Source of the DNA: a virus
Lineage: Duplodnaviria > Heunggongvirae > Uroviricota > Caudoviricetes
Reading direction: 5' to 3' (one strand)
Length of the DNA stretch: 64,000 nucleotides
Virus record (IMG/VR): IMGVR_UViG_3300028549_001428
Shown: one piece after another, positions 1 to 64,000 of the stretch
Position numbering within the stretch: position 1 is the stretch's first letter
Layout of the letters: each line of letters starts with the position of its first letter
Program-made: the position numbers and the translations under genes
The notes under the pieces: generated by a model
What the model was told of the DNA's origin: nothing
The model's input: the letters and a program-made list of their open reading frames with translations, nothing else
Databases searched by the model: none

Positions 1-353
1 CGGAATTTATCAATTCGTTGTTTGAAACATATAAGTAATGAATCATATTGAGAATCTAATTTTGATTTCGATTTCTCAAATTCATCAAGCTGACGCTGTT
101 CATATTTAGCCAACTCTTTTTTACGATGATCTTCTAATTGCTCGTCTGTTTTATAGAATATCTTAGTTCCATTGATATCCATTCCACGAATATGAGCGAA
201 ACCTTTACAGTGTAATGTGATAGTATCACCCACTTTAGGGACTACATTATACTTTTTATATAATACGAATCCATTACTGTCCGACATTATTGTATAGCAA
301 TCATCCGAGTCAGTTACCTTAGTAATGACATAATCATCTATATTATCTTTCAT
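1..353 (-). CDS. Hypothetical phage protein, 3'-partial (MKDNIDDYVITKV...KQRIDKF)
   Basis: ATG at 353 with GGAGAG SD at 357-362; frame open to the window edge; absent from the ORF track because it has no stop in the window. Confidence 0.8.
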   Translation of the reverse strand, partial: MKDNIDDYVITKVTDSDDCYTIMSDSNGFVLYKKYNVVPKVGDTITLHCKGFAHIRGMDINGTKIFYKTDEQLEDHRKKELAKYEQRQLDEFEKSKSKLDSQYDSLLICFKQRIDKF

Positions 354-365
354 ATTCTCTCCTAG

Positions 366-451
366 TGCGGATAAAGGGGTTCGAACCCTTGACGTGTATT
401 GCTACAAAAGGATTTAGAGTCCTCCGCTTTCGACCACTCAGCCATATCCGC
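366..451 (-). tRNA. Amber suppressor tRNA, anticodon CUA, long variable arm (Leu/Tyr-like body)
   Basis: Cloverleaf: acceptor GCGGATA/TATCCGC, discriminator A, D arm with GG, anticodon arm GAGGA-CT[CTA]AA-TCCTT (anticodon 415-417), variable stem TGTA-GCAA-TACA, T arm AAGGG-TTCGAAC-CCCTT; followed by CTA rather than an encoded CCA. Confidence 0.93.
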
Positions 452-478
452 AAAAAATGAGCCATTTCTGACTCATTT
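452..478 (-). terminator. Intrinsic terminator after the 1496->492 transcription unit
   Basis: AAATGAGTCA-GAAA-TGGCTCATTT hairpin with U-tract on the minus strand. Confidence 0.7.
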
Positions 479-480
479 GT

Positions 481-509
481 AATATAGTAAATTAATCTCT
501 TAGTGTCAA
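481..509 (-). promoter_or_regulatory. sigma70-type promoter for the suppressor tRNA
   Basis: TTGACA (509-504) N17 TATATT (486-481). Confidence 0.8.
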
Positions 510-773
510 TCGAATTTGTGATGATAGGTCTTTTACAACTTTACCAATGATTTCATCATTGAATGACTTGGAGTTCCAAGTATTTCCTTTGATAACATCA
601 TCAATTCGTTTGATAATCAACTGATCAATTCGATCTGCATAATTATATTCAGCAAGTGCCTTTTTAGCCTGTTGTGTAACAGATTCAACTACCCACATCT
701 GAATATCATCCTTGGTAATTCCAAGTTCATTATACATATAATTCTTAAACATAACCCATTTGCTATTATCCAT
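492..773 (-). CDS. Hypothetical protein (likely start MDNSKW)
   Basis: ORF track 492..812; ATG at 773 has a GAGAGG SD and overlaps the upstream stop. Confidence 0.7.
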   Translation of the reverse strand: MDNSKWVMFKNYMYNELGITKDDIQMWVVESVTQQAKKALAEYNYADRIDQLIIKRIDDVIKGNTWNSKSFNDEIIGKVVKDLSSQIRLTLRD

Positions 774-957
774 TGTTAGCCTCTCTATATTCAAGTTCAT
801 TAATAAATTCATCTACAAAGGTGTTAATGATATCATTATTTAGCGATGAATATATACTAGGACAGCATCCATGTCTACAGCCATCATCATATTGATAATA
901 CCATGCCTCTTCGTTTAATTTATTAATTAAAAGTTCCTTCAATAATGCCTTATCCAT
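766..957 (-). CDS. Small hypothetical protein with GCRHGCC motif
   Basis: ORF with strong AAGGAGG SD (964-970) overlapping the upstream stop. Confidence 0.7.
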   Translation of the reverse strand: MDKALLKELLINKLNEEAWYYQYDDGCRHGCCPSIYSSLNNDIINTFVDEFINELEYREANNG

Positions 958-969
958 GACAGACCTCCT

Positions 970-1389
970 TTATCTTATTGAGGATGCCAGTGATAAATCC
1001 ATTTTTTCATTGAAATCAATAGAATTCATTATTTCAGCGGAATCAATATACAAGGAAATCATACCCTTTAACTTATCCACATTCAAAGCCTTTTCAGTCT
1101 TTTCAGTCTTTTCAATTTCGGATAATTTGTTTCCCTTCAATAATGAATAGGCTACGTGCATATGTCTAGCATATGATTTAACGAAATACATAGCATATTG
1201 AGGATATGCAACATTTATGTTTAATGTTGTTGATATGGCTTTATATTTAGCCAATACAGCTTCTACTGCTGTTGTCGTGTCAGTTCTCTGTCATTCTTTG
1301 AATGCGTGTTTATACTGACGGGTGAATTCAGAAACCAACTTGATGTCAGCTTTGAATTTAGATAATGCGATTTTTAATTCATTGTTCAT
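970..1389 (-). CDS. Hypothetical phage protein (139 aa if read through; RHMHVAYSLLKG motif) with in-frame UGA at codon 33
   Basis: ATG 1389 with AAGGAG SD (1397-1402); reads MNNELKIALSKFKADIKLVSEFTRQYKHAFKE*QRTDTTTAVEAVLAKYK...; TGA at 1291-1293; the ORF track recovers only the downstream part from a TTG. Confidence 0.75.
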
Positions 1390-1396
1390 AATAATA

Positions 1397-1472
1397 CTCC
1401 TTAAATTTGTGAACTTTGTTTGTTTTGTTTTTATCGTTACAGTACAGCCGAAAACAAACCAAATTAAGGAGG
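1397..1472 (-). promoter_or_regulatory. SD-sequestering hairpin (translational attenuator)
   Basis: mRNA CUCCUUAAUUUG pairs with CAAAUUUAAGGAG, which contains the SD; inner GUUUGUUUU/AAAACAAAC pairing extends the stem. Confidence 0.75.
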
Positions 1473-1496
1473 GCGGTTGTTAAATACCTACATCAT
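1464..1496 (-). CDS. Leader peptide ORF M-M-(UAG)-V-F-N-N-R-P-P-UAA
   Basis: AAGGA SD at 1503-1507, then ATG ATG TAG GTA TTT AAC AAC CGC CCT CCT TAA; the Pro-Pro-stop codons form the anti-SD arm. Confidence 0.65.
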
Positions 1497-1535
1497 GGTA
1501 TATCCTTTTATTAAAATTATTTTCTTCATATTGGT

Positions 1536-1564
1536 AATATAGATTATTATCGCTTTCTTGTCAA
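1536..1564 (-). promoter_or_regulatory. sigma70-type promoter for the leader/UGA-gene unit
   Basis: TTGACA (1564-1559) N17 TATATT (1541-1536). Confidence 0.8.
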
Positions 1565-2026
1565 GACTTTATATAAAAAATCTTCTTTGTCTTCGGAATG
1601 CGTCAATTCCCACTTAGATTCATCAAATGATGGAAAGTATATATCACCATCATAATCACCCTTTATCTCAGAAATATGCATTTCATTTATAATATCAGCA
1701 TCTAATACTGACTTATACAACATACCACCACCAATAAAGAAAGTAGGACTAGACTTGTACTTATACAAATTCCACGCAGATTCCAACGTAGGAACTACTT
1801 TCACATCGTCGCCATGCTCAAACTTGGACGATGATATCACTATATTGTTGCGATTTAGTAGACCATTAGGGCGACCTAAAGATACAAAAGTATTCTTTCC
1901 CATCACAATAGAAGAATAGCTAGTAAGTGCTTTAAGATGCCTTAAATCGCTAGGTATATGCCAGGGCAGTATTCCATTCTTACCAATGACTCTATCTTTA
2001 GTCATAGCGACAATCAAGTTACTCAT
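1547..2026 (-). CDS. folA: Dihydrofolate reductase
   Basis: LIVAM..RVIG.NG.LPWHIPSDL, MGKNTF, RNNIVIS, IGGG, GDIYFP motifs. Confidence 0.95.
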   Translation of the reverse strand: MSNLIVAMTKDRVIGKNGILPWHIPSDLRHLKALTSYSSIVMGKNTFVSLGRPNGLLNRNNIVISSSKFEHGDDVKVVPTLESAWNLYKYKSSPTFFIGGGMLYKSVLDADIINEMHISEIKGDYDGDIYFPSFDESKWELTHSEDKEDFLYKVLTRKR

Positions 2027-2087
2027 TATGCATTTCCTGTGGCAGAACCACCATATTTTATATTTATCATTGCATTAATATAGTAAA

Positions 2088-2525
2088 TTATTTGCGGTTT
2101 GGCTCGACTGCAACATAACTTAATCGATAATCTGGTAAAATTATTCCATCAGCACCTGCAACACCATAGCCAACAGGGAAAAATTCAACCCCTGCAATAC
2201 CAGACGTTTGAATTAGTCCAGCCAACATATTACCATCACGAGTTGTTTTACATTCACAATTTATTATAAGAGATGAATTCACAATAGAAGCACCCATTAC
2301 ATAAGCCATTGCTTTTTTATCCCAAGGTTCTGATAATGGAATGTTTTTCATCTTCCGTTCTACTGGATTCATTTCTTGTATAATAATTCTTGGTTGCAAT
2401 GTAAACCGTTCCATCAGTTTATTCAATACATGCATAGGATAAATGTTTCCATCTATTGTTGGCATACCTGCAACCATTAACACAGCACTAAATTTATATC
2501 CTTCGACCTTAGTTTTTGGTGCCAT
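2088..2525 (-). CDS. Prohead-protease-like protein (T4 gp21 fold), apparently lacking catalytic residues
   Basis: DGNIYP..VL, TRDG..L..L, PVGYG, DYRL..V.VEP resemble gp21 NGR.YP, TP.G, SSRG.G and D.V..P blocks. Confidence 0.5.
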   Translation of the reverse strand: MAPKTKVEGYKFSAVLMVAGMPTIDGNIYPMHVLNKLMERFTLQPRIIIQEMNPVERKMKNIPLSEPWDKKAMAYVMGASIVNSSLIINCECKTTRDGNMLAGLIQTSGIAGVEFFPVGYGVAGADGIILPDYRLSYVAVEPNRK

Positions 2526-3204
2526 GTTCTACTCCATGCAATGCAAATTTTCTCATACGACTAACACAACGAGCTATGATAAATTTCAATCTACTTGAAT
2601 TAATACCTATTTTTATCGATAGGTCTTTTATGTTATAATTTCTGGATAGTCTTAAAATTTCCAAGTCTTCTTTTGCTTGGTCATTTAATTTACCATTAGC
2701 TTCATACACTTCTATAAGTGCATCTAATTCAATAGTACAATTTTCATCATGTGGCTGTACAAATGCTTCCATATCACCCATGTTAGAACCGTCTTGATGT
2801 TCGTTATAGTCATTAAGATCGCTATAATCTATTTTTACATCTTTCTTTTTCATAACAGGAACATGTATCAAATCATTATTGTAATTATACCAGTTCTGTA
2901 CTAAACCTCTAATGGTTTGCATTGCATAATGATAAAAGGGCATTCCTACTGCTGGATCATATGTTTCAGTTGCTTTACATAAGCCTTCATATGTGAAAGA
3001 CATTATAGAAGCCAACGGCTGATTATAATTGTATTGGTAATATATTAGATAAATCAGACGAGCATTATTTTTTAATAATTTTTGTAGATTTGCATCCTTC
3101 TTATCACTCTTGGATGGGTCTTGAATATCCTTGACTAATATATCATTAATCTCAGCACCATTGGATGGGAAGGGATGTCTTTTTATAAATTCTTCAGGAG
3201 TCAT
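2509..3204 (-). CDS. Phage sigma-70-family RNA polymerase sigma factor
   Basis: Region 2-like NARLI...EGLCKATETYDP..G.PF..YA..TIR...IHVP and C-terminal HTH-like region 4. Confidence 0.8.
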   Translation of the reverse strand: MTPEEFIKRHPFPSNGAEINDILVKDIQDPSKSDKKDANLQKLLKNNARLIYLIYYQYNYNQPLASIMSFTYEGLCKATETYDPAVGMPFYHYAMQTIRGLVQNWYNYNNDLIHVPVMKKKDVKIDYSDLNDYNEHQDGSNMGDMEAFVQPHDENCTIELDALIEVYEANGKLNDQAKEDLEILRLSRNYNIKDLSIKIGINSSRLKFIIARCVSRMRKFALHGVEHGTKN

Positions 3205-3262
3205 TATGCAACCAGTATTTTCTATTAATTAAAAAATACTATATTTATTACATAATTACTAT

Positions 3263-3532
3263 TTATTTTTTAAATGATTCTATAATATCTGGAGGTAATA
3301 CCCTTTCAAGCGACTGTCTACGTCTTATCCAGTAATCAGAAACATTACGCATCAGAGTTCGAGTATTATAATCGACTTCTTTGTTTTTTATAAATGATAT
3401 GGCTTGTGTATATTGAGAATTACACAAAAGCCACTCATTCTTCAATTTTTCTAAATTACCATAAAAGCCGTCATAAATAGCTCTGGCATCTGCTGGTAAT
3501 TTATTGATTATTTGCTTGCTGAATAAATCCAT
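3263..3532 (-). CDS. Hypothetical protein
   Basis: ORF co-oriented with neighbours; upstream TTGTCT-N17-TATATT. Confidence 0.6.
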   Translation of the reverse strand: MDLFSKQIINKLPADARAIYDGFYGNLEKLKNEWLLCNSQYTQAISFIKNKEVDYNTRTLMRNVSDYWIRRRQSLERVLPPDIIESFKK

Positions 3533-3574
3533 ACAAACAAATATATATCAAATTAGCATATTAGACAAAATTAA

Positions 3575-3985
3575 TCACTTTACAGTTGGCTTACCGCATA
3601 TACGTTCGTATAATTCGTTAATCTCACGCTTAGTTTTATCCGATGCATCCATCATGGCTTGCATAGTTGGATACCCTGTGATTCTCCTAACCATATCATC
3701 ATCACTTTCTCTCTCACATGTGGTATCTTCACATTCCTCCACAATGCTTATTGCAGAGTATCCATTAAACCAGCTTCCGCTGTAACATAAGGATATTTCC
3801 CCTTCTTTTCGGAATGTCACTGAGAAGTCATGCTCCCATCCATTAGACTCTATTGGGTCGTTGGTGTATCCCTGTTTCTCCAATAGATCAAACAGATCAC
3901 TAGGCGTAACACCGTCTAGACTCACCTCATCTGTATCCTGACCTTTCAGAAGAAGTAACACACTATCAATTATTTTTTTACGCAT
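3575..3985 (-). CDS. Hypothetical phage protein
   Basis: 136-aa ORF in a co-oriented cluster. Confidence 0.7.
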   Translation of the reverse strand: MRKKIIDSVLLLLKGQDTDEVSLDGVTPSDLFDLLEKQGYTNDPIESNGWEHDFSVTFRKEGEISLCYSGSWFNGYSAISIVEECEDTTCERESDDDMVRRITGYPTMQAMMDASDKTKREINELYERICGKPTVK

Positions 3986-4002
3986 AAATATACCCGTTAC
4001 AA

Positions 4003-4413
4003 TTAAGTAATATATGAAAGCATTTCGATATTAAATTTATCGAGTCTAAGTGATTTGTCAGTCACATACCGCATAATATTCTGATCGGCAAAAAGACCAA
4101 CCATATACTTTCCATCATCACGAGTGGAGAAGTATAAATTAAAGCCAAGGTGTCTCAACGATGATGTTAACTTTGTATACCCATCTTCATCAATCTTGTT
4201 GTCAATTAATTTATAAGATAGCATCAAATCATCACAACAATAGGTAGAATACCCGAAGAAGCCTTCGAAAATTTTCTTTGCAATATAATAGTTCGTGGGG
4301 AGCGTATCATTCACTCTCACCACCAATAGTTCCTTTTTGTAATATACTGCTTTTACGCCTTTTACATTACTACGAACCCATTTAATGCCCTTGATCCACT
4401 TAATAATATTCAT
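4003..4413 (-). CDS. Hypothetical protein
   Basis: ORF with GAGGA SD; promoter TTGACA-N17-TATATT at 4433-4461. Confidence 0.7.
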   Translation of the reverse strand: MNIIKWIKGIKWVRSNVKGVKAVYYKKELLVVRVNDTLPTNYYIAKKIFEGFFGYSTYCCDDLMLSYKLIDNKIDEDGYTKLTSSLRHLGFNLYFSTRDDGKYMVGLFADQNIMRYVTDKSLRLDKFNIEMLSYIT

Positions 4414-4432
4414 TTATTCCTCTGTTTTTGTT

Positions 4433-4461
4433 AATATAGTAATATATCAGGTGTTTGTCAA
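4433..4461 (-). promoter_or_regulatory. sigma70-type early promoter
   Basis: TTGACA N17 TATATT. Confidence 0.75.
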
Positions 4462-4989
4462 TGATGCACATAGCAAAATATTAGAAAGATGCTCGGCTTG
4501 TTCCTTATTACATGAACTCAAATCAATGTCAATGTATACTTCTGGTGATTTACCGTCAATATTCGCAAGAAACGCAATAATCTTTTCACGTTCCATTGAG
4601 GTATAGTCATTCAGACAAAAAGTAATCTTCTTGTCTTTTTCTTGATTCACATTATTATCGATGCCAAGTGTAGTTTCAACATCGGACTTCATATTCTGTT
4701 GTAATGGAACATCCTTCTTAGTGATTGGATGATTCTTAATAAATTCTTGAAGCTGTACCAAAATGATATTACACTCTGTCGTAGACAGCTTATGATTGAT
4801 TGGAAATGATGCATAATCATTACCAGCAAAAATAACCACTGATTTGATACATCTTTCGGTGAATGTTGGATACCAGATTTTATCATTTTGTACTGTTAAT
4901 ACACAAATGCTATAATTCTGTGTTATAGATTTAAAGTGTTCAGCAAATGTGCTTGTACACCATTGACGAGCAAAAAAATTGAGATACAT
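4447..4989 (-). CDS. Hypothetical early protein
   Basis: 180-aa ORF, AAGGA SD, own promoter. Confidence 0.7.
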   Translation of the reverse strand: MYLNFFARQWCTSTFAEHFKSITQNYSICVLTVQNDKIWYPTFTERCIKSVVIFAGNDYASFPINHKLSTTECNIILVQLQEFIKNHPITKKDVPLQQNMKSDVETTLGIDNNVNQEKDKKITFCLNDYTSMEREKIIAFLANIDGKSPEVYIDIDLSSCNKEQAEHLSNILLCASLTNT

Positions 4990-5021
4990 AGGGTGTCCTT
5001 GGTTGAAGGTCTATGTATCTC

Positions 5022-5050
5022 AATATAGAAATATTATTTTAGTTTGTCAA
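5022..5050 (-). promoter_or_regulatory. sigma70-type early promoter
   Basis: TTGACA N17 TATATT. Confidence 0.75.
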
Positions 5051-5065
5051 TTAAAAAATAAAATA

Positions 5066-5893
5066 TTACGAAATTATTCCAAAAGCAGCCTTAACAGAGT
5101 CAATTAATGTGGCATTTGAAGAATCTTTCATGCTTTCCAAGAATGCTATGAACTTATCACTATTCTCATTCAAAGCAGCTCTACGAGTATTAGCGGTTCT
5201 CTTTTCAAACTTGTTTGACTTGAATCCACCAACTTCCTCTTCATCATCTTCGCCAACTTCTGCATCTTCAAATGGATCTGCATCATTATAGTCAACTTCA
5301 GTACCTTCAGCTAATGCACCTCTACGAGTCTTAGCTAATCTCTTAGCGTCCTTATTTGATTTGAACCCACCAACTTCTTCTTCATCTTCGTCTTCTTCAA
5401 TTTCAGGTTCGTAATCATCTTTATAATCAACTTCAGTACCTTCACCCAACATAGCTTTACCCATGTTCTTTATTCTCTGACCAAATCCAACTTTAGCAGA
5501 ATCAGTACCATATGTCTTATCGATGCCTAATTTACCTTGCTTGATAGCTGGCTTTAGAACTTCGTTCATCCATTTTTCAACATCAACCGGTGAGTTCATT
5601 GCAAACTTAGCAATCTGTGCCATCGCACCACTTGCTCTACCACCAGCCTGTTTAACAACAGAACCTTCACGCTTGAATTTAGCGGCATTAGCAGCCTGTT
5701 CTTCTGGTGATAATGGCTTACTACCTGTACTTGGTAAACGTCTGCGTTCAGGTGACTTAATATCAGGTATTGGCATGCCACGTACTGATGCTTCTGTTAA
5801 TACGAAAGCCTGTTTAACAGCTTCAATTAACGCAACGTTTGAATTATCTTTCAAACTTTCTAGAAATCCAATGAATTTTTCTGTCTTTTTCAT
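5066..5893 (-). CDS. Acidic repeat protein, putative prohead core/internal head protein
   Basis: Duplicated acidic block EGTEVDY...EEEVGGFKSNK; N- and C-terminal KFI.FLES.KD.SN..LI..VK.AF repeat; late-type motif upstream. Confidence 0.5.
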   Translation of the reverse strand: MKKTEKFIGFLESLKDNSNVALIEAVKQAFVLTEASVRGMPIPDIKSPERRRLPSTGSKPLSPEEQAANAAKFKREGSVVKQAGGRASGAMAQIAKFAMNSPVDVEKWMNEVLKPAIKQGKLGIDKTYGTDSAKVGFGQRIKNMGKAMLGEGTEVDYKDDYEPEIEEDEDEEEVGGFKSNKDAKRLAKTRRGALAEGTEVDYNDADPFEDAEVGEDDEEEVGGFKSNKFEKRTANTRRAALNENSDKFIAFLESMKDSSNATLIDSVKAAFGIIS

Positions 5894-5933
5894 AATATGT
5901 TATATCCTATAGTTAGGGTTATTACCTTGACTA

Positions 5934-5942
5934 TAGTTTATA
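5934..5942 (-). promoter_or_regulatory. Putative late promoter TATAAACTA
   Basis: Recurring intergenic motif upstream of structural-type genes. Confidence 0.7.
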
Positions 5943-5957
5943 AAAAGACACAAAAAT

Positions 5958-5984
5958 AAAAAAAGGTGGCTGTTAACCACCTTT
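5958..5984. terminator. Intrinsic terminator after ligase
   Basis: AAAGGTGG/CCACCTTT stem with A/T tract. Confidence 0.75.
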
Positions 5985-5988
5985 GAAA

Positions 5989-8088
5989 TTACTTAATCAT
6001 TCGTAGAAACTCATCGGAATCTTCAATTACTTTGATATCGAATCCTTTTGCCTTGAGTTCATCGATCTTTTTTACCTTTGCAGGTCCAGCCGATTCACCC
6101 AATAGAACATAATCAACTGTCTTAGTAATGGATGAGGCGATTGATCCACCATTCTCAATAACCATGTCCTTAAAGTCATCACGACCTAACTTATCAAAAG
6201 TTCCCGTCATAATAAATGTAAGTCCCTTCAACTTATCATTCTTGACACGAGAAGGCTTTGCATTCAATGCGATTCCATTAGCAATGATCTTGGAAACCAA
6301 TACTTGATTCTTACCAAACCATTCAACAATGGATTCTGCCAAATCATGACCAACACCATCAATAGTTTCCAGTTCATTCACCGTAGCACTGGAAACTGCG
6401 TCAAAGCTCTTAAACTTATCGGCAATTGGTCCAGACATGGTTTGACCCAAATTAGGAATACCAAGTCCAGATAGAAGTTGGTTCAAATAAGCATTCTTTG
6501 ATTCCTTGATAGCATCAATTGCCTTTTCAGCAGAACGTTGTTTTACACCATCTATTTTAAGCAAATCATCCACAGTAACTGTGTAAAGATCAGCAATGTC
6601 ATGGATAAGACCAGCGGAAAGCATTGATTCAATGATTGATTCACCAACACCCATAATATTCATGGAAGTCTTGGAAACAAACTTAACAATCTGACGGAAT
6701 TGCTTTACAGAACATGCTTCATTTGGGCATACCCACGCAACTAGATTATCACCACTGCGATTAGTGTCTTGGCACAGTGTAGAACCACAATGCTTACAGG
6801 TAGTAGGACGCAAATACCATTTCTTACCTGCGTGGTTTGGGTCATTATGTAAGGATTCAATACATCCCTTAACATCAAATCCAGCACTCATATCTCGTTC
6901 ATATTCATCCTTAGTACGACCAGTTTCAACAACTCGCACAATTTCAGGAATGATTTCACCAGCTTTTCGAATTACAACGGTACATCCTTCAAACATACCT
7001 AGATATTCAAGCAAATCCCAATTATGTAACGAAGCACGACGAACCTTGGTCATTGCCAATTCAACTTCATTTACAATTGCAACAGGAGTAACAGCACCAG
7101 TACGACCATATGAATGTTCAACTTCTTTAGGTACAGTATCCTTTTCTTCTGGTGGAAACTTCAATGCAGTACAGAAGTGAGGAGTCTTTGCAGTCCCACC
7201 AAGGCGTTTGTAAGCAGATTTGTCATTGACCTTAATCACAAGACCATCAATGTGATATGGAAGACTGTAACGCTTCTTTTCCATGTATTCAGCACCAGCA
7301 ACTACCTTATCGGTAGTTGGACATACATAATATTCAGAAATGTTGAATCCAAGTACATCACGCAGATAATTCAAATCCTGCGCATGAGTATCATTTGGGC
7401 TACCATCAACAATATTGTAAGCAACGAAATGCAACTTACGATCAGCAACTTCCTGTGGGTCTTTGGACTTCATCGTACCAGAAGCACCATTTCTAGGATT
7501 GCTCATAAGATCTTTACCAACACTTTCAAGATATTCATTATACTTCTTGAAATCTTCCTTCAACCATACAACCTCACCACGAATTTCCATTGGATCAGTA
7601 TGAGGAATTGTCTTGGGAACATTTGGGACTTGTAGAATATTGGCAAATACGCTATCACCAACCTTACCATCACCACGAGTCACAGCTTCAAATAGCTTAC
7701 CATCGATATAACGGAGAGACATTGCAAGACCATCCATCTTGAATTCCATAGTCTTTTCCGTACATCCCTTACTGTCCTTATCAGAAGACCAATTACGAAG
7801 TTCGATAAGACTATTGGAGTTTGCGATAGAAATCATTGGAATATCATGATTTACCTTCTTGAATCCATCGGTGCTGTCCGATGCAACTTTCTGTGAAGGG
7901 GAATTTGAGTCAATAATCTCAGGATATTGAAGTTCAATAGCCTTTAGCTTCTTGTATTCTTCATCATATACGAAATCACTTACAATAGGCTTGCTATTGG
8001 CATAATGCTTACCCCATTCAGTCAATGTTTTGACCAATTTGACATAAGAATCAATAATATCCAGTGGGATTTCAACATCTTCTTGCAT
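5989..8088 (-). CDS. ligA: NAD-dependent DNA ligase
   Basis: KMDG motif I, TRGDG, EIRGE, NPRN, DGLVIK, GRTG, KAGEIIPEI, Zn finger, HhH, C-terminal BRCT. Confidence 0.97.
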   Translation of the reverse strand: MQEDVEIPLDIIDSYVKLVKTLTEWGKHYANSKPIVSDFVYDEEYKKLKAIELQYPEIIDSNSPSQKVASDSTDGFKKVNHDIPMISIANSNSLIELRNWSSDKDSKGCTEKTMEFKMDGLAMSLRYIDGKLFEAVTRGDGKVGDSVFANILQVPNVPKTIPHTDPMEIRGEVVWLKEDFKKYNEYLESVGKDLMSNPRNGASGTMKSKDPQEVADRKLHFVAYNIVDGSPNDTHAQDLNYLRDVLGFNISEYYVCPTTDKVVAGAEYMEKKRYSLPYHIDGLVIKVNDKSAYKRLGGTAKTPHFCTALKFPPEEKDTVPKEVEHSYGRTGAVTPVAIVNEVELAMTKVRRASLHNWDLLEYLGMFEGCTVVIRKAGEIIPEIVRVVETGRTKDEYERDMSAGFDVKGCIESLHNDPNHAGKKWYLRPTTCKHCGSTLCQDTNRSGDNLVAWVCPNEACSVKQFRQIVKFVSKTSMNIMGVGESIIESMLSAGLIHDIADLYTVTVDDLLKIDGVKQRSAEKAIDAIKESKNAYLNQLLSGLGIPNLGQTMSGPIADKFKSFDAVSSATVNELETIDGVGHDLAESIVEWFGKNQVLVSKIIANGIALNAKPSRVKNDKLKGLTFIMTGTFDKLGRDDFKDMVIENGGSIASSITKTVDYVLLGESAGPAKVKKIDELKAKGFDIKVIEDSDEFLRMIK

Positions 8089-8111
8089 AAAAAACTCCTT
8101 TGATTTTGAAT

Positions 8112-8140
8112 AATATAGATAAAAAGTTTGGTTATGTCAA
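8112..8140 (-). promoter_or_regulatory. sigma70-type promoter of ligase
   Basis: TTGACA N17 TATATT. Confidence 0.8.
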
Positions 8141-8142
8141 TG

Positions 8143-8169
8143 AAAAAGGCGAAGTTTCCTTCGCCCTTT
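8143..8169 (-). terminator. Intrinsic terminator after the vWA operon
   Basis: GGCGAAG/CTTCGCC stem with U-tract. Confidence 0.75.
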
Positions 8170-8172
8170 AGT

Positions 8173-8763
8173 TTATTTAGATGATCTATAACTCGTAGTG
8201 TAGTTTGATAGGGTATCATATGCCCCACGCATACCAGTCGAATTAGAAGCAAATGCAAATGAATTTTCATTTCTAATACCGATCATATCAGCAGCTTGCG
8301 CAACGTTGATATTAGCAGCCATGAATACAAATTCCCATGAATACTTTTCAGTTTGATGTTGAATCATATCCTTTATATTCTTTGCATTATATTCTTTAGA
8401 TGCATTATCCTCACCATCAGTCATGATACAAAATAAAACTTTAGATGGTCTTTCAGATTCATCTGTTTTATGTAAATCAGAACCAATGGTATTCATTGCA
8501 TATGCAATTGCATCATACATTGCGGTTGATCCACCCACATAATAAGTGGTATTATCAAATAATGGAACATCAGCAATTGGAATTCTTTCATATACATGAT
8601 TAATAACATGATCAAATAAAATTAGTGAGAATTTTGCTTCTCCTTCTAAGTTTTTTTGATCTTTGATAAATTGGTTCATACCACCAATAACATCATTAGT
8701 CATGTTTCCCATTGAACCTGATCGGTCAATAATCGCTATTATTTCTGTTGAATTTTCTTTCAT
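8173..8763 (-). CDS. von Willebrand factor A (vWA) domain protein
   Basis: MIDAS DRSGSM, T.MYDA, TDGEDNAS, WEFVF. Confidence 0.92.
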   Translation of the reverse strand: MKENSTEIIAIIDRSGSMGNMTNDVIGGMNQFIKDQKNLEGEAKFSLILFDHVINHVYERIPIADVPLFDNTTYYVGGSTAMYDAIAYAMNTIGSDLHKTDESERPSKVLFCIMTDGEDNASKEYNAKNIKDMIQHQTEKYSWEFVFMAANINVAQAADMIGIRNENSFAFASNSTGMRGAYDTLSNYTTSYRSSK

Positions 8764-8776
8764 ATTTACTCCTTAA

Positions 8777-9961
8777 TTAGCCTACTGGCAATCCACTTAA
8801 CATACTTCCACTTTCACCGACAAATCCATGCGATGCCCATTTATCGAATTCATCTTGGAATACAAAATACACACGCATTACTGCATCTGGTGCATTCTTC
8901 CAAGTTGAAATTCCATATTTATCTTCCGCAAGTTCTTGCTTAATAACTGCACCTGCACCAACCGCAACTTCCTTTACCTTAATCTCATCATTGCTATATA
9001 AGGTTATACCACGTTGTTTTTCTTCATAACTATCTTCCAAACAATTAGACAAAAAATTATCTGGCGCAACTGAATTAGTTAATGAAGTCACATTCGAACC
9101 ATTTGAATTATCTATCGCACAACAATAAAAAGTTTCTGTTACAGGTGTCCATTTAGTAGTTAATGATTTCTTTTTTGGTTGTGAACTAAATCCTCTCCCA
9201 GCTACGCCTTGCACACCAGGCGCACCAGCAATACCTTGCACACCTTTAGAATATAGACCTGCTATACCAGCAAATGCAATGCCTGAGTTAATGTCATTTG
9301 GTTGATTCAATTTACCTTTAACAACATTGGTTTTATAAAAACTTTCATTTACTGTTCTAAATGTACCAGTAGTTTTATCATATATAACTGACATATGTTT
9401 TTCTACTGGTGTATAGAAAGCAAATCCAAATGCAGGTACGGTATTTTCTGAACCTAGTTTCTGGGATGCAACATCACGCATCATATCTTCGGTAAAGAAG
9501 AATTGACGTACAGTTCCATCAGCATCTCTAAATCCATCCCACCATAAGTAGTTAGGTGCGGTTACATAATTTTGCGAAGCCCACTTATAACCACATTCTG
9601 GGCAATAACGATCTTTTTCAAAATCGACTCCATGTACAGGACATTTAGTTTGATAGGATTCAAGTGTGAATCCATCTATCTGCTGACCTGTGATTGGATT
9701 ACATCCTTTAACAGATGGAAGAACTGCTGTATTTTCTTGGTCATTCAATGTCCAATCAAACCACAATCCTTTATTTGCCTTTACAGGAACAACAACAGAA
9801 CCTTCAGCATCCATCCAATTATCAGGACGTTTTTTAAACGAACTTACTTTATATGTTGGAAGTGGTTTACCTGGAGGCAATCCAAATTGCTCGGAACCAA
9901 CTAGACGATCAGCTTCCATTATTCTTGCTTTAAAACCGTTACATTCAATAACATTATTCAT
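8777..9961 (-). CDS. Conserved-looking hypothetical protein with inserted Zn-finger
   Basis: LPPG..P, NYVTAP..WWDG....G.VRQF, VGAGA.I.Q....D motifs; CPVH..CPEC. Confidence 0.75.
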   Translation of the reverse strand: MNNVIECNGFKARIMEADRLVGSEQFGLPPGKPLPTYKVSSFKKRPDNWMDAEGSVVVPVKANKGLWFDWTLNDQENTAVLPSVKGCNPITGQQIDGFTLESYQTKCPVHGVDFEKDRYCPECGYKWASQNYVTAPNYLWWDGFRDADGTVRQFFFTEDMMRDVASQKLGSENTVPAFGFAFYTPVEKHMSVIYDKTTGTFRTVNESFYKTNVVKGKLNQPNDINSGIAFAGIAGLYSKGVQGIAGAPGVQGVAGRGFSSQPKKKSLTTKWTPVTETFYCCAIDNSNGSNVTSLTNSVAPDNFLSNCLEDSYEEKQRGITLYSNDEIKVKEVAVGAGAVIKQELAEDKYGISTWKNAPDAVMRVYFVFQDEFDKWASHGFVGESGSMLSGLPVG

Positions 9962-9970
9962 ATGATCTCC

Positions 9971-10867
9971 TTAGTATATTTTCTTGCTTGGGTTAAATGG
10001 ATCGCTTACTTTAGCAGTAGGTGATTCATATACAATTAATTTAGGCAATGAATCAGTGCGATCTTTCTTTTCCCATACAGATACTAATTCAGGATATGTA
10101 GCAAATAAGTTATTCAATCCTTTTTCAGCTTCTTGCACTAAGAATATCTCTGCATTCTTGCTTTGCTTTCCTGTTGATTCGTATACCAATCTCATGAATT
10201 GACGTTCTTTATTACCAACCTTGGAGAAATTCAATCCACAGTCTGCACAATATCCATCAAACAAAATTGATTGTGGACGCAATGGAGAAACATAGCGTTC
10301 TCTATTTTCTGGGTGATATTCTTCAATTCGATATATACGAATTATTTCATTATCTGTTGTTTTGTACACTGCTGGAATTTCTTCTTTTCTTGCTCTCTTT
10401 AACATTAGAAGAGTTGCTTCGACATCAATTGTATTTGTCTTAGTTAATACAACAAAACGTCTTCCCTTGGAACGCTTATTCAATTCATATTCCAACTCTT
10501 GACTTTCTGATTCCATATATGAATTAAGAACTTCAGTGTCAGACCAATTCGCAATTGGCTTAGTTGAATTCAAAATCTTTTCCAATGAACTTTCAGACAT
10601 AATACCTGATTTCTGTTCGGTTGGTTGATTTATTGTATCTCTCTTTAAAATCTTAACTGCTGTAACCAAAGCTACTTCAGTTTTAGAAATAAATAAACGA
10701 GTCGATAGAGATTCCAATATTTCGGATTCTGTTGCGTTATTTAATATTATTTCGATTAGTTCATCTGATGGATCACCCTTAACGGTGAATGCGATTTTTA
10801 ATTCAGATGCTGTGATGCCTAATATGGCAGATGCTTGGTCAATACGACCTGATATAGTATTATTCAT
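9971..10867 (-). CDS. Hypothetical protein, first gene of the vWA operon
   Basis: 298-aa ORF with AAGGA SD; CADC motif. Confidence 0.75.
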   Translation of the reverse strand: MNNTISGRIDQASAILGITASELKIAFTVKGDPSDELIEIILNNATESEILESLSTRLFISKTEVALVTAVKILKRDTINQPTEQKSGIMSESSLEKILNSTKPIANWSDTEVLNSYMESESQELEYELNKRSKGRRFVVLTKTNTIDVEATLLMLKRARKEEIPAVYKTTDNEIIRIYRIEEYHPENRERYVSPLRPQSILFDGYCADCGLNFSKVGNKERQFMRLVYESTGKQSKNAEIFLVQEAEKGLNNLFATYPELVSVWEKKDRTDSLPKLIVYESPTAKVSDPFNPSKKIY

Positions 10868-10997
10868 ACTGAGTCCTTTGTATCTTATTGATACGATTAT
10901 GTTATGTACAAATCCTCTGTACTGAGAGCTTGCGTTTTATTCCCTGCAAGTCTTTCGGGATATTATAAATATAGTTTTTTATTAGTTATTTACTAAA

Positions 10998-11183
10998 TTA
11001 TTTTTCATATTTTATTTTTGAATTACATGAGTGTTCTTGTGCATATCTAAGCACCTCACAAAAATCCAACATTTGTTGATGACGCACTTTCTTCTCGATC
11101 TCATATTGTTCTTCGGTAATGCCCATTATTTCTAGCATTCTCTTTTTGTTATTTTTAAGTTCATCTTCACTTAATTGCATCAA
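10998..11183 (-). CDS. Small hypothetical protein
   Basis: ORF overlapping the RNA ligase stop. Confidence 0.5.
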   Translation of the reverse strand: MMQLSEDELKNNKKRMLEIMGITEEQYEIEKKVRHQQMLDFCEVLRYAQEHSCNSKIKYEK

Positions 11184-11841
11184 TCATTCCATTTTTAATT
11201 ATTTCTTTATTCATCCAATGATCGGTGTCATCATTCACATGACCTTTACGCACAAATTTAGCTATGTATTGAGCAAATTGCTCATCATCGTGTTTAGAAT
11301 CAGAAAAATCAACGGTAAACGAATCAGCTATGCGTATTACATAACCTTCTTGACGTTCTAAATCCATGTTAGCCACAAGTGTTTTTAATATTTTTTCATC
11401 AAAAATACCACGATACAGAACAGGAACTGCTGTAATTCCTAATTCATCGAACCACCTCATAGTTTCATCCCATGATTTGCATTCATTTCCTTCCCATAAT
11501 GAAAACCCCATAAAATATGATGGTAATGCATCATATCCAATAGAATGCCTAGCATATAGATTTTCACCACATACTCTCCAACCATAAGGAAGTTTAAAAT
11601 ATCGTTCAGACCAAAATTTCTTTAACCAATTGCGAGATGGATGATTATTAGAATCCAAAGAACGAGCATGTGTATATCCATCAAAATAAGCCGATGAATT
11701 TTCACCATCTTTTTTCTCGGAACAAACTATCTCTTTACCAATAAACTGATCGATTGACTTCAATATCTTATCATCACGTGATGCCCCTTGGCTCCACGGT
11801 AAATGCGATGTTTTAGGATATTTTACTACATAGTTATTCAT
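11167..11841 (-). CDS. RNA ligase family nucleotidyltransferase
   Basis: KYPKTSHLPWS, EKKDGEN (motif I), CGEN, EGYVIR, AKFVR; likely start MNNYVVK. Confidence 0.88.
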   Translation of the reverse strand: MNNYVVKYPKTSHLPWSQGASRDDKILKSIDQFIGKEIVCSEKKDGENSSAYFDGYTHARSLDSNNHPSRNWLKKFWSERYFKLPYGWRVCGENLYARHSIGYDALPSYFMGFSLWEGNECKSWDETMRWFDELGITAVPVLYRGIFDEKILKTLVANMDLERQEGYVIRIADSFTVDFSDSKHDDEQFAQYIAKFVRKGHVNDDTDHWMNKEIIKNGMIDAIK

Positions 11842-11879
11842 AATTACCAAATATAACAATTTTTTACTATATTTCCAAT

Positions 11880-12215
11880 ATGCGCATACGAAATTTACCA
11901 AAAACCGATTGGGATATATCCCTGTATAACACCGACTACTATGGTTATGGTGATGTCGATGTGTTTACATCAAAAGAAAAAAACATTGGGGAACGAGTCA
12001 TTTGCCTGTTTAGAAAAAAAGACCTTGAATATTATACAAATGATTCATGCACAAAAACAGTATTCGCTATCCTATGTAATAGCTGTGGGGTAAAATCGGG
12101 GATAAATGAACTTCGGGGATTGGTAGCAGGTCAAATAGTTCCAATTCAATTTAATGGTGAGTATAGTCCTCAAATTCCTCTAATTTGGATACAAAAACGT
12201 TTCTGGGAAATGTAA
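11880..12215 (+). CDS. Hypothetical protein
   Basis: 111-aa ORF divergent from the RNA ligase. Confidence 0.5.
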   Translation: MRIRNLPKTDWDISLYNTDYYGYGDVDVFTSKEKNIGERVICLFRKKDLEYYTNDSCTKTVFAILCNSCGVKSGINELRGLVAGQIVPIQFNGEYSPQIPLIWIQKRFWEM

Positions 12216-12229
12216 GATTCATTATTCCA

Positions 12230-12257
12230 TTGACAATTCGGCTGTTTTTTCTATATT
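12230..12257 (+). promoter_or_regulatory. sigma70-type early promoter
   Basis: TTGACA N16 TATATT. Confidence 0.7.
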
Positions 12258-12289
12258 AGTCTCATAAACCTATAACCTGTGAGATTACA

Positions 12290-13342
12290 ATGACAGAAAA
12301 TACATATACGTTGGATAAAGTTGCATTCAAGGCAATGGACAAAGCCGAAAAATACAACGAGGTGGCTAACTATATTACTCGATTTGGTAAACTACCATCT
12401 ACAAATGGTAAACCCGATGATGAACGTACCCTTGGTCAATTTTGGACTAATGCAAAGGCAGCTTCTAAGCGTGAAGATGCTAAACAATGGGAACTTGATC
12501 GCATTGCCGAGATTATGAACAGCCTTCCCAATAAGAATAGTCGCATGGAAAAGATCAAGACCATCATCAAATTCTGCAACACCCATAGTAAAACACCAAG
12601 TCAATCTAGTTCAGATGACACTGAACGCAAGTTATCTCAAAGTCTGAATGCACTCAAGATTTTAGCAAAAAATGGAAATCTGTCTCTAGCAGAAGCTGAA
12701 TTGTTTGCAACAATCCACAACTTCCGCAGTAATTATCAGAAGGCTCGTTCCGAAAAACTCAAGGAAATTCTGGAATTCTGTAATGAGCACGAGCACACTC
12801 CACGCCAACATGTTAAAGATGATGAAACCGAAAAGCGCATGGCTGAACTTCTTTCAACCACAAAGGCACTTCTTGCAAAAGATAAGCTGGATGCTGAATG
12901 CACTGCACTATTGAAGCAAATTTTGGATTTTGCTCCTATGAGTCGTATGGAAAAATTGAAGCAACTTCAAGAATTTGTTGCTGTAAATAAGTATGCACCA
13001 AAGGTCAATTCCAACAATAGCAATGAACGTCAGTTATCAGCTTTCCTTACCAAAATGAAGGCGTTCATGAAGTCTGATAAATTGACTCAGGATGAAATCA
13101 CACTCCTTAATACCATTCTTACGATGGCAAACGTAAAGAGTCGGATGGACAAGTTGAATGATTTGTATACGTACACTCAATCAATCGGTCATTATCCTAA
13201 GTTGAATACCGATGATGAAGAGGAACGTAAATTTGCAATGTTCTTTACGAATATCAAGCAATGCAGACGTGCAGGTAAACTAACTGATGCTGAATCTGCT
13301 GTACTAACTCTGGTAGAAGAGTACACAACAGAACCTGTTTAG
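12290..13342 (+). CDS. Tandem helicase-associated (HA)-like repeat protein
   Basis: Five ~65-aa repeats F...H...P.....D..ERKL..F....K.....GKL; ends in TAG. Confidence 0.75.
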   Translation: MTENTYTLDKVAFKAMDKAEKYNEVANYITRFGKLPSTNGKPDDERTLGQFWTNAKAASKREDAKQWELDRIAEIMNSLPNKNSRMEKIKTIIKFCNTHSKTPSQSSSDDTERKLSQSLNALKILAKNGNLSLAEAELFATIHNFRSNYQKARSEKLKEILEFCNEHEHTPRQHVKDDETEKRMAELLSTTKALLAKDKLDAECTALLKQILDFAPMSRMEKLKQLQEFVAVNKYAPKVNSNNSNERQLSAFLTKMKAFMKSDKLTQDEITLLNTILTMANVKSRMDKLNDLYTYTQSIGHYPKLNTDDEEERKFAMFFTNIKQCRRAGKLTDAESAVLTLVEEYTTEPV

Positions 13343-13364
13343 CATAAAATACTTAAATTTTAAT

Positions 13365-13392
13365 AAAAAAGCCCCTTTTGGGGCTTTTTTTT
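13365..13392. terminator. Intrinsic terminator
   Basis: AAAAAAGCCCC-TTTT-GGGGCTTTTTTTT. Confidence 0.85.
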
Positions 13393-13459
13393 ATTTACAA
13401 ACACCTCCAAAATTTCTATTTTATTAGAGAGATACTAACGATAAATCAAGGTGACTATT

Positions 13460-14179
13460 ATGGCTAAAATATTTTTGTTTGATCAATGGAATTCAGTGTT
13501 AAAATCATGTCCTACAGCAGATTACAATGCTGGGAAATCTGTATATGATCAACTGGTAGCTATTTATACAGGTGATGATAGGCATCATCATGGTATTAAG
13601 CATATCATGCACTATATAACACGATTGAGGGATTTATTCGGTGTGTATCAATTTGATGCTATTGAATTAAATAAATGTATAATGGGTGCGTTTTTCCATG
13701 ACGTTGAGTATAATGTAAAGAAACCCACTGATACCACAACTATTATTAGTGATGAACAACTAAGTGCTATGTATGCAAGTAATGCGTTGAAGCAAATCGG
13801 ATTTGATGAAGATTTTATAACCGATGTCAGTAATTTAATTCTATTAACTGAATCGCATAAGCCAAATGAGTCGCTTTCTATTGATCCGTTACTTCAAACC
13901 ATATTCATTGACGCTGATATGGCAATTCTCGGAGAAGAACCATTTTTATATGTCCAATACAGTGATGCAATTAAAGAAGAATACAAAAATATAGAGCCTG
14001 AAGCATTTATCTTAGGTCGAAAGAATTTTTTAACCAAACTTGGCAAACATAAAACTATATTTTTAACTGAATACATGAATGAACTATACAACGATCAAGC
14101 CCATTCTAATATTGAAAGTGAAATAAAGGATTTGAATCGATTGTATGTTGAATTATTAACAGCACCAGAAGAGGTTTAA
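13460..14179 (+). CDS. HD-superfamily phosphohydrolase
   Basis: RHHH...H, FFHDVEY, DE..SA, DADMAILG, EEY motifs. Confidence 0.85.
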   Translation: MAKIFLFDQWNSVLKSCPTADYNAGKSVYDQLVAIYTGDDRHHHGIKHIMHYITRLRDLFGVYQFDAIELNKCIMGAFFHDVEYNVKKPTDTTTIISDEQLSAMYASNALKQIGFDEDFITDVSNLILLTESHKPNESLSIDPLLQTIFIDADMAILGEEPFLYVQYSDAIKEEYKNIEPEAFILGRKNFLTKLGKHKTIFLTEYMNELYNDQAHSNIESEIKDLNRLYVELLTAPEEV

Positions 14180-14180
14180 T

Positions 14181-14936
14181 ATGAATAAGAAATTCCCAAT
14201 TAATTACGGTAAAGATGAACTTGAATTTATTTTTAACATGTGTGCAATGAGTCCATACATTAAGAATAATTCTGATTATAAAAAGAAAGCATCTGAAACT
14301 CGAATTGTTTTATCCGATACTACACTTGTGAATGCGTTTGCATCTGGATCGAATGGATCATTCAAAATTCAGATGAATTCTGGCTTGTGTAATATCTATG
14401 TATTTATTGGATTGGCACTTGCTAAATACAGAGTCGATAATAATATTAATGACTTGATTCAAGCATGTAGATGGGCAGGTGAACGCACCAATAAAAACCA
14501 ATATCATTTCAGCAAAGAAATGATAGCTGAAGGTATCGCTGAATTTAATTATTCAGAAAGTGATCCATTCATGCATGATGCTGGTTCATATTTCACAGGG
14601 CTTGCGTTAAGCGTTTGTGGGCATGAATTAGGGCATATTTGTTGCGGTCATACTCTGAACCAATCTGTTAGCGATCAGACCTCCAGAAACGACGAAAGAA
14701 CCGCTGATTTGTTTGCACAGTCAATCATCGCAACAACTCCATTCGGTAGCTATCTAATTCTGTCATCTATGTTTGTCGAAATCGTATTTGCATGGATGAG
14801 TCCAAATGAAGCCGATTCCCCTGCTACAACACATCCGTATAGCCGTGAACGTGCATATAACATATTAACAAGTCATGAAGAATATCTTCAATCTATAGGA
14901 ATCAATAAGTCAAATATTGATGACTTTCTACCTTGA
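14181..14936 (+). CDS. Zinc metallopeptidase (M48/Lit-like)
   Basis: VNAFA, HELGH, E..AD, THP...R. Confidence 0.8.
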   Translation: MNKKFPINYGKDELEFIFNMCAMSPYIKNNSDYKKKASETRIVLSDTTLVNAFASGSNGSFKIQMNSGLCNIYVFIGLALAKYRVDNNINDLIQACRWAGERTNKNQYHFSKEMIAEGIAEFNYSESDPFMHDAGSYFTGLALSVCGHELGHICCGHTLNQSVSDQTSRNDERTADLFAQSIIATTPFGSYLILSSMFVEIVFAWMSPNEADSPATTHPYSRERAYNILTSHEEYLQSIGINKSNIDDFLP

Positions 14937-14945
14937 GAGGCATAA

Positions 14946-15320
14946 ATGAACATAGGAATTGACATACATGGAGTTCTTGATAAACATAGATTTTTTAAAA
15001 CTATGGGTAAAGTAATGAGAGAGGGTGGTTCTCATATTCATATCATAACAGGAACCACAACTGAATCAGCACTGAAAGACCTTGCCTTGCTTGGTATGAA
15101 GAAAGATATTCACTATGATTATCTTTTTTCGATTACTGATTATTTGATTGCGAAAGGCATTACAGTTGAATGGAAGGATGGAAACAATCCATTATTTCCA
15201 TATGAAGAATGGGATAAAGCAAAAGCTGAATATTGTGCTAGAAACAACATTGATATTCACTTCGATGATACAGTAAGATATGGAGAGTATTTCACTACTC
15301 CATTTGCTCTGGTTCGCTAA
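14946..15320 (+). CDS. HAD-like small protein
   Basis: IGIDIHGV, IITG, K...C, IHFDD. Confidence 0.7.
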   Translation: MNIGIDIHGVLDKHRFFKTMGKVMREGGSHIHIITGTTTESALKDLALLGMKKDIHYDYLFSITDYLIAKGITVEWKDGNNPLFPYEEWDKAKAEYCARNNIDIHFDDTVRYGEYFTTPFALVR

Positions 15321-15600
15321 ATTTTATTCTATTCATTATATGTTCGGGAAGTATAGGTAACATTGATTCAACGTCTGCTTTCACTTCCTGAACATAATAA
15401 CAATCTAATACATCTTTACCACTTAATTTAGGAGCCGTGGATTCATCTAATCCTGGCTTTTTTATTTGTTCCTTTGGTATATCTATAATCGAAGTGTAAC
15501 CACTTTCTGGTTCTGCGTCTTCAACCATTATTAATAAACCTTCGGAATCAAATGTAATTGCTTCTTTTAGTGTAGCGTATGAGAAAAAATTAGGTGGCAT
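15295..15600 (-). CDS. Hypothetical protein, late-type promoter
   Basis: ORF starts 5 nt after TATAAACTA (15606-15614); ends in TAG. Confidence 0.55.
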   Translation of the reverse strand: MPPNFFSYATLKEAITFDSEGLLIMVEDAEPESGYTSIIDIPKEQIKKPGLDESTAPKLSGKDVLDCYYVQEVKADVESMLPILPEHIMNRIKFSEPEQME

Positions 15601-15613
15601 ATTTTTAGTTTAT

Positions 15614-15640
15614 AAAAAAAGCCTACGTAAGTAGGCTTTT
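15614..15640. terminator. Intrinsic terminator
   Basis: AAAAGCCTAC-GTAA-GTAGGCTTTT. Confidence 0.8.
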
Positions 15641-15642
15641 AT

Positions 15643-16611
15643 TTATTTTTCGGTTAATACTACACCATTCGGTAATATTGCTTTTCGACTTTCTCCAACC
15701 ATTTTAATTGGAACTTCTTGAATTACAAAATCATCACCATGAACAAAAACCAATCCAAATCCTAATACATGATTTGTTGGTTGACCACCATGCCAACCCA
15801 TTTCAGTCTTTGCAAGTGAACCAAATGACCATGCTGATACAGATTCACTAGTAATTGGATTTCTATTTGTGTAATGCTGTGATCTATGTGTATGAGCATG
15901 CACAATTGAATAACCACCAGATATCATTTCCAAATGCACTTTAGCTGAGTTCTTAGAGATAGACCAGCCATGAATACATAATAGTTTTGGAGTTAATTGT
16001 AACACACCCTCAGTAACGCTTTCATTTCCATATGGAAGTACATGAACACCCAACTCTTCGTATACATCGGTAGGTAATAGTTCATTATAGATATGTATTG
16101 CAAGATCATTACCAAAACCAGCACCCTTCATAATATCTTTCGCAATCTTTTTGTTTAATCTATTTTCATGATTACCCAATAAAGAATAGAAATTTGCATT
16201 TGGACATGACTTCATTGCTGGCTTCCAGAAATCTTCAATCGCCCATTCAATTTCTTCTGCATATTCAGGAACACGTTCAAATACGGAAGATGATGGATGT
16301 GATGACATACTACCACATTCAAGTAAATCACCCATCTGAACAACTTTAGTTACGTTATATGCCTTATTTAATATCGGCAATGCTTTCATACATAAATCAA
16401 ATGCTTTCTTATCTCGCATATATGAATGTACATCTGGTATCAATATAAAACATTGGTCATGTTCATCTGATTTACGTTTACTTACCTTTTCTTGAGGTAA
16501 AGGTTTTATTGCCTTTTCTTCTCTAAATTTTTCAGTTTTAGCCTTGTCACTAGCTTTAAAGGCTTTCCGTTCCATATGTTTTTCAAGTAATTTTTTTACT
16601 CCGCTTGCCAT
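15643..16611 (-). CDS. Calcineurin-like metallophosphoesterase
   Basis: PDVH, GD, GNHE, HG, AHTHR motifs; likely start MASGV. Confidence 0.88.
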   Translation of the reverse strand: MASGVKKLLEKHMERKAFKASDKAKTEKFREEKAIKPLPQEKVSKRKSDEHDQCFILIPDVHSYMRDKKAFDLCMKALPILNKAYNVTKVVQMGDLLECGSMSSHPSSSVFERVPEYAEEIEWAIEDFWKPAMKSCPNANFYSLLGNHENRLNKKIAKDIMKGAGFGNDLAIHIYNELLPTDVYEELGVHVLPYGNESVTEGVLQLTPKLLCIHGWSISKNSAKVHLEMISGGYSIVHAHTHRSQHYTNRNPITSESVSAWSFGSLAKTEMGWHGGQPTNHVLGFGLVFVHGDDFVIQEVPIKMVGESRKAILPNGVVLTEK

Positions 16612-16625
16612 ACTATTCCTCGTTG

Positions 16626-17258
16626 TTAATTTAACCATAACTGAACAGGAGTAGTATCCCAATCAGTATTAAATTGATTTACATATACATAACCATTATT
16701 TTTCAGCCCATTAATAGTATCTTTATCGGACACATCAGGAACAACAAACATAGCAGGGGCAACTGTTTCTAATAATCTACGCAATTCACCAGCGATGCCC
16801 ATTTGTTTATACTCATCAATAACAGTAAAAAATTCTTGTTGTATTCTATTTTCTAGATTGGTTGCCGCTTTCAATGAATAAAAATCTAATGGTGTTATAC
16901 CCATATAATTTTCAACCGTAGGATCAACTATTGTAGCAACTCCTACTGGTATATTTTGTTCGGTTACATACGCAACAGCTAATGATGCTAACAATTTATC
17001 TATTGTATTCGGACCTTTGGTTGTGGTAGTGTCCGTCTCTGGTGTATCTAAGTTGTTTTTCTTATCAATTATATCAGACAATTGATATAATACATCATCG
17101 GGTAAATCTGATGGATTTACAATCGTTGATTCAAATCTATTAGAATCAAATGGATGTGACTGTTTCTGTCCCTCTTCCTTTACATTATATTCTACACTTT
17201 CATTAAACGATTTTAAATCACCTAGTGTTAAAAAATCATGTATTTTTGTTGTTTTCAT
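16626..17258 (-). CDS. Hypothetical protein, possibly GNAT-like
   Basis: PVGVATI and VIDEYKQMGIAGEL resemble GNAT motif A. Confidence 0.5.
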   Translation of the reverse strand: MKTTKIHDFLTLGDLKSFNESVEYNVKEEGQKQSHPFDSNRFESTIVNPSDLPDDVLYQLSDIIDKKNNLDTPETDTTTTKGPNTIDKLLASLAVAYVTEQNIPVGVATIVDPTVENYMGITPLDFYSLKAATNLENRIQQEFFTVIDEYKQMGIAGELRRLLETVAPAMFVVPDVSDKDTINGLKNNGYVYVNQFNTDWDTTPVQLWLN

Positions 17259-17439
17259 TAACTTAATTTCCAGCTATATTTAAGCAATGTTTATATTTAC
17301 ATTGTTGTTTAACTAAATATAACATAAATTGTTACATTATATATAATTTTTTTGTGTTATTTTTGTACACATGGTGTTCCACATTTAAACAGACACTATT
17401 TTACCCCCGAAATACATACAAAATTACATGATATTTATT

Positions 17440-17455
17440 TGGCACGTATATTGCT
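17440..17455 (+). promoter_or_regulatory. sigma54 (RpoN) -24/-12 promoter of hsp20
   Basis: TGGCAC-GTATA-TTGCT, exact consensus TGGCAC-N5-TTGCW. Confidence 0.8.
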
Positions 17456-17518
17456 CTTATATAATTCAGAAAACGTGATATGTACGTTTTCTAATTAACA
17501 CAAATACAAGGAGAAAAA

Positions 17519-17893
17519 ATGCGTGTACTATCTATGACAAATCTATTAGACGAATTGGTATCTGAATCATTTGGCTACGTCCAACCAAACAATGATTATA
17601 TTGTTGAGAAGGATGATTCATTTGAAATTGAAATCGATATACCAGGTGTTACTAAAGAAGACATCGAACTTAGTGTCGAGGATGATTATCTAACAATTAT
17701 AGCAGATAGAAAGCCTAGTGCTTCTACTGGTAAAGTTATTAAATCATCTAAGAGTAAAGGATATCTCAATTCATATAAGTTAGGTGCTGGAGTCAGTCAA
17801 ACAGAGATCAAAGCTAAATATGAAAATGGAGTTCTTAAAGTTATTGTTGGTAAAAAACAGAAACCTAAAGAAAACAAAATAGTAGTTGAATAA
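17519..17893 (+). CDS. Small heat shock protein (Hsp20/alpha-crystallin)
   Basis: IDIPGVTKEDI, L.I, IKAKYENGVLKV. Confidence 0.92.
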   Translation: MRVLSMTNLLDELVSESFGYVQPNNDYIVEKDDSFEIEIDIPGVTKEDIELSVEDDYLTIIADRKPSASTGKVIKSSKSKGYLNSYKLGAGVSQTEIKAKYENGVLKVIVGKKQKPKENKIVVE

Positions 17894-17923
17894 AAAAAAG
17901 CCCATGTAACAATGGGCTTTTTT
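17892..17923. terminator. Bidirectional terminator
   Basis: A-tract GCCCAT/ATGGGC T-tract between convergent genes. Confidence 0.85.
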
Positions 17924-17924
17924 G

Positions 17925-18164
17925 TTAGATTAATTTATACCATATAAATCCACAAGTCAGTAAAATAGAACCAAAAAATATAATTAAGAAAATAAAAAGC
18001 GATCCCCACCATACTAATTTTCGTATATTAAATTCATCTAACATCTCATTATATATACCAAAAAATGTAGCAATTATCATTAATTCATTAAGGATTGCCA
18101 ATAATGCCAATTGTAGAATATTGTAATAATTCTGTCCGTAGTCTCTATAAATCTTTTTTATCAT
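17925..18164 (-). CDS. Small membrane protein (2 TM)
   Basis: Two hydrophobic segments. Confidence 0.55.
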   Translation of the reverse strand: MIKKIYRDYGQNYYNILQLALLAILNELMIIATFFGIYNEMLDEFNIRKLVWWGSLFIFLIIFFGSILLTCGFIWYKLI

Positions 18165-18168
18165 TGTA

Positions 18169-18654
18169 TTAACCTATTTTATTTATATCCATTAACATAT
18201 CAAAACTCAAATTTTCCATGTATTCTATAGCATTGGGATTTTTGTTCACGATACCAATTCTTAGTTTATCAATAATAGCCATAGCATTTGAAGTTTCTTC
18301 ATTGTTCCATGTATTATTAGAAAAATCTATTCTTGATTCATACTCATCTAACTCCGATAAATCTAACGATCCTAATATAATACAATCCAATAAATACGAC
18401 AACCACATTTTTCGGAATAAGTTCTTTTCAGGTAATCTTAAATCGGATACAATGCCTATTTCTTCTGCTACTAACTGACTCATCAACTTTTTATTTTTTA
18501 GTATTTCTATTACTAACAAATAATATTTTCTATACTCATAATCATTAATTAAATCATTGTTATAAGAACCATATATAGATATCATATCATCTTTAGGTAT
18601 AAACCCGATATAATATAACTCACGGATAGCTAAGTTCCAAAATTTATCGGTCAT
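18169..18654 (-). CDS. Hypothetical protein
   Basis: 161-aa ORF coupled by TAATG overlap. Confidence 0.65.
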   Translation of the reverse strand: MTDKFWNLAIRELYYIGFIPKDDMISIYGSYNNDLINDYEYRKYYLLVIEILKNKKLMSQLVAEEIGIVSDLRLPEKNLFRKMWLSYLLDCIILGSLDLSELDEYESRIDFSNNTWNNEETSNAMAIIDKLRIGIVNKNPNAIEYMENLSFDMLMDINKIG

Positions 18655-19083
18655 TATTCACCTAATCTATACAACTTAATTATTTTACCAGCTCCAGAAT
18701 TTACATCGGCTCCTATGATTGCTAAGTTTTCTTCACCATCTAGGAATAAACATGCTTTATCATCAATATAAATATCAGCATAAATTTTTCTGCTTAGTTT
18801 AATACCTGGATATTTAGATTCATTCAAGTTCTCATTAATTGCATCAAACTCTAATCCAAACTGACGACACCATTCAACAGCATCATCCAAATCATGATCA
18901 TTATTAAATCCCATATCAGGAATACTAGAATTTGATCTGCATGTCCATAATATTAATTTATGTCCATCATTCCGCAATTCCTTTAGCATATTAATTAACC
19001 ACATTCTAGGAGTGCCAATATCAGGATAATTATTTCCAACACACCGTGCCATCAAAATCAACTGCAATTATCAATTTCTTCAT
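18654..19083 (-). pseudogene. HAD-family hydrolase interrupted by a 1-nt insertion
   Basis: MKKLIIAVDFDGT (ATG 19083) is out of frame with CVGNNYPDIG...LILWTCR...KIYADIYIDDK; one extra G at ~19044-19045; span 430 nt. Confidence 0.75.
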
Positions 19084-19140
19084 TTTTAGATCCCTAACAA
19101 TATATCTTTATATAAAAGATACTATATTTGCGAGGTAATT

Positions 19141-19416
19141 GTGTTAAGTATTGAAAATATATTAGATAAATATGATAACGTATATGTATGGGAAGATGGC
19201 GTAACACTAGATGTATGTCATGAAAATACATCATTTCTTGAGATACTTAAACATAGCAAATGCCTTGTATGTGATTCCAGTTTAATAACTGGAAATGAAT
19301 CTTTTATATCACATATATCAGATACGGTAAAAGGTGCTAAGATTAGATGTAAAGAATGTAATCAAAAATATTTTTTACATATTTTCGTGTCTATGAGTAG
19401 CGTTAGTCCAAATTAG
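19141..19416 (+). CDS. Small Zn-ribbon protein
   Basis: CLVC...CKEC. Confidence 0.5.
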   Translation: MLSIENILDKYDNVYVWEDGVTLDVCHENTSFLEILKHSKCLVCDSSLITGNESFISHISDTVKGAKIRCKECNQKYFLHIFVSMSSVSPN

Positions 19417-20284
19417 TTAAGAAATCAAGCGTTAGTGGATCGTTCTCTAACATTGCACTAAATAATTCAACTTGATCAGCTAAATATAGTATAAAACTTT
19501 CACCGCTATATTTATTTGCTGGTCTATCATGCTCTATATGTTTTATACCACTTTTCATATCTGGTAATAATACAACCTTGACACCGCTTAAATATGACTG
19601 AATACCAATAAATCCATCTTCACCACCCCAAGTACCTAAAAAATTACTGTGGAATACTTCATCGATTCCATAATATTTTTTATTTATATACTTGAGTAAT
19701 TTTATAGCCTTCAAATTAAATCCTATATTACAACTCCACGTAATTGCAGATGTTTTAAATAGGTCAATTGTAGAAATTATTTGTGGGGTGTTTCCTTTAA
19801 ATAATCCATATCTAGCTAAATTATTAACCACTTCTCTTTGATCTTTATAACCATGCTTTGATTCACGCCTTCTACCAATGGATACCATTGGGTAATTGGT
19901 GGAATGAGCTTCCATATGTGATTTAATTAAATCCTCTTGAGGAACACAATCACCATCTATGCATACAAATGAATCACACCCATCATTAATAGCATCATTT
20001 ATAGCTATATTTCGTCGATGCCCTGTTAAAAATAAACTTTGTAATGGTGTTATGTTTGGTCTACCTACGAATTCGGGTATTTCTTGTACATTATATACTT
20101 TATAGGTATTTTTTAACCCATTTTTAGTACATTGCTTCTTTACCTGTTGATATTCCAACGCTAATGGTCGATCCATCATAACATATACAATATAGGGATT
20201 AATGGTTAGATTTTCAATCGCAACCATCATTTTTTCCCAATATTGTGCTTGTTTATGTAGTGGTATAATTAGAGCAACTTTCAT
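19403..20284 (-). CDS. Glycosyltransferase family 2
   Basis: N-terminal LIIP, RN.AI, IDGDC (DxD), WGGED. Confidence 0.88.
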   Translation of the reverse strand: MKVALIIPLHKQAQYWEKMMVAIENLTINPYIVYVMMDRPLALEYQQVKKQCTKNGLKNTYKVYNVQEIPEFVGRPNITPLQSLFLTGHRRNIAINDAINDGCDSFVCIDGDCVPQEDLIKSHMEAHSTNYPMVSIGRRRESKHGYKDQREVVNNLARYGLFKGNTPQIISTIDLFKTSAITWSCNIGFNLKAIKLLKYINKKYYGIDEVFHSNFLGTWGGEDGFIGIQSYLSGVKVVLLPDMKSGIKHIEHDRPANKYSGESFILYLADQVELFSAMLENDPLTLDFLTNLD

Positions 20285-20301
20285 ACCCTAAATATACATT
20301 A

Positions 20302-23300
20302 TTACCCAAACATATTAGCAAAGGTTTCTGATATCTTTGTAACCGATACTTGAGTCGATACTGATAATCTAGGTCCCATTGCAGGTGTCCATAATTTTGC
20401 GGTTAGCATAGCACTATTACCAGGATCACCACCGTTACCTAATTGAACAATTCGACTACCCTCACTTATTACAGATACTATACTTAATCTTTCCCAATTA
20501 CCGTCACTAGTAGTAATCTCACCTGTCCAATCATTATCAACGCTACTCCAATACTTTCTACCTTTCATTAATATACAAGCAGAATTAGATATCTGTTCAG
20601 ATGTAGGTAAATCTATAGTAGATGGCCATATAACCATTACATTACCAGAACCAATAGAATAATAATACTGCACATCTTCAGGTAGTGCATAATTTGCTTT
20701 CTGTTGAATATCTGATACTAGTAATGTTAAATAACCACTAGATTCCGCATTCGCTCTCTTATATAATCCACTTATTTTTGGAGTATCTATATTTGTTCCA
20801 CTAAGTCCATCTATTACCATCCATCCATATAAATCAGAATATACAGTAACTAGTGGAGTATAACTACCTCCATTTACAGAATATTCAATTATATAATCAC
20901 TAGGAGTTGGATTGGCTTTAATATTTATTGTTGTACTGCATGACATAGTTAAATCAGGTGTATTAGCACTCTTTGAACCACCCCATCCAATATCAAATGA
21001 ATTAAATACAATTTGATATCTATAACCATTTTCTATTAGAATACCATCAGTTGAATTTCGTAAATTTCCTGATATATCACTTAAATTTTCTGGAACACTT
21101 GAATCAGATGATTTTCTCCAAAAAATATCGTAATCATAACCAGTAATTGTCATACCAACATCAATACCTGTACCTGCTATGGCTGTGTCATCCAAATTAA
21201 GCGAAATATAATGATCACCCATCGACATATACATTAATGAAGATCCGTGTAATGTGTATACAGTTGATGATAATAACGTATTTGGTGAGTTATATGAACC
21301 CCACTTAACTTTAGCAATATTACCACTTGTAACATAATCAACCACTAATACATCACCTGTATGTGGTGTGTTATCGGTTAATTCAAATGTTCTATCAACT
21401 AATGTAAGCGAGTTCGTAATTAACGCATTCGATCTGAATTGTACTGTGTGATGATCACATGCAATAACAGCAACATTAGTGCAATTAGTTATATAATTAG
21501 CATCACCAAGTATTATACCACAATTGGTTGCGCATATAATTTTATTATCATATCCACCAATAATATTACATTGACTAGTAGAAGCAATATAATTACGATT
21601 ACCACCAATAATAATTGCATCAGTTACGCCACTCACATAATGATCAATACCTCCCATTATGACAGTATTACTAAAGGAATTCATTGAAGCATCGGTAGTT
21701 GCTATTAAAGCACCTCTAGAACCCGACTGAACGATTCCATTATATGCAGATAATATAGAAATTGTGTTTCCGTAATATGCATTACTATTCACTGATCCAG
21801 CTATAAAACTAGTATCTATATTATTATAAGTATAATAAGTACTTATGGTTAGTCCTGTTAATGCATTAGGTGTTAAATTAGTAATTATAGTATCAGTACC
21901 ATATAACTTTAATTTAACTGTGTTAGTATATATCTGTCCAGACACTGATACTACTGTATATCTATTTAATGAATTACCAATAACAATATACCCAACAGCC
22001 GTTGAAGTATCTATAGTGGTTGCACATACAACCGTATCATTTGTATTAGATATAATAGAAGTAGATGTATTAGTTGTATTTATTACTTTTATAGTAATTG
22101 CATCTGTATTACTTGTATTAAAATTCACCTGTGTACTATTTTTATCAACAAAATATAAAAACTTATTAGGTACATCGATATCATATATTCTATATTCTTC
22201 TGTATATGAAGTAAATTCAGCACCTGTTAATTTTACTAATTGACCAATCTTAAAGTCAGTTATATCACTAACACCTAATCTAATAGTTGTTTTTGATATA
22301 CTATCAACGCTATTAGGTAATATATAGTATCCAAGCGATGAATCTACACTAGCCGATATTGAAGCATTTTCACTATGCCATATATATGAGTTAGTTGAAC
22401 TTTCAATTGAAACTGCTGTGCTATTATATATAGTTAAATTTTTTGTTGTGTATGTTGATGCTATTATATTTGCGAATGTTGATTTACCAATTGAGCTATT
22501 CGTAGATATTGATACTAACGCATCTGTGCTGTCGCCTATTTCTATGTAGGATGATAAATTTATTCCACTGTATTTACCACCATATATATAGGAAGTTGCA
22601 CTATTATTAATAGCAGAAAAATTACCATCTTCTATATATCCATATACAGAACCAAATACAAATGATCCATATGAGTCAGTAACATTTTTATAAATATAAT
22701 TATCATGACCACCAATTATACCACTTTCAATAGAATTATATACTGCGTTTTCCTTACCTGCTAATATGAATACAAGTAATGCATCAGTTCCTATTATATT
22801 TGAATAACCACCATATATAGACGAATTATATGCATCGTATATATAGTTATTATAACCATTTAGTATATTAGAATGTGCAGATGATGACATACGAGAGCTA
22901 TATCCACCCATAATAACACCATAATTAGATGTATCTAATGTATGATCGCCACCTAATACAATTGCATATATACTATCATCAACGACCGATGATAAAACAG
23001 TTCCATCATCTGATGATACAATGGAACCAATTCCTTCAGTATCTCGTATATGTTTTAAATAACATACTTTAGTTAATTGTTCATCTAATTGCTCAAATGC
23101 AAGTTGTGCTGTTGCTCCATCATCTATATAATGGTAGTCTTTATCTTCTAAATTTATCCAATGAGTTCCTGATACATTAGCATCAGTATTACCTAACAAT
23201 TCCAGCGTTGGAATTGATCTTCGTATTCTATTAGTTCCACCATCTAATGTAGTATCATATTCAAACGTAACTATATAATTAGTTTTTTCATATGTATCAA

Positions 23301-23424
23301 TAACAGCATCAGTAACTGGTGTTGTATTTATGATAAGTTCTCTATCAAGGTTTCTACTTAAATCGGTAATGTCCGATTCACTTAATGGCGCAAGTAGATG
23401 TATTCCAGCTAATTTTTTTCTCAT
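20302..23424 (-). CDS. Tail fibre/spike-like structural protein with beta-helix (GG..N) repeats
   Basis: Repeated S.I.GG..N units; late motif at 23449-23457. Confidence 0.7.
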   Translation of the reverse strand: MRKKLAGIHLLAPLSESDITDLSRNLDRELIINTTPVTDAVIDTYEKTNYIVTFEYDTTLDGGTNRIRRSIPTLELLGNTDANVSGTHWINLEDKDYHYIDDGATAQLAFEQLDEQLTKVCYLKHIRDTEGIGSIVSSDDGTVLSSVVDDSIYAIVLGGDHTLDTSNYGVIMGGYSSRMSSSAHSNILNGYNNYIYDAYNSSIYGGYSNIIGTDALLVFILAGKENAVYNSIESGIIGGHDNYIYKNVTDSYGSFVFGSVYGYIEDGNFSAINNSATSYIYGGKYSGINLSSYIEIGDSTDALVSISTNSSIGKSTFANIIASTYTTKNLTIYNSTAVSIESSTNSYIWHSENASISASVDSSLGYYILPNSVDSISKTTIRLGVSDITDFKIGQLVKLTGAEFTSYTEEYRIYDIDVPNKFLYFVDKNSTQVNFNTSNTDAITIKVINTTNTSTSIISNTNDTVVCATTIDTSTAVGYIVIGNSLNRYTVVSVSGQIYTNTVKLKLYGTDTIITNLTPNALTGLTISTYYTYNNIDTSFIAGSVNSNAYYGNTISILSAYNGIVQSGSRGALIATTDASMNSFSNTVIMGGIDHYVSGVTDAIIIGGNRNYIASTSQCNIIGGYDNKIICATNCGIILGDANYITNCTNVAVIACDHHTVQFRSNALITNSLTLVDRTFELTDNTPHTGDVLVVDYVTSGNIAKVKWGSYNSPNTLLSSTVYTLHGSSLMYMSMGDHYISLNLDDTAIAGTGIDVGMTITGYDYDIFWRKSSDSSVPENLSDISGNLRNSTDGILIENGYRYQIVFNSFDIGWGGSKSANTPDLTMSCSTTINIKANPTPSDYIIEYSVNGGSYTPLVTVYSDLYGWMVIDGLSGTNIDTPKISGLYKRANAESSGYLTLLVSDIQQKANYALPEDVQYYYSIGSGNVMVIWPSTIDLPTSEQISNSACILMKGRKYWSSVDNDWTGEITTSDGNWERLSIVSVISEGSRIVQLGNGGDPGNSAMLTAKLWTPAMGPRLSVSTQVSVTKISETFANMFG

Positions 23425-23464
23425 AATTCAAGTCCAATCTATTACAGATAGTTTATAAAAAACA

Positions 23465-23493
23465 AAAATCCCCCATATGGGGGATTTTTTTTT
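23465..23493. terminator. Intrinsic terminator
   Basis: AAAAATCCCCC-ATAT-GGGGGATTTTT. Confidence 0.85.
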
Positions 23494-26400
23494 AATCAGC
23501 ATCGAATTCGTAGTATTTATCTCTACCAGAATTTGAATCATTTCTGATCTTACCATCTGATATTAACCAACCTGCATTCAACCAATCCGTATTCATATCT
23601 TCATGCCAAGGAATATAGAATTGCGGATCTCTTGGATTTGGATATGTAAATATGTTATTAAGTACAGGATCTGCCATTACTCCACCTGTTCTTGCTTCGC
23701 CTGTAGGAATGTCAGTTCCTTCCATAGCACAAACAGCAGGTCGCATATGCCAGTATACCTTCCACATATGAGGCTGATACATAAATAAGTCATTATTAGC
23801 ATAGAATTCACCACCAAATACATTATTTGGAACTACAAAGTTAATACCTACAGGTGATTCCTTATTAGGTTCTAGTAATCTAGTGAATCTATATATATCA
23901 GCACCTTGTACATCCTGTGTATAATCCATTTCCTCTACTAGATTGCCAGTGGAATCATATGGTAATTCTTCGCCTAAGAATGGATAACAGAAACGATTTA
24001 GTTCCATTGCTGGCATTTCCCAATATCCAATATTACTTAATTGTTTAAATGCGCTATAAGACTCAGTACATATAGTATTCTTCCATAAGTAATCTAATAC
24101 TATATTACCATTAGAATCAATTGGATAAGTTCCATTTTCTATAGTATTTACAGTGCCTTCGCTAGTTGTATATTCAATTGGTACATAATCTTCAGTATAC
24201 ATTCCTGTTCTACCTGCAAATACCATTGATTTTTCTTTTTGTTCTAGTGCCACTGAACCAAATGTAGGCGTTAGATATGATGTAGGAGCCTGTCTATAAT
24301 CAAAAGGCAACCATCTACCTAACAATTCAGAAAATACGAATGACATCTTAATACGAGTGTAATTAAACTGCATTTTATTCAAATAGAATTCACGATCAGC
24401 TAAATAATTCATACCACTAACTGTTATAGCACTCTTTATTGTAGATGATATAGGCATTGTATTTGGATTTCCACTTTCAAAATACCACCATGATGGGTTT
24501 GGATCTTTTACAATCATATCTTCATGATTAGCTGTTATGTCACCAAACCATTCATCTACCTGACTCGATTGGATATTTATAGCTATTGATTGTGCATCAA
24601 AATAACCATTATCTCTACCTGGGCATAATAGTAAATCAATATCATCTGTTGTAAATCCATTTGCATTAGGAATTTTCAATTGTGTTGTATATTCACATAC
24701 TAATGAATTATCAACAGTATTGTAAACTTTCAACATGAATGTATTTGTTGCCTTTCGTGCAAAAATAGCTCTATAAGTAATTCCTTGTGTATATGTAGCA
24801 ATTCGAATATTGTCATATTCGTCCGTATGTCTAAATAATCTCTCATATGTGTTAGTCATATCATAGTCATACATTATAGGACTATCATTTTTTCTAACAA
24901 TAGCATAAATTCCATTTGCACCGCTACCATCTATTGGATTATTTTCAAATATCAATCCAAAATAAGATAATTCTCTTGCTGTAAAATAATTTACCATTGT
25001 TGGATCTGCTCTATGAGAACAGAAGTATAATGATTGGTCATCCTGTGGATTTATAAATGATTCTACAATAAATGTATCAGTAACCCCTGTGGTATAACGA
25101 TAGAAAGGATTCTGACTGGAACTGTATAATTTACCATCGCTTACATAACCAGTACCAACAGGTGTCCATAATTGACCTGATTGTGTTTCCCACCCATCTA
25201 ATGTAGACCAATTACATAACACAAGAGTTGACTCCCCGTTATTATCTGTAATGATTCCATTTTCTATAAGGGTATACATGCTAGTTTCATCAATCAATCC
25301 AGTCTCAGTACCAGGAACATCTTCAGGTATTTCGCTCTGGAATAATAGGAAATTATCATCCATATACATTCCATTATCATCAGATGGAGCCTCTGAATAT
25401 TCATTTAAATAATCACGTAGTGAATAACGATATATTCTTTCCGAATCTATTTCTGTTGTTACTTCTGGCTTGCTTAAATCAGTTGAATAACCAATACTTT
25501 CTACGTTACCTGCAACCATAATCTTATTATCATTATAAAATCTAAATGGCAATTTATTAGAATAACCAGCAACATAATTTCGAATAAATTCTTCGTTTGC
25601 TGTCTGTGTTTCTCTGCTATTTATAGAAGCAAACGCATCTTCATATCCTGTAGATATAAATCTAGTGGCAATCGGATTACTCTTTAAGCATTCAGCTAAA
25701 GTAGAGTTAATATTTGCATATACCCCACCTGCTGATATTGAACCATAATCAGTTATGTCAGTAATGTTTTCATTTACTGGTGTTGCATAATCAGTTGAGA
25801 ATACCTTTGCAAATGGTATCCAGTTTGCTCCGTGGAATTTCACAGTATCTTCAACAGTTGCACCATACTTATCAATATAGTATGCATTTTGCATCTGGCG
25901 TTGTGTTGCACTTGGTATCTGTATGAAAGAATCCCAAAAACGTCTTTTCACATCTGTTTTATCAACATAACTAGCAGTATCTTCAATAAATTGAATGAAT
26001 TTATTAGTTGAAGGGTATCCAAATGCAAATGATGGATACATAGTTGGAATTAAATTACCTACTACATATCTAGGATCAGCATTATTTTTATATTTGTCAG
26101 CATCGAAGTAATCTTCCATATGCAAATCAAGACTACTTGGCATATCATGGTATACATCAGTCATATTAAGATTTGTTTCATTGCTTGCATTATATATGAA
26201 ACTTGGCACATATATTTCTTTAGTGTCCCATCTACTTTCAGCATATACACCTGAAGTTGTCGAATAAGGGAGAACAGTAGAATCAAATACTAAAAATTCA
26301 TAATCAGTATCGGAATCAAAAAATGATGTTGGTACATATGAGTTGCCGTGATTTTCAGGCAATGATGCTACATATGATAATATGTTAGTCAATTGACTTC

Positions 26401-29400
26401 CATCAACAGAGCCATTTTCAAGTATAAATGGCGTATCATCTTCAGCTAATATAAATCCACCTAATTCATTTAATAGATATAAGTACTCATCTACTGGCTT
26501 TACAGTATTTACAGTTATTTTTGATGTTATAAAATCTTTTATCAAATCAATATATGCTACATTTGCTTGATATGTAAATGACCCAACTGTACTAATATCA
26601 TCAGTTGCCATTAATGTGCCTATTGTTTCAGGAAGTCTGATTTTAATGAGCGCATTTAATTGCTGTTGTGTAAATGATGGGGATAGACTAGATACATATG
26701 ATAATGGATTTGCATATACACTAAACAAGCCATTACTACCACTCTTAAATAGGGTATTAAATTCATTAAATATGGCTTTATTTCTCTTATATGTAACATT
26801 CGCAAAGCTACCAGTGGTTTCAGAGCCACCGCCAGCATTTACATTGAGCATGCTCCACTGTAACATTCTTAATTGAGGATCATTATCAATTCTCCACTGG
26901 AATGTACTTGTTGATGTTGGATATACGGTAGCTAATAGAACTCTTTTATCAACTTGTATAGCACCTGTAGAATCGGCATATGAAGTACCTACAATATTAT
27001 CAGCAGTAAATGCTTGATGATATATGTTATCGGTTGATGCATATTCAGCTTCTGGCATAGCACCAAACAATGCAGTGTTATATCTTTCGGTTAATCCATA
27101 TACACCAGCAGTTCCATGTACAGCAACTGCCTTTGTTATATAAATATTATCATTAGTTACCGATGAACTATAAGTTTCATCAACATCAAATTCTATTTTA
27201 GTTAATGTGAATATAGTTCCCCTAAATTCTTTATTATATTCAGATGCCGAAGATCCATCTATAGTAAATTTAACTGGTTTACACAATGTAATTATCTGTT
27301 TACCAGAACCCACGGTGGAAATTGTTATAGCAACATCGGATGATGTACTTAATTTAATACTTCCATTTGTTATAGAAGCAACTTTATATTTTACACCACT
27401 TGCTATTTGAGGTGAAGTTGTAGGTAGTGTTCCATCTGTATAAATAGTTAAATACTCACCAACTTCTATATCCTTCCAATTTGGCATATAAATTGAGTCA
27501 GCAGAAGCACTAATATTATCAGTGTCAATGCTAATAGTGTGCATACCATGTGGTTCAGTTGTTGTTACTGTTGCGACTGAGCCATTGGATACTATTCCAG
27601 ATACTGACATCAACTCACAACGTATATCTTGATAACCACCAAATACATACGCTCTTGGTTGTGTTACATAATTTTTATAACCACTCAATGAACCAACTGT
27701 ATTAAATGGGAATGAATTGGTATGAGGAACGATAGGCAATGAAATATCAATTTCAATTGGTGTACCATCTTTCAAATCCAATGGTGTTGGTAAGTGTATA
27801 AATGTTTTCTTTGATCTAATTTTTTCACTCTTGAATATATCATCACTATAATCAATCAACGAATTAGAAGCAAATAATTCGGTTAAGAATATGGTATCAG
27901 TAGTTGAAGCAAATGGAACAGGTATTAAATCATTATTATAATTTAAATCACTTAATAATTCAGCAGTGGTTTTTGTTAAGTGTGTAAATGTAACATAATC
28001 AATTTCTGCTGAATTTAAGTAAATATTTATTCCGTTTGCACCAGTAGCATCATATGATAAAGTAGTTGCTGTCCACGATCCCTTTGTAGCAATAGAACTA
28101 AGTGAACGTTTTTCTCTGGTCTTAATATAATATTTAGTTACGTTTCCAGTAACTGTCTTACGACATAATACTAATCCACTATGTAATGTTATCGAACTTA
28201 ATTCATCTAATGCTGTTGATACTTCAATATCATTGTATAAATCAAACGCTACACGCTGGATAGTAAATGTACCATGACCTGTACTCAAAGTAGCAACTTC
28301 GGAGTTATCTATATTTACTACCTTTATGGTATTTCCTGATGGATAACCAACCGCAATTTTGTACGTTACTGATGAACTCAATCCATTAGGAATACTTACA
28401 CCCATTGGGAAAATAAATCTAATGTAATCACCCTCGACAAATTCACCCACATCATCCAATTCAATATATGTAGAAGCACCGTAAGATATATTAGAAGCAA
28501 CAAAATTCTGTGAGTATATACCAACAAAATCAGGCGTATCTAAATTATTTATCAATGATATAGTATGTTTACCAAATACATTATCAGCACTCATATCCAA
28601 CGTAATATTATTATGGTATGCATTTTCTCTATGATACCAAACAGTGTCGATAGCAACAGGTCTAATATTAGTGTCTGTTGTACTCGATGTACCAGTAGCT
28701 GACATTCTCATTCTTTCAACATCAACAGTTAAGTCAACATGACCACCTGTTAATTGAGGCTCAACTTCACCAGCGTCATACTTGCTATTATAAATAAATG
28801 GATAATCCTTAACATAAGGGGATTTATCGTTATATCCATCTAATGTTCTACTATGATGATTTGTTAATCCCCATAAAGCAGTGCGTTTATATCTGGATAT
28901 CAATGTTCTCTGATTATTAACTTCGGTATTATTAAAGGGATCAATAGAACCCCAATTTCTTTCAGTACGCACTACACTATTTGGATTACCTAACCCAAAC
29001 CCATCTACGATAACTTCTTTATCGCTTATTTTACCAATATTTAATTTACGACCATCCAATAACCATCTAACGAATGCACCTTGATCTTTAAGATCACGAT
29101 TTGAACCAGCAAACTTACCAAATTCAATTGGTTGATTCAATTTGCTTCTCAAGAAATCAGCGGTTTCTTTAAGTGAATATCCATTTCTGTAATGTGTAAG
29201 TGGATTTCCATTTCTATCACTTAAATTACCATAATAACCAGCAACGTTGTCATTTTCGGTTCCGTTATATTTATAGAAATCACCAAAATAATTCCATGCA
29301 GAACCAGAATTTACATAATAAATTCCATTTTCATCAGCATCAGTCTGATTCAATAACAATACCAAATCACCGTTTACTGTCTGGTATGATGCTGTTGCAC

Positions 29401-30301
29401 CACCAGTTATATCAGATGCTTGTATAGAAGGTATTCCATATCTAAATGTGTAAGCATTAACAACATCTATAACAAATGTTCCGTTATATTCTGCTACAGT
29501 AGACCCAGTTATAGTAACACTGTTTCCAGAGGCAAATCCGTGTGCTGTGGTGGTTATAACTGATGCGCTATAGTATGAGGTGTCTGTAGTTTGCGATACT
29601 ATAGAAGCCACGCTAAAGGTAACTAAAGGAGCAACCGCTGATGCTATATTTATGTTTGAGTAAATATTAGCATCTATAATAATAGCTTCTTTTGAAACTA
29701 AGTAAAGTACACGCCATACATATTCGGTTATAATATAATAACCATTTGATTTATTATCATCTTGAGATACTAATTCAATTACTGTATTATCAATCAATTG
29801 ATATGTAGATTTAATAGATCCAGTTGCTGTAAAGGATGAAGGTACTGCACCCAATGCATATGTGAATGTATAATCATCCACCACTGTTATAGCAAATGAG
29901 CCATTATAATCTACTTCGTTAGCACCACTGACTGCAATTGTAGCACCATTAGCATAACCATGCTTATATTTTGATATAGCAGTTACAGTACCTGTATTAT
30001 AAGTTAGTGTGTCTATTGATAGCACAATAGAAAGCAACCCATACAACTCTGATATTGGTTTGTGTGATGTATATGCTACTGTAAAACTACCCATTAAATT
30101 ATTATAAGTGGCAATAAATTCAGGCGTTATTCGTGTTGGTATAACTCCCAATTCCCCACTTACATTGCGTTCTGGGAATCCAATTGGACTAATATTAAAA
30201 TTACCCGTACCGTCATCAACAATAGCCTCTACAGGTCTAGTAACAAGATACTGAATGGTGTCTTTTACATTTATGGTCGGTTTATTAATTTCAAATGACA
30301 T
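23492..30301 (-). CDS. Very large virion structural protein (~2270 aa)
   Basis: Repeated T...HG...G..V.I.G....YNG.F.I......F.Y domains and Q....ENGIY motif. Confidence 0.75.
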   Translation of the reverse strand: MSFEINKPTINVKDTIQYLVTRPVEAIVDDGTGNFNISPIGFPERNVSGELGVIPTRITPEFIATYNNLMGSFTVAYTSHKPISELYGLLSIVLSIDTLTYNTGTVTAISKYKHGYANGATIAVSGANEVDYNGSFAITVVDDYTFTYALGAVPSSFTATGSIKSTYQLIDNTVIELVSQDDNKSNGYYIITEYVWRVLYLVSKEAIIIDANIYSNINIASAVAPLVTFSVASIVSQTTDTSYYSASVITTTAHGFASGNSVTITGSTVAEYNGTFVIDVVNAYTFRYGIPSIQASDITGGATASYQTVNGDLVLLLNQTDADENGIYYVNSGSAWNYFGDFYKYNGTENDNVAGYYGNLSDRNGNPLTHYRNGYSLKETADFLRSKLNQPIEFGKFAGSNRDLKDQGAFVRWLLDGRKLNIGKISDKEVIVDGFGLGNPNSVVRTERNWGSIDPFNNTEVNNQRTLISRYKRTALWGLTNHHSRTLDGYNDKSPYVKDYPFIYNSKYDAGEVEPQLTGGHVDLTVDVERMRMSATGTSSTTDTNIRPVAIDTVWYHRENAYHNNITLDMSADNVFGKHTISLINNLDTPDFVGIYSQNFVASNISYGASTYIELDDVGEFVEGDYIRFIFPMGVSIPNGLSSSVTYKIAVGYPSGNTIKVVNIDNSEVATLSTGHGTFTIQRVAFDLYNDIEVSTALDELSSITLHSGLVLCRKTVTGNVTKYYIKTREKRSLSSIATKGSWTATTLSYDATGANGINIYLNSAEIDYVTFTHLTKTTAELLSDLNYNNDLIPVPFASTTDTIFLTELFASNSLIDYSDDIFKSEKIRSKKTFIHLPTPLDLKDGTPIEIDISLPIVPHTNSFPFNTVGSLSGYKNYVTQPRAYVFGGYQDIRCELMSVSGIVSNGSVATVTTTEPHGMHTISIDTDNISASADSIYMPNWKDIEVGEYLTIYTDGTLPTTSPQIASGVKYKVASITNGSIKLSTSSDVAITISTVGSGKQIITLCKPVKFTIDGSSASEYNKEFRGTIFTLTKIEFDVDETYSSSVTNDNIYITKAVAVHGTAGVYGLTERYNTALFGAMPEAEYASTDNIYHQAFTADNIVGTSYADSTGAIQVDKRVLLATVYPTSTSTFQWRIDNDPQLRMLQWSMLNVNAGGGSETTGSFANVTYKRNKAIFNEFNTLFKSGSNGLFSVYANPLSYVSSLSPSFTQQQLNALIKIRLPETIGTLMATDDISTVGSFTYQANVAYIDLIKDFITSKITVNTVKPVDEYLYLLNELGGFILAEDDTPFILENGSVDGSQLTNILSYVASLPENHGNSYVPTSFFDSDTDYEFLVFDSTVLPYSTTSGVYAESRWDTKEIYVPSFIYNASNETNLNMTDVYHDMPSSLDLHMEDYFDADKYKNNADPRYVVGNLIPTMYPSFAFGYPSTNKFIQFIEDTASYVDKTDVKRRFWDSFIQIPSATQRQMQNAYYIDKYGATVEDTVKFHGANWIPFAKVFSTDYATPVNENITDITDYGSISAGGVYANINSTLAECLKSNPIATRFISTGYEDAFASINSRETQTANEEFIRNYVAGYSNKLPFRFYNDNKIMVAGNVESIGYSTDLSKPEVTTEIDSERIYRYSLRDYLNEYSEAPSDDNGMYMDDNFLLFQSEIPEDVPGTETGLIDETSMYTLIENGIITDNNGESTLVLCNWSTLDGWETQSGQLWTPVGTGYVSDGKLYSSSQNPFYRYTTGVTDTFIVESFINPQDDQSLYFCSHRADPTMVNYFTARELSYFGLIFENNPIDGSGANGIYAIVRKNDSPIMYDYDMTNTYERLFRHTDEYDNIRIATYTQGITYRAIFARKATNTFMLKVYNTVDNSLVCEYTTQLKIPNANGFTTDDIDLLLCPGRDNGYFDAQSIAINIQSSQVDEWFGDITANHEDMIVKDPNPSWWYFESGNPNTMPISSTIKSAITVSGMNYLADREFYLNKMQFNYTRIKMSFVFSELLGRWLPFDYRQAPTSYLTPTFGSVALEQKEKSMVFAGRTGMYTEDYVPIEYTTSEGTVNTIENGTYPIDSNGNIVLDYLWKNTICTESYSAFKQLSNIGYWEMPAMELNRFCYPFLGEELPYDSTGNLVEEMDYTQDVQGADIYRFTRLLEPNKESPVGINFVVPNNVFGGEFYANNDLFMYQPHMWKVYWHMRPAVCAMEGTDIPTGEARTGGVMADPVLNNIFTYPNPRDPQFYIPWHEDMNTDWLNAGWLISDGKIRNDSNSGRDKYYEFDAD

Positions 30302-30548
30302 TTGATGCACCTTCGCTTGTTATAATAGCCAAATAATACTTACCTGATACAAAATTAGGAATTGTAAATCTAACTTGATTGTATGATTTATATGTCACGT
30401 AGTTATTTATATTATGCGCAACAAAATCAGAATCATACATATTCAGTTGGAAATCTACTCCATCCAAATTAGTTCCTGTAATTATCACACCACTATCAGC
30501 TACGTTTCCTGACATTGGTGAAACCTGTGTTATATTTGGTATTGCCAT
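30291..30548 (-). CDS. Small IPT/TIG (Ig-like) domain protein
   Basis: PNITQVSPMSG....VIITGTNL; late-type TATAAACTC upstream. Confidence 0.7.
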   Translation of the reverse strand: MAIPNITQVSPMSGNVADSGVIITGTNLDGVDFQLNMYDSDFVAHNINNYVTYKSYNQVRFTIPNFVSGKYYLAIITSEGASNVI

Positions 30549-30605
30549 AATCTATTTATTTCTTATATAGTAGAGTTTATAACAAAAATAGATTAATTAA
30601 TAAAT

Positions 30606-30633
30606 AAAAAAAGAGTCATTTCTGACTCTTTTT
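30606..30633. terminator. Intrinsic terminator
   Basis: AAAAGAGTCA-TTTC-TGACTCTTTT. Confidence 0.8.
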
Positions 30634-30846
30634 ATTGTTATATCATTCTATTCGTGAACTACACAGAACCTAAAAAATTCTGAGTTTCAAACAACCTCAC
30701 AGTTATTCTTTCTACGCTAGTTCTATGTTATTTCTAACAGGAAGAATCCTATATCTCGTAGACTTATCTTTCTGGGTGTTCCTATTTTGACCCAGTAGTT
30801 TTTATTTTATAACCTAATAACGTTGGTACTTATCCAACTCAGTTAT
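30634..30846 (-). ncRNA. Orphan TnpB omegaRNA-like element / IS200-IS605 right-end remnant
   Basis: Intergenic; CTGGG..CCCAG stem, GAAAC.CAGAA..TTCTG hairpin, terminal GTAGTTCAC identical to the tnpB end at 52901-52909. Confidence 0.6.
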
Positions 30847-30871
30847 AATACAAATATACATTATTACTCAT

Positions 30872-32935
30872 TCATATAATGCGATTTTTAAATGCATCGT
30901 ATTCACTATCAGTATTGAATCTATACGGAGTTAGATTCGTATTACTGAATGGATCTTGGAATAGAGGGAAGGCTGCTGTCTCATATCCAATAAATGATGC
31001 ATTTGGATTAATTCCCATTAATTCATTATTAATATCTGCATTTGATGGGCTTTGTGGGTCAATAAAACCTACTGGTCCAACGAATACATGGTCAGGTAAT
31101 TGATAATAATCTAAACACATCCATCGTTTTTCAACAGAACTGTATATAAATGTTGCTCTGTAACATACAGGTTTATCAGGAATAGATACATTTTCACCAA
31201 ACATGTAGAAATTAGTTGTTCTTGCCATTGAAAATTTAGCTATTGGATTTTCACAAATATCATCCAATATACTATCTCTATTCACAACACTATATACATA
31301 AATTTGAGATTTATTTACAGTATGATCTCGTGTTATAGATCCATTCAATTGCGCATTCGGCCATATTCTAAAGAAGAATTCATAAGTAAATCCATCTTCT
31401 GGATATGCAATGCCATCATCACCAACTTCAATTTCAACTGGTAAATATATACACAATCCTTGATCTAAATCAGGACCATCGTAATTAACAAAATTCAATG
31501 TCTTTGCTTTATCCATTCTACTATGATCGAAAATCATAGATGCACTATACACCTGTCTTTTTGTGATAGGCAATGAAGTATCGGTTGGTCCATATACTGA
31601 TGAATCCCATACAGCTTGTTGATTATCAGGCCACATTAAGTAATTCGATGACGATACAATACCAACATTTTTCTGATATATGGACACAGGTTCAACTGAT
31701 TTTACAGATACTTGAACATGAATATTAGTTGAGTCTTGGCTACTTATAGAACTTTTATTTTTAAATAGAAATTCAACAGCATCACATGTAGCATACCATC
31801 TTCCTAATATTGATTTTGTGATTGTGCCAATTGAATCAATTTTAAATATTAATTTTTCTTCCCAATTTGATGTATCTAAATTAGGGGATAATGTAGACGA
31901 AATCACATTTGTAGTACATATATAGAATTTGTTATTATAATATACATAAGCACCATTAGTATAATCAGACCCAGAAATCCAACTATTAGCATACAACTCA
32001 AAATTATCAGCATCTAAATTTGGTGTTATAATGGATGCACTCACATCTACCAAACATCTATATATAGATGAATCATGTATAATTAAATCACCACCAAAGT
32101 AATCTACTCCATATGCCCAATAAGATAATAATGGTCTAAATATGTTAGCGTAACTTACAGCATCTGTTGATATTGAATCAAATATCATTCTATATATAAG
32201 GGTGCCATCAGTAACATAATTACCTGCTTTATACTCATTACCTGATATGTATGTGTATATCGATGGTACATAATATAATGACCAATCAGACGCACCTGAC
32301 GAAAATACAGTAGTCCTAAATGTAACTATGTCACCTCTATCGGCATCATCTGTTTGTAAGGATGATTCAAACTTATACATTGTTATTACACCACTACCAG
32401 AATTTAATACAATTGCATCACCGCTTGCATCATCTGATACAGTTACTATATTACCAGATTTTGATATAATATAATAAAAAATATAACTCTCAATTGCAGA
32501 TGGTATAGTTCCTGAATCAGTTCTGAACATAACTATATCACCAATATTAAAATCAATAGAATCCGATAATACTATATTTGCGGATGGGGTTGCAGTATAC
32601 CCAGATGCATCAAATGTTGTTTTTTTAAATTTCTTAGATCCACCATAAACAACACAATCTATAGGTGAATCGACAGCAAATGAATTTCCTGGTATCGAAC
32701 CCAAAACATCAGTCTTAAACGTATCCACATTTAATGTGGATTTCTTGGATGGTATTACATAATCTTCATACCAAGGTGCACTGTCCTTGGTAAGTCTTAT
32801 AGCAACAGTATCATCAGATGAATTATTCCATTTAACAAGACCATTCAATATGGCTTGATAATTATAATTGTTTCTTGATATATCACTATCTAATTTTTCT
32901 AACGGAAATGCGTTTCCTATATTTACATTACTCAT
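30872..32935 (-). CDS. Structural protein with tandem CBM5/12-like repeats
   Basis: Repeats W..G..Y..G..V.Y....Y.C; likely start MSNVNIG with GGAG SD. Confidence 0.7.
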   Translation of the reverse strand: MSNVNIGNAFPLEKLDSDISRNNYNYQAILNGLVKWNNSSDDTVAIRLTKDSAPWYEDYVIPSKKSTLNVDTFKTDVLGSIPGNSFAVDSPIDCVVYGGSKKFKKTTFDASGYTATPSANIVLSDSIDFNIGDIVMFRTDSGTIPSAIESYIFYYIISKSGNIVTVSDDASGDAIVLNSGSGVITMYKFESSLQTDDADRGDIVTFRTTVFSSGASDWSLYYVPSIYTYISGNEYKAGNYVTDGTLIYRMIFDSISTDAVSYANIFRPLLSYWAYGVDYFGGDLIIHDSSIYRCLVDVSASIITPNLDADNFELYANSWISGSDYTNGAYVYYNNKFYICTTNVISSTLSPNLDTSNWEEKLIFKIDSIGTITKSILGRWYATCDAVEFLFKNKSSISSQDSTNIHVQVSVKSVEPVSIYQKNVGIVSSSNYLMWPDNQQAVWDSSVYGPTDTSLPITKRQVYSASMIFDHSRMDKAKTLNFVNYDGPDLDQGLCIYLPVEIEVGDDGIAYPEDGFTYEFFFRIWPNAQLNGSITRDHTVNKSQIYVYSVVNRDSILDDICENPIAKFSMARTTNFYMFGENVSIPDKPVCYRATFIYSSVEKRWMCLDYYQLPDHVFVGPVGFIDPQSPSNADINNELMGINPNASFIGYETAAFPLFQDPFSNTNLTPYRFNTDSEYDAFKNRII

Positions 32936-32946
32936 AAAAACTCCAA

Positions 32947-35769
32947 TTATGCATCTAACGGACAAAATATATTAAATACAATTATACCATTAGTATTATT
33001 ATTACTGAATGCGGATATTGCATTTAATGTTGTTGGTGATTGTATTGTTATATATACTCGATTAGGATCACCAAAAATAGCACCTTTATGTAAAGTTGCA
33101 TATGCTGTTGTTTCAGTAGATGTGGTTGGATCACTATATATTATATTAGTATTTCTAGATGATACTGGAAATAATTCATTGTATGTTAGCAATCCACTAT
33201 TCTTAATAAAATCAGTATCATTTTTAAATACAATCTCCATAAGTTTTGAATTAACTTCACTACCTGCACAGAAGACAATACGTAAAAATATGCCACCACG
33301 AACCTTTACATAATCAACTTCATTTACACGAGCCTTTATACTAGGTATACTTGTATTTTTTGTATTATTCCATATTAAATGTGATATAATAGTCGATGAA
33401 TCAGTTGTCTTAAAGCTAGTTCCACCTATTTCATCTTTATACGCTAAATAACGAGGTGTACGAGCCTTACTTACAGTCGTTTCATTTCCATTAAGATCTG
33501 TTTCATTGAACATAACACCAATATTTGGTATTGGATCTACTGTATCAATAAGAGTAGGGAACATCAATTTCCATGCATATGAGCTATATGATGTATAATC
33601 ACCAATATTTAAGAATTGACATGAACTCATACGGGATATATCACCATATCCTCGTGTCATCTGATTACCAGTTCCTGTATTTAAAATATCAAAGAATCCA
33701 GATTTAATTACACCACCAAATGTTGATTCAGCACCTTTTTCAGTGAATAAATTTATGTAGTTAAATGATACATAATGAGAATATTGGTCATCTGATGTAG
33801 GCAATGCACCAAAGGTATTACCATATAACTTTAAGGACTTCGACCAATTCATTATTAAATTATTTTCAGTTGTTACTGTTATGGTATTATCAGCATCTAA
33901 TGTTATATAGTCAGATGCTTCGAGTAGTAATGAACTAGCTGACGTTAGTAGTATATCTGAATCATATGGGATATGCTTATATGTTCTACTAGCACCACTT
34001 CGTATTATTAGTGGACTTTTATATGCAGATAACATTAAGTCATAATCAGTTGATGTTTCCGATTGGAATAAACCTATGTATGAACCAATAGTCAATGCGG
34101 AATAATCTTTATTTAATTCAAATCTTGCTTCTTGTATCTTTGAATAAATTCCTATATAATTAAATCTATGGAATACAGAAGTTGCATCACTAAGCATTGC
34201 AGTACTTGTATTATATGTTCCATCAAATTGGGTTCCATATACAGTAATACCATCGTCATATACTTCTAATACATTGGATCGAACATAATCACCACTGCCA
34301 TTACCATTACCCACAACAAATCTAGCAGTACTATTAGGTGAATTGTATTTACCTACTACCGTTTGATTAGCACCTAATGCTATATTGGAGTTATTCATTG
34401 CAACTGATGCATAACCCAAGACATTACCCTTGGCATCGACAACTTTAGTTATATAACCACCATCAACTTTAGAACCTGCAATATCTCCTGATAATGTAAT
34501 TAGAGTATTTCCTCTATTTACATTTGAAGGGAATGTAGTAGGATCTATATATTCAACCGATGTAATTGTGAAGTATTGAGTTTTAAATCCATCGCCATTT
34601 GTTTCCCAATAGCTTAATCTAGCACTAGTGTCCGAAAATACGGTTAATGTGTGAATAGAAACAGTAGCTCCTATTTCATATAAACCTGCAATATTTCCAG
34701 TAATTGATATTACATTTTTACCTGCATATGCACCAGTTTCTTCACTAACGCAGTCATTATTAACAGTTAAACATGTAATTGAATTTGCATCACTTATTGG
34801 GAATTTAAATGTATGTGTGGTTGAACCAACTGAATTATTTAAACCTGCAATAATAGCACTATAAGCACCAGCAGCAACATTGCCTTTACCTGCGAATACA
34901 CCACTGCCTACACCAACTGATTTATTTAACGAACCACCAACAGACGCTGCATATGAATCGGTTGCTAATAATCTATCACCAATAGCAACACCAGAAACAG
35001 CACCACGTGGAACAATAGAACCAAATCCACTAGCATGAGAATATTTAGCACGTGCTTGTGTAGCATAACCATTTGCGGTTGAATAAGTTACTTCTAATGC
35101 ATTACCATTAGAATCTATATCATGATTTCGTCTAGCTTTGGTTTTTCTGGTATCTGATGAATTTACACCACCAGTTGAGAATGCATCGGTTTCCATGCTT
35201 ATGTAATTATCAGCACTAATAGTCCATGAAGCACCATCCATATGATGGTTAACATCATCACCAGAATATCCTAATAAATCAACAGAATAATATGCGAATG
35301 GAAATAAATATGTTTCGTCTTGATTATATTTGGTGGTTGCCATATTTTCGTCAAATATTGGCGTTCTTATATTAATTGGAATTGGAGCAGAATTTGATAT
35401 CAATTTTGGGTTATTTGCATCTTTTATTAAACCAAGCCAATAAGACTGAGTATTAACAGCACCCACAGTATCATTATTTAAATATAGAATTTTACTATGT
35501 TTTTCCAATGACTCTCCAGCACCAACATCAGCTACTATATCATCAAATATAGAAGTATCGTATTTAGATTCTTCCCATTGCTTATAAAATTTATCTAATT
35601 TGTATATATCTTCACGTGTGAGTAATATTTCAATACCAACACGAGTTACCTTATATCCATTAGAGGTTCCAGCTGCAATGGTTGAACGAATCATTGCATT
35701 TATAGAACTTCTAGCATTATATGTCAAAGCATCTATTTCTTTTACTAATCTGTCGAATCCACCACGCAT
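32947..35769 (-). CDS. Tail fibre/adhesin-like protein (YadA-head-like repeats)
   Basis: A...SHASG, GG..N.A.G repeats, QTVVGKYN...FVVGNG; late motif 35796-35804. Confidence 0.7.
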   Translation of the reverse strand: MRGGFDRLVKEIDALTYNARSSINAMIRSTIAAGTSNGYKVTRVGIEILLTREDIYKLDKFYKQWEESKYDTSIFDDIVADVGAGESLEKHSKILYLNNDTVGAVNTQSYWLGLIKDANNPKLISNSAPIPINIRTPIFDENMATTKYNQDETYLFPFAYYSVDLLGYSGDDVNHHMDGASWTISADNYISMETDAFSTGGVNSSDTRKTKARRNHDIDSNGNALEVTYSTANGYATQARAKYSHASGFGSIVPRGAVSGVAIGDRLLATDSYAASVGGSLNKSVGVGSGVFAGKGNVAAGAYSAIIAGLNNSVGSTTHTFKFPISDANSITCLTVNNDCVSEETGAYAGKNVISITGNIAGLYEIGATVSIHTLTVFSDTSARLSYWETNGDGFKTQYFTITSVEYIDPTTFPSNVNRGNTLITLSGDIAGSKVDGGYITKVVDAKGNVLGYASVAMNNSNIALGANQTVVGKYNSPNSTARFVVGNGNGSGDYVRSNVLEVYDDGITVYGTQFDGTYNTSTAMLSDATSVFHRFNYIGIYSKIQEARFELNKDYSALTIGSYIGLFQSETSTDYDLMLSAYKSPLIIRSGASRTYKHIPYDSDILLTSASSLLLEASDYITLDADNTITVTTENNLIMNWSKSLKLYGNTFGALPTSDDQYSHYVSFNYINLFTEKGAESTFGGVIKSGFFDILNTGTGNQMTRGYGDISRMSSCQFLNIGDYTSYSSYAWKLMFPTLIDTVDPIPNIGVMFNETDLNGNETTVSKARTPRYLAYKDEIGGTSFKTTDSSTIISHLIWNNTKNTSIPSIKARVNEVDYVKVRGGIFLRIVFCAGSEVNSKLMEIVFKNDTDFIKNSGLLTYNELFPVSSRNTNIIYSDPTTSTETTAYATLHKGAIFGDPNRVYITIQSPTTLNAISAFSNNNTNGIIVFNIFCPLDA

Positions 35770-35824
35770 TATTAATCCTGAATTGTTATGTATAATAGTT
35801 TATAAAAATATAAATTAACGGTTT

Positions 35825-36934
35825 TTAGTAATATTGTGCATTTCCTGTTTTGTATGCACCTTGCTTACCATAGTCTAATATTTCATCGGGCATTAAAACC
35901 CCATCATATGCAATAGATGTTTTGCACAATGCAATTGCATTGAGTATTGCTTTGCCATTATATATTTGACCATTCAACCATAATTTATATCCAGTTGGGG
36001 TTTTACATTTTTTGCATGTAGCTAAATACTCAAGGGCTTTTTTATATTCTTCGTTTCTTATATGATATTTAGCCAGATAGTAGTATCCTTCAGCTCTATT
36101 TGGTTCAATTTCTATCATTTGATGAGATACATCCATCAATTCGCCATTATGAGACTCACCAACTAATGCTTCCAAAATAAGTTCTGCTATTGATTCCAAT
36201 GCCTTAAAATATTCTTCTCTAAATACTTCCAAAAAATCAAAGTTATATACACGCTTTCTGTACCATGTTAATGCGTCTAATGGTTTTTGCATTTCCCTGT
36301 ATGTAAGGGCAATATAAAAAGCATTTCTAGCGGATGGGTCTGTATCCCATTCTTTAAGTAATAATCGTAAATTTCTTTCCAGATCACGATTCTTTTTTCT
36401 ATTTTGTATAGGAATAGGTAAAAATACTCGTTTTAGTTCATTTATATTACTAAAAGTCATATATTCATGCACTCTACCTATCACACTTGCAGTTTCTCTT
36501 GGTCCAATTCTAGTTCTTATATAAGCAAATGAATCAGACAAAGCCGTAGGCAATGAAAAATAAACGGCTTTCGATTTAGCCGTTTCTGTCAAAAATGCTT
36601 TTTTTATTTCTTTTTGATTATCTATTTTATCGGTTGCATCGAGCCACATTACAAAATCTTTAGTCGCATTTTGTATAGCAAATGTTTTAGCACCACCAAA
36701 ATCAAAATCCCCATCAGCATCATGGAATTTATTACCTACAGGAATTACCTTTACGGCATTCCCTGCATTGTATTTTTTTATCCACGCATGAATGATAGGG
36801 ACTGTTTTATCGTTAGATCCAGTATCTACTATTATAATCTCATCAGCTAAAATACTAATACGATTTAAGCACGAAGCAATCTTATCTTGTTCGTTCTTTA
36901 CAACAAGGCAACATGATAGACTACTTCGCACCAT
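35825..36934 (-). CDS. Glycosyltransferase family 2 with TPR repeats
   Basis: VVKNE, IIIVDTGSNDKT, DFGGAK, WLDA.D, GRVHE, C-terminal TPR (EPNRAEGYYYLA). Confidence 0.88.
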   Translation of the reverse strand: MVRSSLSCCLVVKNEQDKIASCLNRISILADEIIIVDTGSNDKTVPIIHAWIKKYNAGNAVKVIPVGNKFHDADGDFDFGGAKTFAIQNATKDFVMWLDATDKIDNQKEIKKAFLTETAKSKAVYFSLPTALSDSFAYIRTRIGPRETASVIGRVHEYMTFSNINELKRVFLPIPIQNRKKNRDLERNLRLLLKEWDTDPSARNAFYIALTYREMQKPLDALTWYRKRVYNFDFLEVFREEYFKALESIAELILEALVGESHNGELMDVSHQMIEIEPNRAEGYYYLAKYHIRNEEYKKALEYLATCKKCKTPTGYKLWLNGQIYNGKAILNAIALCKTSIAYDGVLMPDEILDYGKQGAYKTGNAQYY

Positions 36935-37416
36935 TATTCAACTACGATAATAGATAATGTATTCCAAATATCCCAATGGAAGTATTTATTATCTTCGGAA
37001 ATATTTGGGGTATCTTCTGGTTTTACTGTTTTTAGATCGATTTCAATTTCTTCTTCAGAAAAATCAATTCTCTCTTTATTGATTGCATCCTGATCTTTAA
37101 TAGCTGGATCATAATCACCACGCAACGCAATCAACTTTTCTTCTAGATCCTGACGTTTACCTTCTTCTAATTTATCAATGCTTTCCTGTGAATTTACACT
37201 AAATGATTTATAGATCTCACCTTCTTTCTTTTTAAATTCTATAAATGCTGGGCATGGTGGGAATGCCTCATTCAACTGCTTAATTTCATCACCTGTTATC
37301 TTGGTGTTGGCTGTTAATGCATATCTAAATTTTCCATTAATAGGAAGATCAAATTTTGTGGTTGTTAGCACGTGATTTAATTCTATTACCTGTCTTCTTT
37401 TTAGTTTCATTTTCAT
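36934..37416 (-). CDS. Hypothetical helical protein (possible fibre chaperone)
   Basis: 160-aa ORF; TATAAACTT upstream. Confidence 0.65.
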   Translation of the reverse strand: MKMKLKRRQVIELNHVLTTTKFDLPINGKFRYALTANTKITGDEIKQLNEAFPPCPAFIEFKKKEGEIYKSFSVNSQESIDKLEEGKRQDLEEKLIALRGDYDPAIKDQDAINKERIDFSEEEIEIDLKTVKPEDTPNISEDNKYFHWDIWNTLSIIVVE

Positions 37417-37552
37417 AACAAATTACCCTTATATAGTTATATTATAAATATGTATTATTTTTCTGAAGTTTATATTAAAAATAATGGTTTTTTTTACAAA
37501 ATAGAGCAATGTATAAACTACTTATATAAATAAAAGTCGAGCAAAATTACTT

Positions 37553-38098
37553 ATGAATGCCAGAAACTATATGCTGTTTTTATTGGGATTTCTTACATTC
37601 ACATATGTAAATGCATCTTCTATATCCTCAAGTTCAGCAGAACCTGTTATTACTAACTCAGCATCTACAGATACTATCGTTTTGATAGTAACATTGGTAT
37701 CTGGATTGCTTACTATTTTAACAGTTGCGGTGCAATCAATGAAATCAGGAAAAGACACCAATGAAGTAACGCAAAAAACAATAGAACAGTTGAATAAAGA
37801 CAATATTGAAGAAAAAATAAAATCAATACAACAAAATCTAAATACATTGGATATTACTGTACATCAACATATTGAACGAAAAATACAAAGTCTAAGCGAT
37901 AACTATAATGCACTAGATAAACAAATTTCCGTATTTACAAAAAATCTTGAAAGTTCACTAAATGATCGTAAAGATGAAAGTAAACAATTAAAACAAGAAT
38001 TGAATACTATTCGAGACAATATACGTGAAGATCTAAATGATGTTAGAAAATTAATTACTGAAATAACATTAGCTTTCAAAATTTCTGATAATGACTAA
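37553..38098 (+). CDS. Membrane-anchored coiled-coil protein (possible lysis/holin-like)
   Basis: Signal/TM plus second TM, then coiled coil; TATAAACTA at 37512-37520. Confidence 0.6.
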   Translation: MNARNYMLFLLGFLTFTYVNASSISSSSAEPVITNSASTDTIVLIVTLVSGLLTILTVAVQSMKSGKDTNEVTQKTIEQLNKDNIEEKIKSIQQNLNTLDITVHQHIERKIQSLSDNYNALDKQISVFTKNLESSLNDRKDESKQLKQELNTIRDNIREDLNDVRKLITEITLAFKISDND

Positions 38099-38106
38099 AA
38101 TTACAT

Positions 38107-38142
38107 AAAAAAAAAAATGGAACCAATAGGTTCCATTTTTTT
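38107..38142. terminator. Bidirectional terminator
   Basis: A-tract ATGGAACC/GGTTCCAT T-tract. Confidence 0.85.
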
Positions 38143-38148
38143 GTATCA

Positions 38149-41100
38149 TTATAGCCCTGAGTAATCACCTACTATTTTTAATTCATCTGATCTAGATTTC
38201 ACAGCCATAAACGTATAGTTCTTTTTATTTGTTATTGTTATTGTACTATGTGGATATGCTGTAAGAGAAGTATCATAATTAAATATTAAGTTCCATGTAT
38301 TACTATCAGGAGATCCATATACATTTAGCATACATATATCGCCAATACTCATAGATGTATGATTAATAAATAGATTAGTATTAGTTACGCCAACATAATC
38401 ACCACAATAAATATTATAGATATTACTATTATCAGCAACCATTATGTAATTATCTAGACTTGTATATATATCAATATAATTATCAGCAAATAATCCACTT
38501 CGACCCCATTCCATAGAAGCTACATCATCCACAATATAAGATACTCGCATAACATAACCAATATGTGGTGTTTGATTATATAGTTCGATTGTTGAATCAT
38601 ATAATGTAATTGAATTGGTTATAAACGCATGACTTCTATTAGCAATTATACCATGCCCAAATATAGCAACACCTGTCTTATTAGTAATTTCGTTGTCGTA
38701 TCCACCAATAATAGCAGAATAGTCAGCAAAAGCAATATAATTACTAGAACCACCTAATATAGAAGCACTCGTGCTATTACCTATTATATTTATTGAACCA
38801 CCACCAATAAAACAATCATCGCAATTAACTATTTCATTAGCAATACCAGTAAATATGCCAGATTGTAATGATGTAATAGCTATTCTGTTTTCTCTACCAC
38901 CACCAATTACCGAATTTGTAGAACTTGTTAAACTATTTTTATATCCAGTTAATATACCCGAATAATCACCATTAAGATAATGTTCAGTACCTGCACCGAT
39001 TATCGATCCAGTTGATGCATCTATACTATTTGTATATCCGCTAACTATTGCCGAATATGGAGATAAAGAGTTTATTCTATTAGTGTTACCAGTACCAATA
39101 AATGCATCATTTGAACCTGCACCTATATAATTGGATATACCATTTGCAATAAATGCACGGTCAGATTGATCAATCGATATTGTATTACCATTTAACACGA
39201 TAGCATACATAGATTGTGTTATAGTTATTACATTACCCGATCCTATTAATGCATAATTTGATGCTGTAATTGTATTGGTTGTACCATCTATAATACTAGC
39301 ATTATTTGAGTTAGTTATAGTGCCATTAGTGCCATTAACTATGTTTGAGTATTTAGAATTTATAATTACGTTATGAACACCATTTAATACAGTATCATAT
39401 TCAGATATTATACTCGCCTGGAATTCTGTTATTATCTGATGAGTATCACCTGCAAGTATAACAGATCTTCTAGCATTTATTATATCAGTCATGTTTGCAG
39501 TACCAATCATTGACTGAGACGATCCTGATATTTTGTTTCTATTACCTGCTAATATAGCAGATTCAAATGATGTATATGTTATTGCATTATCAGCACCTGC
39601 ACCGATCATAGAACGATGGGAATCTCTATTAATATAATTGTTTACTCCATTTCCAACAATTGAATAGTCAGCACTAACAAATGTATTTGATCCTAATACA
39701 ACGGAGTCACGACCAACCTTGTATATTTGGCTATCTAATGTACTGTCTTCAGGTGCTGTATCTATACCCTTTAAACCACCGTTTGCTTTAACATTAGCAT
39801 CACGTAAATTTCTCATGAAATTATGTGTGTGATTCTTTGATGCATACAAATCACTTAGATCAGGAGCTGGGCAACAACCGCCTGATTCTTTACCTAATTT
39901 TTTTAAATGTGCTAATTCTAAACCAAATTCAGTTATAGCATTACTTGTAGAGGCATTTGCAATTAACTGATTTTGATACCAAGTTTGCGCATCATCCTGA
40001 TATAAGTTATAAAATATAGAAGCATCTCTAATTAACGCAGTTGAATCAGCATCATCAGGTGATTGTAGATTTAAATCAATTTCACCAATAAATTGATGAA
40101 TACCATCACCAGAATCACCCATAATAACTACGTTATCCCAATCAACTACAGCAAATAGGACTGGTTCTTCATCTGGATTAATCTGGAACTGTAATTTTTT
40201 ATCACTACTTGTATTATCTACACCAAATCCTTCATCAGCTACATAAGCAGCCGTTCTCATTGGAACTGCATATATGCCTATTCTATTAAACTTAAATGAT
40301 GTATGAGTAGATTTGTAAATACTTTGATTATACTGGTCTAATACGTCAGAATCACCTGCATTTGCATATGTATCGAAAAATTCGATATTACTATTTTCAT
40401 CCAAATTACCATTAGCATCAAATCCAGTTGCTAATGTAGTAGGACTTAATTCAATATTTATTCCTAATTTAATTGCAGTAGCAACTTCCAATGTTTGCAC
40501 ATTTGATGTGAATTTAGTTTCTGTATTTATTACTTTATAATTAGAAATAGGGAAGAATTTAGTAACCTTAGACATATTTCTATTAGCTAAATCACTACTA
40601 AGAACATGTCCAATACTACTTACTGGTGCATGGAATCTATTATAATTGGATATCGTATGTAATTTCCAAAATTCATTACAGTAATAATAATCATCATCCG
40701 AAGTACCTACACCCCATGTATTATTACCTGCAAACCAACCAGTTTCATCATAGTCAGTTGAGTATGTAGCTGGTATTTGAGAACTATTAAAATAAGCACC
40801 TGCTGCTGGATACGGTAATGTTGCTGGATTTCCTAGTGAGTCGTTATAACCTCTGAAATCAGTTGATACCTTTGGAACCAATAATTCAGCACCACTAACC
40901 TTTAAATTAACTGTAATATATGGATATATTAATGATCCATTGTAATTTTCATCTTCAAATGTAGGATATTCATCAAAATAATCATCTACTGAAGTTTTTC
41001 CTGTAATATCGCCTAAATAATATAAAGGTGCTGGTATTGGTAATTCTGAATAAGTAAAGGCATCAGTTCCTTTATATACGTGCTTACCCAACATAGATCC

Positions 41101-41541
41101 ATCTGTTTTTGATGTATCATCTACCCATGCAACAAGTGCATTATTTCCATTGGAATCAAGTACATATCTGTAATGTTTTTTTATATTTTTGTCATACATC
41201 GACAAACCAAATAAATCACCACCTGCCGATCCATCAGAAACACCACCTGCATAACCAGTTCCGTTCAAATCACCTTGCCATACATTATAAATAACATCAC
41301 CATATTTGGTCAATCTAGTCATTGATGATGATATATTATCAGTATCGGTTGATTCAATTGTCGGAGTGCCATTTACATTATTGCATGTATCTGCTGGAGG
41401 TAAAACTACACTATCTGATTTCCATAAATTAGGAACATAAGCAAGTGCATAATAACCAAGCCAGTAATATTGTCCTGTTGCTTGTGAGGATGACGCTAAT
41501 AAAGATAGTCCCTGATTCGTAATTTTTGCTTGCTTTGCCAT
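38149..41541 (-). CDS. Tail fibre protein with baseplate-attachment N-terminus and beta-helix repeats
   Basis: N-terminal ITNQGLSLLA, FNRIGIYA...LFAV; long S.I..G..N.I repeat tract; late motif 41574-41582. Confidence 0.75.
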   Translation of the reverse strand: MAKQAKITNQGLSLLASSSQATGQYYWLGYYALAYVPNLWKSDSVVLPPADTCNNVNGTPTIESTDTDNISSSMTRLTKYGDVIYNVWQGDLNGTGYAGGVSDGSAGGDLFGLSMYDKNIKKHYRYVLDSNGNNALVAWVDDTSKTDGSMLGKHVYKGTDAFTYSELPIPAPLYYLGDITGKTSVDDYFDEYPTFEDENYNGSLIYPYITVNLKVSGAELLVPKVSTDFRGYNDSLGNPATLPYPAAGAYFNSSQIPATYSTDYDETGWFAGNNTWGVGTSDDDYYYCNEFWKLHTISNYNRFHAPVSSIGHVLSSDLANRNMSKVTKFFPISNYKVINTETKFTSNVQTLEVATAIKLGINIELSPTTLATGFDANGNLDENSNIEFFDTYANAGDSDVLDQYNQSIYKSTHTSFKFNRIGIYAVPMRTAAYVADEGFGVDNTSSDKKLQFQINPDEEPVLFAVVDWDNVVIMGDSGDGIHQFIGEIDLNLQSPDDADSTALIRDASIFYNLYQDDAQTWYQNQLIANASTSNAITEFGLELAHLKKLGKESGGCCPAPDLSDLYASKNHTHNFMRNLRDANVKANGGLKGIDTAPEDSTLDSQIYKVGRDSVVLGSNTFVSADYSIVGNGVNNYINRDSHRSMIGAGADNAITYTSFESAILAGNRNKISGSSQSMIGTANMTDIINARRSVILAGDTHQIITEFQASIISEYDTVLNGVHNVIINSKYSNIVNGTNGTITNSNNASIIDGTTNTITASNYALIGSGNVITITQSMYAIVLNGNTISIDQSDRAFIANGISNYIGAGSNDAFIGTGNTNRINSLSPYSAIVSGYTNSIDASTGSIIGAGTEHYLNGDYSGILTGYKNSLTSSTNSVIGGGRENRIAITSLQSGIFTGIANEIVNCDDCFIGGGSINIIGNSTSASILGGSSNYIAFADYSAIIGGYDNEITNKTGVAIFGHGIIANRSHAFITNSITLYDSTIELYNQTPHIGYVMRVSYIVDDVASMEWGRSGLFADNYIDIYTSLDNYIMVADNSNIYNIYCGDYVGVTNTNLFINHTSMSIGDICMLNVYGSPDSNTWNLIFNYDTSLTAYPHSTITITNKKNYTFMAVKSRSDELKIVGDYSGL

Positions 41542-41620
41542 TTAAAATATCCATTGATTACTACAATTTAATATAGTTTATAAATCTCATATATATAATT
41601 ATTTCCAATATAGACAGTAA

Positions 41621-42598
41621 TTAATACCATTCTGCTGGAGTAACATCACACGTTACATTAAACACACTACCAAGTGTACCAATGTTAGGTATTACTGTTT
41701 GATTAGAAAATCCAGGTCTGTCATAATAACGGATGTAATTTTGTGGTATATAATATACACCACACATTGATCTATTTAATAGATCGGTATTACTTATAGA
41801 GGTTTCATTCCAACTCATCAAAACCGTCTTTTCTAATTGATCACTAAATATTAAATATGTATTAGGTGTATACAAACCATATGGACCCTCTGGAAGATCA
41901 ATAATTCCCGAATTAAGACCTGCACCATTATATACATAACCATCCGAACTATATGATAAATCCATAGTAACAACACCGGTAAGACTAGAATTTAATCGCT
42001 TGTTAATAATAGTACGATTGGATTCATTAATTAACTCTTCTCTAATACATGGGTTGTTATAATAGATCATTGGTGCACGGTTTGTAGAATTAAGTAATCC
42101 CGAATTATGTAAGGCATATGTTGCATACATTGGTGGTATTTGGGTTTTTCCCATAAATCGCATATATGGCAGTGTAATAGTTGAAGGAATTCCTTGCGTT
42201 ACGAAGCAACAAAGATAATCACCATTAGCACCAATCACATTTTTACCCTTACCACCCGATAATGTATATCGAGTAGATACATTTGGCATTGTATCATATA
42301 CAGTTATTTGAGTTGAATATGTTATACCTTTATAAGTTGCTGAAATAGTAACAATACCAAAACTAATTCCCACTGAACTTACTAAACCATTTATAACAGT
42401 AGCTCTATTACTAACATTAGACGACCATGTACACATCGAATTCAAATTACTACCATTAGCACCAATAGCATTTAATTGAATTTGTCCATTCTTTCCGTCA
42501 CTACCATCATGACATAACATCGACACTTCTACTATATCGATTGCACCCAGTGTTGTACTAGTCATACTATTCATCATCATTAAACGTCTGCGATTCAT
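41621..42598 (-). CDS. Ig-like (Big_2) domain structural protein
   Basis: MNRRRLMMM N-terminus; TWSSN...ATV.NGLV....G.VTISATY. Confidence 0.7.
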   Translation of the reverse strand: MNRRRLMMMNSMTSTTLGAIDIVEVSMLCHDGSDGKNGQIQLNAIGANGSNLNSMCTWSSNVSNRATVINGLVSSVGISFGIVTISATYKGITYSTQITVYDTMPNVSTRYTLSGGKGKNVIGANGDYLCCFVTQGIPSTITLPYMRFMGKTQIPPMYATYALHNSGLLNSTNRAPMIYYNNPCIREELINESNRTIINKRLNSSLTGVVTMDLSYSSDGYVYNGAGLNSGIIDLPEGPYGLYTPNTYLIFSDQLEKTVLMSWNETSISNTDLLNRSMCGVYYIPQNYIRYYDRPGFSNQTVIPNIGTLGSVFNVTCDVTPAEWY

Positions 42599-42906
42599 TT
42601 ATTATCCTTAGTTGTAATTACTTGATTCCAAGGTTGATCTATAACAGGAGTTGGGATTGGTATCATATCAATTATTGTAAGTATTTCACTATACATAGCA
42701 TCACGAGACTCAAATATTAATTCCTCTTCCAATTTATTTACTGGAACAATATCATGCTCATTATATTGTATAAATGTGGTATAATTGTGTTTTATTACTA
42801 ATAATGCAGTATCTGATAATGTTAAAATACAATTTGGATTAATTGTAATATTCCCAAAACTAATAGGTATATTCGTTTTATTTTTTATTCCCTTTATCAT
42901 CGACAT
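42595..42906 (-). CDS. Hypothetical protein
   Basis: 103-aa ORF in the fibre operon. Confidence 0.6.
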   Translation of the reverse strand: MSMIKGIKNKTNIPISFGNITINPNCILTLSDTALLVIKHNYTTFIQYNEHDIVPVNKLEEELIFESRDAMYSEILTIIDMIPIPTPVIDQPWNQVITTKDNK

Positions 42907-42915
42907 ATATCCCTC

Positions 42916-44832
42916 TTAGAATTCAGCAACAACGCCCAATCCATCAACAATAGAGAATTCATATACTTTATTAGCTAATATTATAGGTGTCACGCCATTC
43001 ACCCAACTTATACCACCTGGCCATGTTATAACAGAAGCAGTACCACCTGATATGAATTTAGCATGATATTCATTTTCAATATCAGAATATACTACAGAAC
43101 CTAATACAAATGTCATTGTAGTGACTGTACCAAATATTTCGAATACATTTGGACTTATTGTTACAGTTCCAGTAGTCTCAGCTCGATTAGACAACGGTAT
43201 ACCATCACTAACACGACTCAATAAAGTCCAATTACTACCACTACCATCATAAGAAAATACACCAGTGTCTTTAGGTGCTAAATTATATCCGGCAAATGTA
43301 GCGACACCCGTATTATTATTAATTATCATAACTTCATAATTCGTATTAGATGCTGTGCCACTTTCCACTGAAGTTGCCGTTACTGTACAGGTAGTACCAC
43401 CACTTAAAATTGCTCGTGTATTAACATCCAAATCTAATGTTGTAGAATCAGTTCGTGCAGTTGTAGGTACTATAACCGCTTGTAGTATTTTGGATTGTGT
43501 TGAATTAAATGTAGCATATGTGGTTCTACTAATTGTATCATCACTACAAATTTCAATAGTATTAGATCCACTGGAAGAAGCCCATATCATCAATTCAGCG
43601 GCATTTATATATGATATTCTACTAATACCTGTAGTTTTTGTATCTGATGTTGGTGATGGACGATCAAATGTAAATCTATTATAATACCATGAACCTGAAT
43701 TACCTGTAGTATATGTAAGAGGTGCACCACCCATTACAGTACCATCATTATATTGTACTTGACCAGACGACCCTGCTGGATTAGCAATAAGATCTGTTAT
43801 TATCATTTCGCCATTAGCATCAAACCCAATTCCCTTACCAGCAGAAGCATATACATCATCAGCACCTTGTAAAACACCATGTATATGCAATATACCTAAA
43901 CCACCAATTCCAATATGCACTCCATTAGGATTATCATCAAGAGCACTAATAACTAAATCTTTACCAATAGCAACAACACCAGATAAATCATCCAAATGAT
44001 TATTAATTCCATATGCCTCACATGCGGATGTGTTAACTAAATTATGCGCATGACCAAACATATGAGAATCACCACCACCGCCAGATTCATAATTATCGGT
44101 TCCAAATGCCATTGATTCAGGCGCATCACATCGATTATCATTACCTATAATGATTTTGTTTCCATATGTGAGAGGCATTGTGTTACTCTTGCCTATTATG
44201 ATATTTGCCGGACCTGTTATATCATTACTACGACCAATTATTTGACTTTCAGAGGCGGCATCTCGAATACGATTACTATCACCAAATATAATCGTTTCAT
44301 TAACATTATCATCAATAAGATTACTATCACCTATAATACAATTTTCACTTGATGATGAGGTTATTATATTTGCTGTTCCTATTACTGTGTTATTATTAGC
44401 ATCGGTAAATAAATTATTTGTGCCATCCACATTATTTTGTGCACAATTACCACTAAAATAACTACCAGTACCATTCTTCACCGTGTTACGTAAAACACCA
44501 ACACCACCAAGAAATACTGAGTCTGGTGTATTTGTATACATATTACCACGAGAATCTTCTGTTTCAATAGAATCACCGATAGATGTAGCACCTGTCCATA
44601 TAGTATGACGTGTAGCAGTTCCCGATCCACTAATAGTACCACTACCACTACTACCAGGAACACCCTGATAACCTTGCGATCCTTGATATCCCTTTAATTC
44701 CTCAATAGGTATTCGTCTGTTTGCTTTAACAGTAGATACGCCGATTGATAACGGTACTTGAGCAGCATCATTAACGGCATCTTCCAATGTAGAATACACC
44801 AACTGTGAAATTTTTAAACCACTATTCGCCAT
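42916..44832 (-). CDS. Tail fibre-like protein
   Basis: LKISQL N-terminus, short GYQG collagen, IIG.SN repeats, PAGSSGQVQYN, C-terminal ENEY..F.SG....WP domain; late motif 44859-44867. Confidence 0.7.
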   Translation of the reverse strand: MANSGLKISQLVYSTLEDAVNDAAQVPLSIGVSTVKANRRIPIEELKGYQGSQGYQGVPGSSGSGTISGSGTATRHTIWTGATSIGDSIETEDSRGNMYTNTPDSVFLGGVGVLRNTVKNGTGSYFSGNCAQNNVDGTNNLFTDANNNTVIGTANIITSSSSENCIIGDSNLIDDNVNETIIFGDSNRIRDAASESQIIGRSNDITGPANIIIGKSNTMPLTYGNKIIIGNDNRCDAPESMAFGTDNYESGGGGDSHMFGHAHNLVNTSACEAYGINNHLDDLSGVVAIGKDLVISALDDNPNGVHIGIGGLGILHIHGVLQGADDVYASAGKGIGFDANGEMIITDLIANPAGSSGQVQYNDGTVMGGAPLTYTTGNSGSWYYNRFTFDRPSPTSDTKTTGISRISYINAAELMIWASSSGSNTIEICSDDTISRTTYATFNSTQSKILQAVIVPTTARTDSTTLDLDVNTRAILSGGTTCTVTATSVESGTASNTNYEVMIINNNTGVATFAGYNLAPKDTGVFSYDGSGSNWTLLSRVSDGIPLSNRAETTGTVTISPNVFEIFGTVTTMTFVLGSVVYSDIENEYHAKFISGGTASVITWPGGISWVNGVTPIILANKVYEFSIVDGLGVVAEF

Positions 44833-44954
44833 AATATAACCCATTGACTAATTATCAATAGTTTATATAAGGCGAGTTATATGATTATTTCCAATCCACT
44901 GGTATATTTGCATAACCACCAGTTAATGTACAGACATTAAATAGTTCAATATGA

Positions 44955-47900
44955 TTAGTTACTTGGACCAACTTCGATAATCGTATCAAGTGTTACACTA
45001 TTATATGTACATGAAATTATTGCGGTTCCATTCACATTCAATACGGTTACAACACCATTTTGATCAACAGTAGCAATTAATGGATCACTAGTTGTCCATG
45101 CACATGCGTATATACCACCATCGCTAAATTGAGGAATTATTGTATGTGTGGTGTTTTCCTCTGTGATTATATTAGTTGGATCTACTGATATTAAATATGG
45201 AATTGCTTGTATATTCCAAGATGTACCATCAAAACATCCATTTGTAAGTTCTTCGGTAAATGTTATAGGATCAAATCCAACAGATGCTGATAGTTTACCT
45301 ACCGATCTCATATTGGAGATTGTTACTGTTGATTTAGCCTTAACATATAGAAATTTAAATATACCATCAAATACCGTATTTATTGGCTTGAATGAACGAA
45401 TTTGATTTGTTATTCTTCTCTTATCAGGTCCTAATAATTGATTGTCAAAGTTTCCTTCAATTTCTACTTTTAATGAAAAATGGGGGGTCACTACAAAATT
45501 AGATTGTTTACCTTCTAAGTTATCAGTTAATTGAGTTCCTTTTATTTCATAGTCAGGAATTAATTCATTATATGGGTCTTCTGCACGTGTCCAATATGTA
45601 ACCAATTGACCAACAATACCAAAGGTTGCCAATAATAATTCTAATGATGATTCTGTTCCCTTCAATGTATAGTATTGAGGTAGATTCTGAATTGTTTCTC
45701 TTAATGCATTATTTCGTTCTTCATCCGTTGTGTACATTATACTTTCATTGATATCATCTTTAACATTGGATATATCATAACCCATGAATCTAGCTAGGTA
45801 TTCAATCAACTCAATGTCGATTACTTTAGGATCTTTTAAATAAGCTAGACGTTCAAACTTTTCAGCCAATGGATATTTTAAATCAGTAACACCAATAAAA
45901 TCAGAACTCATACCCGTTCTAGGTGCAATTGAGTTATAATCATATCTTGAATTATATTGTTGATGTATTTGCGATGATGTATCTAAGTTTTCAATTTTTT
46001 CAAATTGAAAGTTAAAATTAGTTGCATATCTACCATATACTTTGTACACCTGATTATCTATAGCAAAATTATTCGTTACATATGCATCCACTTCAGAATC
46101 AGTATATCTAACATATACATATGGAATTGGAGCATCATCCAATTCATCATAATCGTCATTTTCTCTAGCATCTATGGTAATATCTTTAATCTTCATAACT
46201 AATTTTTTATCTAAACGAGTCCATAAAGCGTTTGATTTTACTCTATATATGCCATTTTCACGAGTCAATAATTGGTCTTTCAATTCAATTATATCACCAT
46301 TTCTGAATGTATAATATGTACCATCAACAAACTTGAATTTATATTCACCATACAATGTATTTACATTGTTTTTATTTGAATTTGGTGTGATTGATATGCC
46401 TTTATATACATTACCAACTAATTCGGATACTGTGGTTGCACCAATTATCACAAATGTATTAGCGTTTAATACTTCATGTATAGTAAATGTACCATTATAG
46501 CTTTCAGTATTGGATATTGTAATAATATCACCGGCACTAAATGTGGCGTTGGTGGAAGTATTAACTGTTATTTTACTACCATTACCAGAAATTTCTGAAA
46601 TATAATGTCCGATATAACTACTATCGTATGATGATTTTTGTTGCCATTCAATATCAGTTATGGAATATTTATACCACTGTTCTGATTGACATAATAATTC
46701 CAATCCTGATTGTGGTGTTGCCGTAGTTGGAAGCGATCCACCCTTTAATTTATATCTAAATGATTTCGTGGTTGGTGTATCTAATACTTCGAATTTACCA
46801 TTATAAGCACCTTGGGAGGCACCACTTATAGTAACTACAGTCCCTGTTATATAACTATGCCCGTCGTATAATGTAACTGTTGCTATACTATTCGAATCGC
46901 ATACCATTGAATAAATATTATGCGGAGATAATTCCATACAAGTTGCTGGATTCAATGTTGTTGTATCGAATAAATTCTGTTGCATAAATAATGTCAGTGG
47001 AACCGATACTTTAGTAGTATCAATTTCGTTCCATTCGCCTACATTAGATATAACATATATACCATTTTGTGCTGTATTCTCTTGATTGTCTACCGAAATG
47101 AAATCACCAACTGACGGTGTGTATATTGTTATTATTTCACTTGTTGTGGTTGCAGGTGTTACAGCAAACCCATCTACTATGTATGTGAATGTATAATCAT
47201 CTTCAACCGTTATCTCAGCGTCAATATTATACTGTGATTGATCAGCACCTTCAATTTTAACAGTTATTCCACTAGAATATCCATGCTTATCAGTTGTATT
47301 AACGGTTGCTATTATACCTACTCTAATTATAGAAGAAATTCCGCATCGGATATCATTATTATACATAGCAATTGGTTGTATGCTATATGTACCAGATTGT
47401 GTAGTAAGGTCATCAACTTCATATGTAAATGCATATGGCGTGATAACAGTTATTTTATGTCTTCCGTTAAATACAGATTCATTTAAATTACTCACAGTTA
47501 CATATACACCAGTATCTAATTGATGTATTTGAGTAGTTGCTACCGTAACTAGTCCATTTTCCTTTGATATACGGTCAATAGTTAGATTTAATTCCCAATC
47601 GGCTCCCTTCAATAGCATACTATCTAAGGTTCTTGCTTTAACATAATTAGAAACAGCACCAGTAACCGCATCATAATCATGCGATCCTTGTATAATTTCC
47701 ATGAAGCCATTTCTTTGCAATATAGTTGATGGTGCTACACGAGGATCGAATACGAACTGTCTCTGTTCATATCCATATTTTAGTGATAAATCTTCTGTCT
47801 TTGTAATATACAAATCAGAGTAAAGTTCATCGAATCCTATTGTATAGTCTGGTTCTTCTGAATAATCCAATGATTTAGTTGAATACATTCCATTCATATA

Positions 47901-50114
47901 TGGGTTGTATGCTACTTTCTTTTCATAATTAACAATATCAACCATATCGATGATATAATATTTTGTGTTTCGTGGATCTATTGTACCACTTGTATGTGTC
48001 TTTAATACTTTATAACGCATTCCATTGTAGTACACATAATCATTCTTGTAATATATTTTAGAACTGTTCCAAGGAGTTGTTATTGAGGTTGATGTCATAA
48101 CACTAGGAAAATATGTAAATGGATTATGTTTAATAAACATACCAGATGAAATAACATCACCATATACACCAGTAAATTCAATTGTTCCTGTACTTCCTTG
48201 TGTATTATGTGAGTATATTTTTCCATGAGTTGTAGTATCAACATTCAATTTAACTATACCAAATACAACTGATGTAGATACTGTTAAATATCTAATCTCA
48301 TGTATTTTTATACCATTTGTGACTGCATTTACTGACTCAATTGTATAAATGGTATCAGTATTCAATAACGTTGGTGTGTTTCCATATAACGTATGTATCT
48401 TGATATAATCACCAGATTTTAGCCCAGTAACATCATTCAAAATAAATTCTTGCGTGGTTATATTGAATTCACTTTCATCACAAATTGTATTTATTTTATT
48501 AAATACTATAGGATCATTGGTTGGGTTATTAATACCAACTGTAGAAAATGACACACCTTCCAATTTTATAGAACTTCTATTATTTGATATAGGAGTATTA
48601 GATACAATTTTGTAATGTGTATTTTCGGTTAATGGTGTAGTTGTACCAGCAGGTATTGTAGCCATTACATATGAATCAACATCGAATCCATTAACTGAAT
48701 TAATTGTAAATGTCTGGGTTGATACATTCATATCGGTTTCTGCATATGTGTTTGCCGAAACTAAGTCATATTCATTATTTATTCTATATAGTAGATCACC
48801 GCTTGTTATCGTATCACTACCAACTTTATTGGTATAATTCAATTTCAACTTATATTTTGATGAATCTATTAATTTGCTATAATATAGATTTGATATAATA
48901 ATTTTACCAACGTACTCTTGACCGATTGTAGTTGATTTGTATGTAAATTGTTTAGAATTAATTGTTGAAATAACTTGAACATTGGCTTTATCAAATAACG
49001 CAGTTCCACTTATATACACATAATCACCAATATTTACATTATGATTAGTTGACGTAGTGACAGTGGCTACATTTCCACTTAAATTTACAATTTCTGTTAT
49101 AGTTAATATGGTCTGATTAGACTCATAGTATGGATCTATGAAAGAGGTCATATTCTTATCGGTTAAAATATTAGTATTAGTTAATTCTCTAGCATAGAAT
49201 ATCCCTTTACCATATCCATATATCCATTCAAAATTATCACATCCATTACCAAAACGAATTGAAATATCATCATCATATACAGATGGTAGTGTTTTTATCA
49301 TATCATAATAATCAACAACAATCTTTTCTTTTTTACCATCATTATCCATATCTCGCTCAACTGTAAATACAGATGACATACTACTAACATTAGTAATAGT
49401 AGCAGTAAAGTATACAGTATAATAATCTAACCCATCTATTGTATCAGCCTTTCGTGTGTGTATGTCTGATATATTTGATGGATTAAATGTTATTATTCTA
49501 GGAACTAATCCAATCACACTAGTAATTGGTTCATTTATTGTGTTAGTAAACGGATCTTGCGATGATGTATATGGATCGAGTACTAATGTATTCGATCCAC
49601 TATCATAGTAATACACACCATCATTAGATGAATATTCGGTTTTTGTAAATTTAACGAAAAATTTATCACCATTATACAAGGTATTTGTTCCACTACGAAT
49701 AGCAGATGAAATGATTTCAGAACTTAACACACCATCCTGTTCTGAAATAGAATCTAAATCACCATTATACTTTATATATTCAACTATGAATGGACGGCTT
49801 GGTATATATGGATTACCTTGAGGCTTTGACAAAAATAACATGGAACTATCACGCAATTCACATTGCTTGAATAAATTAACTAAATCAGCGGTTTTCTTCT
49901 GTACTTTTGCTAAATTTGATTCAATCGAAACAAATTTGAATTCAAATTTCTCAACAACTGTTATATTTCTATATGCGTTATTAAGATAGTCTGATAATAG
50001 CTGCAGTAAGACAACTACATCATCTTCAGCTTTTAGAAAATCGGGTATTTGAGATACATAATCTATGAATCGTTGAATGCCGCCTGTATTGTGTATACTA
50101 GGATTTGTTGCCAT
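44955..50114 (-). CDS. Baseplate wedge protein (gp7/P2 gpI-like) with many inserted domains
   Basis: IPDFLK N-terminus, YLARFMG, YYTLKGTESSL, IRSFKPINT; follows the gp6-like gene; C-terminal Big_2. Confidence 0.75.
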   Translation of the reverse strand: MATNPSIHNTGGIQRFIDYVSQIPDFLKAEDDVVVLLQLLSDYLNNAYRNITVVEKFEFKFVSIESNLAKVQKKTADLVNLFKQCELRDSSMLFLSKPQGNPYIPSRPFIVEYIKYNGDLDSISEQDGVLSSEIISSAIRSGTNTLYNGDKFFVKFTKTEYSSNDGVYYYDSGSNTLVLDPYTSSQDPFTNTINEPITSVIGLVPRIITFNPSNISDIHTRKADTIDGLDYYTVYFTATITNVSSMSSVFTVERDMDNDGKKEKIVVDYYDMIKTLPSVYDDDISIRFGNGCDNFEWIYGYGKGIFYARELTNTNILTDKNMTSFIDPYYESNQTILTITEIVNLSGNVATVTTSTNHNVNIGDYVYISGTALFDKANVQVISTINSKQFTYKSTTIGQEYVGKIIISNLYYSKLIDSSKYKLKLNYTNKVGSDTITSGDLLYRINNEYDLVSANTYAETDMNVSTQTFTINSVNGFDVDSYVMATIPAGTTTPLTENTHYKIVSNTPISNNRSSIKLEGVSFSTVGINNPTNDPIVFNKINTICDESEFNITTQEFILNDVTGLKSGDYIKIHTLYGNTPTLLNTDTIYTIESVNAVTNGIKIHEIRYLTVSTSVVFGIVKLNVDTTTHGKIYSHNTQGSTGTIEFTGVYGDVISSGMFIKHNPFTYFPSVMTSTSITTPWNSSKIYYKNDYVYYNGMRYKVLKTHTSGTIDPRNTKYYIIDMVDIVNYEKKVAYNPYMNGMYSTKSLDYSEEPDYTIGFDELYSDLYITKTEDLSLKYGYEQRQFVFDPRVAPSTILQRNGFMEIIQGSHDYDAVTGAVSNYVKARTLDSMLLKGADWELNLTIDRISKENGLVTVATTQIHQLDTGVYVTVSNLNESVFNGRHKITVITPYAFTYEVDDLTTQSGTYSIQPIAMYNNDIRCGISSIIRVGIIATVNTTDKHGYSSGITVKIEGADQSQYNIDAEITVEDDYTFTYIVDGFAVTPATTTSEIITIYTPSVGDFISVDNQENTAQNGIYVISNVGEWNEIDTTKVSVPLTLFMQQNLFDTTTLNPATCMELSPHNIYSMVCDSNSIATVTLYDGHSYITGTVVTISGASQGAYNGKFEVLDTPTTKSFRYKLKGGSLPTTATPQSGLELLCQSEQWYKYSITDIEWQQKSSYDSSYIGHYISEISGNGSKITVNTSTNATFSAGDIITISNTESYNGTFTIHEVLNANTFVIIGATTVSELVGNVYKGISITPNSNKNNVNTLYGEYKFKFVDGTYYTFRNGDIIELKDQLLTRENGIYRVKSNALWTRLDKKLVMKIKDITIDARENDDYDELDDAPIPYVYVRYTDSEVDAYVTNNFAIDNQVYKVYGRYATNFNFQFEKIENLDTSSQIHQQYNSRYDYNSIAPRTGMSSDFIGVTDLKYPLAEKFERLAYLKDPKVIDIELIEYLARFMGYDISNVKDDINESIMYTTDEERNNALRETIQNLPQYYTLKGTESSLELLLATFGIVGQLVTYWTRAEDPYNELIPDYEIKGTQLTDNLEGKQSNFVVTPHFSLKVEIEGNFDNQLLGPDKRRITNQIRSFKPINTVFDGIFKFLYVKAKSTVTISNMRSVGKLSASVGFDPITFTEELTNGCFDGTSWNIQAIPYLISVDPTNIITEENTTHTIIPQFSDGGIYACAWTTSDPLIATVDQNGVVTVLNVNGTAIISCTYNSVTLDTIIEVGPSN

Positions 50115-50117
50115 AAT

Positions 50118-52796
50118 TTATTTCCGTGATAATAGAGAATCGCTTTCTACTGATAATTCAATATCCTCTGAAGAAATATTGAACTGAACTATTTCGTTTT
50201 CGTTTGTGTATTGTGTAATATTACCATCACCATCAATTAATTTTGATGCAATTGTAGTGGCTAATATATTTCTCACCATTTTTATATACTCGATGGTATA
50301 CTTGAAGTAATTATATAACGTGCTTGAAGTACCTTCAGTTAAATTAACTATAGCATCTGTTTCTTTGAATGCCAACGCACCGCTATTTTCATACCATCCT
50401 TTAATAGCTTCTATTAAATTGAACACCGCATTTGCTTCCAATACATTTCCATTATTCTTATGTAGCTTATATAGTGAAAACAAAGGTTCGTATACCTTAT
50501 TTATCATAGTTGACCAAATAAATGCGGTGAATTTATTCAATTTTTCTTCAGTTAAATCATTTTTTGGTACATATGCACCCAAAGACGAATCATAATATGA
50601 CAAATATGATTTGTAATAATTCAATATAGCTCCACGAACAGACTCTTGTGTAGCTATTTCAAATGTCACACTCTTATTATATGCAGAGTTTGTTGTTCCT
50701 GATATGTCTTTATATTTGTAATCATAATACAACTTAATATCAAACGCATCGTAACTTATATCACGTTGATTAATAAATTGAGAGATATCATCCGACATCC
50801 AAGTTAAAGTAGTTAAATCTAATGAACTATATGAATTTCCTTTCGGTACTAATGTAATATTCACACCAGCAACTTCTGGGAATGAATGAATTAATGTCTC
50901 TAATTTAGACCTGAATATTGGTGTAGCAAACTCGGTATATTCTTTTAAATATGCGTATATTTTGTTTCTGATATTGGTCTTGATGTCATTAAATGTATAG
51001 CCTCTAAATAGGGTAATATCCATTTTGATAGTAAAATCATGTACAATAGGTGGTACATACATATGCTGACCACCACCCAATGTTATATAGCCCTTTCTAT
51101 TTAGGGATTGTAGCAACGATTCCAATTCAGAACCATCTTCTGCAAAATCCAATGGTGTTAAATTTGCGGAATATACAAATTTAGGTATCATAGGCAATGA
51201 ATATGTTATAGTTCCAAAATATTTCTTAAAAAATTCACTGCTATCATTAGTCAACGTGGTAACAGAACCATCTGAATTTGATATTGATATAGAGATATTG
51301 GCATTTGCTAAGTCATTATTCATGGTTGCTTGAATTTGATCTAAATTAGCACCAAAATTGGTAAATAGGTTACTTGGAGGCAACTCTTGGTAATCATACT
51401 GCCATAAATATACTAGACCATTTACTTTATAACCATCCAAATAATACTCAACCGATTCGGTTGGGTAATATGAATCGTCTTTTGCTCTATAAAGGTCTTT
51501 CAATACACTGAATCTAACTATATTTGAGTATTTTATGTTAGGATTTATGCGTTTACCATAATCAACATCATAAGTGGATGGCATTTTTTCATTTAAAATG
51601 TCTTCACCGAATGCATTTGCGTATTTTATGTCAGCATATCGTCTCAAATATGTCTTATAACTTGATTTATTATTCAATGAGTCGAGAGAATTAAATAATT
51701 GGGGTGCATTTTTCTTAATAGATTCAGCACTTTCGATATTTAGACCACCACGTACATCGGTAGTTAATGCAATGTTCAAGTCAGCTAGTGATAAATCACT
51801 TTCAGTACCATCTTCTTGTGTAATTAAAATACTACCTGGAGTTGCTGTGATAGCAGTTCCAGCTACATTCATCACATTACCACGTTCACCATTGGTATTA
51901 AAATATGTTACAGCAATCTTTCCATATGGAATTGCTGATTTTATACCATCACCAAACTGCAATCTAGCATTACCATCATTGGCAGTGTCTATTATCACAC
52001 TATAATTAGTGGTTTTGTTGTCATTGTTTATGAAATTATCAATATCATTTACTGTATTAGATGTAGACGGATCTTGGAATCCTCGTCTTGATATTCTCCA
52101 ATACACCAAATCATCGACGGCATACTCAGGATTGAAATTATCCATTAACGATGCATCGGATGTAACAGTTGTAAATCTAGTTGATCTCTGACTAAATTTA
52201 TCAGGTTCTGCCCAGTTTGGATCACCAAACCCAAAATAATCAGAAAAATTAGGGTCAGTTATAATAAATTCTTGATTTTGCTTTCCAGTAGAGAAAAAGT
52301 TTGTTGTTAAAAATGTACCTTCAGCAAGTACAGCACGACCAGAAACCAATTCCATTAAACCGTTAGTATAATCGCTATTAGTACGATCATATGAAAATTC
52401 CATATCATCTACAGCGGTTAATACCAAACTAGACAATGCAAATTTAGTACCCTTCGCTACATTTACTTTCACTGTTGGATATACACCAGTTCTTTTTAAT
52501 TGTATTCCTAAACCAGCTTTTGCTGGAACTGGTCTTCTAACACTATATCCTAATGATCTAGCACCTAAATAAATAGATTCTAATTTTGTTGCTGTTTCCA
52601 AATAAGCATTTTGGAATACCGATTCACCAAATGAAGCCATTAAATCGGTATTACCTGCAAATAGCTCCAACATGGTTCTACCAAATGAGGCTTCACCTGT
52701 ATCTGCCAATGCACCTTCTTTAGCACGAAGGATCTTCAATAAGTCATTTAATACTTGGTCAAACGTTATTTGGGTATATTTTCTATTTTGTGCCAT
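50118..52796 (-). CDS. Baseplate wedge subunit (T4 gp6-like)
   Basis: FDQV..., LELFA, AYLETATKLES....ARSLGY, LQFGDG, GG..IES.ESIK.NAP; late motif 52827-52835. Confidence 0.88.
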   Translation of the reverse strand: MAQNRKYTQITFDQVLNDLLKILRAKEGALADTGEASFGRTMLELFAGNTDLMASFGESVFQNAYLETATKLESIYLGARSLGYSVRRPVPAKAGLGIQLKRTGVYPTVKVNVAKGTKFALSSLVLTAVDDMEFSYDRTNSDYTNGLMELVSGRAVLAEGTFLTTNFFSTGKQNQEFIITDPNFSDYFGFGDPNWAEPDKFSQRSTRFTTVTSDASLMDNFNPEYAVDDLVYWRISRRGFQDPSTSNTVNDIDNFINNDNKTTNYSVIIDTANDGNARLQFGDGIKSAIPYGKIAVTYFNTNGERGNVMNVAGTAITATPGSILITQEDGTESDLSLADLNIALTTDVRGGLNIESAESIKKNAPQLFNSLDSLNNKSSYKTYLRRYADIKYANAFGEDILNEKMPSTYDVDYGKRINPNIKYSNIVRFSVLKDLYRAKDDSYYPTESVEYYLDGYKVNGLVYLWQYDYQELPPSNLFTNFGANLDQIQATMNNDLANANISISISNSDGSVTTLTNDSSEFFKKYFGTITYSLPMIPKFVYSANLTPLDFAEDGSELESLLQSLNRKGYITLGGGQHMYVPPIVHDFTIKMDITLFRGYTFNDIKTNIRNKIYAYLKEYTEFATPIFRSKLETLIHSFPEVAGVNITLVPKGNSYSSLDLTTLTWMSDDISQFINQRDISYDAFDIKLYYDYKYKDISGTTNSAYNKSVTFEIATQESVRGAILNYYKSYLSYYDSSLGAYVPKNDLTEEKLNKFTAFIWSTMINKVYEPLFSLYKLHKNNGNVLEANAVFNLIEAIKGWYENSGALAFKETDAIVNLTEGTSSTLYNYFKYTIEYIKMVRNILATTIASKLIDGDGNITQYTNENEIVQFNISSEDIELSVESDSLLSRK

Positions 52797-52900
52797 ATAA
52801 ATTCTTTAAACTTCGATTATTGACTATAGTTTATAATCGTGTAAATTATGTTTTTTTTCTTTTTTAGTGTTTTTCTGTATTTCGAAAAATAACATTATAC

Positions 52901-54130
52901 GTGAACTACCCATGAGTTAAATGCTCATTAGCTTCTGACTTCATAGATAGTTGCGTATTGCTACGGCTAACACCATCTCCATCAGTGTACTCGCCAGTTC
53001 CTGACGAGAGAAGGCTTACACCTTCTGTTAATATATTTTTAGCAGCATTTACATCTCGATCATGTACAGATCCGCATGATTCACATACCCATTCACGATC
53101 CGACAATTTCATATCAGATTTTATCCAACCACAATCATTACATGTTTTAGAAGATGGAAAGAATCTATTGATTGTTATAATTTGCTTGTCATTCCATTCC
53201 GCTTTATAACGGATCATATTGGCAAACATCCCCCATACACAATCTGATATATGTTTAGCTAACTTATGGTTTTTCACCATACTTTTTACATTTAGATCTT
53301 CCAAGCAAATCAGATCGTATTCTCTGATTAACTTAGTTGAGATTTTATGTAAATTGTCTTTTCGTGAATTTGATATCTTCTCGTGGATACGAGCAACCTT
53401 CAATCTTTGTTTTTCGGATTGATGACTACCGTTAGTCTTACGAGATAGATGTTGTTGTGCTACTTTTAATTCTTTTTCATATTGTTTCGTGTAACGAGGA
53501 TTCTTGAACTTCGTTCCATCACTCGTTATACAAAAATCTTTTATACCTAAATCAATACCAACTGATTTACCTGTATGAGCCATTGGTTCATGTGTAGTTG
53601 CTACTAGTATAGATACAAAATATTGATTCCTAGAATCTCTTGAGAATGTGCATTGGCGAATCTCGCCTTTAAATTCTCGTTGTTTTATTAACTTTATACC
53701 ATCATTAAATTTAGGTACATAAATCTTGTTTGTTTCAACTGTTATATGTTGAGGAACACGAAATGAATTCTTGGATCTTTTAGATTTAAAGTTCGGAAAC
53801 TCAGCGTTTCCACGATAGAAATTCAGATAAGCAGCTTCCAAATTCTTCAGCGTCTGCTGTAATGTCTGGGAATTGATTTCTTTCAGCCAAATCGTACTTT
53901 CGTCTTTCTTCAATTTGGTTAGCTTATTAGCCTGTGCTACATAATTATCAGATTTCTTCGTTTCTCTATATTGATTCTTCCTCTCGTTGAGGAAATAATT
54001 ATACACATAACGAACTGAACCAAAGTGCTTATTCAACAAAATCTTCTGTTGCTCACTTGGTTCTATTCGATACTTATATGATTTCAATATCTCTTTCATC
54101 TATAACATAATATATGTTATTTTTATTCTG
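52901..54130 (-). mobile_element. IS200/IS605-family solo-tnpB element (IS1341-like); left boundary approximate
   Basis: tnpB without tnpA; right end GAAGC...GGGTAGTTCAC at 52901; inserted between divergent late genes. Confidence 0.8.
52906..54099 (-). CDS. tnpB: TnpB RNA-guided endonuclease
   Basis: HTH KSYKYRIEP, RuvC GIDLG / CLEDL / DRDVNAA intact, Zn ribbon CNDC..CESC. Confidence 0.95.
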   Translation of the reverse strand: MKEILKSYKYRIEPSEQQKILLNKHFGSVRYVYNYFLNERKNQYRETKKSDNYVAQANKLTKLKKDESTIWLKEINSQTLQQTLKNLEAAYLNFYRGNAEFPNFKSKRSKNSFRVPQHITVETNKIYVPKFNDGIKLIKQREFKGEIRQCTFSRDSRNQYFVSILVATTHEPMAHTGKSVGIDLGIKDFCITSDGTKFKNPRYTKQYEKELKVAQQHLSRKTNGSHQSEKQRLKVARIHEKISNSRKDNLHKISTKLIREYDLICLEDLNVKSMVKNHKLAKHISDCVWGMFANMIRYKAEWNDKQIITINRFFPSSKTCNDCGWIKSDMKLSDREWVCESCGSVHDRDVNAAKNILTEGVSLLSSGTGEYTDGDGVSRSNTQLSMKSEANEHLTHG

Positions 54131-54242
54131 AATAATGAAAAAAGTTAAATTATTTTAGTTAATATAAGGCAATACAATAGATATTATGTCAGTGCACATG
54201 AAATCAACTTAAAATTGTATTCTAAATATATAAACTATATTT

Positions 54243-55241
54243 ATGACATCAATTAATTTAACAATTTCATATGATATAAGAGATTATAGTAATGAGTTAC
54301 ATAATTTCGGAGTTGGTGCTAATGTATCCCGTGGTTTATGGGATGATAGAAATAAAAGCATCGTAGAACGAAGCGAAAAAACACAAATAAATATACCAGA
54401 ATGGTCACATCAACCAAATACAGGACTTGCTACTCATTTCAGAAGACATAATGGATTTAAAGATCAGGAACGTTATAACAGAGTTTCTAGAAATTTTAGT
54501 CTTAGACAAGGTACATTCGTTAAATATTATGCTACCAGTTACGATCCAATGTCAGATCCGTTATACCATGAAGATAATAATCGTTCAGTTGAACGTTATT
54601 TTGATGTTCCTATGATGTTAACATTCCAACCTGAAAATGAATTATATAATAGATTCGGTATTCAGCATATGGATGAATTTGAAGTACATGTACATATGTC
54701 ATTATTTATGGAAATGCAATATGCAAGTCTTCGTAGAGCTGGTGTTTTGCCAGCTTGTGATCCAAATGAGCATAATCCTATCTGGAGTCAGCGTGGATAT
54801 GAGGCATTTAGATATTATGGATATTCAGCACAACAATTATTCCCAAAAGCAGGGGATTTAATAAAAATTGAAGCATTTGATACACTATATGAAATAGAAA
54901 GCGTAAAAGACGCAGCTCCTGAATATCAACATAGATGGAGAAAATACTGGTGGAAACTATTCTTGAAGGATGCTATGGATACAGGAAAAACAGTTAGTCC
55001 AGACGTTCTTAATGACCCTGAACAGGAAGGATTTATTAATACTCTTATGGGAACACAATCTACATCTGGCGTGACAGATAATCTAGGTAACACAATTAGC
55101 TGGCCGTTTGATGCGTCATGTGCAGTTGATAAATTGAAGAAAGATGTACTATTCAGACCACCAGAAGTTGATAATTCAGTCTGTGATATATCAGGCGACC
55201 CAAATTTCTATCCATGTGCTGACAAATTTGGAAAATGGTAA
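54243..55241 (+). CDS. Neck/head-completion protein (T4 gp14-like)
   Basis: LYHED, RFGI..MDE, PKAGDLI, LYEI..V; followed by a gp15-like gene. Confidence 0.8.
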   Translation: MTSINLTISYDIRDYSNELHNFGVGANVSRGLWDDRNKSIVERSEKTQINIPEWSHQPNTGLATHFRRHNGFKDQERYNRVSRNFSLRQGTFVKYYATSYDPMSDPLYHEDNNRSVERYFDVPMMLTFQPENELYNRFGIQHMDEFEVHVHMSLFMEMQYASLRRAGVLPACDPNEHNPIWSQRGYEAFRYYGYSAQQLFPKAGDLIKIEAFDTLYEIESVKDAAPEYQHRWRKYWWKLFLKDAMDTGKTVSPDVLNDPEQEGFINTLMGTQSTSGVTDNLGNTISWPFDASCAVDKLKKDVLFRPPEVDNSVCDISGDPNFYPCADKFGKW

Positions 55242-55253
55242 GAGGTTAATTAA

Positions 55254-56687
55254 ATGGTCCCATATTATTATGTAAGAACTCAAGAAAAGGCAGAAATTGC
55301 CCTATTAGACATGTTTAATAACATTGTCGTTAATAAGTATAACGATTTAACAAGAACATCATACACAAAAACTGTGAAAGTTCCTATTGTTATTCATCAA
55401 GATAAAAATTTTGCTAATTGGTTCAGTAATGTTGAATCAAAAAAACGCACACTACCTATTCCAATAGGGGGTCTGCGTTATATATCAATGGAACCAAATA
55501 ATGAAAATAGAACTCAAGCCACGTATGCAAGAACAATATTTTCAAAAGCTACCGATCAGTGGATACAAGATATACAACCAACTCCATATAAATTGACATA
55601 TGAACTAGAATATTTAACTGATAATATGTCTGATTTCCATCAGATTAAAGAAAATATCATAGCGTATTTCAATAAAGCACGTACATTACGCATCAAAGAG
55701 TTTGATTTTGCTCCAGATATTGAACGAAAAATTCTAGTTGAATTGTCAGCAGTTACAGATACATTCGAAGATGAACTAGAATCAGGATCAAAACATAGAT
55801 TTTTTAAACCTAAATTCACATTTAGATTAGATGTTGATTGGTACAGACCATTTGAAATACCTGAAATGATTAAATATGCCGAAATGAATATTCAAATGGA
55901 TGATATTATGCATTCAATGCAAGTATTTGTATATCCTGACCCGATTGCCGAAAAAGAGAAAAAAGCATGGGAAGAACTTGATCCATCTATCAGATTAGGA
56001 TATTCGTTATTAAAGACTAACGCAAAAACAATGGTAAAACAGATTGATGCAATTAATGGATCGGTATCATGGCAAGAAATAACAGTGCCTGATGCTATCA
56101 GACCTGCTGGTGTTCCTAGTTTCAATTTAATCCACCTAAATTTTGATAATGATACATCATTTGAATTAGATAGAAGTGGGTTCGATAGAGATTTTGTTGC
56201 ATTAAATGATTTAAATAGAACATTTGTACCTGGATTAGAACCTGGAAATGGTCAAGATGCTCCTGATGGATATGCAGTTGATTCTACGGTTCAATGGAAC
56301 AAAATATTAGATTGGTTCGGAACCAATAATGGTCTAAATGAATCACCATATACATTCCAGAGCATTTTACAATTTAAGAACAATCCTGTACCTGATACAA
56401 TATTTCAGTATTTAGCGAATGACGAGACTACACAAGATAATGTTGTAATTCCTACAGGTGAAGTATTTTTTGAATGGGGTATTATTGATTCTAAATTATA
56501 TTTCACATTCAAAACATATGGTGAACACTCATTATTCTATACATACACAACAAAAAATCAACTTGCATTGAATAACAGTGATATATATAAATTTGTGTTT
56601 GTGTTATATGATGATGGTCATGCTGGTGTATTTGGATATACTATAAACGATGGTGCAATGATAGCATTGGAAACCGAGAGAACTTAA
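55254..56687 (+). CDS. Tail terminator / sheath stabiliser (T4 gp15-like) with C-terminal extension
   Basis: YYY.RT..., MFNNI.V, VKVPI, PTPY.L.YEL, QIKENI..YF. Confidence 0.8.
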   Translation: MVPYYYVRTQEKAEIALLDMFNNIVVNKYNDLTRTSYTKTVKVPIVIHQDKNFANWFSNVESKKRTLPIPIGGLRYISMEPNNENRTQATYARTIFSKATDQWIQDIQPTPYKLTYELEYLTDNMSDFHQIKENIIAYFNKARTLRIKEFDFAPDIERKILVELSAVTDTFEDELESGSKHRFFKPKFTFRLDVDWYRPFEIPEMIKYAEMNIQMDDIMHSMQVFVYPDPIAEKEKKAWEELDPSIRLGYSLLKTNAKTMVKQIDAINGSVSWQEITVPDAIRPAGVPSFNLIHLNFDNDTSFELDRSGFDRDFVALNDLNRTFVPGLEPGNGQDAPDGYAVDSTVQWNKILDWFGTNNGLNESPYTFQSILQFKNNPVPDTIFQYLANDETTQDNVVIPTGEVFFEWGIIDSKLYFTFKTYGEHSLFYTYTTKNQLALNNSDIYKFVFVLYDDGHAGVFGYTINDGAMIALETERT

Positions 56688-56688
56688 T

Positions 56689-58659
56689 ATGGCAATTACA
56701 GATATAACTTTAAGCAACAGCAGTATAATTGAAGGGTCAGTGTCTGGTACATTAGTTGGTGATATAACTATTGTAGGTAGTTTTATTGATGTTCCTGTTG
56801 CTTATATAACAAGTAACCAATTTAAAATTGTCTCAGGAACTCCAAATAAACTAGTTGTTTTAGATGGTTCATTATTGGATTTTGAATCTCAACCAGCCGT
56901 TAATGTTGTTATTGGTGCATATATACAAAAAAGAATAACCGAAATAACAAAAACAGGTGCTTATAATGTAATAAAAACATCAACAGATCATAATTTAACT
57001 GTTGGTGATACAATCGAAATAACCAGTTCAACTAAATGTAATGGAACTCATATAGTAACCACTGTCCCAGATGATACTACATTTTATATAGCTCTTGTGC
57101 CTGATTTTGGCGATACTGAATTATATGGATATGTATATACAACTCGTTTAGAAAAGCCTATCACAATAAATGTAACAGATTCAGCCGAAAGTCAATCTAT
57201 TATATATTCAGTAACTCCACAAGCAAGTCTAAAGGGAACCTTTCCTGAAATAACAATCAGTGGATTAAAATTTTCTGAAGGTGGTGCTCCTATTGTTATA
57301 TTAAATGGAGTTACCCAAACATTAACATCATATTCAGACACATCTATTGTATTTACTTTAATAACCGATTTAGATTATGGCGTTTATGATCTTACCGTTG
57401 TTAATGGCTATGAATGGACACAATTACAAAATGATCCATTATATGAGGCTGATTTAGTTTCAATAAAATTAATTAGATATATAACAGATCAGCAAGTAAG
57501 TTATTCATTAGGCAATACTAATTGTTATGTGAAACCTACAATTCAACTAGTATATGATACGGATGGCGCATCTGGTAAATATGGTAGTATTATGGGTGTT
57601 ATTCCAGCTAATGTATACATGGAATATTTAAATATCTATTTAAAACATAATTCTAACTTTGATTTTTCTGTTGGTGGTGAAGTTACTCTAAATAATGTAA
57701 AACTAATTACAGGTGATTTGGTTTGGTTAAGTAATCAAACTGTATCTGGTGAAAATGGCATATATACAGTATCCGAAACTGCTTGGACATTTGTTAAAGC
57801 TGTGGATTCTAATACCTTCATTGATTTAGGAGCAAGAGCTACTGATCAGGTCGATGGTGATATATCACGAAATATTGTAATTGACCAACACATAAAATTC
57901 GGAAAAACTGGATTCTATTCAATAACATATTATATCTTAAATAGTTTGGGTATTTTATCAAAAATTATCAGAAAAGTTAAAATTTTAACATCTAGTGCTT
58001 CAATATCTCCTAGTGATGCATACAAAATAACCGATTATTCTATAAAAACTGAAGTAGACCCAGACTTACTACTATCAGGTAATACAACCGATAATAGCAC
58101 ATCTACGTGTTGTACATCTAATAGCGGATCATCTACAGGTGGTTCAACTGAATTAACATCAAACGATTATATAAATAGAAAAGGAACCGTTATATTTATA
58201 GCTGACCAATCAATGGGAGGTCATAAATTAACTAATCTAGGCGATGCAGTAGAAGATACCGATGCCGTAAATCTAGGGCAAGTCAAAGAGTTAATATTAT
58301 CAAATAATGCTACAGGATCAATGCAGACAGCAGGTGAGACTATTAATGTATTTCAACCTGTATATATGCACACTGATGGATTAGTATATGTTGCCAAATC
58401 TAATGATATAAATCTAATGGGAAAAGTAATAGGTATTGCAACATCAACTAAAAATATAAATGAATTAATTCGTATTATTAATATTGGTGAATTAAGCGAT
58501 GTACCAACACCGTTACAAATAGGATTAAATTATTATATATCAAGCACTGGATATTTAACGTATATACCACCAACAACTGGATTCGTTCAAATAATGGGAA
58601 TTGCATCATCTGCATCAGATTTTATTCTGTTAATGCACCCTCCAATTGGCTTAGAATAA
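56689..58659 (+). CDS. Multidomain virion protein (cadherin-like, IPT/TIG, ENGIY motif, capsid-cement-like C-terminus)
   Basis: DITLS...I.E....GT.VG, LDFE; I.SVTP; NQT.SGENGIY; TAGETI...V....G..A. Confidence 0.65.
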   Translation: MAITDITLSNSSIIEGSVSGTLVGDITIVGSFIDVPVAYITSNQFKIVSGTPNKLVVLDGSLLDFESQPAVNVVIGAYIQKRITEITKTGAYNVIKTSTDHNLTVGDTIEITSSTKCNGTHIVTTVPDDTTFYIALVPDFGDTELYGYVYTTRLEKPITINVTDSAESQSIIYSVTPQASLKGTFPEITISGLKFSEGGAPIVILNGVTQTLTSYSDTSIVFTLITDLDYGVYDLTVVNGYEWTQLQNDPLYEADLVSIKLIRYITDQQVSYSLGNTNCYVKPTIQLVYDTDGASGKYGSIMGVIPANVYMEYLNIYLKHNSNFDFSVGGEVTLNNVKLITGDLVWLSNQTVSGENGIYTVSETAWTFVKAVDSNTFIDLGARATDQVDGDISRNIVIDQHIKFGKTGFYSITYYILNSLGILSKIIRKVKILTSSASISPSDAYKITDYSIKTEVDPDLLLSGNTTDNSTSTCCTSNSGSSTGGSTELTSNDYINRKGTVIFIADQSMGGHKLTNLGDAVEDTDAVNLGQVKELILSNNATGSMQTAGETINVFQPVYMHTDGLVYVAKSNDINLMGKVIGIATSTKNINELIRIINIGELSDVPTPLQIGLNYYISSTGYLTYIPPTTGFVQIMGIASSASDFILLMHPPIGLE

Positions 58660-58711
58660 TAAATCGATTGAAATCGTTTTTTATAAACTATAATAACAAA
58701 CGATTTTAATT

Positions 58712-59770
58712 ATGGCAACTTTTAAAAAACCTTTATCAAATATTAATGGTCTAATCCGAGAATTCGGATCAGATGATACTATTCCAGTAAAATATGGAGG
58801 TACTGGTAAAACAGACTTGCCTAAAGACAGTATAATCGTCGGTAATAATCCCGATGAAGTCAGAACTATTAAATATAATTTCGAAGGAACTGTAGCACCA
58901 TCAGCATCAGATGATATAAATGCTGAGTATGTAATTGGTTCCAAATGGTATGATTTAACTAATGATACCGAATATACTTGTTTAGATAATACTGCAAATA
59001 ATGCTGTATGGAAAGCACAAACACAAGGACCAGTAGGTAATCAAGGTTATCAGGGTTCACAAGGTAATCAGGGTTCGACTGGTGCGCAAGGCAATCAAGG
59101 ATCTCAAGGTAGACAGGGCGATCAAGGCTCAACTGGTGCACAGGGTGCAGTAGGATCACAAGGTAATCAGGGCAATCAGGGTGCAACTGGTGCGCAAGGC
59201 AATCAGGGAAATCAAGGCGCATCTATAACAGGACCACAAGGCGAACCTGGATTTAATTTGAATGCTGGTTATTCGGATACTTTTGTTAATGCTGATTTAT
59301 CAAGTGGTATTTTAAGTGTTACGCATAATTTAGCAACACGTAACTGCACCGTATCAATAAGAGATAATAATAACAAAATAATAATACCCGATGATATCAC
59401 ATTTGACACCACCAATACAGCACAAATTGATTTAACATCTTATGGAACTATAAGTGGTACTTGGGCATTAACAATTTTATCTAATGGGGCATATAACACT
59501 GTAGCCCCAGCAACTGGTACAACCAGAACCGCAAGTGGATCAACTGAAGCATATCCAGTTGGTCTTGTAGTAGCTACTGGTGCAGGTGATTATAATGAAA
59601 CATTACCAACACCAACAGGAACTATTAGAGTTATAAGTTACATAAATAAAACATCAAGCGATTGGAACCTTCAAGGAACATTTGCAAACGGAAGAACAGA
59701 AATAACATTACTACCTGGCAACTCAATTACATTAATTGATGCACCAACAAATACATGGGAGATTTTATAA
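58712..59770 (+). CDS. Collagen-like (G-X-Q) fibre protein
   Basis: GNQGYQGSQG... triplet tract; late motif 58682-58690. Confidence 0.8.
   Translation: MATFKKPLSNINGLIREFGSDDTIPVKYGGTGKTDLPKDSIIVGNNPDEVRTIKYNFEGTVAPSASDDINAEYVIGSKWYDLTNDTEYTCLDNTANNAVWKAQTQGPVGNQGYQGSQGNQGSTGAQGNQGSQGRQGDQGSTGAQGAVGSQGNQGNQGATGAQGNQGNQGASITGPQGEPGFNLNAGYSDTFVNADLSSGILSVTHNLATRNCTVSIRDNNNKIIIPDDITFDTTNTAQIDLTSYGTISGTWALTILSNGAYNTVAPATGTTRTASGSTEAYPVGLVVATGAGDYNETLPTPTGTIRVISYINKTSSDWNLQGTFANGRTEITLLPGNSITLIDAPTNTWEIL
59027..59250 (+). repeat. Collagen-coding 9-nt periodic repeat
   Basis: ggtaatcaa/ggcaatcag units; actggtgcgcaaggcaatca repeated. Confidence 0.8.
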
Positions 59771-61551
59771 TGGCTGGATCATATTTACCAAATCAAATTG
59801 CAGTAACGCAAGACTTTGCACCTGGCTATGGCGTTGTTCTCGATCCACAACCTGGACAGGTTGCTCGTGACGAGAGTGGTGCGCTTTATTCCCGTGGACA
59901 GATTCTCACAGATGAAGGTGGATATCGTGCCAACTTCGCAAACTCGTCTTTAGCTTCATCTATCGGCACTGCTACCTTTACCAATGGTAGTACCACTGTC
60001 GCATGGACTTATGCAGACACTTATGATATTCATACTGGGGACAAAGTTTTTCTTGATGCTGATACAATCACCAATGGTAAAACAATTGCTGCTATATACA
60101 CTGATTCTATCGAACTGGATGATGCATATACAGGCACGGGTGGAACTGGTGCTTCATCAAGACAAGTCCTGACATCCAAGGTTGGTGCTGGTGGAACTAT
60201 TACAGTGGCTAACGGTACAGCTATTATCAATGCTGGTACAACTGCTGGTTCTGTGTTTGAACTTGAACGTGATGTTGACTATTTACCGTTGAAGAAGATG
60301 AGTGGTATTACTATATCACAGCGCATTGCCAACCAGACTATATATCTCGGTTACTACAATGAACTATATACACCCACCAACACCTTTGCTCGTTTTGAAT
60401 TTACTGGTACTGATGCCACTGTTGTAAATTGTGTAACTGGTCGTAACCCAACACAAGCACCTTCTGCTTCCGAGCAAGAATCATTCACTGTAAAAATTCC
60501 TAATGGTGGTACAACTGCTGTATCAAATCGTTATGAAGTAACTATCCAAAAAAATAAGGTTAGCTTCTGGATCAATGGTATCCGTGTAGCACAGTGCTTC
60601 AGAGTATGCCCTAGAGCACATGATGTTTTAACATCTACTATCCAAGTCGTAAATGGTACTACCCCTGCTACTTCTACTGTTGTTACTGTTGGCTATGATG
60701 CGTGTATCAACGAGAACTCTATATCTATTGACTACTTCTCCCAAGATACAGAAGCTCAAGCACCAAATGTTCCGATGACTAACTACCCATTCTCACAGGC
60801 TGGTATCATCGCCATCAACACTGATCTGATTCTTATCGACTGTACCCAGTTCCGTACATTGATTATTCAGTGTACTTCTATGGGTGCTAGTGGCGTGTGT
60901 ACTCCATACTTTAGTTCTGATGATGGCACTACGTATGTTGCTGGTTCAATGTCAACACAAGCAGGTGCTGTTGCCACTACTTTCAATGCTGCTGGTTCAT
61001 GGGTCATTCCCGTAACTGGTCGTCTATTCCGTCTCCGCTTGACCACTGCTACTACTTCAGGAACAACTACCATCCGTGTACAGGGAATGCACCAGAATGG
61101 ATTACAACCAGTGTCTGTTCTTGGCACTGTTCCTGTTTCATTTACACAAGCGGCTCTACCAGCATCAACAAACTTAATTGGTGATGTTGGTATTCAATAT
61201 CGAGCAAATGCTACAGGTCAAGCAAGTATTCATCACAAAATTGCAGCAGGTTCTACTAATGCTACTAATGTGAAAGCATCGGCTGGTCGTGTAGTAGGTT
61301 GGTCTGCAATCAATACAACCGCATCATTTAGATATATTAAATTACATAATACAGCAGGTACACCAACAGCAGGTTCAGGTGTTGTATTAACTATAGCAAT
61401 ACCACCAAATTCCGTTAATAATATGCCATTAGGTGGGGGTGGTCTTGGCTTTGCAACTGGTATTGCATACACAATGGTAACTGGAGTTGCTGATGCTGAT
61501 ACTGCTGCTGTTACTGCTAGTGATATTGTATTCGATTTATTCTGGCTATAA
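59770..61551 (+). CDS. Fibre/receptor-binding-like protein
   Basis: TAATG-coupled start MAGSY; Thr/Gly/Ala-rich; C-terminal NATNVKASAG...YIKLHN...P domain. Confidence 0.7.
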   Translation: MAGSYLPNQIAVTQDFAPGYGVVLDPQPGQVARDESGALYSRGQILTDEGGYRANFANSSLASSIGTATFTNGSTTVAWTYADTYDIHTGDKVFLDADTITNGKTIAAIYTDSIELDDAYTGTGGTGASSRQVLTSKVGAGGTITVANGTAIINAGTTAGSVFELERDVDYLPLKKMSGITISQRIANQTIYLGYYNELYTPTNTFARFEFTGTDATVVNCVTGRNPTQAPSASEQESFTVKIPNGGTTAVSNRYEVTIQKNKVSFWINGIRVAQCFRVCPRAHDVLTSTIQVVNGTTPATSTVVTVGYDACINENSISIDYFSQDTEAQAPNVPMTNYPFSQAGIIAINTDLILIDCTQFRTLIIQCTSMGASGVCTPYFSSDDGTTYVAGSMSTQAGAVATTFNAAGSWVIPVTGRLFRLRLTTATTSGTTTIRVQGMHQNGLQPVSVLGTVPVSFTQAALPASTNLIGDVGIQYRANATGQASIHHKIAAGSTNATNVKASAGRVVGWSAINTTASFRYIKLHNTAGTPTAGSGVVLTIAIPPNSVNNMPLGGGGLGFATGIAYTMVTGVADADTAAVTASDIVFDLFWL

Positions 61552-61591
61552 TGGATCTTTATAAACTACTTACATAATACTGGTATAAAAA

Positions 61592-64000
61592 ATGAAGCAT
61601 GGACATATTGAATTTAACACAACGACAAATACACCTATTGAGGTAGGTGGACTTGGTTTTAATGCTAGTAGTAATTCACTTGCATATAAACCAGTAACGC
61701 CTAATAGTGATGTTACCATTAATATTGGATTTGAAAATGTTATAAATGTGTATAATGGTACTGGATCAACTATATTAAATGGACAAGTATTGCATATAAA
61801 CGGCAGTATATTAGTTGGTACTGAATATTATGCAAATGTAGCGTTAGCAAGTGCTGATAAAGCCGATGGCGATTTATATGTTATTAGTTGTGTAGCAACG
61901 CATGATATAGCATCAAGTGCAGTAGGAATAGGCACAGCATTTGGTGATATACATGATTTAAATTTGAGCGCATTTAGTATTGGAGATCATGTATATCTAT
62001 CTGATGTCACTCCAGGTGGTTATATTCTATATGAAAATCTAGGACCAACATCCAGAACATGTTTTATAGGAACCGTATTATCAAATAGTGCAACTACAGG
62101 TGTTCTAAAATTAGAAATTAGATCGGAATTACCTAGTTCAACATTAACTCAATTAGAATCAAATATATTATCAGGTAATAATGCATCAACAGGTATATTT
62201 CAATGGGATTCTCCTTGGATATCAATAGTTGATTCTACTCATTTTAGCATAGCACCATGTAAAGGATGGATTATTGATAATACAACAGATCCACTTGCAC
62301 CCACTATCACATATGTTGAATGTACAGGTGTTTCTGATGTAGTACCTGCATATTTAACCACGGCAATTAGTACATATATTCTAGTAAATTCCACAGGTAC
62401 TGTTATATATCAATCGACCTTTCCTGCACCAGTAGATAGACGAGACAATATATATCTAGGTCGTGTTGTACATCCAAATCTTTCAACAATACAAAATGTA
62501 ACAAGTTCTCCAGATATAGAAATATCTCCATTATCACAAGTTCGTGATATGTTCTCCGCTATTAAATTCATAAATAACGGAATATTAGTTTCATATAGAA
62601 CTACTGATTTATCAATTAAAACAAGTGAAGGTTCATTATTTGGTCTTGGGTTTAATTGGAAAAATAATAAAAAAAGCCCAAGCAAAAGCGATATAACAGC
62701 ACAAGACCCAGCGACATTCCAATATAGAACACAAACTGGAGCAGTGGCAACTGGAAATAGAACATTACTTGATGTGACTAATTATGATCTAAATGGAACC
62801 GTTACGGCTATATCAGGAACTAAAGCAACTAACCAGCGTGTATTTATGAATAGCGATGGTCTAATTCATATTCAATATGGACAAACTACATATTCAAATC
62901 TTGTAAGTGCATTATCAAATGTACAAACTGAAGTATTCAATACAGCACAAACCATATCAGAAAACCTACATTTAATTGGCATTATAGCAGTAATGAGCAA
63001 TGCAACTGATTTAAGTGATGCATCAAATGCTACATTTGTTCCTGTATCTAAATTCGGTGAAAATCTAGGTGGTGCCGCAGGTGCCACAACCACAACGTTA
63101 CAGCAAGCATATAATAATAGTATAACACCAGAGATTTTAACAAATGCAACATTAGGCGCATTAACTGTAAAAAGAGGTAGTGCTTTAGATTCGGATAATG
63201 TATTTGAAGTACAAAACGGTATTGGTTCTGTTACTGCAAGTATTGACGGTAACGGAAATATTACAGGTAATTTAGTACAATTACAAGCACAAAATAATGT
63301 CACATTGGAGAATACTGGGTTTAGATATCCTGAATTAACGACAATAACAGGTAATGGGGATAGAACTATTACATTAGGTGGTGGTGCATCCGTTCAAGCA
63401 TATTGGAGAGGTATTATAGTACCTGCTTTGGTAAGTGGATATACTAGCACAGCGCATGGAACCGACACTACAAAACTATATTATCTATATTATGATGGTG
63501 CAACAATATCATGGTATACTGATGTATGGACATTTGATAAATTACAAATATGTTTAGCTAAATACGATCCAACAAATGCAACGTGGTATTATTTTAGAGA
63601 ATGTCATGGATTAATGCAGTGGCAAGCACATGAAGAATTTCATAAAACAATTGGAACATTTAAGCAATCAGGCGGTACTATACCTAGTGCTAGTTACGTG
63701 CTATCATCTACAGTTGCTACTGAACGTAGAATTGACATTGATGCAACAGTTATATCCGATGAAGATTTACCTACCACTAACTCAGCATTAACAACTAAAT
63801 CATATACACAATTTAGATTAACTGGAGCAGAAGTTCCTGTTTATACATTAGCATCGGCTGATATAGTTTCATTATCAACCAACCAGCCATATTATAATTC
63901 ATTCTCTACGCCAAATTGGGGACAAACATTAATGCCAACCAATGCGGTTGCTAGTGTTTGGATATACGCACAACCAGTGGCATCTGACGCTACTTCACAG
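61592..64000 (+). CDS. Large fibre-like structural protein, 3'-partial (MKHGHIEFNTTT...)
   Basis: ATG 61592 after TATAAACTA (61560-61568); frame appears open to the window end; absent from the ORF track. Confidence 0.75.
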   Translation, partial: MKHGHIEFNTTTNTPIEVGGLGFNASSNSLAYKPVTPNSDVTINIGFENVINVYNGTGSTILNGQVLHINGSILVGTEYYANVALASADKADGDLYVISCVATHDIASSAVGIGTAFGDIHDLNLSAFSIGDHVYLSDVTPGGYILYENLGPTSRTCFIGTVLSNSATTGVLKLEIRSELPSSTLTQLESNILSGNNASTGIFQWDSPWISIVDSTHFSIAPCKGWIIDNTTDPLAPTITYVECTGVSDVVPAYLTTAISTYILVNSTGTVIYQSTFPAPVDRRDNIYLGRVVHPNLSTIQNVTSSPDIEISPLSQVRDMFSAIKFINNGILVSYRTTDLSIKTSEGSLFGLGFNWKNNKKSPSKSDITAQDPATFQYRTQTGAVATGNRTLLDVTNYDLNGTVTAISGTKATNQRVFMNSDGLIHIQYGQTTYSNLVSALSNVQTEVFNTAQTISENLHLIGIIAVMSNATDLSDASNATFVPVSKFGENLGGAAGATTTTLQQAYNNSITPEILTNATLGALTVKRGSALDSDNVFEVQNGIGSVTASIDGNGNITGNLVQLQAQNNVTLENTGFRYPELTTITGNGDRTITLGGGASVQAYWRGIIVPALVSGYTSTAHGTDTTKLYYLYYDGATISWYTDVWTFDKLQICLAKYDPTNATWYYFRECHGLMQWQAHEEFHKTIGTFKQSGGTIPSASYVLSSTVATERRIDIDATVISDEDLPTTNSALTTKSYTQFRLTGAEVPVYTLASADIVSLSTNQPYYNSFSTPNWGQTLMPTNAVASVWIYAQPVASDATSQ

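Follow-up and report, generated by a model that had tools for sequence, protein, structure and literature searches.

In the ermC/ErmCL, cat, and secM-secA systems, the position of a ribosome on a short leader decides whether the Shine–Dalgarno (SD) sequence of the downstream gene is paired. The SecM class is also covered in PMC12992588. The input to such leader-peptide attenuators is drug- or force-dependent stalling of elongation, whereas the predicted input for the phage locus described here is termination versus readthrough at an amber (UAG) codon. Arrest peptides of the RAPP/RGPP type (ApdA, ApdP, and ApcA) are similar to the phage leader in that they carry Arg and Pro-Pro at the leader C-terminus. 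However, in the part of the source drawn on here, these peptides end in RAPP, RGPP, RAGP, or RAPG, whereas the phage leader ends in R-P-P-stop with no residue between, is 10–11 aa long, and lies behind an amber codon (PMC12992588). PepNL of Escherichia coli is likewise a natural small ORF that depends on readthrough of its own stop codon. In the excerpted account of that system, a UGA codon read by a host tRNA-Trp relieves arrest by a 14-aa peptide, no suppressor tRNA takes part, and no anti-SD tail appears (PMC11890864).

Engineered amber (Uaa) switches, with trp/tna leaders, are also alike in that a leader UAG and a CUA tRNA make downstream expression conditional (PMC6412442). Those devices are synthetic, act on transcription, and employ an orthogonal synthetase, whereas the arrangement here is natural and is predicted to act on translation initiation via an anti-SD hairpin. 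Only synthetic amber-gated leaders, and no natural ones, were found among the titles and abstract openings of open-access papers.

Recoded phages also carry suppressor tRNAs, for which a role in expression timing has been proposed, and standard-code relatives with a suppressor are known (10.1101/2021.08.26.457843). The tRNA here is phage-borne as well but differs in that the examined DNA holds no recoded genes, the only conserved target found for it is one regulatory codon, and it is Tyr-like rather than Gln-like. In the excerpted source, the presence of suppressor tRNAs in standard-code phages has no explanation and is mostly taken for a stage on the way to recoding (10.1101/2021.08.26.457843). 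If true, a conserved regulatory amber codon would provide such a tRNA with a function and explain why selection retains it. Such a codon would also constitute a natural form of a switch otherwise known in engineered form, and a leader control whose input is termination status. The module is small, with about 110 nt of leader and an 86-nt tRNA.

The window analyzed here is a 64-kb stretch of a 365,647-nt contig from a tailed jumbo phage and carries baseplate, tail-fibre, NAD ligase, RNA ligase, sigma-like, and dihydrofolate reductase (DHFR) genes. By sequence, all parts of the module lie on the minus strand, as follows.

1536..1564, minus strand: promoter-like site P1, TTGACA-17-TATATT, at the end of the DHFR gene; score 11/12, activity predicted
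1503..1507, minus strand: leader SD, AAGGA; a purine-rich SD lies at the matching place in L001 and L003
1464..1496, minus strand: leader ORF, with ATG at 1496, ATG at 1493, TAG at 1490-1488, seven sense codons, and TAA at 1466-1464
1397..1471, minus strand: predicted anti-SD hairpin between the Pro-Pro-stop codons and the gene X SD (CUCCUU with AAGGAG)
950..1389, minus strand: gene X (RHxHxAY-LLKG family), a broken copy whose present reading frame is 1389-970
766..957, minus strand: 63-aa gene with a CxxGCC motif, 3' of gene X also in L001 and L003
492..770, minus strand: 92-aa accessory gene, overlapping the stop of the 63-aa gene
481..509, minus strand: promoter-like site P2, 5' of the tRNA; score 11/12, present in L001 and L003
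452..476, minus strand: terminator-like hairpin with a U run, 3' of P2 and 5' of the tRNA; −9.0 kcal/mol
366..451, minus strand: tRNA with a long variable arm, anticodon CUA at 417-415, G1-C72, A73, and no encoded CCA

We propose, with a probability of about 0.6, that the leader is a translational attenuator, namely an ON switch driven by amber readthrough. By default, RF1 would terminate at the UAG after two to three residues, leaving the hairpin intact and gene X off. If the phage tRNA(CUA), which probably carries Tyr, outcompetes RF1 at the UAG, the ribosome would reach the anti-SD sequence and probably linger at Pro-Pro-stop, allowing translation of gene X together with the overlapping CxxGCC gene. 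A C-terminal Pro-Pro is known to hamper termination in E. coli (PMC3834316). The start of the CxxGCC gene overlaps the end that gene X has in intact homologues. The 92-aa gene gave no tblastn match in the relative G001 or in L001.

The promoter, UAG leader, SD hairpin, UGA-interrupted frame, two small genes, and CUA tRNA described in the initial annotation are all found where it placed them. It had further described a terminator followed by a separately promoted tRNA. Both elements are present, but in the window their order is the opposite, with P2 (509-481) preceding the hairpin (476-452); the order given earlier occurs in L003.

Two further loci, L001 and L003, each from a distantly related phage, carry the same arrangement. 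In both, the DHFR gene is followed by the promoter motif, at the place matching P1, an SD, an ATG, a UAG at codon 3 or 4, and a seven-codon tail, after which come a hairpin extending to the next SD, an intact gene X, the CxxGCC gene, a second promoter, and the CUA tRNA. A short ORF with its own SD thus lies upstream of gene X in three of three loci. The window leader reads Met-Met-UAG, followed on readthrough by V-F-N-N-R-P-P-stop, that of L001 reads MM-stop-VYRTRPP-stop, and that of L003 reads MSY-stop-VYHARPP-stop. All three share a readthrough tail of the form V-(F/Y)-x-x-R-P-P-stop with exactly seven sense codons. The leader of L003 has one additional codon before the UAG, and because the insert is exactly one codon, the leader frame is kept.

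These similarities persist across considerable divergence. Gene X of L001 and L003 is 46% and about 35% identical, respectively, to the window copy. Across the neighbouring DHFR and sigma-like genes, only 4 of 53 four-fold sites and 58 of 385 codons agree among the window, L001, and L003. Silent sites are therefore near saturation among the three. TAG is rare as a gene stop (3/45 in the window, 9/93 in G001, and 3/22 in L001), yet it is the leader stop in all three loci, and TAA, the usual stop here, never occurs at this position. In the closer contigs that cover the leader (two X5 and one X8), no change is listed at the TAG in three of three. Runs with small shares were left out, and X10 contributed no contig. 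One 151-nt X5 contig, which at depth 2 is weak evidence alone, keeps the TAG and shows only synonymous changes in the RPP codons, two in the Arg codon and one in a Pro codon. In this same contig the other tail codons change freely, with Val, Asn, and Asn altered. Minigenes with an SD, an ATG, and an early TAG do arise often by chance (6 in the window, 17 in G001, and 3 in L001), and a seven-codon RPP tail after an early TAG is found only at this leader in the window, G001, and L001 sources.

The case for the switch thus draws on a promoter motif, an SD and ATG, an early UAG, the tail, the anti-SD complementarity, and the CUA tRNA, all common to three phages, and it rests on three full loci, all of one clade. 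A search for homologous loci had been suggested earlier as a check on the proposal. The leader, the anti-SD pairing, and the linked CUA tRNA are conserved in L001 and L003, but the internal UGA is not. Judging from these alignments, the amber leader and suppressor-tRNA module is conserved.

A leaderless 13-codon ORF starting at ATG 1529 and reaching the UAG is open in the window and L001. It was rejected as a conserved start because L003 has TTG and an early stop there, and because one extra nucleotide is inserted at 1505 in an X8 contig.

Folding predictions indicate how such a switch might operate. The whole 156-nt leader folds no better than shuffled sequences (z 0.21). The window hairpin alone is predicted at −15.6 kcal/mol (z −2.0), with 19 of 500 shuffles as stable, although its bounds were picked after seeing the fold. 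For L001 the corresponding values are −16.6 kcal/mol and z −3.2, and for L003 they are −17.6 kcal/mol and z −3.6, with 3 of 500 shuffles as stable in each case. The hairpin arms differ in sequence among the three loci yet are still predicted to pair. We then modeled the ribosome as covering 18 nt upstream and 9–15 nt downstream. With UAG in the A site, the predicted probability that GGAG of the gene X SD is unpaired is 0.005 in the window, 0.01–0.11 in L001, and 0.002 in L003. With the ribosome at the final stop, it is 0.91, 0.62–0.66, and 0.94–0.96, respectively. The first paired hairpin base lies 16 nt past the UAG, and most of the modeled fall in the cost of opening the SD is reached by the third codon past it. 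The switch is weakest in L001, where the opening cost declines from 4.0–4.6 to 2.5 kcal/mol. These models suggest that ribosome position sets the accessibility of the gene X SD in three of three loci. A ribosome terminating at the UAG would halt short of the hairpin and leave the SD paired, whereas one about three codons past the UAG would melt the hairpin.

It is also conceivable, although we consider it unlikely, that the UAG is the plain stop of a two- to three-codon minigene or part of an RNA element, that the hairpin is opened by other means such as a protein or reinitiation, and that the RPP sequence is a by-product of anti-SD pairing. The tail sequence CCTCCTT is the complement of the SD, and because CCTCCT is an ideal anti-SD, conservation of Pro-Pro is partly explained by pairing. 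The Arg codon, however, lies outside the predicted pairing and is nevertheless kept through synonymous changes, and the tail has seven sense codons in every locus. Conservation of the TAG may also be partly structural, as a small hairpin can enclose the start codon via the GG after TA, this dinucleotide being complementary to a CC immediately 5' of the ATG in three of three loci. Even so, the constant absence of TAA from the UAG position is not what a plain stop would predict. A 14-nt hairpin-loop motif is identical in the window (1437-1450, minus strand) and L001 (9947-9960), resembling a protein site and possibly being one, but it is lost in L003.

The tRNA at 366-451 scores 63.5 bits against the Rfam tRNA model and is the sole tRNA in the 64-kb window, and a tRNA of the same kind is the sole one in 101 kb of G001. 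ARAGORN labels it as tRNA-Pyl, a label that follows from the CUA anticodon alone. Members of the tRNA-Pyl family have a short variable loop, no D-loop GG, and no canonical T-loop. We rejected the label because a long variable arm, a D-loop GG, and a UUCGA T-loop are present.

In all three loci, tRNA(CUA) lies less than 1.1 kb downstream of the leader. When the three tRNA copies are compared, pairing holds in 98% of cells, and 5 of 20 pairs differ on both sides, a number matched by none of 500 shuffles. These paired stem changes, with CUA kept, indicate that the RNA is maintained as a tRNA. The tRNA-Tyr identity elements are A73 and G1-C72 (PMC9976931). All three copies have A73, two have G1-C72, and L001 has G1-U72. 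Among six phage records matched by the tRNA over about 40% of the query, three are annotated as tRNA-Tyr (two being the same phage), one as tRNA-Ser, and two are unannotated. A73 is also a Leu feature, and a Leu identity would be compatible. Overall, the tRNA is likely a Tyr-derived amber suppressor similar to supF.

In the window (452-509, minus strand) and in L001 (10638-10695), the tRNA is separated from its promoter by a terminator-like hairpin, whereas in L003 (14046-14118) such a hairpin lies upstream of the tRNA promoter instead. The L001 hairpin, at the matching position, is predicted at −14.2 kcal/mol. The terminator scan did not list the window hairpin at 452-476. Output of the tRNA in the window and L001 may be attenuated by the interposed hairpin.

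These features bear on a further reading, rather unlikely in our estimate, in which the mechanics are the same but the input is slow or depleted RF1, arising from stress, host defence, or phage takeover, and the tRNA is a passenger or sets the baseline. The folding geometry is indifferent to which factor reads the UAG, the tRNA has its own promoter with a terminator-like hairpin in front in two of three loci, and PepNL demonstrates that leader control can depend on stop-codon readthrough by a host tRNA (PMC11890864, as excerpted). A passenger tRNA would nonetheless leave unaccounted for the presence of a CUA tRNA with compensatory stem changes beside the leader in three of three loci. Nor does such a role fit well with its being the only tRNA in the window and G001 sequences, where no other in-frame TAG user was found among the matches listed.

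The examined DNA uses the standard genetic code (code 11). Of 45 gene stops in the window, 35 are TAA, 3 are TAG, and 7 are TGA. Reading TAG as sense raises coding density from 0.894 to 0.901 in the window and from 0.868 to 0.901 in G001, and the gain is smaller than that from reading TGA as sense. No internal stops occur in 48 alignments to G001 or in 14 to L001, and the baseplate, sheath-related, and tail-fibre genes of the window are intact in code 11. The statement in the initial annotation that the phage is not recoded here is therefore borne out over the DNA covered, namely the 64-kb window plus 101 kb from G001 and 20 kb from L001.

One in-frame TAG lies two codons ahead of the start of the glycosyltransferase-like gene or an adjacent gene, just upstream of 20284 on the minus strand, and the resulting IMYIXGMK (with TAG as X) is common to G001. 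This TAG overlaps a TATATT motif and probably belongs to promoter sequence.

Recoding of TAG might instead occur in genes outside the examined DNA, such that the tRNA serves that code and the leader only reports the switch. Two points favor this reading: the examined share is 64 of 365.6 kb, and the in-frame stops of recoded phages cluster in structural and lysis genes (10.1101/2021.08.26.457843). However, in the part of that source drawn on here only TAG-to-Gln reassignment is seen, whereas the window tRNA looks Tyr-type, and the intact structural genes and stop-free alignments make this explanation quite improbable.

The window copy of gene X bears several lesions. It has a nonsense codon, TGA, at 1293-1291; a 1-nt deletion at 1001, which leads to an early stop at 972-970 and loss of the tail; and a 9-nt duplication near 1090. 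A protein search returned 10 matches among 40 candidates, of which nine are full-length (141–156 aa, 46–94% identity) and the tenth is the window's own 94-aa fragment. All 21 near-full-length homologues (the nine plus twelve cluster members) have Trp at codon 33, where the window has UGA, and the conserved C-terminal tail. In L003, Ala occupies the UGA-equivalent position, and the tail varies too. Among contigs compared over 200-2200 (rows listed), X3 and X6 have TGG at the UGA codon, and X2, X3, and X6 have one extra base at 1001, such that the frame continues into the tail, and lack the 9-nt duplication. The 139-aa readthrough product postulated earlier is thus not the true form of the protein, as its homologues have 141–156 aa with a conserved tail that is lost here by the 1-nt deletion.

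Assembly error had been raised as a possible source of the TAG and TGA codons. The X1 contig (93,546 nt, depth 67.8, from a microbial mat metagenome) shows no differences over 200-2200, so the stops are not peculiar to one assembler, although X1 possibly derives from the same source as the window. Among 38 G001 and 13 L001 genes matched in the window, no orthologue other than gene X is interrupted by a stop; in the other four alignments flagged for a stop, it precedes a start or is a true stop.

These comparisons indicate that the UGA is very probably a private Trp-to-stop mutation that lies outside the design of the module. Because a nonsense codon and a frameshift occur together in one lineage, the window copy of gene X is most likely a pseudogene. 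UGA followed by C is a leaky stop context, and it is possible that UGA leakage yields slight amounts of a full-length-like product. The AND gate proposed in the initial annotation, in which both UAG and UGA must be read through, is very improbable. In its favor, the UGA is in frame with C as the next base, is identical in the X1 assembly, and aligns with a Trp that a natural leak would insert. Against it, all 21 near homologues have Trp rather than Cys at this position, X3 and X6 have TGG, homologues lack the internal stop, and the same gene carries a frameshift and a 9-nt duplication absent from X2, X3, and X6.

Gene X gave no PHROG, Pfam, NCBIfam, or PDB sequence match that would indicate its function; its Atlas matches all scored below 0.9 and were left out. 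Pfam PF01981 (PTH2) is absent from gene X itself (P0002). A profile search yielded 43 gene X representatives, 37 of which carry an H-x-AY..G motif. Six of the 43 are fused to a C-terminal domain, which matches Pfam PTH2 in four and a PHROG hydrolase family in two. The PTH2 matches fall only in the C-terminal part of these longer relatives, with E values of 9e-5 to 8e-3, one of them reaching the gathering cut-off. Translation of two-codon minigenes releases peptidyl-tRNA and requires Pth, a behavior that would suit a leader whose UAG is not suppressed. A stand-alone Pth2-like gene and TilS (L048 5009-5518 and 7093-8004) occur in G001 about 30 kb away, indicating that the clade has translation-related enzymes, whereas neither the window nor L001 yielded a stand-alone Pth2-like gene. 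Jumbo phages often encode Pth2, for which a part in ribosome rescue has been proposed (PMC7824862).

It is therefore possible, if doubtful, that gene X assists a Pth2-type ribosome rescue that is needed while stops are read through. The dispensability of gene X in the window phage argues against a vital role. We consider only tentatively the combined proposal that the suppressor tRNA drives a UAG-readthrough sensor, which would turn on a Pth2-partner ribosome-rescue protein when UAG termination fails.

Further examples of the module were sought in several collections. No additional locus was found in viral_contigs with P0001 or A1, and searches there with A2, A7, and relaxed motif scans returned only the L003 contig again plus chance matches. 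L002, L005, and L006 were rejected as chance matches with no gene X. Among 41 loci with the CUA-loop pattern, gene X occurs only at L014, which is the L003 contig. The metagenome_contigs search gave one locus, L001, and no further locus was found in genome_contigs or annotated phages. Sequence look-up found no look-alike of the window locus, and in an Rfam search over 1-3000 only the tRNA passed, with no RNA family in the leader. Many unrelated viral contigs (L007-L047) carry CUA tRNAs with long variable arms, several of them paired with a short-arm CUA tRNA.

The window scan showed no overall excess of promoter-like sites (20 observed versus 24.2 expected). Copies of the P1-type motif number 6 in the window, 13 in G001, and 6 in L001. 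In the window, the motif TTGAC(A/T)-N16-18-TATATT occurs at 12230 on the plus strand and at 8140, 5050, 4461, 1564, and 509 on the minus strand, and C nearly always precedes TATATT.

Several other features of the surrounding DNA were observed. One X3 contig and one X6 contig lack the 63-aa CxxGCC gene (765-950), the sequences on either side being joined with an 8-nt overlap, and a second X3 contig carries a replacement for it. An RNA ligase gene (11167-11901, minus strand) lies about 10 kb from the tRNA. Two gene pairs on the minus strand, 10867-9971 with 9961-8777 and 52796-50118 with 50114-44955, are mutually in frame and separated by TAA plus 9 or 3 nt. Finally, a transposase-family gene at 52906-54099 (minus strand) is 85% identical to its G001 copy, far above the adjoining genes, which suggests that it was recently mobile.

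Follow-up and report, generated by a model that had tools for sequence, protein, structure and literature searches.

A probable amber-readthrough-gated translational attenuator with an associated tRNA-CUA gene in phages

Leader peptides can govern translation of the gene that follows them, and translational attenuation of this kind is represented by ermC/ermCL, the cat and cmlA leaders and secM-secA. The RAPP/RAGP arrest peptides (SecM, ApdA, ApdP) arrest elongation at R-A-[PG]-P at the end of a longer exported protein, TnaC ends in Pro-stop, and in prfB, the gene for RF2, a +1 frameshift takes place at an early in-frame UGA inside the regulated gene. In PepNL, according to the available text of PMC11890864, stop-codon readthrough is itself the input, in that host Trp-tRNA reads the terminal UGA and arrest is relieved; for the termination-arrest peptide TnaC the same text points to P24. 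A C-terminal Pro-stop is treated as a selected stalling class in the accessible part of PMC13410324. In phages that keep the standard code, suppressor tRNAs are usually regarded as precursors of recoding or left unexplained in the available portions of 10.1101/2021.08.26.457843 and PMC7326821, the latter listing Sup-CTA without comment, and the PTH2 of jumbo phages has been proposed to act in ribosome rescue (PMC7824862, in the text available).

In this paper we analyse a short leader ORF in the window, that is, the whole 64-kb stretch of DNA under study, which is large-phage DNA with a ligase, DHFR and a sigma-like gene. We propose that this leader, MM*VFNNRPP* (asterisks are stops), belongs to a conserved amber-readthrough-gated translational attenuator that controls the following gene, here called X, and we put the probability of this at about three in four. 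Readthrough and pausing, as we infer them, would act as follows. A ribosome ending at the leader UAG would leave the X Shine-Dalgarno sequence (SD) locked in a predicted hairpin, and one reading through the UAG would reach the Pro-Pro-stop, upon which the SD would open and X would be translated. Decoding of the UAG would probably fall to the CUA tRNA that the phage itself encodes, in competition with host RF1, and the leader would in this way sense how much charged suppressor there is relative to RF1. The open state would probably be prolonged by slow termination at the Pro-Pro-stop, and in most relatives the output would be X together with Pth2.

The features of the locus are collected in Table 1. 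A sequence-only reading of this DNA, which left the strand unstated, had described an AAGGA, a leader with TAG, a Pro-Pro-stop end complementary to the next ribosome binding site, an inner stem and a distance of about 16 nt from amber to stem. All of these are present, on the minus strand: 1471-1460 pairs with 1409-1397, the inner stem is as described, and the amber lies 16 nt from the hairpin stem. That reading missed the CUA tRNA, and the controlled gene is broken in this genome. Within the 64-kb window the leader is the only amber-gated one of its type, and no Pth2 was found there. The same promoter type stands ahead of five other genes or RNAs in the window. A longer, leaderless leader was considered and set aside; it would start from an ATG at 1527-1529, which lies six bases past the -10 box and keeps the reading frame in the window as well as in a related locus, L001 (at about 3863), but the interval 1497-1529 has non-synonymous changes in close relatives and has gained 1 nt in one contig of low depth.

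Table 1. Features of the leader, gene X and tRNA-CUA locus in the window
Feature	Position	Strand	Basis
Promoter of leader transcript, sigma70-type, TTGACA-17-TATATT	1536..1564	-	predicted
SD of leader ORF, AAGGA	1503..1507	-	sequence
Leader ORF MM*VFNNRPP*, 10 codons + stop	1464..1496	-	sequence
Amber gate codon TAG, followed by a purine	1488..1490	-	sequence
Anti-SD arm: Pro-Pro-stop codons and next bases	1460..1471	-	folds; one compensatory pair against L001
Inner stem-loop	1413..1459	-	14 loop nt (1448-1435) identical in L001
Hairpin 3' arm with gene X SD (TAAGGAG, 1403-1397)	1397..1409	-	folding
Gene X, start 1389, broken	970..1389	-	family profile; comparison with relatives
Separate promoter ahead of CUA tRNA	481..509	-	equivalent promoter in L001
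Terminator-like hairpin and U run, directly 5' of CUA tRNA	452..476	-	L001 likewise
tRNA, anticodon CUA, long variable arm, predicted amber suppressor	365..451	-	tRNA prediction

Comparison with relatives shows what is kept. At L001 the X protein is 46% identical, and the upstream DHFR, leader, hairpin and CUA tRNA are all retained; its leader, MM*VYRTRPP*, shares MM*V----RPP-stop with the window and has the SD GGAG at the equivalent position, and sequence comparison finds the -10 hexamer of the leader promoter kept as well. The stop changes from TAA in the window to TGA in L001 and the change is compensated on the opposite hairpin arm, which gives one compensatory pair. Despite the 46% protein identity, the two loci share without a mismatch 14 nt of the loop (1435-1448) and 13 nt of the 3' arm, possibly a binding site or tertiary element. 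In nearer relatives the sole listed change in the leader core, at 1476, is synonymous, and each arm of the inner stem has one extra base, at 1450 and 1427; of these comparisons, one drew on 40 of 173 differences and the other on leader coverage in 2 runs. At locus L007 the X homologue is apparently frameshifted near its start, the gate position holds TGA and the locus contains no tRNA, and we read it as a decayed module. In IMG/VR neither single-protein searches nor exact DNA patterns nor close alignment turned up a close homologue, a looser DNA pattern there gave 3 matches that we read as chance, and GenBank phages gave no match to the window protein or to P0039.

A profile search for X returned 51 proteins, several of them Pth2 fusions, and viral scans gave 16 and 63 loci. 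The 63 loci were combined with the window, L001, L005 and L007 (67 in all), and 7 duplicates were dropped to leave 60 distinct loci. A leader was defined as a start, at most 12 codons and TAG, followed by an end with Pro as the last or last-but-one residue and a stop lying 15-110 nt upstream of X. Such a TAG-gated, Pro-ending leader is present at 49 of the 60 loci, a figure that is not a blind one, as the pattern was set after example loci had been viewed, and for that reason it is the codon-swap, other-gene and in-frame controls that carry weight. When the gate was swapped in the same pattern, TGA was found at 0/60 loci and TAA at 1/60; ahead of the other genes of these loci TAG was found in 6/362 cases, TGA in 6/362 and TAA in 10/362. 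The X loci are related and not independent, the 60 proteins forming 31 clusters at 50% identity, 22 of which include a leader. Within about 3 kb, in the DNA fetched, a CUA tRNA was found at 52/60 loci, once with a four-letter anticodon; it accompanies 47 of the 49 leaders and is missing from the fetched DNA of the other 2, and at 5 loci the tRNA is present where a strict leader is not. At 51/60 loci X adjoins Pth2 or is fused to it.

Ambers also occur outside the strict leader. On inspection, 8 of the 11 loci without one still have an amber, either ahead of X or in its frame, and at L041, L070 and L073 the amber is in frame with X itself and there is no separate leader. Five of the 51 Pth2 genes (L045, L051, L054, L066, L070) have an internal stop, TAG every time, which we read as a putative second amber gate in the operon. 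At some 18 loci (L021, L022, L029, L036, L037, L069, L074 and others) the module follows, often directly, a gene that we take from its motifs to be lysozyme-like.

The grammar of the leader was examined in 47 loci, L044 and L074 having been dropped from the 49 because the wrong leader end had been parsed. A Pro-Pro end is found in 39/47 leaders, with varied codons, and Lys or Arg precedes the Pro end in 38 (K in 26, R in 12). The family motif is thus [KR]-P-P-stop, K being commoner than R, the leaders run to about 7-22 codons, and the likeness to RAPP/RAGP peptides (ApdA/ApdP, SecM) drawn in the sequence-only reading is not apt; R-A-[PG]-P is not the ending of the phage leaders. Exactly two codons precede the first amber in 31/47 leaders, and two ambers stand in series in 9/47. 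Of 56 gate ambers 55 are followed by a purine; among ordinary TAG stops the figure is 27 of 46. Amber suppression is favoured by a purine at +4, according to the available text of PMC6266110. At every one of the 47 loci the last amber is at least 15 nt from the terminal stop.

A search that started from the motif gave a similar picture. The leader-only DNA pattern matched 39 times in a virus scan, 7 of these on contigs already in the 63-locus scan, and all 39 matches were in frame, where 3 of the 7 allowed spacings are in-frame; X, Pth2 or a CUA tRNA lies near 33 of them. Downstream of the leader at L084, L095, L086 and L110 lie basic proteins whose N-terminus gives no match to the X profile, some with Pth2 or a CUA tRNA, and these are possible analogous replacements. 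One of the matches is the cultured Stenotrophomonas phage DLP5, which combines the leader with X and, immediately downstream of X, an annotated tRNA-Sup-CTA; the cultured phages DLP3, DSS3_MAL1 and OLIVR1 have the leader with a CUA or CUA-like tRNA, and in the stretch of phage NCTB examined there was neither leader nor CUA tRNA. A scan of GTDB genomes gave 11 matches, 3 of them out of frame, and the full module only at L128, where the DNA around the leader is identical to a viral locus; the GTDB pattern was narrow, so that scarcity there does not show absence in bacteria. On a contig in a Chloroflexota MAG (L130/L131) a pair of amber-gated KPP leaders is separated by 828 nt; the proteins that follow them are unrelated and belong to no known family, and no CUA tRNA lies within the 4 kb examined. 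One RNA run, metatranscriptome X20, gave no cover of the leader, which is not proof of its absence.

Folding of the window hairpin by itself is unremarkable. The stretch 1380-1530, which the sequence-only reading had proposed to fold, has z 0.04, and the 89-nt stem region has z -1.6, a level reached by 15 of 300 shuffles; by itself the hairpin is not significantly stable, and the evidence beyond chance is comparative. With a ribosome footprint placed at the Pro-Pro-stop, the SD opens in the model, as that reading had expected. In the window the computed cost of opening the SD is 5.7 kcal/mol for a ribosome whose A site holds the amber and 0.6 for one whose A site holds the terminal stop, and in a stepwise model it is down to 0.7 from the fourth codon past the amber, so that, as modelled, stalling would not be strictly needed. 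Over the 47 loci the free RNA has a median opening cost of 6.9 kcal/mol, which becomes 7.6 if a footprint covers the last amber and 1.2 if it covers the terminal stop; control genes have a median of 2.1. The cost is at least 3 kcal/mol in 44/47 loci against 50/150 controls. A footprint at the terminal stop lowers it by more than 1 in 46/47 loci, and a footprint lowers it by more than 3 in 39/47, against 1/150 controls with a mock footprint. Termination at the amber is accordingly predicted to leave the switch off and readthrough to turn it on. The last codons of the leader are predicted to sequester the SD in the window, as had been claimed, but in the family this is the minority arrangement, the anti-SD lying in the Pro codons in 10/47 loci and after the stop in 37/47; the geometry is thus kept with different sequences. 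The modelled switch agrees with what is expected of a leader attenuator: a short ORF with its own ribosome binding site lies upstream, the SD is computed to lie in a hairpin, and the position of the ribosome decides access to it in 46/47 folding models. Gate-codon specificity, footprint folding, the motif-first scan and the co-located CUA tRNA together support the amber-dependent logic first suggested by the sequence-only reading.

The CUA tRNA lies 522 nt after X, is found again in L001, and is 87 nt long, with GG in the D-loop, TTC in the T-loop and A73; by identity rules it would be a Tyr-like suppressor. Its promoter is followed at once by the terminator-like hairpin (window 452-509, minus strand; L001 4638-4694), an arrangement that may limit or uncouple transcription of the tRNA, and a similar hairpin lies at window 30628 (minus strand). 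Apart from the leader, the phage uses the standard code. The stops of 44 long ORFs in the window are 35 TAA, 6 TGA and 3 TAG. Of the properties of code 15, the phage encodes the CUA suppressor tRNA but has no rise in coding density, as reading TAG as sense leaves the coding cover of the 64-kb window without gain (88.6 vs 88.7%). In module-bearing phage DNA 46 of 301 genes end in TAG, and back-up stops after these are no closer than usual (median extension 11.5 codons vs 8.5-9).

Several other explanations have to be weighed against these data. The data on the genetic code bear on the idea that the module is an interlock for a code switch, in which X would disable RF1 and the leader would permit X only once the suppressor works, the resulting global amber readthrough corrupting host genes that end in UAG. 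X and tRNA-CUA do form a minimal core, DLP5, DLP3 and the window being without an adjacent Pth2, two serial ambers would suit a threshold switch, and recoded phages carry 'code change modules' in the available text of 10.1101/2021.08.26.457843; a global recoding switch is nevertheless made less likely by the genes that still end in TAG without closer back-up stops, and coding cover gives it no help, so that we consider the interlock unlikely. ARAGORN labels the window tRNA Pyl, a label that presumably follows from the anticodon alone, and the amber might then be read by tRNA-Pyl, with the gene on only in hosts that make pyrrolysine. A tRNA-Pyl is short, with a tiny variable loop, an extended anticodon stem and no GG in the D-loop, and the window tRNA has neither this length nor this form; moreover, the bodies of the family's CUA tRNAs vary among loci and the cultured carriers infect Stenotrophomonas and Agrobacterium, which makes a pyrrolysine sensor hardly credible.

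The two remaining explanations dispense with readthrough or with the peptide. That two codons so often precede the amber, and that the usual downstream partner is Pth2, would suit a minigene which ends at UAG, as lambda bar does, and reports peptidyl-tRNA drop-off or a shortage of Pth, the codons after the amber being untranslated; bar minigenes load Pth in the accessible text of PMC8012679. Against a minigene, it is the frame after the amber that is conserved (39/39), with Pro-Pro encoded by varied third bases, a footprint at the amber leaves the SD shut in the folding models, and ambers occur inside Pth2 and in frame with X too, so that this explanation is very improbable. We give as little credence to an RNA-level element consisting of an anti-SD hairpin and a protein-binding loop, for instance for autoregulation by X, in which the peptide would be incidental. 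It would account for the coincidence of Pro codons and anti-SD in the window and for the identity of the 14-nt loop in L001, but where the anti-SD lies after the stop Pro-Pro persists all the same, with many codon combinations, the distant leaders inspected show no evident copy of the loop sequence, and among known RNA families, riboswitches and T-boxes included, Rfam gave only tRNA at gathering score, with two sub-threshold matches (E 0.7 and 2.5) that do not rise above noise. An attenuator gated by amber readthrough is the reading that we prefer.

X is a basic, all-helical protein with the family motif R-H-x-H-[IV]-A-Y-x-L-L-[RK]-G, and its predicted structure is all-helical with pLDDT 90. 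Pfam, PHROGs, NCBIfam, ESM Atlas, Foldseek and VIA-align gave only generic helical likeness, so that the single pointer to the function of the output is its association with Pth2; distant X homologues are fused to Pth2 or adjoin it. The label 'putative structural protein' given to the OLIVR1 protein was set aside, the main text of PMC10132094 offering no proteomic basis for it. The X family is unnamed, tied to Pth2 and likely a translation factor. Three lesions break the gene in the window: codon 33 (1293-1291) is TGA, 9 nt are duplicated at 1107-1090, and the reading frame shifts near 1001. The residue at the TGA codon is Trp in 9/9 aligned close homologues; contigs from other runs have TGG at codon 33 and neither the duplication nor the frameshift, and the possible source run is identical to the window over 200-2100. 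Because other runs are intact and the possible source run agrees with the window, the lesions are likely real and strain-specific. A genome-wide reading of TGA as sense was rejected, since coding cover does not rise and relatives have TGG at this codon. In this genome, then, the switch looks intact and its target appears to be a pseudogene.

After X lies a small Cys-containing ORF (766-957, minus strand) that is skipped in contigs of two other runs and has a look-alike in L001. Elsewhere in the window, among structural genes, a 397-aa ORF (52906-54099, minus strand) reads, from its motif, like an IS605/TnpB-type protein.

With respect to function, X, with Pth2 where present, could clear peptidyl-tRNA or stuck ribosomes when amber termination fails or is overridden, an idea to which the Pth2 link is the one pointer and to which we give somewhat less than an even chance. 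A broader proposal, more tentative still, is that leader, X, Pth2 and tRNA-CUA make up an undescribed phage surveillance system for translation termination, in which the tRNA would be a weak rival of RF1, the amber leader, single or double, a ratio switch, and X a new factor that rescues ribosomes or modulates release factors and is produced only if termination at amber codons fails, for instance under a host defence or in co-infection. If true, this would explain why standard-code phages have CUA tRNAs and would represent a first step towards amber recoding.

With this module the CUA tRNAs of standard-code phages gain a concrete, conserved target, and its presence in cultured phages (DLP5, DLP3, DSS3_MAL1, OLIVR1) makes it directly testable. 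No description of the leader or module was found in the literature searched, where supplements and subscription papers may list these genes, nor did we find a leader gated by stop-codon decoding described as a regulatory logic for bacteria or phages. As in ermC and secM, a ribosome at a set position in the leader is predicted to open a hairpin that hides the SD, but the input here would be the decoding of an internal stop, not an antibiotic or pulling force, no arrest motif is shared, and a dedicated tRNA is encoded beside the phage leader. Like PepNL and TnaC, the leader is short and its behaviour at a stop codon would be regulatory; unlike in PepNL, it is an internal UAG that would serve as the gate, the phage encodes a tRNA cognate to it, and readthrough would be needed to reach the acting site. 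As in prfB, an early in-frame stop would gauge the strength of a release factor by competition, whereas here the UAG would be decoded as sense in a separate leader and act via an SD hairpin. Pth2 occurs in large phages, as does the jumbo-phage PTH2 of PMC7824862, the main text of which, as available, speaks neither of a leader nor of a partner protein or suppressor tRNA (with 0 occurrences of 'suppress'). With recoded phages, in the available text of 10.1101/2021.08.26.457843 and PMC13037316, the module shares a phage CUA tRNA and the proposal of amber as a regulatory gate; unlike in those phages, TAG is still a normal stop, and the only ambers that would be decoded lie in the leader and, at some loci, in Pth2 or X. 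Leader-controlled attenuation is itself of a known kind, and it is the stop-codon gate that would set this module apart.
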